NCBI RefSeq assembly: GCF_000789235.1 | Contig: NZ_KN525716.1 | Location: 1,371,674-1,403,673, forward strand | Direction of reading: 5' to 3' | Source of the DNA: Wocania ichthyoenteri Th78 | Lineage (GTDB): Bacteria > Bacteroidota > Bacteroidia > Flavobacteriales > Flavobacteriaceae | Length of the DNA stretch: 32,000 nucleotides | Part shown: in pieces, positions 1 through 32,000 of the stretch | How positions within the stretch are numbered: position 1 is the stretch's first letter | How the letters are laid out: each line of letters begins with the position of its first letter | Notes under the pieces: generated by a model | Databases searched by the model: none | What the model was told of the DNA's origin: nothing | Seen by the model: the letters and a program-made list of their open reading frames with translations, nothing else | Position numbers and translations under genes: made by a program

Positions 1-164
1 CTTGTTTTATCAGGATATTGAAATGCTTTTTTTAAACTATTTGCAATCGCTTTTAGTGTATCTTGCAATAGTTCGGCATCGGCATTTACAATTATAGATG
101 ACACTTCGTAAAGACAGGTCAATTCTTTAATACGTTCATTTAATATTTGTTCAGTTTTACCCAT
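1..164 (-). CDS. Partial CDS: N-terminal 54 codons of a protein that continues past the window edge; function unknown, possibly sensory or regulatory
   Basis: ATG at 164-162, 7 nt downstream of the MscS-like stop (172-174). The reverse strand reads MGKTEQILNERIKELTCLYEVSSIIVNADAELLQDTLKAIANSLKKAFQYPDKT and stays open to position 1. It is absent from the ORF track because it is truncated. The function guess rests only on a vaguely familiar KELxCLY N-terminal motif. Confidence 0.4.
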   Translation of the reverse strand, partial: MGKTEQILNERIKELTCLYEVSSIIVNADAELLQDTLKAIANSLKKAFQYPDKT

Positions 165-171
165 CAAATGA

Positions 172-1287
172 TTATTTGTTTTCAAATTTGGCAGTTACAT
201 CTTTCTTCATGACTATGGTTCTATGTGGGAATGGGATTTCAATACCTTCTTTATCAAAACGCTTTTTAATACTTTCTAATACATCAATTTTAAGTTGAAA
301 ACTATCACTAAAATCTCTACCCCAAGTCCATGCTCTTATGGTCATTGATGAATCGTTTAGTTGTATTACTGCTGTTTTTACTATAGGTTTTCCCTCCTGC
401 ACCTCCAGCTCCGTTCGATTATCTAAAATAAGCGGATGGTTTTCACATTCTTCTTGCATGATTTTTTTTGCCAAATCTATATCACTGTCGTAGGATATCC
501 CAATCTCAATACGTTCACAAGTTTTAAGTTCTCCCATATCATAATTAATGAGTTTTTCTTTATTGATAATCGCGTTTGGAATCACAATCATTTTGTTTTC
601 ATAATTACGAATTACTGTATGTCGCAGTGTAATATCGGTAACTGTTCCGACCATAGCATCTGTTACTTTAATGCGTTCACCAATCTTAAAGGGCTTAAAG
701 GCAATAATGAATAAACCTCCAATGATGTTTGCTAAGGCTTCTTGTGCTGCAAGTCCTGCAATAAGCGCCATGACACCTGCGCCACCTAAAGCTGTTTGAG
801 CAACACCTTTAAGGGAAGGAAAAGCCAAAAGACAAAGCATAATTCCAATGAAATAAATACCAACAAGGACAACGTATCTTAAAAATTTAAAACTGGTTGG
901 GTCATGTTCATTTTCTATCTTCTTTTGAATGTCATATTTAAACCACATATTGGCAGTTGTAGCTGCAATTATGGTAAGTGCTAAAACTACTCCTATATAG
1001 AGTGCTGTTTTAAAATCATTGGCTAAAGTGTCCTGTTTGCTTTCATCAACAATGAGATAAGTCAAGGCGATTATTCCTAAAACAATCCATAATGTATTGA
1101 GTATAAGTTTCAACAAATGAAGTGGTCTTAGTGTCTCTTCAGGAAACTTCCTTTGTTTCTCTTTTACTAGCCAATGATGTAATTTATTGGTCAAAAACCG
1201 CAAAACTAAAATTGCAACGATAATAATGAAACCAAAAATTACATCTTGCTTATGCGTTTCTAAAAATTCTACCATAATCGATTTCAA
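172..1287 (-). CDS. Mechanosensitive ion channel family protein (MscS-like)
   Basis: 371-aa ORF with several N-terminal TM helices. These are followed by the MscS pore-helix/beta-domain region (QEALANIIGGLFIIAFKPFKIGERIKV...GTVTDITLRHTVIRNYENKMIVIPNAIINKEKLINY). Confidence 0.85.
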   Translation of the reverse strand: MKSIMVEFLETHKQDVIFGFIIIVAILVLRFLTNKLHHWLVKEKQRKFPEETLRPLHLLKLILNTLWIVLGIIALTYLIVDESKQDTLANDFKTALYIGVVLALTIIAATTANMWFKYDIQKKIENEHDPTSFKFLRYVVLVGIYFIGIMLCLLAFPSLKGVAQTALGGAGVMALIAGLAAQEALANIIGGLFIIAFKPFKIGERIKVTDAMVGTVTDITLRHTVIRNYENKMIVIPNAIINKEKLINYDMGELKTCERIEIGISYDSDIDLAKKIMQEECENHPLILDNRTELEVQEGKPIVKTAVIQLNDSSMTIRAWTWGRDFSDSFQLKIDVLESIKKRFDKEGIEIPFPHRTIVMKKDVTAKFENK

Positions 1288-1314
1288 TTTTCAATTTTTA
1301 AAAAATACTATACT

Positions 1315-2634
1315 TCAAGCTCTATTAGAAGCTATCTTACTATTAGTTGAATTTAACCTCAAAACCAAATAACCAACTATTGCTGAAATAAAAGACCCTA
1401 TTAGAATTCCTATTTTAGCAGAATCTATATATTCTGGTGATGATGCAAATGCTAAACTAGCTATAAATATCGCCATAGTAAATCCAATTCCTGCGAGAAA
1501 AGAAACACCTATAATTTGTTGCATACTAATATCACTAGGAATTTCTATTATTTTCATTTTTTTAGCTAATATCACTATAGATGCTATTCCAATGCCTTTC
1601 CCTAGCACCAGGCAGATTACAATATTTGTAACTAAAGCTGTGTCTAAATATGCCGAACTATCAATAAGCACACCTGCATTTGCAAGTGCAAAAATTGGAA
1701 TAATAAAATAGGCAACCCATCCATGCAAATTATGCTCAAGATGTTGTAATGGCGACTGAAATTTACTAGCCCAATCTTCTAAGTCATCAATATGTTCAAT
1801 TTGCTCACTAGACAAGATAGGTTTATTTGAAATACTTACTTTTTTGATTTTATTGAACACTAATTCAAGTTGAACTAAAAATGTTGATGTATCAATTTTT
1901 TGTCTAATTGGAACTGAAAAAGCCATTAGAATGCCTGCTACTGTTGGATGCATACCTGATTTTAAAAATAAGAACCAGATGACAGTTCCAAAGAAAAAAA
2001 AGATATATCTAGAGTAAAACCCTTTAAATGAAAATAAATATAATACGGCCAACATTACTAAAGCAATTAATAATAAAGATAAATTAATTGAGCCACTATA
2101 AAATAATGCAATCACTAAAACTGCTCCAATATCATCTACAATTGCAAATGCTGTTAAGAATATTTTTAAGCTCAAAGGAATGCGTTTTCCAAGAACATTT
2201 AAAACTGCTAATGAAAAAGCAATATCAGTAGCCATAGGTATTCCCCAGCCTTTAAAGGTTTCGGGGTTTTGGTTTAAAAACAAAAAGAAAACAACAGGAA
2301 CTAACATACCACCCAATGCTCCAAAAAGTGGGAATGCTATTTTTTTAACAGAATTTAATTCGCCAATAAGTAATTCTCTTTTAATTTCTAATCCTATTAA
2401 AAAAAAGAAAACAGCCATTAAACCATCATTTATCCATAAAATTAATGGCTTTTTAAATTCAAAACTTTCTGTTACTATACCAATATCATATTGCCAAAGT
2501 TCGCTGTAGGCATTGCCAAATGATGAATTTGCCCAAACAAGTGCAATTACAGTCGATAGCATTAGTAAAATACCACTAAAACTTTCAATTTTTACAAATT
2601 TTTGAAATGGTGTAAGAAATACTTCTTTAATCAT
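1315..2634 (-). CDS. nhaA: Na+/H+ antiporter NhaA
   Basis: 439-aa polytopic membrane ORF with the NhaA twin-Asp hallmark (FAIVDDIGAVLVIALFY) and the typical N-terminus (SGILLMLSTVIALVWANS). It lies 27 nt upstream of the MscS-like gene on the same strand. Confidence 0.9.
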   Translation of the reverse strand: MIKEVFLTPFQKFVKIESFSGILLMLSTVIALVWANSSFGNAYSELWQYDIGIVTESFEFKKPLILWINDGLMAVFFFLIGLEIKRELLIGELNSVKKIAFPLFGALGGMLVPVVFFLFLNQNPETFKGWGIPMATDIAFSLAVLNVLGKRIPLSLKIFLTAFAIVDDIGAVLVIALFYSGSINLSLLLIALVMLAVLYLFSFKGFYSRYIFFFFGTVIWFLFLKSGMHPTVAGILMAFSVPIRQKIDTSTFLVQLELVFNKIKKVSISNKPILSSEQIEHIDDLEDWASKFQSPLQHLEHNLHGWVAYFIIPIFALANAGVLIDSSAYLDTALVTNIVICLVLGKGIGIASIVILAKKMKIIEIPSDISMQQIIGVSFLAGIGFTMAIFIASLAFASSPEYIDSAKIGILIGSFISAIVGYLVLRLNSTNSKIASNRA

Positions 2635-2816
2635 TGTTGTTAGTTGCTTTTTTAAACCTACTCAAATATAAGATTTCGCAGTAAGAAACTGCATGAAATA
2701 AGTATTGATTTTAGTTGTATGAAAAATTAAAAACCACATAAAATAAATTTATTTAAAAGTAATATAAGATACAAGAAATTATCAGATAACAGAAAACTAA
2801 ACTCTAATGTTTTTCA

Positions 2817-2847
2817 TTTGAGATTCAATTTACTAAAGCTATATTTG
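2817..2847 (+). promoter_or_regulatory. Candidate Bacteroidota sigma-A promoter for the GltB-like gene
   Basis: TTTG at 2817-2820, a 19-nt spacer, then TATATTTG at 2840-2847, which matches the -7 consensus TAnnTTTG. The box ends 23 nt before the ATG at 2871. Confidence 0.4.
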
Positions 2848-2870
2848 TTATTTCAACAGAAATAAATAGT

Positions 2871-4460
2871 ATGAAAGTTCGTGAAAAGTTTATTTTAATT
2901 TCAATAATAGCAGTTGTATTAGCATGTGTTATAGCTTTATTTTGGCCACCTATTTTATGGACGCTTTTACTTATTGCGCCACTTGTAATAATGGGTGTTT
3001 TTGATATTCTTCAAAAAAAGCATACCATAAGAAGAAACTTTCCGCTAATAGGTCGATTTAGATATATTTTAGAATCTATTCGACCAGAAATCATGCAATA
3101 TTTTGTTGAAACGGATACAGAAGGAAGGCCTTTAAACCGCATATTAAGATCGTTAGTATACCGCAGAGCAAAAGGCGAAAATGACACCGAGCCTTTTGGT
3201 ACACAATTAAATTTATATCATTCTGGTTATGAATGGTTGGAACATTCAATGTATGCAAAAAATAACCCAAAAAACATTGGAAAATTTCCTCGTTTACTTA
3301 TCGGAGGAAAAGATTGTAAACAACCATATTCTTCAAGTTTGCTAAACATTTCTGCCATGAGTTTTGGCTCTTTAAGCACCAATGCCATTCTCGCATTAAA
3401 CAAAGGTGCTAAAATGGGCGATTTTGCACATAATACTGGAGAAGGAGGGATAAGCAACTATCATTTAGAACATGGTGGCGATCTTATTTGGCAAGTAGGA
3501 ACAGGATATTTTGGATGTAGAAAAGATGATGGAACGTTTAATGAAGATACTTTTAAAGAAAATGCTTTACGCCCACAAGTAAAAATGATTGAGATAAAAT
3601 TATCTCAAGGCGCCAAACCTGGACATGGTGGTATTTTACCAGCTATAAAAAACACAGAAGAGATCGCTAAAATAAGACATATAAAACCTGGAGTTGCGGT
3701 ACACTCTCCTCCGTCTCATTCTGCTTTTTCTGATCCTATTCAGTTTATGTATTTTATTAAAAAACTTCGTGATCTATCTGGAGGAAAACCAATTGGCTTT
3801 AAGCTTTGTCTTGGTCGTAAACAGGAATTTATGGATTTCTGTGAGGCTATGATTGCCACTGGTATTCAACCTGATTTTATAACTGTAGATGGTGGCGAAG
3901 GCGGTACGGGTGCTGCTCCAGTAGAATTTTCAAATTCCATGGGGATGCCATTACGCGAAGGATTAATTTTTGTTCACGATACTTTAATAGGATTTAATTT
4001 AAGAAAAGACATTAAAGTTATTGTTGCAGGTAAAATTATTACTGGTTTCCATATGGCAAGAGCCATAGCTTTAGGTGCTGATGGTTGCAATAGCGCACGT
4101 GCTATGATGCTTTCAATTGGATGTATTCAAGCTTTACAATGTAATAACAATACGTGTCCTGTTGGTGTTGCCACTCAAAATGCATCTTTAGTTAAAGGAT
4201 TAGTTGTAGAAGATAAAGCACCACGTGCCAAAAGATACCACGAAGCAACAATACAAAGTTTTCTAGAACTTGTAGCTGCTGCTGGTCTTAATAATCCAAA
4301 CGAATTAATCAGAAACCACATTAGCAAAAGAGTAGGTTTATATGATGTAAAAACTTATGAAGAGATTTACCCACACATGGAACCAGGTTCTCTTTTAGAT
4401 ATTAACAAAATTCCTGAAAACTATAAACGCTTTTTTCATTTAACCAGGATAATGAAATAG
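2871..4460 (+). CDS. FMN-binding glutamate synthase family protein (GltB FMN-domain-like, membrane anchored)
   Basis: 529 aa with two N-terminal TM helices. It carries FMN-domain motifs KLSQGAKPGHGGILP and TVDGGEGGTGAAP. Confidence 0.8.
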   Translation: MKVREKFILISIIAVVLACVIALFWPPILWTLLLIAPLVIMGVFDILQKKHTIRRNFPLIGRFRYILESIRPEIMQYFVETDTEGRPLNRILRSLVYRRAKGENDTEPFGTQLNLYHSGYEWLEHSMYAKNNPKNIGKFPRLLIGGKDCKQPYSSSLLNISAMSFGSLSTNAILALNKGAKMGDFAHNTGEGGISNYHLEHGGDLIWQVGTGYFGCRKDDGTFNEDTFKENALRPQVKMIEIKLSQGAKPGHGGILPAIKNTEEIAKIRHIKPGVAVHSPPSHSAFSDPIQFMYFIKKLRDLSGGKPIGFKLCLGRKQEFMDFCEAMIATGIQPDFITVDGGEGGTGAAPVEFSNSMGMPLREGLIFVHDTLIGFNLRKDIKVIVAGKIITGFHMARAIALGADGCNSARAMMLSIGCIQALQCNNNTCPVGVATQNASLVKGLVVEDKAPRAKRYHEATIQSFLELVAAAGLNNPNELIRNHISKRVGLYDVKTYEEIYPHMEPGSLLDINKIPENYKRFFHLTRIMK

Positions 4461-4527
4461 AGATCTATTAAGACATGTTTCTCTATTAGAATTCTTAAAT
4501 AAAAGTTATTACTCTTATAGTTAAATA

Positions 4528-6564
4528 CTATTCTTTTATTTTTTCGAAAACACTCAAACCACATTCTAAAAACCTAGCATAATCTTCTTCATCTGGAGTA
4601 TAACCTACTGCCTGATTTAAAATTTTTGTGCCATCAGAATTTAATAATACATAATATGGTTGCGAATTTGTTTGAAAAAATTGTGTTTGAAAATTAGCCC
4701 ATTTATGTCCATAACTCTCAAGTTTTCTCGTCCCTCCGTTTACTCTATTAACATTTACTTGCTCGTCTTCTGGCAATGTTTTTTTATCATCTACATAAAG
4801 CGAAATTAACACATAATCGTTTCTTAAGTAATTATCAATCTTTTTAAGTGGCCAAACATGTTCTTCCATTTTTCTACAATTCACACATGCATAACCTGTA
4901 AAGTCTAACATAATAGGCTTATTAACCTTTTTAGCATATGCTATACCTGTTTTTAAATCTTTAAAGCATTCTAAATTATTAGGGCAGTCATTTGGATATA
5001 AAAAACTATAACCAACTGGTGGAGCTAGCCCACTTAACAATGTTAAAGGTGTAAATGTATTTGTTTCTTTATTTACTCTAAATCCCGAAACTAAATATAT
5101 AGTAAATGCTGCCACTAATACGCCTCCAGCTATTCTTGAAAATGATAGTTTCTTTATCGGTGAATCATGTGGAAATTTAATTTTCCCAAGCAGATATAAA
5201 GCTAATCCGCCAAAAATAATAATCCAAAGTATTAAAAAGGGTTCAATTTTTAAAAGATTCCAATGCGCTACTAAATCAGCATTCGATAAAAATTTGAATG
5301 CCAATGCTAATTCTAAAAACCCTAAAATTACTTTGGTCGTATTTAACCAACCGCCAGATTTTGGTAAAGCATTCATCATATTTGGAAACATAGCGAATAA
5401 TGCAAAAGGCAAGCCTAAAGACACTCCAAACCCTGCCATACCAGCGGTAAGTTGCCATGCACCACCATCTGCTGTCAATGAGCCTGCTAATAGCGATCCT
5501 AGAATAGGACCTGTACATGAAAATGACACAATAGCCAGCGTTAATGCCATAAAGAAAATACCAATAAAGCCTCCTGAACTTTCTCCTTGAGTTGTTTTAT
5601 TTGTCCAACTAGATGGTAAAGTTAATTCGTAATATCCAAAAAATGAAAATGCAAAAAATAAGAAAATTGCAAAGAATATAACATTTAACCACACGTTGGT
5701 TGATATTTCATTTAAAATATCTGGATTTACTGAATCTAATAAATGAAATGGAACACTTAAAATAATATAAACTGCAAAAATGAAAAACCCATAAAGCAAT
5801 GCTTTAGATACTCCTGAACCTTTATTTTGTCCGCTTTTTTTAGTAAAAAAACTTACTGTAAGAGGTATCATTGGAAACACACAAGGCGTTAATAATGCTA
5901 ACAAACCACCTAAGAAACCTAAACCAAAAATGCTCCATAATGATTTCCCTCCGCTTTGTACTTCTGATGCGTTACTAGTAACTTCATTTTCACATTTAAT
6001 ACTAGCCTTTTTTAAATCTTTAACAGATAATCCATAAAGTATATTATTAACAATCATATTATCTACCATTGGAGTAGTTTTATTATTGTCAGATGCTTCT
6101 AAGTTACTTTCTTTAGAAGAATTTATATTAAATACTAAATCTGCATAAGTTGGAGGCAAACACCTAGTATCATCACAAACCATAAACTCGACTTCGCCTT
6201 TAACTAACGACAGCTCATTATTTAATACTTTTATCCGTTGTTTAAAAACTACTTTATTTTCAAAAAACTTAATACGCATATTAAAAACGGGGTCATTTAT
6301 GGTGTGCCCCTCCTCTTCTAAAACCGTTTGAATTAATTCATAATCTTGATTATCCTGAAAAGCAAACGTTGTTGGAATCGGCCCACCTTCAGGCACATTT
6401 TGCGAATATAAATGCCAACCTTTATCTATTTTTGCCGTAGCAATAAGCTCATACTCAGTTTCTGAAACTTTCTCAACAGATGTTGACCATTCAACAGGTT
6501 CTAGTATTTGGGAAAAGGCATTAAAGCCTAGAGTTAATACTAAAATTAAAACTAATTTTTTCAT
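4528..6564 (-). CDS. dsbD: Thiol:disulfide interchange protein, DsbD-like three-domain architecture
   Basis: 678 aa with a signal peptide and an N-terminal periplasmic domain containing MVCDDTRCLPP. The central DsbD/CcdA-type TM core carries LTPCVFPMIPL and SFSCTGPILG. The C-terminal thioredoxin-like domain has a CxxC motif (YACVNCRKME). Confidence 0.85.
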   Translation of the reverse strand: MKKLVLILVLTLGFNAFSQILEPVEWSTSVEKVSETEYELIATAKIDKGWHLYSQNVPEGGPIPTTFAFQDNQDYELIQTVLEEEGHTINDPVFNMRIKFFENKVVFKQRIKVLNNELSLVKGEVEFMVCDDTRCLPPTYADLVFNINSSKESNLEASDNNKTTPMVDNMIVNNILYGLSVKDLKKASIKCENEVTSNASEVQSGGKSLWSIFGLGFLGGLLALLTPCVFPMIPLTVSFFTKKSGQNKGSGVSKALLYGFFIFAVYIILSVPFHLLDSVNPDILNEISTNVWLNVIFFAIFLFFAFSFFGYYELTLPSSWTNKTTQGESSGGFIGIFFMALTLAIVSFSCTGPILGSLLAGSLTADGGAWQLTAGMAGFGVSLGLPFALFAMFPNMMNALPKSGGWLNTTKVILGFLELALAFKFLSNADLVAHWNLLKIEPFLILWIIIFGGLALYLLGKIKFPHDSPIKKLSFSRIAGGVLVAAFTIYLVSGFRVNKETNTFTPLTLLSGLAPPVGYSFLYPNDCPNNLECFKDLKTGIAYAKKVNKPIMLDFTGYACVNCRKMEEHVWPLKKIDNYLRNDYVLISLYVDDKKTLPEDEQVNVNRVNGGTRKLESYGHKWANFQTQFFQTNSQPYYVLLNSDGTKILNQAVGYTPDEEDYARFLECGLSVFEKIKE

Positions 6565-6768
6565 CTATTCGTATATATTTCTTTTGTAAAATCTTAAAAA
6601 CACTCTCTTAATAGACGCTAAAAGTATAAAAAACTAATAGGTTTTGATTACTTTATTTTTTTAAAAAGTAAGTTGTTTAAATAAGATAGAAATATTGAGT
6701 GTAAGTTTTGATAAAACAGGCTATTTAATTCAATAGTTACTTTATGATTGTCTTTACTTTAATTAACA

Positions 6769-12955
<6,187 letters not shown>

Positions 12956-14974
12956 TTAGTCCTTTTGTAATAGCATGATAAGGTGCGCTGCGCTCCAACT
13001 AAAATTTTCGGCATTTAAACCTTTTCCTGTTAATGGATGGTAATTTTCGCGTATAGATTTTCCTTTTCCTAAAATGCCTTCAGCACCTTCAATAATTTGA
13101 ATGGTTGCTTTATCTGCCTCTTTATTAAACCCATAATTACGCAATCCTTTTACACCAAAATAAGCTTGATCGAGCCAATTTGGACCGCGCCAATAACCTT
13201 CTAACGGGTCGAATCTATTATGGTCTGCACTCATGGTTTGAAATGGCACTTTAGTATAGAATTTCTTTGGATTCATCAGTTTATTTTTTACAGCTTCTGC
13301 CTGTTCTTGTGTCGCTGCTTTAGCCCAAAGTGCTGTCCAGCCTTCACTACCTTCTCCTTTAATAAAAATGGTTCCTTCAAGATTTGTATCGTAAAACCAA
13401 CCATCTTCTTTGTCGTAGAATTGTTGTTGGATTTTTTGTTTTAAAAGTTCAGCTTCCTCTTTATAGATTTTGGCATCTTCTGAATTTTTTAGAATAGTAG
13501 CTAATTCGCTTAAATATAGTTTTTCGGCATATAAATAAGCATTTAAATCTACACTTTCTTGGTCTAGAGAATATGCGCCTTCACTATTTTTAAGAATTTT
13601 AGAATCATCGAAACGAATAGCATTGTCCATACCGCTTTCCCATTTTGCAGCAATTAGTGTGCCGTCAGTTGAGCCATATTCACACAATCCATCTTGGTCG
13701 TGGTCACGTTTATTATACCACCATTCGTGATATTTTTTTAATTTCGGATAAGACTCTTTTACAAATTCAATATCCTTATTCTTTTCATAAATCTTAGTAA
13801 CTGCCCACACAGCAAGTGGCGGTTTGGTATCACGATAATTATGCGCTTCAATTGTGGTGTCTCGGTAAATACAATCTACAATAAAACCGTCTTTACTTTG
13901 AAAATCGAACATCGCTCGCATTTGATTTTTTGCTAAACTGGTATCGTAATAAGATAGTCCCACAACATGCTTCCAAGAATCCCAAGACCAAAACCCATTA
14001 AACCATTCGTAGTGATAACTTGGGAATAAGCCTTCGTGTTTAATTTCTCCTGCAGGAATTCGCCAATTGTTTTGCAGTGTTAAATGAGCTTTGGCTAAAA
14101 CTTCAGCATATTTATAATCTTTAAATTGTGATTTTCTGTTTTCGATAAGGGTTTTTAGTTGACTATTTTTTTCTTGTTTTCGTACATTTAAAACGGAATC
14201 GAAATTAATCTTTTGAATTTGTTTTTTTTCTTCTTCCCAAGAATATTCTGGAAAAATAAAGGTATGTAAAATAGTAATTTCTTTGGTTTCGTTGGGTTTT
14301 AAATCTAAACTACTTTTTGCGTTGTATTGTAAGCTATCTACTAATTCAACATGGGTAGTTTTAGGGAAAGTTAGATAACCTTTGGCATTTGTTTTTGTAG
14401 AATTAATTTTGATTATGTTATCACTTTTTGATAAAGAAATTCCACTAATCAAAATAGGCGAGTGACCCCATAAAATTTTCACATTGATACTCCTATCACT
14501 AGTGTTTTTTATTTTGGTTTGTAGTAAAGCAGTGTGCCCGTTTTTGAAAACTAGTTTTTCGCTCACAGCTATTTTATCGCTTGAATAGTTCTTCTCTAAA
14601 TGACTTGAATAACTATGCCCTTGTCCCCCATTTAGTAATTCAAAGCTATTATCAACTTTAATCATGGCATTCATAAGAGATGTGCTTAACCAAACACCAT
14701 TTTGCTGCGTCATCAAAAAAGGTCCAGAAAAACCAATAGATTCATTTGATTCTTTATGCAAGCCATACCCAAACCAAGCACCTTGACCTGAAAACATTAA
14801 ACCAGATTTATCTACAGAGTCTTTTGGTGTAATATGGTAATCCAGAATATTTTTACTAAAGTTTAGGAAATTATCTTTATTATCAATCTTTATTGGTTCT
14901 TTAGGCTTATTACAACTAAAAATTAATAACAAAACTAAAACTGCTATATATTTAATCACCTTGTTTAAATGCAT
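12956..14974 (-). CDS. GH63-like (clan GH-G, (alpha/alpha)6-barrel) glycosidase, probable alpha-glucosidase, lipoprotein
   Basis: 672 aa with a lipoprotein signal (VLLLIFSC). Motifs FWSWDSWKH, KWESGMDNAIRFD and YWRGPNWLDQAYF resemble GH63/MGH/trehalase-clan signatures (compare ESGxDD and WRGPIW in GH63). Its stop codon (12956-12958) abuts the start of the fusion gene (12955) with no gap. Confidence 0.6.
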   Translation of the reverse strand: MHLNKVIKYIAVLVLLLIFSCNKPKEPIKIDNKDNFLNFSKNILDYHITPKDSVDKSGLMFSGQGAWFGYGLHKESNESIGFSGPFLMTQQNGVWLSTSLMNAMIKVDNSFELLNGGQGHSYSSHLEKNYSSDKIAVSEKLVFKNGHTALLQTKIKNTSDRSINVKILWGHSPILISGISLSKSDNIIKINSTKTNAKGYLTFPKTTHVELVDSLQYNAKSSLDLKPNETKEITILHTFIFPEYSWEEEKKQIQKINFDSVLNVRKQEKNSQLKTLIENRKSQFKDYKYAEVLAKAHLTLQNNWRIPAGEIKHEGLFPSYHYEWFNGFWSWDSWKHVVGLSYYDTSLAKNQMRAMFDFQSKDGFIVDCIYRDTTIEAHNYRDTKPPLAVWAVTKIYEKNKDIEFVKESYPKLKKYHEWWYNKRDHDQDGLCEYGSTDGTLIAAKWESGMDNAIRFDDSKILKNSEGAYSLDQESVDLNAYLYAEKLYLSELATILKNSEDAKIYKEEAELLKQKIQQQFYDKEDGWFYDTNLEGTIFIKGEGSEGWTALWAKAATQEQAEAVKNKLMNPKKFYTKVPFQTMSADHNRFDPLEGYWRGPNWLDQAYFGVKGLRNYGFNKEADKATIQIIEGAEGILGKGKSIRENYHPLTGKGLNAENFSWSAAHLIMLLQKD

Positions 14975-15057
14975 TTTTTTAATTAGGATGTGTACGTATT
15001 TTAAAACTTAATAGATTCTAACAAATTTCGATTATTTTTCTTTAATAATTCAAAAAA

Positions 15058-15075
15058 CACCTTTACTTGACCTTT
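15058..15075 (-). promoter_or_regulatory. 18-bp operator AAAGGTCAAGTAAAGGTG (direct repeat with 11-bp period) upstream of the GH63-like operon
   Basis: Read on the minus strand it is identical to the 18-mer at 16967-16984 and has the same orientation relative to its downstream gene. A -7-like box GAAATTTG (15029-15022) follows 28 nt later. The start codon is at 14974. Confidence 0.6.
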
Positions 15076-15164
15076 CATATTCACTTTTTTAAGCCCCATA
15101 TTAATTTATAATATCGTTATTTGTAATATATGTAGATTTCTTTATAATTTATAAATCTTAGCTA

Positions 15165-16859
15165 ATGAAAAAATTAATGAAACTTACTTTTTTTATACTT
15201 GTATTTATAGGTCTTACTATGCATTGTCAAACTAATATCTGGGATGAAAACCCAAGCGACTCTCAAATAGAATTGGATAGTTTACTAACCATCCTACCCT
15301 ACTCAAGAGGTAAAGATAAAATACCTTTGTTAAATAGAGTTGCTGAAATTTATTGGTCTATAAACTCCAATAAAACTATAGAATATGCAAATGAAGCGTT
15401 ACAGTTAGCACAAGAGTTTAATGATAAAAATCAAGAAGGATTAGCGCTTATTAATCTTTGTCAAGGCTATTTGTTTAATGATTTTTATGATAAAGCTTTA
15501 CAACTAGGGCTGCAATCGTTGGAAATTAGAAAAGGTATTGAGAATGATTATGATTTAGCCTTTACACTACGAACCCTTGGATGGCTATATTACGACATTG
15601 GCTATTTTGACAAAGCTCTTGAATACCATACTGAAACTTTAAAAATACATGAAAAAATTGGCGACAAGCAGCGCATTGCTTATAGCTATAACAGTATAGG
15701 ACTAATTCACGAACACAAAGGAGATTGCAATTTGGCATTATCTTTTTTTAAAAAATCTTTAGAGCTTAAAAAAGCGTTTAATAATAAAGATAGAATTGCA
15801 GAAACCATGAAAAATATGGGTGTTTGTTACCGTAAAATTAATGAACTAGATTCTGCTAAGACCTTTTTAGAATCTTCTTTAGAGATTACAAATCAAATTA
15901 AAGACGATCAAAATAAGGTGCATATTCTAAATGAACTTTCAATTGTAAATTTAAAGCTTGGAAATTTTGACAAATGTTATTTACTATTAAAAGAATCCAG
16001 ATTGATTATGGAGGGATTAATGGATAATAAAGAGTGGATAGTGGAGAATGATAGAATTATGTCTGACTACTATTTAGCAAAACAAGATTATAAAGAGGCT
16101 TTCAATTACTATAAGAAATACGCAGAAGGGAATTCAGAAATTTTTTCGAGTAATAAAAGTGAAAAACTAACTGAAATGAGGATTCTTTACGAAGATGAGC
16201 GAAGAGAGTCTGAAATTAAATTATTAGAGCAACAAAGAAACTTAGAAGCCCAAAAAAGAAAATTATTACTAATTGGTTCTATATTATCAGTAATTATTGC
16301 AATTCTTATTATAGCATCACTTTGGAACAATATAAAAAAGAAAAAAGCGATTTACCTGCAAAGCCATAAGTTGTCAAAAGAAAAATTAAGAACACAATCG
16401 CTTTTACGAGAAAATCTTGAGCATAAATTAGAATTTCGTATGAAAGAGCTAACAAATCTAGCCTTATTTATATCTCAAAGAACATCAATATACAAAGACC
16501 TTACAAAATCTTTTAAAAGCTTAAATTTTACAGATATAAAGCAATTAAAAAAAGACATAAATGCACTTATAAAAGAATATACATTTAAGTTTGATTTTAA
16601 TGAAGATATTCAAAGATTCCATACAAATGTTGAAACTTTACAAAGCGATTTTTTATTCAGAATTAAAGAAAAATATCCTCACTTAACTAACAAAGATGTA
16701 CAATTAGCCGTTCAAGTTAAGCTTAAGCTCAGCTCAAAAGAAATAGCAAATATTAATAATATTTCTTTAAATTCTGTAGAAATTGGCAGGCATCGATTGA
16801 GAAAAAAACTGAATTTAGATAAAAAAGAAAACCTAGTTAGTTTTCTAGAAAGTATTTAG
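15165..16859 (+). CDS. Transmembrane one-component regulator: periplasmic TPR sensor domain + TM helix + C-terminal LuxR/GerE-type HTH
   Basis: 564 aa with a signal peptide and multiple TPR-like repeats (aa ~60-330). One TM helix (LLLIGSILSVIIAILIIASLW) precedes a C-terminal HTH (LTNKDVQLAVQVKLKLSSKEIANINNISLNSVEIGRHRLRKKL). Confidence 0.7.
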   Translation: MKKLMKLTFFILVFIGLTMHCQTNIWDENPSDSQIELDSLLTILPYSRGKDKIPLLNRVAEIYWSINSNKTIEYANEALQLAQEFNDKNQEGLALINLCQGYLFNDFYDKALQLGLQSLEIRKGIENDYDLAFTLRTLGWLYYDIGYFDKALEYHTETLKIHEKIGDKQRIAYSYNSIGLIHEHKGDCNLALSFFKKSLELKKAFNNKDRIAETMKNMGVCYRKINELDSAKTFLESSLEITNQIKDDQNKVHILNELSIVNLKLGNFDKCYLLLKESRLIMEGLMDNKEWIVENDRIMSDYYLAKQDYKEAFNYYKKYAEGNSEIFSSNKSEKLTEMRILYEDERRESEIKLLEQQRNLEAQKRKLLLIGSILSVIIAILIIASLWNNIKKKKAIYLQSHKLSKEKLRTQSLLRENLEHKLEFRMKELTNLALFISQRTSIYKDLTKSFKSLNFTDIKQLKKDINALIKEYTFKFDFNEDIQRFHTNVETLQSDFLFRIKEKYPHLTNKDVQLAVQVKLKLSSKEIANINNISLNSVEIGRHRLRKKLNLDKKENLVSFLESI

Positions 16860-16964
16860 TTTTTTAAAATTCTTATCTCTAAATAGAGCCATACTCTCTT
16901 CTTTAATTTTTATTTACACGCATTTCTTATTAAACACACACAAATAAAGACATTTAAGTATAAT

Positions 16965-16984
16965 GTAAAGGTCAAGTAAAGGTG
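16965..16984 (+). promoter_or_regulatory. Operator GTAAAGGT-caa-GTAAAGGT-G upstream of susC-like gene
   Basis: Two 8-bp direct repeats spaced 11 bp apart. The 18-mer at 16967-16984 is identical to the reverse complement of 15058-15075. A -7-like box AATATTTG at 17014-17021 follows 29 nt later. The flanks are about 70% identical to the other site over roughly 65 nt. Confidence 0.6.
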
Positions 16985-25481: not shown

Positions 25482-26957
25482 TTAGAGAGTTGTTGTAGTT
25501 TCCATTGATTTCGCTCGTTTTTCAATAGTTTCAATCATGGATTTTAAGTAATTATTTTTAGGTCTTAATTCTAGAGCTAGAATACAATTTTCTTTGGAGA
25601 GATTTAGTTGATTGTCTATTAAATATGCTTCAGCTAAACTTGCATAGCAATTTGATGATTTTGGGTTTTCTTTAATATTCAACTTAAATACTTTTATAGC
25701 TTTTTTAATATTGTTCTTTTGCAGAAGAAGATAGCCAACAGCATTTAAGGTATTTTCAAATGAATAAGAGGATTTCTTATCTGATTCTTGTTCAGGATTA
25801 TTAGCTTTTACATTAAAGTAATTTTTAATAGCATCTTCATCATTTTTCAACAAAAAACAAGATATAATCTCATGTTGAACGTTTGCTTTGTGATACACTA
25901 ATTTAGAGTCAACAATACCAGCTACATGATTTATTATATCGTTATGAGGAGAAAAATATTTATACCCATTTGTTAAAACGATAATGGTAAGATTGTTATT
26001 AATAAACTTTCTAAAACCTGTTTGAGAACCACCTGTAAAACCATATGACACATTGTTGTTTAAAGAGTAAGTATGCCATCCATGAAGAAATTCATCAGTT
26101 TTATTATTAAATTTAAAAGGCTCCCACATTTTGTGTTTTAATTCGTTTCCTAATAAATGATTGTTATCCAAACGAGCATTCCATTCAACGAGTTCTTTTA
26201 AAGTAATGTTCATGCCATTGGCAGCATGGTATCTTCTTCCTCCATACACTTTAGAAATATTATATTCACCTTTCTCATTATTAAACTCATGACGACTAGC
26301 TCTGTTTAAAAATTCATCGCTTAGGTCTGATGAAAAGATAATATTACTTGAATCTTTTTGAAATTGGTTTGTAATAATAAAGTCCTCGAAAGACTGACTT
26401 GTTATTTTTTCAATAATTTTTGCTAGCAACCAATAATTTGTTTGATTGTATTCAAACTGATTGCCTGTATCAAAATGTAAACTTTCATTAATTAGTTTCG
26501 ACCAAATATCAGTATCAGAAATAGTTCCTTCTTTTACATAAAAATCTGGTAAACCAGAAGAATGTGTTAATAAGTGTTCTACTTTAATAGTTTGCCAGCT
26601 TTCAGGTAAATTACTAATGTATTTGGAAATCACATCCTCTAAAGATATTTTATGTTGCTCAATGAGCTGAAAAATAGCAGTACTTACAGCCAACTTGGTA
26701 ATGGAATAAACAGGAAAAAGGGTGTTTTTAGTTACAAGGGTGTTCTTTTCTAAATCGGCTTTTCCAAAGTATTCTTCATAAATTAAATTCCCATCTTTAA
26801 TAACAGCTAGTGCTATACCTGGAATTTCTTGTATTTGTATTTGCTCTTTAATATATGTTGTAATTTCATTATTTAAATTGTTTTCAGTTACATCTTTTTT
26901 ACAACCAAAAATTGTAAAAAGTAAGAGTAAAGTTGTAGTTGCTATAATTCTGTTCAT
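25482..26957 (-). CDS. Serine hydrolase of the beta-lactamase/PBP4-like (class C-like) family with C-terminal TPR-like extension, lipoprotein
   Basis: 491 aa with a lipoprotein signal (LLFTIFGC). The SxxK active-site motif is present (FPVYSITKLAV), and HSSGLPDF lies downstream. The C-terminal ~110 aa are helical-repeat-like. Confidence 0.75.
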   Translation of the reverse strand: MNRIIATTTLLLLFTIFGCKKDVTENNLNNEITTYIKEQIQIQEIPGIALAVIKDGNLIYEEYFGKADLEKNTLVTKNTLFPVYSITKLAVSTAIFQLIEQHKISLEDVISKYISNLPESWQTIKVEHLLTHSSGLPDFYVKEGTISDTDIWSKLINESLHFDTGNQFEYNQTNYWLLAKIIEKITSQSFEDFIITNQFQKDSSNIIFSSDLSDEFLNRASRHEFNNEKGEYNISKVYGGRRYHAANGMNITLKELVEWNARLDNNHLLGNELKHKMWEPFKFNNKTDEFLHGWHTYSLNNNVSYGFTGGSQTGFRKFINNNLTIIVLTNGYKYFSPHNDIINHVAGIVDSKLVYHKANVQHEIISCFLLKNDEDAIKNYFNVKANNPEQESDKKSSYSFENTLNAVGYLLLQKNNIKKAIKVFKLNIKENPKSSNCYASLAEAYLIDNQLNLSKENCILALELRPKNNYLKSMIETIEKRAKSMETTTTL

Positions 26958-27054
26958 TGATTTTTTTAGATTGATATACTACATAGACATTTTTTGTACT
27001 TCAATGTTACATAATAATTTATTGTGCTTAATGTTTTATGAGTGGTATTATATA

Positions 27055-27594
27055 TTAATTTGCACAGTTATCACCACATTTTTTATTTTTTTTATAATCC
27101 ATTATAGCACCTTTCCCTCCTTGTGTAATAGTACAACAATCTGATATTAATTTTTTTAATTTCACTCTGCCTCTTTGTATTTTAGATCGGACGGTTGTAT
27201 AATTTAAATTAAGTTTTTCGGCTATTTCTTTTTGTGAGAAATTTTCAATTTCCGATAAATTAATAATAGTGCGGTAATTTTCGGGTAATTGATTTACAAA
27301 TGGAGCAATACAATTGCTTAATTCATTAACTGTGTTTTTTTCTGATAATTCTTTTTGAAATTCGATAACCTCTATGTCTTCGGTAAACCGTTTTTTCTTT
27401 CGGTAATAATCTGTTATACTATTTTTTGCAATTGTGTACACCCAACTTTTAATATTTTTTACATTTTCATTTTTTGATGTGGATAGTTTGTAAAAAATTT
27501 CTTGAGTTAAATCTTCAGCATCTAATTGATTATTAATTCTTTTCCTGACATAAAGGAATAGAGGTTTATATAGTTGTTCTATTTGTTTTTCCAT
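27055..27594 (-). CDS. ECF-type sigma-70 family factor with Cys-rich C-terminal extension (SigZ/CorE-like layout)
   Basis: 179 aa. Region 2 reads DAEDLTQEIFYKL...WVYTIAKNSITDYYRKKKR. Region 4 reads LPENYRTIINLSEIENFSQKEIAEKLNLNYTTVRSKIQRGRVKLKKL. The tail SDCCTITQGGKGAIMDYKKNKKCGDNCAN contains CC and CxxxC. The start overlaps the MFS gene end by 29 nt. No anti-sigma gene is adjacent. Confidence 0.85.
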   Translation of the reverse strand: MEKQIEQLYKPLFLYVRKRINNQLDAEDLTQEIFYKLSTSKNENVKNIKSWVYTIAKNSITDYYRKKKRFTEDIEVIEFQKELSEKNTVNELSNCIAPFVNQLPENYRTIINLSEIENFSQKEIAEKLNLNYTTVRSKIQRGRVKLKKLISDCCTITQGGKGAIMDYKKNKKCGDNCAN

Positions 27595-28750
27595 TTTGAA
27601 TAATAAAATTAATAAATAAAGCAGTAATAAGAATTGTAAGAGCTAAGAATAAATAGTATTGACCAATATATTCTATTAATACGATGCCTAAAAAAGCTCC
27701 AAGTCCAGCTCCTAAATCCCACCAAGTGCTTACACTTGAAATAATTTGCAATGAATTATCGCTTTTTGTTTGCTGCTCAATTGCAATTAAAGGTGAAAAG
27801 GTAACTACTATAGCATTAGCCATAAAAGCAATAATAACACCCAATATAGTAAAGTTTATGGCGATTAAGAACATCGCTAGAATACATATAATTATTGAAA
27901 CACTAAACAATTTTAAGGACTCTATTTTTAAAGTAAGCATACCACTAATTAAAGATACACCAACCATTGCTATTCGTTTCAATAATAAGTAAGATGCTAC
28001 TAATATTAACAATTGTGGAGTGCTTATGGATGAATCGTTTAATAAGTTTGCAAGCACGACTACCAAAATACCGTCAATTGAAATTGCGAGAAAAGTAATT
28101 AATAAATTAAGTGTTGTAAACGAAAATGTTTGCTTAGTTTTTACCTTATTGGTTGGGGTGTGATTAAGATTAGATAAAGTGAAACTAAGAATTATAGCTA
28201 CTGAACTGATACTTGCTATAACAAATAATGTACTTTCAATACCAAAAGTGGAAATTAATATTGGACCAATGCATAACGCTACTAATGCTCCTAATGATTT
28301 AATACTTTGTGTTATTCCAAAAGTAAATCCAACATTGCTTTTTACTTTTGATGCATAATTCTGGGTTGAAATTTTTAAGCCAGAATAACTTAATCCCCAA
28401 ATAATTCTTGCCATAGCAAAGGTTATTAATCCTAATTTTAAGCCATAGACAAATGTGGTAATTACCGCAAAACAAGACGACCAAAGGAGTACCTTCTTCA
28501 TACCAATACTATTAATAATATTGGCAATCCAAGTGTTAGAGATTACTCTAACAAAGCGATTAATTGAGAGTAAAAAACCAACGCTTACTAGCGGAAGACC
28601 TAATCTTTCAGCATAAATTGGTAATACGGGATACAAAATAGCATCTCCAAGTCCTGCCAAAGCCATAATACCACTAGAAGTTAAAGCTCCCAAAAAATGG
28701 GAGCTTTTAGTAGTAGATATATCAATTTTTAATTTTCTACTTAACAACAA
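27566..28750 (-). CDS. MFS transporter (about 12 TM helices)
   Basis: 394-aa hydrophobic ORF with MFS-like loop motifs (INRFVRVISNTW). The only start that keeps TM1 is TTG at 28750 or 28747. That start overlaps the stop of the 59-aa CC-peptide ORF by 10 nt in another frame. Confidence 0.75.
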   Translation of the reverse strand: MLLSRKLKIDISTTKSSHFLGALTSSGIMALAGLGDAILYPVLPIYAERLGLPLVSVGFLLSINRFVRVISNTWIANIINSIGMKKVLLWSSCFAVITTFVYGLKLGLITFAMARIIWGLSYSGLKISTQNYASKVKSNVGFTFGITQSIKSLGALVALCIGPILISTFGIESTLFVIASISSVAIILSFTLSNLNHTPTNKVKTKQTFSFTTLNLLITFLAISIDGILVVVLANLLNDSSISTPQLLILVASYLLLKRIAMVGVSLISGMLTLKIESLKLFSVSIIICILAMFLIAINFTILGVIIAFMANAIVVTFSPLIAIEQQTKSDNSLQIISSVSTWWDLGAGLGAFLGIVLIEYIGQYYLFLALTILITALFINFIIQNGKTNRTTI

Positions 28751-28920
28751 CCTGTTTTTTCAGAATTCACTTCTTTAGATTCTGTTTTATCACAACAAGA
28801 GGAACCGTCTTCTGGTTGTTCACAACATGGTGTGTTTTGCTCTTTCACACTCGCAGTTGGTGTACAACATCCCGAGCTTTGTGTTGTTGTTTCTTCGGTA
28901 TTTAACTTACTTGTTTTCAT
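28741..28920 (-). CDS. Small Cys-pair-rich protein (59 aa, four CC doublets), absent from the supplied ORF track
   Basis: Hand translation of the minus strand gives MKTSKLNTEETTTQSSGCCTPTASVKEQNTPCCEQPEDGSSCCDKTESKEVNSEKTGCC*. The ATG is at 28920-28918 and an in-frame TAA lies 6 nt upstream. It sits 23 nt downstream of the 36-nt conserved ECF-type promoter block. The stop overlaps the MFS start. It is polar and acidic, with no TM segment or signal peptide. Confidence 0.65.
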   Translation of the reverse strand: MKTSKLNTEETTTQSSGCCTPTASVKEQNTPCCEQPEDGSSCCDKTESKEVNSEKTGCC

Positions 28921-28943
28921 AATTTAAATTTTTATAATTATAA

Positions 28944-28979
28944 TCACTTACTAAGACGAATAGTTGAAAAAATGATGCA
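28944..28979 (-). promoter_or_regulatory. ECF-type promoter copy A: TGCATC-N15-CGTCTTA-N3-AGTGA, upstream of the CC-peptide/MFS/sigma operon
   Basis: Minus-strand read: TGCATCATTTTTTCAACTATTCGTCTTAGTAAGTGA. It is identical to copy B at 29 of 36 positions with identical spacing. The -35-like element is at 28979-28974 and the -10-like CGTCTTA at 28958-28952. It begins 9 nt after the PIG-L stop codon. Confidence 0.65.
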
Positions 28980-28987
28980 TAAAATTC

Positions 28988-29710
28988 CTAAAGAATTAGA
29001 TTATCGGTTATTTTCTTTAGTGGGGGATAGTGATCTTCAAAAGCAATTTCAAAATGAACCTTATTTCCTATTTTTTCAATAACCCCTGTTTTTTCTACCA
29101 TTTCTTGATAGGTTTCGTAACACAGTAACGATTCTCTCATGGCAATAACATTATTCTTATTTAATGGTGTAATTACATCAATTAACTCACTCTCAGATAG
29201 TTTTAATCTTGGCCAACCATCTTTCATAAATGAAGGTGCTCCATTGTCTGGCATTGTAAAAAAAGCTAACCTTTTTAAATATTTTGCGCCATTATCTTTC
29301 ATTTCAAGAAACACTCTTTTTACTACAGCATAAGTAACTAAATGGTCGTGAAAACCACTACCTCCATGAACAGGATAGGTTATTACTATGTTGGGTTGTA
29401 TTCGTTCAATTTCTTTTTGAACGTCTCTTTCTATTATTCTTGGATCAAGTTCTTTTAACCGACTATCTGGGTAGTCTAATAGTGTAAATCCTGAAAAATG
29501 GAGTACTTTTTTTACATCAAGCATCTCGTTATGGCGGATGATTCCCATTTCCTCTATACTTAGATTTAGCTTATGCCTAACCTGGGTTGCGCCTCCTTTA
29601 GTTAGGGTGAGTAAATAAACGTCATTGCCATCATTTACTTGTTGATTTATTGCTCCAGCAGGCCCGAATGATTCATCATCGGGATGTGGAAATACATATA
29701 ATATTTTCAT
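28988..29710 (-). CDS. PIG-L/LmbE-family N-acetylglucosaminyl deacetylase or amidase (BshB/Bca-like)
   Basis: 240 aa with the N-terminal family hallmark MKILYVFPHPDDESFGPAG (the zinc-binding HPDDE motif) and a downstream HHDH-type region (GSGFHDHLVTY). It starts 17 nt after the flavoprotein gene on the same strand. Confidence 0.8.
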   Translation of the reverse strand: MKILYVFPHPDDESFGPAGAINQQVNDGNDVYLLTLTKGGATQVRHKLNLSIEEMGIIRHNEMLDVKKVLHFSGFTLLDYPDSRLKELDPRIIERDVQKEIERIQPNIVITYPVHGGSGFHDHLVTYAVVKRVFLEMKDNGAKYLKRLAFFTMPDNGAPSFMKDGWPRLKLSESELIDVITPLNKNNVIAMRESLLCYETYQEMVEKTGVIEKIGNKVHFEIAFEDHYPPLKKITDNLIL

Positions 29711-29727
29711 TTTTTTTCATTTTTAAT

Positions 29728-31005
29728 TTAACAACAACTTCCTTCACTCACGCTATCCGAGCTACAGACCCCTGTTTCTGGTAAGTTTAATTCTACTCTT
29801 TTTGCAGATTCAAAATCTCCATCTAAGTATGCCACAACGGATCGTACTTGCTCATACCCCGTAGCCATCAAAAATGTGGGAGCTCTTCCATAACTTTTAG
29901 AGCCAACTATGTAAAAGTCTTTTTCTGGATGTCTTAATTCTTTTTCACCGTGAGGACGTACTGTTCCACAGCTATGTGTATTGGGATCAATTAGTTCGGC
30001 TAAGTCAAAAACAGACTCCAATGAAGCGTCTAAATCGATTCTTACTTCACGGATCATATCTAAGTTAGGTCGCGAACCTGTATTGCTAATTATTTCATCA
30101 ATATTGGATATGGTCTCATTTTCTCCATTTAGCTCTCCATCTATTTGGATTCCATTTTTATTCACTGTTAATTTTAGAATATGAAAGTGCGTATAAACAT
30201 TCAATTTTTTACCATTTATCAATCCTTCAAGGCGTGCACCCAAAGCACCTCTTGCCTCGAATGCGTCATCTTCTTTTCCTCCATAAACAACTGAAAGATC
30301 TTTTTTTCGTAATACCCAGTTTATTTGTGTATTGGAATATTTCTTTTGAATATCTGCCAAGTCCAGTAAAACATTCATAGCAGAGTGTCCTCCTCCAACA
30401 ACCAGAATATTTTTATTCTTATAACGATTTAATAGATCTCCTTTAATATTAGGAATACCATAGAAAATATTATTTTTAATCTCTTGTTCTCCTTCTGCAA
30501 AGACTCCTCCAGATCCGATAGGATTGGGCTGATTCCAAGTGCCAGAGGAGTCAATTATGGCTTTTGCCTCATAATATTTCGTCTGATTGTTTTCAATTAC
30601 TTTAATTATAAACGGTTTGTTTTCTCTATTGGCTGTTTTCATTTTATCCAATCCTTTTCTTCCGATAGATACTACTTCTGTATTTAAATGTATATAGGGT
30701 TGAATTTGTGGATGTTGTGAAAGTGGATGGAAGTATTTATCTACCAATTCTTTTCCGGTTGGTAGACCTTCTTTATTGGGGATTTCCCAATTTGTTTGTA
30801 AAAGTAATTCTTCAGCAATTTTATCAATATTATATTTCCAAGGTGAAAATACTTTTATATGTTGCCAAGACAAGATATTTTGCCCAACGGAACTTCCTAA
30901 TTCAAACAAAATAAAAGGAATTTTTCTTTTGGCTAGGTGGGCTGCGGCAACCAGACCTATAGATCCACCACCAATAATAGCAATAGGTAATTTATTAATT
31001 TGCAT
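29728..31005 (-). CDS. Two-dinucleotide-binding-domain flavoprotein (FAD/NAD(P)H oxidoreductase, CzcO/ArsO/FMO-like) with C-terminal Cys-Cys tail
   Basis: 425 aa. FAD GxGxxG motif at IAIIGGGSIGLVAAAHL and a second Rossmann motif at ILVVGGGHSAMNVLLDL. The C-terminus reads ...LPETGVCSSDSVSEGSCC*. There is no CxxxxC next to the FAD motif. Confidence 0.7.
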   Translation of the reverse strand: MQINKLPIAIIGGGSIGLVAAAHLAKRKIPFILFELGSSVGQNILSWQHIKVFSPWKYNIDKIAEELLLQTNWEIPNKEGLPTGKELVDKYFHPLSQHPQIQPYIHLNTEVVSIGRKGLDKMKTANRENKPFIIKVIENNQTKYYEAKAIIDSSGTWNQPNPIGSGGVFAEGEQEIKNNIFYGIPNIKGDLLNRYKNKNILVVGGGHSAMNVLLDLADIQKKYSNTQINWVLRKKDLSVVYGGKEDDAFEARGALGARLEGLINGKKLNVYTHFHILKLTVNKNGIQIDGELNGENETISNIDEIISNTGSRPNLDMIREVRIDLDASLESVFDLAELIDPNTHSCGTVRPHGEKELRHPEKDFYIVGSKSYGRAPTFLMATGYEQVRSVVAYLDGDFESAKRVELNLPETGVCSSDSVSEGSCC

Positions 31006-31021
31006 TTGTTGTTGTTTTGAT

Positions 31022-31057
31022 TCACTCCATAAGACGAGTATTTCAAAAAAAGATGCA
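31022..31057 (-). promoter_or_regulatory. ECF-type promoter copy B: TGCATC-N15-CGTCTTA-N3-AGTGA, upstream of the flavoprotein/PIG-L operon
   Basis: Minus-strand read: TGCATCTTTTTTTGAAATACTCGTCTTATGGAGTGA. The -35-like element is at 31057-31052 and the -10-like element at 31036-31030. The block ends 16 nt upstream of the ATG at 31005. Confidence 0.65.
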
Positions 31058-31114
31058 GAATTTCGATAATATTCTTTTTACCTATAAATCAAGTAATTAT
31101 ATAGTACCTTTGTT

Positions 31115-31600
31115 CTAGTACATTTTTTCTTTAATTTGTTTTATGTGTTCCCACTCATGATGCGCCTTCATTTTAATCATTTGAGTTATTGTTACAGGAG
31201 AGAATTTACCATAATACCTAATTTCGTGCTTTATATTTAACTGATCAGTATCTTTGTTTTCGCGAATCATATTTATTATTTCCTCATTAATTTGTTCAAT
31301 TATGTTTATCAACTCCCAAAGGTCAGAACTCTGATACTTTTCTACATTTTTATCATTAAAATCCGTCCAGTTATTTTTTGAACTTATATGCCATGGAAAA
31401 GTTTGGTCTTTTGTTTTTAATAGGAATTTTATTTCATCTCTAAATTGTTCCGCCCACCCAATTAAATGAGCGACTGTTTCATTCAAATTCCAACAACTTG
31501 TTATCATGATTTTTTTAGATGCTGTGCCATTCAAGTTGATTGTGATTTTTTTGAGACTTTGAAGTGGTAAATTCAGGTGGTTAATACTTTCTTCAATCAT
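31115..31600 (-). CDS. DinB-family (DinB_2/YfiT-like) four-helix-bundle metalloprotein
   Basis: 161 aa with a His-triad pattern typical of the DinB superfamily (ETVAHLIGWAEQF ... MKAHHEWEHIKQI). Confidence 0.65.
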   Translation of the reverse strand: MIEESINHLNLPLQSLKKITINLNGTASKKIMITSCWNLNETVAHLIGWAEQFRDEIKFLLKTKDQTFPWHISSKNNWTDFNDKNVEKYQSSDLWELINIIEQINEEIINMIRENKDTDQLNIKHEIRYYGKFSPVTITQMIKMKAHHEWEHIKQIKEKMY

Positions 31601-31682
31601 TATTTCAATTTATTAAAATTATTTGTACATCATTTTAATTAAATTCCCTCTTAATGGGGAAAACCAAAGGAGAGAGTTATGT

Positions 31683-32000
31683 TTATTTGTTTTCAATTCG
31701 CCAAGGAGGGTTTAATCGATTTTTTCCACCACTAAATAATATCAATTGATTTCCGTCAACATCTTTCAGTCTTGCCTCTTTCCATAACCATCTTTGGTCA
31801 GTTGGATCTTGGTCAAACGCAATACCCCTTTTTTTTTTAAATTTTCTCAACTTGTTCGTCAAGGTTTTTACATTCAAAATACACATAAATCCCTTCTCCT
31901 TTTGGCAATTCCTCAGCTTGGTGTATCGAAAAAATTGAGTTTCCATTTGGGCATTCAAATCTGGAGTAATGTGGCAAGGATTCTACTATTAATTTCAGCC
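31683..32000 (-). pseudogene. VOC/glyoxalase-family gene with an apparent frameshift; its 5' end lies outside the window
   Basis: The C-terminal part comes from the 91-aa track ORF: KKRGIAFDQDPTDQRWLWKEARLKDVDGNQLILFSGG. The VOC-like upstream part is in another frame (31998-31840): LKLIVESLPHYSRFECPNGNSIFSIHQAEELPKGEGIYVYFECKNLDEQVEKI*. The frames meet at GAGAAAATTTAAAAAAAAAAGGGG (31848-31825). The N-terminal 40 aa of the track ORF read as nonsense. Confidence 0.5.

Follow-up and report, generated by a model that had tools for sequence, protein, structure and literature searches.

A gene for a peptide with four cysteine pairs

The DNA analyzed here, called the window below, is a stretch of 32,000 nucleotides from Wocania ichthyoenteri Th78. 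On its minus strand, at 28741..28920, lies a small gene that opens with ATG and encodes a peptide of 59 residues (MKTSKLNTEETTTQSSGCCTPTASVKEQNTPCCEQPEDGSSCCDKTESKEVNSEKTGCC), the translation of which exactly matched the product proposed in an earlier note on this DNA. All eight cysteines stand in four doublets (residues 18-19, 32-33, 42-43, and 58-59), the residues before these doublets are G, P, S, and G, and six lysines against 10 acidic residues (D/E) leave a net charge of −4, as had likewise been read from the sequence. An in-frame stop codon (TAA at −6 to −4) was found upstream of the ATG, and the stop of the peptide gene overlaps the start of an MFS transporter gene, whose TTG codons at 28750/28747 fall within the last codons of the peptide, both in agreement with the note. 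The identical end of the peptide and flavoprotein genes (GTTGTTGTTAA) was also recovered and is trivial, because both consist of x-Cys-Cys-stop with TGT codons. The ORF had further been described as unlisted; the small ORF is real, but NCBI already holds an identical hypothetical protein from Wocania ichthyoenteri.

Homologs of the peptide form at least 227 clusters in Bacteroidota (E ≤ 0.1). Thirteen homologs share 57-80% identity with the window peptide, with invariant CC pairs and flanking residues, and follow a layout that we call type A: M-K-T...G-CC...P-CC-E-Q-P-x-D-G-S-S-CC-D-K...V-N..K-T-G-CC-end. Invariant positions in the 14-homolog alignment were C18, C19, P31, C32, C33, E34, Q35, P36, and D38 in the first part and C42, C43, D44, K45, V51, N52, K55, T56, and G57 in the second. 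If eight cysteines were placed at random over 59 positions, all would fall in four doublets with a probability of C(55,4)/C(59,8), or about 1.5e-4; chance pairing is nevertheless irrelevant here, because the CC pairs are conserved. Codons of the conserved cysteines switch synonymously between TGT and TGC from one homolog to another, and the dN/dS ratio of the peptide ranged from 0.10 to 0.45. A conserved ORF with an intact frame had been expected in syntenic loci, and homologs were indeed found there, the peptide frame being the sole frame open in 9/9 loci. We conclude that the peptide ORF is a conserved gene that codes for a protein; a spurious ORF is ruled out by its conservation, its dN/dS, and the promoter described below.

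The suggestion that the peptide is mostly disordered was borne out by an AF2 model consisting mainly of coil, with a single short helix and a pLDDT of 59.8. Cysteine makes up 13.6% of the sequence (8/59), and there is no hydrophobic core. Pfam and NCBIfam scans assigned the peptide to no family at E ≤ 0.01, a PDB profile search with homolog alignment A2 returned nothing at E ≤ 1, a plasmid tblastn search with the peptide as query gave no match, and an Rfam scan of positions 26500-32000 was empty. The peptide is thus modeled as a small, acidic, largely disordered cytoplasmic protein, whose four vicinal cysteine pairs would constitute a portable thiolate module.

Neighboring genes and their promoters

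The genes flanking the peptide are all encoded on the minus strand. Downstream lies the MFS transporter gene (27566..28750; PF07690 MFS_1 at 5.4e-18), listed with a TTG start and 394 codons for amino acids. TTG 28750/28747 are the only plausible start codons that preserve the conserved N-terminus, and in homologous loci, too, the transporter frame opens within or right next to the stop codon of the peptide; the transporter gene is translationally coupled to that of the peptide. An NCBIfam scan of the transporter gave no match to ArsJ/ArsK, to any other equivalog, or to a known arsenical exporter model.

The end of the MFS gene is overlapped by 29 nt by a gene for a SigZ/CorE-like ECF sigma factor (27055..27594), which has Sigma70_r2 and r4_2 domains and a Cys-rich C-terminal extension (..DCCTITQGGKGAIMDYKKNKKCGDNCAN). 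Its best NCBIfam matches were SigZ models, with 170.2 bits against a cut-off of 212 (NF007215) and 156.2 bits against 168.65 (TIGR02959), both scores placing it outside the SigZ equivalogs. In 11-13 of 13 homologs, the conserved cysteines comprise a single Cys in the linker, the pair CC156-157, and two more at the C-terminus. The presence of sigma2 and sigma4, a Cys-rich C-terminal extension (about 20-40 aa in the CorE-like/ECF238 definition), and the absence of an anti-sigma gene from the operon agree with the architecture of CorE-like/ECF238 factors. Metal sensing through Cys-rich C-terminal domains has been described for the ECF238 members CorE and CorE2 (PMC7826278, PMC4937300). The window sigma resembles CorE/CorE2 (ECF44/ECF238) in lacking an anti-sigma factor, in its short Cys-rich C-terminal extension, in its linker Cys, and in adjoining its targets. 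Unlike these factors, it belongs to Bacteroidota, its tail opens with a CC pair, its targets are a CC peptide, a flavoprotein, and an MFS transporter rather than Cu oxidases or CDF pumps, and its likely ligand would be an arsenical. The homolog alignment also revealed no CxC in the sigma2-sigma4 linker, a motif that is the signature of ECF44 (PMC4937300); the linker instead holds a single conserved Cys (NCIAPF), or CC in divergent homologs.

Upstream of the peptide are genes for a PIG-L family deacetylase/amidase (28988..29710; 240 aa; PF02585 at 4.1e-27) and, before it, an FAD/NAD(P)-binding flavoprotein (29728..31005; 425 aa; Pyr_redox_3 at 1.5e-15) that ends in ETGVCSSDSVSEGSCC. The nearest curated families of the flavoprotein scored far under cut-off (ArsO with 44 bits against 425, and YpdA/Bdr with 38.9 bits). 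Its conserved cysteines are Cys346 (HSCG), Cys414 (ETGVCS), and one to two tail CC pairs, and it contains no CxxC pair. The best fold matches were Bdr/YpdA, TrxR-like FNR, and TrxR, which place the protein in the TrxR/Bdr/FMO-like superfamily. Its chemistry is not settled by these matches, because the AF2 model is only moderate (pLDDT 67) and is poor at 310-361, a region including the conserved HSCG Cys. Source databases name its homologs "NAD(P)-binding," "thioredoxin reductase," "glutamate synthase," or "CzcO." Like MerA and high-Mr TrxR, the flavoprotein carries a flexible tail whose terminal vicinal Cys pair might ferry a ligand or electrons to or from the active site; unlike them, it has a low-Mr TrxR/Bdr-like two-dinucleotide-domain fold that is not class I, and it lacks the CxxxxC active-site disulfide.

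The PIG-L protein, which shows weak similarity to BshB2/Mca under the cut-offs, is an accessory member of the module, found in only four loci (the window, L002, L003, and L035). Farther upstream, a DinB_2 superfamily gene (31115..31600; PF12867 at 8.7e-07) may be an accessory neighbor of uncertain membership; L049 has a DinB_2/MST-like gene close to the module as well, and conservation does not extend further.

Two copies of an ECF-type promoter, both on the minus strand, precede these genes. P2 (GCATCATTTTTTCAACTATTCGTCT, 28954..28978), with a −35-like TGCATCA and a −10-like CGTCTTA, stands before the peptide-MFS-sigma operon, and P1 (GCATCTTTTTTTGAAATACTCGTCT, 31032..31056), located downstream of the DinB_2 gene, stands before the flavoprotein and PIG-L genes. 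These are the two matches to GCATC-N15-CGTCT in the 32-kb window, against 0.06 expected, and a scan for generic sigma-70 promoters and terminators found nothing over the shuffle background. The conserved promoter block noted upstream of the peptide is therefore real, as the motif occurs twice in the window and recurs before homologs: GCATC-N15-16-CGTCT was found about 25 nt upstream of the ATG in 42 of 46 free-standing homologs (36 strict and six loose). Across all loci, the 67 matches to the motif lie upstream of peptides (40), flavoprotein genes (14), sigma genes (3), and genes for secreted Cys-rich proteins, the promoter thus preceding the sigma gene itself in other genomes. The boxes diverge to GCGTC and CGTGT in L011, where the sigma factor is only about 33% identical to that of the window. 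These arrangements suggest that the peptide gene is driven by the Cys-tailed SigZ/CorE-like sigma factor.

The cysteine-pair module in related loci and on arsenic enzymes

Flavoprotein, MFS transporter, SigZ/CorE-like sigma factor (with its CC plus Cys tail), and peptide make up a conserved module; the search for related peptides extended to metagenomes, scanned with a degenerate DNA pattern. Among the 71 loci analyzed, a homolog of the sigma factor was the most constant neighbor (54/71), followed by the MFS transporter (38/71) and the flavoprotein (32/71). A Cys-rich ORF of this size beside transporter and oxidoreductase genes would also fit a precursor peptide of ribosomal origin that undergoes modification before the MFS protein exports it, and the earlier note had listed a precursor peptide as its less likely option. 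This idea is effectively excluded: no radical-SAM, YcaO, lanthipeptide, or other maturase is encoded in any locus, the peptide has no leader/core split, and enzymes bear the same sequence at their C-terminus as a tail.

The constancy of the sigma factor, with loci L011 and L012 holding nothing but sigma and peptide(s), raises the question of a regulatory role. Instead of working as an effector, the peptide could be a co-sensor or small anti-sigma-like partner that contacts the Cys tail of the sigma factor, either by itself or by way of a metal bound to both, and so tunes the threshold for induction. The strong conservation of its non-Cys residues suggests a protein partner, and no anti-sigma gene is present. 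We nonetheless regard this role as improbable, since the module also tails enzymes in ArsR-regulated operons lacking the sigma factor, and since in L074 the peptide stands alone, with neither sigma nor flavoprotein nearby, the promoter before it being kept. The peptide also lacks a ZAS motif (HxxxCxxC) and, as read from its sequence, a transmembrane segment. A classical ZAS-type anti-sigma factor was rejected on the same grounds, the peptide having no His and no CxxC.

The core of the peptide, CC-[EDA]-Q-P-x-D-G-x-x-CC, occurs in several forms: free-standing, fused to the flavoprotein, fused to a small membrane protein, and at the C-terminus of ArsI/CadI and ArsM enzymes in ars operons. L057 and L058, two independent contigs, join the C-terminal two thirds of the peptide to the flavoprotein, which supports the direct link between the two proteins suggested in the earlier note; the redox-relay role that came with that suggestion is a rival reading. 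According to it, an oxidant or electrophile is the agent, and the oxidized peptide dithiols are re-reduced by the flavoprotein with NAD(P)H, the mobile C-terminal CC acting by analogy with the C-terminal Cys-Sec/Cys-Cys of high-Mr thioredoxin reductases, so that the peptide is a thiol relay or sacrificial buffer. The Bdr/YpdA-, TrxR-like FNR-, and TrxR-like fold of the flavoprotein, with YpdA among its best NCBIfam matches, is compatible with such a cycle, as are the PIG-L (BshB/Mca-like) and DinB_2 (thiol transferase superfamily) neighbors and the TlpA/ResA-like genes found in L006. However, the flavoprotein has no CxxC pair, the peptides of L011, L012, and L074 have no flavoprotein nearby, and an NAD(P)H partner would be missing for the secreted CC-rich peptides present in the same operons in some loci. 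Moreover, ArsI and ArsM bind As(III)/MAs(III) through cysteines, and their having this tail as well indicates ligand capture over electron transfer. On balance, we consider a redox relay quite unlikely.

The ArsI/CadI and ArsM tails are the only detectable homology of the peptide to anything annotated. They share its core motif, often with another CC before it, and a low-complexity acidic stretch; the peptide differs in being a free-standing gene with its own ECF-type promoter and an extra conserved ...KEVN..KTGCC end. ArsI/CadI with a CC tail was found in seven loci, with scores of 171, 127, and 170 bits that exceed the cut-off (116) of NF041414, a model that takes in the cadmium-induced CadI as well as the C-As lyase ArsI. 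In L038, the gene order is ArsR-ArsI(tail)-x-ACR3(447 bits)-ArsN1-like; in L015, the tail belongs to ArsM in an ArsR-LMWPc-ArsM operon; and in L041, the tailed ArsI is directly followed by a SigZ-like sigma gene, behind the same kind of promoter. Our literature searches on ArsI/ArsM tails with vicinal cysteines found no described function for them, and those on SigZ in Bacteroidetes and on ECF sigma factors with arsenite found the module and its regulon undescribed.

Arsenic-type genes also lie beside free-standing peptides. ACR3 was identified in L049 (448 bits) and L053 (461 bits; cut-off 283), and in L073 by clustering with these. ArsO was found in L006 (478 bits) and L050 (485 bits; cut-off 425), and ArsO-like genes in L053 and L067 by tblastn similarity (52-53% identity). 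ArsR/SmtB genes occur in four loci with free-standing peptides, and ArsN1-like GNAT genes, scoring 126-140 bits and thus under the cut-off of 170, in nine loci. A second Cys-tailed sigma paralog lies within arsR-LMWPc-arsN-sigma or ACR3-arsN-sigma operons. In total, 13 related loci carry ACR3, ArsO, ArsR, or ArsN1-like genes, whereas the window, scanned with Pfam and NCBIfam over its 32 kb, has no ars gene. Most of this linkage comes from a soil subfamily, type B, which has only the core motif in common with type A; among marine type-A loci, the kind to which the window belongs, an arsenic-type neighbor (ArsO) occurs only in L006 and L050/L059.

This distribution bears on a further alternative, a metallothionein-like buffer for a non-arsenic metal (Cd/Zn, Cu(I), or Hg), in which a CorE/CorE2-type sigma would induce the genes and the MFS protein would export the metal-thiol complex. 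Characterized members of the SigZ/CorE-like group answer Cu or Cd/Zn through Cys-rich tails, and the inclusion of CadI in the ArsI/CadI model, the lack of ars genes in the window, and the secreted CC-rich peptides sharing operons with the module all fit this explanation. In the 71 loci, however, no Cu, Zn, Cd, or Hg transporter recurs near the module, and neither does a CzcD, P-type ATPase, CopZ, or mer gene, while the recurrent neighbors and fusion partners are ACR3, ArsO, ArsR, ArsN1-like proteins, ArsM, and ArsI. The sigma factor also lacks the CxC linker motif that defines CorE-like factors. A non-arsenic metal thus appears unlikely, though it deserves to be kept in view.

A proposed role in binding arsenicals or other soft metals

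ArsD binds As(III) through vicinal cysteine pairs and passes it to an adjacently encoded efflux system, which makes it the working analogy that we propose for the peptide. The two proteins differ in that ArsD is folded, thioredoxin-like, and about 120 aa long, with Cys12-Cys13-Cys18 (PF06953), whereas the 59-aa peptide is predicted to be coil; the partner of ArsD is the ArsA ATPase, and those of the peptide are the MFS transporter, the flavoprotein, and the sigma factor. The Pfam scan gave no PF06953 match, no ArsA gene lies nearby, and no ArsA-like cluster occurs among the recurrent neighbors in the 71 loci. Like bacterial metallothioneins (SmtA/BmtA, MymT), the peptide is small, rich in Cys, and devoid of a hydrophobic core, and its expression is proposed to be metal responsive as well. 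Unlike theirs, its cysteines occur only as CC doublets rather than in CxC, CxxC, or His patterns, its non-Cys residues are conserved, and its control would lie with a sigma factor instead of SmtB/ArsR; no metallothionein model in Pfam or NCBIfam matched it. The earlier idea of a metallothionein- or ArsD-like metal(loid) buffer therefore did not hold as family membership. As a function, it is favored because the CC module tails ArsI/CadI and ArsM in ars operons, and because a Cys-tailed sigma factor drives the gene and can, together with the peptide, make up a whole locus.

Our preferred reading, to which we give roughly an even chance, is that the peptide, disordered and induced by the sigma factor, binds or chaperones a thiophilic metal(loid), with trivalent arsenicals as the leading candidate ligands. 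In this model, the Cys cluster of the sigma factor would bind a thiophilic metal(loid), the likeliest ligands being the trivalent arsenicals As(III), methylarsenite, and Sb(III), and binding would switch on both the flavoprotein(-PIG-L) operon and the peptide-MFS-sigma operon. The CC pairs of the peptide would then capture the metal(loid) and buffer the cytoplasm, and its conserved ...KEVN..KTGCC end could pass the ligand to the flavoprotein, which would oxidize it or otherwise process it by redox chemistry, to the MFS exporter, or to both, much as ArsD feeds ArsA or the C-terminal CC of MerA feeds the MerA active site. Since the peptide would deplete the free ligand, it would also damp the sigma factor in a negative feedback loop. 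Known As(III) sensors combine a vicinal CC with a third Cys, an example being MarR_ars (Cys36/37/157). A vicinal Cys pair also binds organoarsenicals in ArsI (PMC6138428).

Several observations speak against an arsenical as the ligand. Among them are the lack of ars genes in the window, the few arsenic-type neighbors of marine type-A loci, the coverage of CadI by NF041414, and the ArsN1-like scores under the cut-off. The MFS protein matches no known arsenical exporter model, the thiol-disulfide and ferredoxin reductases matched by the flavoprotein fold suit a redox role equally well, the PIG-L and DinB_2 neighbors indicate low-molecular-weight-thiol chemistry in general, and Cu or Cd/Zn, instead of As, is what the sigma factor's characterized relatives sense.

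Taken together, the sequence and its context point to a probable new type of binder for arsenic or soft metals in Bacteroidota. More tentatively, and with less than even confidence, the Cys-tailed SigZ-like sigmas could be the first sigma-factor-based sensor of trivalent arsenicals, with CC-[EDA]-QPxDGxxCC as a hitherto unrecognized portable arsenical-capture module that is free, secreted, membrane-anchored, or a substrate-harvesting tail of ArsI, ArsM, and the new flavoprotein. Sensor and module together would amount to a fourth architecture for the regulation and trafficking of arsenic, beside ArsR, MarR_ars, and AioXSR. If true, the proposal would define an unnamed small-protein family widespread in marine and soil Bacteroidota, with its 227 or more clusters, and would explain what the Cys-rich tails of ArsI and ArsM do. 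A large uncharacterized part of SigZ/ECF238 would gain a regulon, a promoter motif, and a candidate ligand, and a compact biosensor could be built from the sigma factor and its promoter. It would also reveal a new flavoprotein-MFS pathway for the detoxification of arsenic or soft metals, hosted by bacteria that degrade algal and plant matter rich in organoarsenicals.

The CC peptide gene and its relatives

The ORF at 28741-28920 (-), which encodes a 59-residue peptide with four Cys-Cys doublets (the CC peptide), begins with an ATG, and its translation is identical to the peptide described in the earlier note. The features ascribed to it there were recovered: eight of eight Cys fall into pairs (residues 18-19, 32-33, 42-43, and 58-59), the residue before each pair being G, P, S, and G, respectively, the net charge is -4, and an in-frame TAA occupies positions -6 to -4 relative to the ATG. 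The last 11 nt, said to be common to the peptide and flavoprotein genes, are indeed shared, because both genes end in x-Cys-Cys-stop. The overlap proposed with the MFS gene also held, the conserved MFS N-terminus being possible only from TTG codons over the last codons of the peptide.

The CC peptide is already present in NCBI as a hypothetical protein of its host, Wocania ichthyoenteri (Flavobacteriaceae). A first search returned 13 homologues with 57-80% identity, in which C18, C19, P31, C32, C33, E34, Q35, P36, D38, C42, C43, D44, K45, V51, N52, K55, T56, and G57 are invariant. A profile of the peptide matched 23 proteins among 1.84 billion representatives, nearly all peptides of 41-110 aa, and 227 proteins at E<=0.1 in a set of 5.8 billion sequences. 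All 227 are labelled "hypothetical," none contains a Pfam domain, and the named sources are Aquimarina, Marinoscillum, Saprospiraceae, Chryseolinea, Chitinophagaceae, and Caldithrix. Across nine syntenic loci, this frame is the sole one open in all nine, pairwise dN/dS values range from 0.10 to 0.45 with dS near-saturated, and the conserved Cys positions use TGT in some loci and TGC in others; a scan of the peptide region against Rfam returned no family match. On sequence grounds, we take the CC peptide gene to be real, conserved, and protein-coding. AlphaFold models the peptide with low confidence (pLDDT 59.8) as a coil, a single short helix spanning residues 49-56, and it is extremely improbable that the peptide is a RiPP precursor. 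ArsD and metallothionein are its closest, putative, working likenesses, but the peptide shows neither a match to their models nor their fold, and no ArsA accompanies it.

Operon structure, promoter, and synteny

On the minus strand of the window, the genes are ordered as DinB_2 (31115-31600), promoter P1, a flavoprotein (29728-31005; Pyr_redox_3, C-terminal GSCC), PIG-L (28988-29710), promoter P2, the CC peptide, MFS (27566-28750), and a SigZ/CorE-like ECF sigma factor (27055-27594) with the tail DCCTITQGGKGAIMDYKKNKKCGDNCAN. The two ECF-type promoter copies share TGCATC-N15-CGTCTTA, and these are the sole matches to GCATC-N13-18-CGTCT in 32 kb, versus 0.06 occurrences expected. In related loci, the motif lies upstream of peptide, flavoprotein, and secreted CC-rich peptide genes, and in L011 and L012 upstream of the sigma gene too; the L011 boxes read GCGTC and CGTGT, and its sigma is ~33% identical to that of the window.

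Metagenome contigs were then scanned with a DNA pattern encoding the core CC-[EDA]-Q-P-x-D-G-x-x-CC (the CC module), yielding 60 loci, ~45 of which hold peptides of a soil subfamily sharing only this core (type B, MET..EIPVLQKSK..CC..CC..CCAQPxDGSxCCDK) and a few hold peptides like that of the window (type A). In these loci, the promoter motif stands ~25 nt before the ATG of 46 free-standing peptide genes in 36 strict and 6 loose cases. Over all loci, 67 strict matches were found, with a CC peptide (40), flavoprotein (14), or sigma gene (3) downstream, the remainder being mostly before secreted Cys-rich small proteins. In locus L074, a solitary CC peptide gene has this promoter and a terminator, and no sigma gene was seen within 6.6 kb of it. 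From this distribution and from L074, we infer that the CC peptide belongs to the core of the Cys-tailed sigma family's regulon.

The order of the module varies across loci while its gene set is stable: flavoprotein-(PIG-L)-peptide-MFS-sigma in the window, L001-L005, and L007; flavoprotein-MFS-sigma-peptide in L006, L008, L013, and most soil loci; peptide-MFS-sigma in L009; and sigma-secreted CC protein-flavoprotein-peptide-membrane protein with CC tail-MFS in L010, partly found in L046. Clustering assigned a sigma homologue to 54 of the 71 loci analysed, an MFS to 38, and the flavoprotein to 32, many contigs being short. L011 and L012 retain only sigma and peptide, an arrangement that would suit a peptide acting as a co-regulator of sigma, which we consider very unlikely.

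Several other genes were observed around these modules. At L074 2915-4272, genes for a class I SAM methyltransferase and a DUF4386 membrane protein come after the lone peptide gene, and L001 (TehB-like) and L002 likewise have methyltransferases close to the module. A stand-alone Glu_synthase-domain protein directly adjoins sigma in L001 (9915-11702) and lies ~22 kb from it in the window (2871-4460 (+)), which may be coincidence. The window further encodes a DsbD-type thiol:disulfide interchange protein (4528-6564 (-)), an unusual 1008-aa fusion of APH phosphotransferase, Peptidase_M23, and class III aminotransferase (9929-12955 (-)), a SusC/SusD pair followed by a 1106-aa protein rich in putative D-x-D-x-D-G-like (FG-GAP/VCBS-type) repeats (17085-25126 (+)), and a beta-lactamase-fold protein with C-terminal TPR repeats (25482-26957 (-)).

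CC modules as protein tails and ars-type neighbours

In L057 and L058, from different assemblies, the flavoprotein runs on past ETGVCS into ...EEACCEQPDDGTSCCVKSAPKEVNYEKTGCC, which corresponds to the C-terminal two thirds of the CC peptide, and no separate peptide gene precedes MFS. This Rosetta-stone fusion speaks for a peptide and a flavoprotein that work together directly. Seven loci have the motif as the C-terminal tail of ~165-185-aa proteins with a TTCCYARQDK signature; against the ArsI/CadI equivalog model (cut-off 116), these reach 171, 127, and 170 bits. In ArsI, a Cys pair binds organoarsenicals (PMC6138428). L038 is ordered ArsR-ArsI(tail)-x-ACR3-ArsN1-like (ACR3 447 bits, cut-off 283), L052 has ArsR immediately 5' of the ArsI-tail gene, and in low-GC L041 this gene has GCACC-N17-CGTCT upstream and is followed after 3 nt by a SigZ-like sigma with a ...FTCC..C..C tail. 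An ArsR-LMWPc-ArsM operon contains a frameshifted ArsM whose C-terminal piece, P0035, bears GCCSPSMKEDECCEQPADGSACCDKP. These uncharacterised ArsI and ArsM tails are the only detectable homology of the CC peptide to annotated proteins. Apparent frameshifts just before the Cys-rich tail in L015 ArsM (5451-6534) and L038 ArsI (6225-6808) could be assembly errors or real at a low-complexity junction. The module also ends a small four-helix membrane protein placed between peptide and MFS (P0105; L010 2850-3263; L046 2653-3090), of ~137-165 aa with apparently four hydrophobic segments, the C-terminus ...ACCDKSLSKEANATSTSCC, and no match in Pfam or NCBIfam.

Near free-standing peptides, we found ArsN1-like GNATs in nine loci (126-140 bits on ArsN1a, under the cut-off of 170), ACR3 in L049 and L053 (448 and 461 bits) and, by clustering with these, L073, ArsR/SmtB regulators in L023, L039, L040, and L053, and ArsO-family flavin monooxygenases in L006 and L050/L059 (478 and 485 bits for L006 and L050, cut-off 425) and in L053 and L067 (tblastn, 52-53% identity). 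FMN_red (5 loci), PAP2 (10 loci), and DUF4405/DUF2271 membrane proteins (5 loci) also recur. This ars linkage comes mostly from soil type-B loci; marine type-A loci show ArsO only, in L006 and L050, and the 32 kb of the window hold no ars gene. A buffer for a metal other than arsenic is an unlikely reading of the peptide, and no recurrent Cu, Zn, Cd, or Hg transporter appeared among the neighbour clusters.

Sigma factor, flavoprotein, and proposed function

Sigma homologues share a conserved linker Cys, an invariant CC opening the extension, and two further Cys. The sigma factor of the window scores under SigZ cut-offs and resembles CorE-like factors, but without the CorE CxC linker motif. CorE and CorE2 sense metals via Cys-rich tails (PMC4937300, PMC7826278), and As(III) regulators use a vicinal CC with a third Cys (bioRxiv 10.1101/2021.08.12.456183). 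A second sigma paralogue, ~31-36% identical, has the linker Cys and a ...GYGNVILCKDxxxCC end (L023 1746-2273; L024 6173-6703; L040 4156-4698; L056 1061-1633; L062 310-855; L067 4026-4553; L073 4308-4841). It closes operons of the form arsR-LMWPc-arsN1-like-sigma or ACR3-arsN1-like-sigma, which are transcribed convergently to the CC peptide gene.

The flavoprotein conserves Cys346 (HSCG) and Cys414 (ETGVCS), with a variable tail of one or two CC pairs. Its homologues number thousands under generic names, and the closest curated families, ArsO (44 bits) and YpdA/Bdr (38.9 bits), both fall far under cut-offs. The best PDB matches of its moderate AF2 model (pLDDT 67) are bacillithiol disulfide reductase Bdr, TrxR-like ferredoxin reductases, and TrxR, with N-hydroxylating monooxygenases lower. 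It may either oxidise a bound trivalent arsenical, the reaction reported for ArsV, or reduce disulfides; a redox relay between peptide and flavoprotein is quite improbable.

A second small Cys-rich family with signal peptides (e.g., ...AQSCCTTKKENCKPKVCCPTTPTCCK...) occurs at L003 7732-7938, L010 871-1149, L011 5578-5772, L037 ~8130-8330, L046 707-871, and L050 ~5550-5800. Since its genes lie within module operons or downstream of the GCATC..CGTCT promoter, the family may be the periplasmic equivalent of the CC peptide in the cytoplasm. In L006 (7427-9477) and L050 (5487-7191), a third promoter copy precedes genes for a secreted Cys-containing protein, a DUF4405/DUF2271-like membrane protein and, in L006 only, a TlpA/ResA-like thioredoxin, which hints at a regulon with a periplasmic thiol-redox branch.

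To the reading that involves arsenic we give roughly an even chance: the sigma tail would sense a trivalent arsenical or other soft metal(loid) and turn on both operons, the CC pairs of the peptide would sequester the ligand, and its conserved C-terminal GCC end would pass it to the flavoprotein and/or MFS. This hand-over would also feed back on the sigma sensor. No paper on the CC peptide family, on the module of four genes, or on an ECF sigma linked to arsenic came up in a literature search of incomplete coverage. As predicted from sequence, the CC peptide would be a Cys-rich metal(loid)-handling peptide of a new family, with a new type of regulator and new partners.

Follow-up and report, generated by a model that had tools for sequence, protein, structure and literature searches.

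Two probable ECF-type promoters beside a SigZ-like sigma factor gene in Wocania ichthyoenteri and its relatives

The locus and its two intergenic blocks

The window (the whole stretch of 32,000 nucleotides of Wocania ichthyoenteri DNA that was analysed) carries on its minus strand a run of genes for a flavoprotein, a PIG-L family protein, a small cysteine-rich peptide, an MFS transporter and an ECF sigma factor, together with two short blocks, A and B, of similar sequence (Table 1).

Table 1. Genes and blocks of the locus, in the order in which they are read on the minus strand
Feature	Coordinates	Strand	Basis or remark
Predicted promoter block B	31022..31057	-	sequence; exact pattern match
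Block B, -35 TGCATC	31057-31052	-	
Block B, T-tract	31051-31045	-	
Block B, -10 CGTCTTA	31036-31030	-	
Block B, AGTGA	31026-31022	-	predicted start region
FAD/NAD(P)-binding oxidoreductase (flavoprotein), 425 aa	29728..31005	-	Pfam Pyr_redox_3
PIG-L family deacetylase or amidase, 240 aa	28988..29710	-	Pfam PIG-L 4e-27
Predicted promoter block A (internal)	28944..28979	-	sequence
Block A, -35 TGCATC	28979-28974	-	
Block A, T-tract	28973-28967	-	
Block A, -10 CGTCTTA	28958-28952	-	
Block A, AGTGA	28948-28944	-	
59-aa peptide, four vicinal Cys-Cys pairs, CC end	28741..28920	-	ORF; first gene after predicted promoter A
MFS transporter, 394 aa	27566..28750	-	Pfam MFS_1
SigZ-like ECF sigma factor, 179 aa	27055..27594	-	Pfam Sigma70_r2 + r4_2

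Read on the minus strand, copy A is TGCATCATTTTTTCAACTATTCGTCTTAGTAAGTGA and copy B is TGCATCTTTTTTTGAAATACTCGTCTTATGGAGTGA. A preliminary description of this DNA had given their positions and their identity at 29 of 36 bases, the gaps to the first ATG (23 nt from copy A, to 28920, and 16 nt from copy B, to 31005), the close approach of copy A to the PIG-L gene and the lack of any further full copy, and all of these were reproduced here. Copy A starts at the ninth base past the PIG-L stop codon (end 28988), with 8 nt between, and the perfect pattern TGCATC-N15-CGTCTTA matches the window at exactly these two places. With up to two mismatches allowed there are three matches in the window; 100 shuffles averaged 0.48 and never gave as many as three. 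The third (31626-31653, plus strand, two mismatches) was judged to be a chance match because it has CCTC in place of CGTC, overlaps a minus-strand terminator-like hairpin and has no downstream gene in the window. The window was searched exhaustively for 36-mers in direct orientation that agree at 29 or more bases. Of the nine such pairs, eight fall within the repeat-rich coding sequence at 21806-25126, leaving blocks A and B as the only intergenic pair. Nothing resembling a terminator was detected from the PIG-L stop codon to block A, and a scan for sigma-70-type promoters gave fewer matches than in shuffled sequence and no alternative promoter.

The sigma factor, a 100% match to a Wocania ichthyoenteri protein, contains regions 2 and 4 only (Sigma70_r2, residues 5-69; Sigma70_r4_2, residues 100-146). 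It is SigZ-like, of the original group ECF24 (now ECF238). With B. subtilis SigZ it shares 36% identity (E 6e-41), and the Cys residues of the two align; it is nevertheless no curated SigZ equivalog, since it scores below both NCBIfam cut-offs (NF007215, 170.2 bits against 212; TIGR02959, 156.2 against 168.65). The linker holds a single cysteine, Cys95 (..LSNCI..), and no CxC motif; a Cys153-Cys154 pair follows, with more cysteines, C172 and C177 among them, in the C-terminal tail. Across 23 sigma orthologues C95, C153-C154 and C177 show little or no variation, and C95 and C154 are also unchanged in SigZ, in an ECF24 member from E. coli and in the sister clade considered below. No anti-sigma domain was recognised among the neighbours, either in the window (by Pfam and NCBIfam) or in orthologous loci.

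The flavoprotein is 68-82% identical to its orthologues in orthologous loci. C346 and C414 are invariant, and a low-complexity C-terminal tail terminates in CC; this flexible tail presumably resembles those of MerA and of high-molecular-weight thioredoxin reductases. The best PDB fold for its AF2 model (pLDDT 73.8) is the bacillithiol disulfide reductase Bdr/YpdA (TM 0.45-0.56, 16-18% identity), than which the window protein is about 100 aa longer, with the CC tail in addition. Identification as ArsO, YpdA or thioredoxin reductase was rejected: the NCBIfam matches to ArsO and YpdA are weak, with scores far under the cut-offs (for TIGR04018, YpdA, 38.9 bits against 339.9), and the fold match is modest. 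For the PIG-L protein the best NCBIfam matches, BshB2 and Mca, are each under cut-off. The 59-aa peptide has no match in Pfam or NCBIfam, but belongs to a family of 49-62 aa with the pattern MKT(R/N)K..GCC..CC..CC that is conserved downstream of the motif. The MFS transporter has orthologues of 48-77% identity in the same position, and its gene overlaps both the stop codon of the small gene and the start of the sigma gene; the 29-nt overlap between MFS stop and sigma start is itself conserved. The translationally coupled MFS protein or the small Cys peptide may have a regulatory role.

Conservation of the motif with the sigma gene

Phylogenetic footprinting, which the preliminary description had named as a test of the blocks, was carried out on the window plus 14 loci (296 kb in total) picked solely for an orthologous sigma gene. 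All 14 of these loci retain the motif upstream of orthologous genes, at constant spacing and in constant orientation. For the seed TGCATC-N15-CGTCT the 296 kb contain 26 matches, where first-order Markov simulations predict 0.015, and each of these sites lies on the same strand as the downstream gene, between -4.5 and +3.4 kb from the sigma start. The consensus is TGCATCATTTTT-N9-CGTCTTA. Across the 26 sites only the two blocks and the T-tract are conserved, the invariance of CGTCT being set by the seed itself, and the rest of the spacer is variable. A relaxed scan of orthologous positions found only CGAC variants of the -10 element. When spacers of N14-N17 were scanned with at most one mismatch, nearly all sites before regulon genes had N15; the two N16 exceptions both belong to the lineage of loci L002 and L004. 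The trailing AGTGA, by which the preliminary description had extended the motif, is present in both window copies but reaches only 50-73% per position in the 26 sites and is not a fixed element.

The sites recur at the same genes. An exact site precedes the flavoprotein orthologues in 11/11 cases, with a constant CGTC-to-ATG distance of 27-29 nt, and all 12 loci that have a small-peptide gene carry a site upstream of it in the same place (seven exact, the others with CGAC, CGCATC or AGCATC variants). The sigma factor's own operon has a site upstream in 11 of the 15 loci (the window and 10 others), the motif in L002 and L004 standing directly before the sigma gene. In the remaining four (L003, L084, L085 and L088) no motif stands before the sigma gene, which is preceded instead by a terminator-like hairpin, so autoregulation by this promoter is not universal. 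The PIG-L gene is found in only 3/15 loci (present in L081, a pseudogene in L086) and is missing elsewhere. Relatives have additional sites, before a gene for a C-S-lyase-like aminotransferase, which an FMO gene follows, and before genes for secreted Cys-rich proteins, with a Cys-rich/DUF4405-DUF2271 pair among them; the earlier proposal that the two copies define the regulon thus holds for its local part only. Taken together, these positions suggest a conserved regulon of a YpdA-like flavoprotein with a CC tail (joined here by PIG-L), a vicinal-Cys peptide of 49-62 aa, the MFS transporter and the sigma factor, to which the C-S-lyase-like enzyme with FMO and the secreted Cys-rich proteins would be added elsewhere.

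Negative controls came from 80 loci retrieved with degenerate peptide patterns (DAEDLTQE, NYVTVRSK) that match generic ECF sigmas; four proved orthologous and the other 76 served as controls. The exact motif does not occur around these 76 unrelated ECF sigma genes (1.09 Mb), and the six low-GC control loci have nothing like it near their sigma genes. A blind scan of metagenomes for the motif alone, as exact TGCATCATTTT-N10-CGTCTTA, returned 74 sites in 68 loci. About 34 of the sites precede regulon families; a SigZ-like sigma is encoded in 23/68 loci, and seven more encode the flavoprotein only. The loci in which the motif accompanies a SigZ-like gene belong to Flavobacteriales, Cytophagales, Saprospiraceae and Chitinophagales. 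The same motif also lies directly behind the sigma gene in a sister clade in which that sigma shows only about 40% identity; the surroundings there include ArsR, ArsN1, ArsC, ACR3, MerTP and GDCCVxC genes, with a Crp-like regulator also nearby. A link to arsenic or mercury was nevertheless set aside and kept as a lead: the ACR3 proteins of the four loci that have one are 94-100% identical, so that these loci represent one lineage, and there are no ars or mer genes near any of the main-clade loci.

Reading of the blocks and possible function

What is directly seen is that the sequence is conserved, that its spacing and orientation are fixed and that it occurs together with the sigma gene; it is highly probable that both blocks are ECF-type promoters read by the SigZ-like sigma factor encoded at the end of the locus. 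The same assignment had been proposed from the window alone, and comparative genomics supports it (conservation of the motif, and the sigma gene in 23 of the 68 blindly found loci). Region 4 of the sigma factor would read the -35 element TGCATC(A)TTT and region 2 the -10 element CGTC(TTA), separated from the upstream hexamer by exactly 15 bp. Transcription is predicted to start some 7-9 nt past CGTC, in or near AGTGA, at about 31026-31024 in block B and 28948-28946 in block A; the leaders would then be about 20 and 27 nt long, respectively. Block B would drive the flavoprotein and PIG-L operon, and the internal block A the genes for vicinal-cysteine peptide, MFS transporter and sigma, so that the sigma factor would amplify its own synthesis by positive feedback; since no terminator-like site separates the operons, transcription running on from B would probably add to A. 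We infer from the lack of a recognisable anti-sigma, the invariant linker Cys and the Cys-rich tail that sigma activity is most likely set directly by the state of its own cysteines (metal or metalloid binding, oxidation or alkylation), as has been demonstrated for CorE2. Points against the assignment of the blocks to this sigma factor are the -35 hexamer, which is without the AAC core of most described ECF promoters, the published behaviour of B. subtilis SigZ and of an ECF24 promoter (see the last section), and the four loci whose sigma gene carries no motif.

It is unlikely that these ECF-type promoters are read by some other alternative sigma factor encoded elsewhere, with the SigZ-like gene as a mere target in a cascade. 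Sigma-to-sigma cascades are known, as is cross-talk between ECF groups (PMC3817407), and going by sequence a second, unlinked sigma of similar specificity may exist; TGCATC moreover serves an ECF18 promoter, Pecf18_up1700, as its -35 element, and the four sigma genes that lack a motif would fit such an arrangement. Against this, the motif accompanies the SigZ-like gene through all the taxa named above and into the sister clade, it is absent around the 76 other ECF genes, and the cluster has no further conserved regulator gene.

We give still less weight to an operator, bound by a repressor or activator (e.g. metal- or redox-sensing) at genes that the housekeeping polymerase transcribes. The motif has no dyad symmetry and consists of two unlike blocks that are strictly directional and kept at a fixed 15-bp distance, with a variable spacer between them. 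ArsR-family and Crp-like regulators near the sister-clade locus, and the apparently stress-related nature of the regulon, would suit an operator, but main-clade loci have no conserved regulator of such a kind. Nor is another promoter apparent: the Bacteroidota -7 box TAnnTTTG, from which the motif had been said to differ, occurs within -120 to +70 of only 2/26 sites and is missing near the other 24, and the sigma-70-type scan stayed below shuffles. A structured RNA leader or other transcript-level element in the 5' untranslated region is scarcely credible, for despite the nearness of the blocks to start codons and a partly conserved GTGAAT.AAAAA downstream of CGTC before flavoprotein genes, RNAalifold gives zero pairs over the 26 aligned sites, Rfam has no match at the blocks, and conservation is strongest in the part predicted to lie upstream of the transcript.

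The blocks are thus real and very probably promoters read by the adjacent sigma factor, and they would outline a stress regulon with Cys-rich genes in many relatives. One tentative reading, which we regard as possible though doubtful, is that this Bacteroidota regulon, with its anti-sigma-less sigma sensing through its own cysteines, constitutes a one-component system for detoxification of thiophilic As(III)/Sb(III)/Hg/Cd or of thiol-reactive compounds. All of the products would then work on a vicinal-Cys basis (the flavoprotein, a metallothionein-like peptide, an MFS exporter, secreted Cys-rich proteins and C-S lyase/FMO). Were it true, this would be the first defined promoter and regulon for the long-orphan SigZ family. 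The identity of 70-82% among flavoproteins across orders suggests an important thiol-related activity in marine and soil Bacteroidota. SigZ-type sigmas are widespread, and a sharp promoter with a recurrent target set offers a direct handle on the family; what these sigmas sense might be revealed by an inducer screen with reporter fusions.

Comparison with known promoters and sigma factors

The promoter type itself is already well known and conventional. A CGTA/CGTC -10 element is found in the sigma-W, sigma-M and sigma-X type promoters of B. subtilis. With these the window motif shares its bipartite layout and strict spacing, the CGT-initial -10 element, the T-run directly after the -35 hexamer and the placement before the sigma factor's own operon. 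It differs from them in its spacer (15, against 16-17 by the same counting), in its host, a member of the Bacteroidota, and in having no recognisable anti-sigma gene nearby. ECF sigmas demand a rigid spacer (PMC6411747), which N15 here matches, and autoregulation is typical of them (PMC3817407). The likeness to Bacillus-type ECF promoters that had been noted from the window stands as to the ECF type and the sigma-W frame TG-NNN-C-N-TTT. Compared with the sigma-W -35 consensus, TGAAACnTTT (PMC6713349), T-36, G-35, C-31 and T-29 to T-27 are common to both, but the central triplet is CAT instead of AAA and so the AAC core is lost; the hexamer is TGCATC at all sites, and only the outer sigma-W positions are kept. 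Although common, the core is not found in every ECF group: ECF18 has TGCATCC (Rhodius et al. 2013), and its promoter Pecf18_up1700 (supplementary table of the same study) has the same -35 hexamer, TGCATC(C), while differing in -10 region, sigma group and proteobacterial origin, so that the likeness is limited to six bases. The window promoter would extend the ECF -35 repertoire past the AAC core and may be useful in orthogonal promoter design. The Bacteroidota housekeeping promoter (TTTG / TAnnTTTG) has the phylum and a similar short leader in common with it, but its conserved blocks are unrelated in sequence and, as shown above, its -7 box is rarely present. Literature searches turned up no relevant report of a TGCATC-ECF motif or of a link between Flavobacteria ECF sigmas and arsenic; ECF Hub/Casas-Pastor et al. 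Supplementary Text S2 may already give a predicted motif for ECF238 subgroups.

ECF238 unites the former ECF24 and ECF44, with B. subtilis SigZ and Myxococcus CorE and CorE2 (PMC7826278, PMC4937300, PMC8999054). According to published work SigZ does not transcribe its own gene and has no assigned function (PMC4105308), and a predicted ECF24 promoter of GGAAC type, tested synthetically, was not activated by it (Rhodius et al.); unlike the window sigma, it is reported as monocistronic and not self-transcribed, and it has no defined regulon. In the former ECF44 members, and confined to them, a CxC between region 2 and region 4.2 is essential (PMC4937300, PMC8999054), whereas the window sigma has one linker Cys, and its predicted targets (flavoprotein, CC peptide and MFS) differ from those that the ECF238 papers give for CorE. 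The group is described as having a short Cys-rich C-terminal extension, with a linker Cys conserved in some members (PMC7826278), and CorE2 is switched on by Cd/Zn via its cysteines (PMC7826278, PMC4937300, PMC8999054). The window sigma has in common with ECF238 the aligned linker Cys and CC motif and a short Cys-rich C-terminal extension, and it apparently also resembles the group in having no anti-sigma partner.

Proposed promoter blocks and gene order in the window

The minus-strand readout of both 36-nt blocks is identical to that in the preliminary description, whose count of 29 identities in 36 positions was reproduced along with the distances to the start codons (23 nt for block A, ATG 28920; 16 nt for block B, ATG 31005) and the start of block A at the ninth base past the PIG-L stop codon. 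The blocks are the only two perfect matches to TGCATC-N15-CGTCTTA in the window, as had been noted, and the sole direct pair of 36-mers with at least 29 identities window-wide that lies outside a coding sequence rich in repeats (21806-25126, +). That sequence, preceded by a SusC/SusD pair at 17085-21699, encodes a 1106-aa protein with FDxDNDGDLD-type repeats, and every other near-identical direct repeat of 36 nt in the window falls within it. With up to two mismatches allowed, the pattern matched three times, where 100 shuffles averaged 0.48; the third match, at 31626-31653 (+), was discarded because CCTC replaces CGTC and a terminator-like hairpin on the opposite strand overlaps it.

Features of the two predicted operons and the adjoining upstream gene
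Feature	Coordinates	Strand	Basis
DinB_2 protein	31600-31115	minus	
Block B	31057-31022	minus	sequence
FAD/NAD(P) oxidoreductase (flavoprotein), 425 aa	31005-29728	minus	Pyr_redox_3
PIG-L family enzyme	29710-28988	minus	
Block A	28979-28944	minus	sequence
59-aa peptide, four Cys-Cys pairs	28920-28741	minus	
MFS transporter	28750-27566	minus	
ECF sigma factor, 179 aa	27594-27055	minus	

The 3' end of the MFS gene and the sigma start share 29 nt (27566-27594, minus strand), and since this overlap is kept in every locus with both genes (L081-L083, L086, L087, L089 and L090, at 10001-10029), translational coupling of transporter and sigma is suggested. The DinB_2 superfamily gene, which immediately precedes block B and shares its strand, lacks its own motif; its position is not conserved in relatives, and L081 has transposase genes instead. 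Elsewhere in the window, an unusual 1008-aa fusion ORF at 9929-12955 (-) joins APH phosphotransferase, Peptidase_M23 and class-III aminotransferase domains, and a tRNA gene at 25199-25280 (-), the window's only Rfam match, lies between the repeat protein and a beta-lactamase/TPR gene downstream of sigma.

Recurrence of the motif beside related sigma genes

Phylogenetic footprinting, the check proposed in the preliminary description, found the motif upstream of orthologous genes in 14 loci picked solely for an orthologous sigma gene (four via a genome scan, ten via exact homologue look-ups). The order flavoprotein, small Cys peptide, MFS transporter, sigma is common to Flavobacteriaceae, Fulvivirga, Saprospiraceae, Microscillaceae-type and other Bacteroidota contigs. 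Across these loci and the window (296 kb) the seed TGCATC-N15-CGTCT occurs at 26 sites versus 0.015 in simulation (maximum 1), every one on the coding strand of the following gene and within -4.5 to +3.4 kb of the sigma start. The same seed had no match in 1.09 Mb flanking 76 unrelated ECF genes, and the six low-GC control loci had no motif near their sigma genes. The 26-site consensus is TGCATCATTTTT-N9-CGTCTTA, with A at +7 and the T-run conserved at 85-96%, TTA after CGTC at ~73% and the next GTGA at merely 58-73%. When spacers of N14-17 were scanned, N15 was found in nearly all sites ahead of regulon genes; the two exceptions, with N16, precede the secreted-protein genes in L002 and L004.

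All 11 flavoprotein orthologues have an exact upstream site, with 27-29 nt from CGTC to ATG, and a site equivalent in position to block A precedes each small-peptide gene (seven exact, the rest CGAC, CGCATC or AGCATC variants). Other predicted targets are a PatB/MalY-like aminotransferase gene followed by an FMO-like gene, and a gene for a secreted Cys-rich protein of 160-175 aa with a DUF4405/DUF2271-like gene behind it. The L002 copy of this secreted-protein gene and its site lie on the strand opposite to sigma, so motif orientation follows the target gene and not sigma. The motif stands ahead of sigma's own transcription unit in 11/15 loci, immediately ahead of the sigma gene in L002 and L004; in L003, L084, L085 and L088 the sigma gene lacks its own motif and a terminator-like hairpin cuts it off from the small gene, so autoregulation is frequent but not obligatory. 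These hairpins, after the small Cys-peptide gene, are strong (L003:7870-7900, L084:9900-9930, L085:9885-9915, L088:9950-9980). Upstream of the L003 sigma gene is a TAnnTTTG-type box (TATCTTTG), from which sigma expression there may be housekeeping-driven. In one Saprospiraceae MAG locus (L086:5578-8598) two genes look like pseudogenes: the flavoprotein gene, split by a ~1.2 kb insertion, and the PIG-L gene, scattered across three frames. The secreted Cys-rich gene is a fragment there, yet all three promoter motifs are intact.

A blind scan of metagenome contigs for exact TGCATCATTTT-N10-CGTCTTA, made without protein information, yielded 74 sites in 68 loci. About 34 of the 74 precede regulon families: flavoprotein (12), CC peptide (7), secreted Cys-rich protein (6), sigma (2) and a new 57-aa secreted Cys-rich peptide (7). 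A SigZ-like sigma is encoded in 23 of the 68 loci and the flavoprotein alone in seven more; the remaining loci, with no gene suitably positioned, look like chance matches. In the seven loci with the 57-aa peptide, the motif lies directly downstream of a sigma gene whose product is ~40% identical to the window's, so the motif has been retained over a deep split in the sigma family.

The sites lack dyad symmetry, consensus folding of all 26 gave no conserved RNA pairing, and the Rfam search of the window had no match at the blocks. The contrast drawn earlier with the Bacteroidota housekeeping consensus holds, the -7 box being absent near 24/26 sites, and a sigma-70-type promoter scan gave matches below background. 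Reading of the blocks by a distant sigma of the same specificity, encoded elsewhere, is very improbable, no other regulator gene being conserved in the cluster among the ten looked-up homologue loci. As far as sequence comparison reaches, the proposal that the blocks are ECF-type promoters read by the neighbouring sigma is supported; such a pair of promoters, feeding back positively on the sigma that reads them, is a conventional kind of element for ECF systems.

A proposed cysteine-centred regulon

All regulon products are cysteine-centred. The flavoprotein, whose names in public sources are generic or mutually inconsistent, is unusually conserved, at 68-82% identity across Bacteroidota orders (L001, L081-L090), more so than sigma or the MFS protein. 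Its residues C346 and C414 do not vary, and its low-complexity C-terminal tail has one or two CC pairs, usually with CC at the end. The closest fold to its AF2 model (pLDDT 73.8) is the bacillithiol disulfide reductase Bdr/YpdA, at a modest TM of 0.45-0.56, and YpdA is its second-best, sub-threshold NCBIfam match. The nearest NCBIfam families of the PIG-L enzyme are BshB2 and Mca, both under cut-off. Together with the DinB_2 neighbour and the sigma cysteines (across 23 orthologues, C95 and C154 invariant, C153 and C177 nearly so), these leanings point to a thiol-directed stress response, to an oxidant, electrophile, or thiophilic metal or metalloid.

In the sister clade of SigZ-like sigmas, those at ~40% identity (L152:560-5857; also L099, L109, L122 and L145), the motif precedes the 57-aa peptide. 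The L152 locus is flanked by ArsR-ArsN1-DUF6428-ArsC-ACR3 and ArsR-MerTP-GDCCVxC genes; ahead of sigma in L099, L122 and L145 come a Crp-like regulator gene and one for a membrane protein of 187 aa with CC at its C-terminus. With 94-95% identity among the sister-clade ACR3 proteins, the ars/mer island amounts to a single lineage, and main-clade loci had no flanking ars or mer genes; that the regulon answers a metal or metalloid is thus put forward as a hypothesis.

Relation to SigZ and to known ECF promoters

The window sigma is identical to a Wocania ichthyoenteri protein, and its best family matches are two NCBIfam SigZ models, each slightly below cut-off; B. subtilis SigZ is 36% identical (E 6e-41), the linker cysteine and CC motif aligning. 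Promoter motifs have reportedly been predicted for each ECF subgroup by Casas-Pastor et al. To our knowledge, the promoter and regulon of this subgroup have not previously been described experimentally, and the main value of the blocks is as an entry point into an uncharacterised, highly conserved cysteine-rich regulon. ECF24, SigZ's former group, and the CorE-like ECF44 were merged into ECF238, which has a short cysteine-rich C-terminal extension and no anti-sigma factors, and in which Cd/Zn activates CorE2 via the extension's cysteines (PMC7826278, PMC4937300, PMC8999054). SigZ itself is reported to be monocistronic and not self-transcribed (PMC4105308), and the GGAAC-type ECF24 promoter tested by Rhodius et al. 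had background-level activity with SigZ; the SigZ-type group (ECF24/ECF238) is not known to have an experimental precedent for such a promoter.

ECF sigmas require -35 and -10 elements close to consensus, set at a rigid distance (PMC6411747), and usually transcribe their own operon (PMC3817407); near-consensus elements, a rigid spacer and own-operon placement are all found here. The likeness to Bacillus-type promoters claimed in the preliminary description stands for the outer -35 positions and the T-run. Compared with the sigma-W -35 element (T-G-A-A-A-C-x-T-T-T; PMC6713349), however, the motif has CAT at its centre, so the usual AAC core is missing. A -35 like the motif hexamer, TGCATCC, is that of an ECF18 promoter (Rhodius et al., supplementary table).
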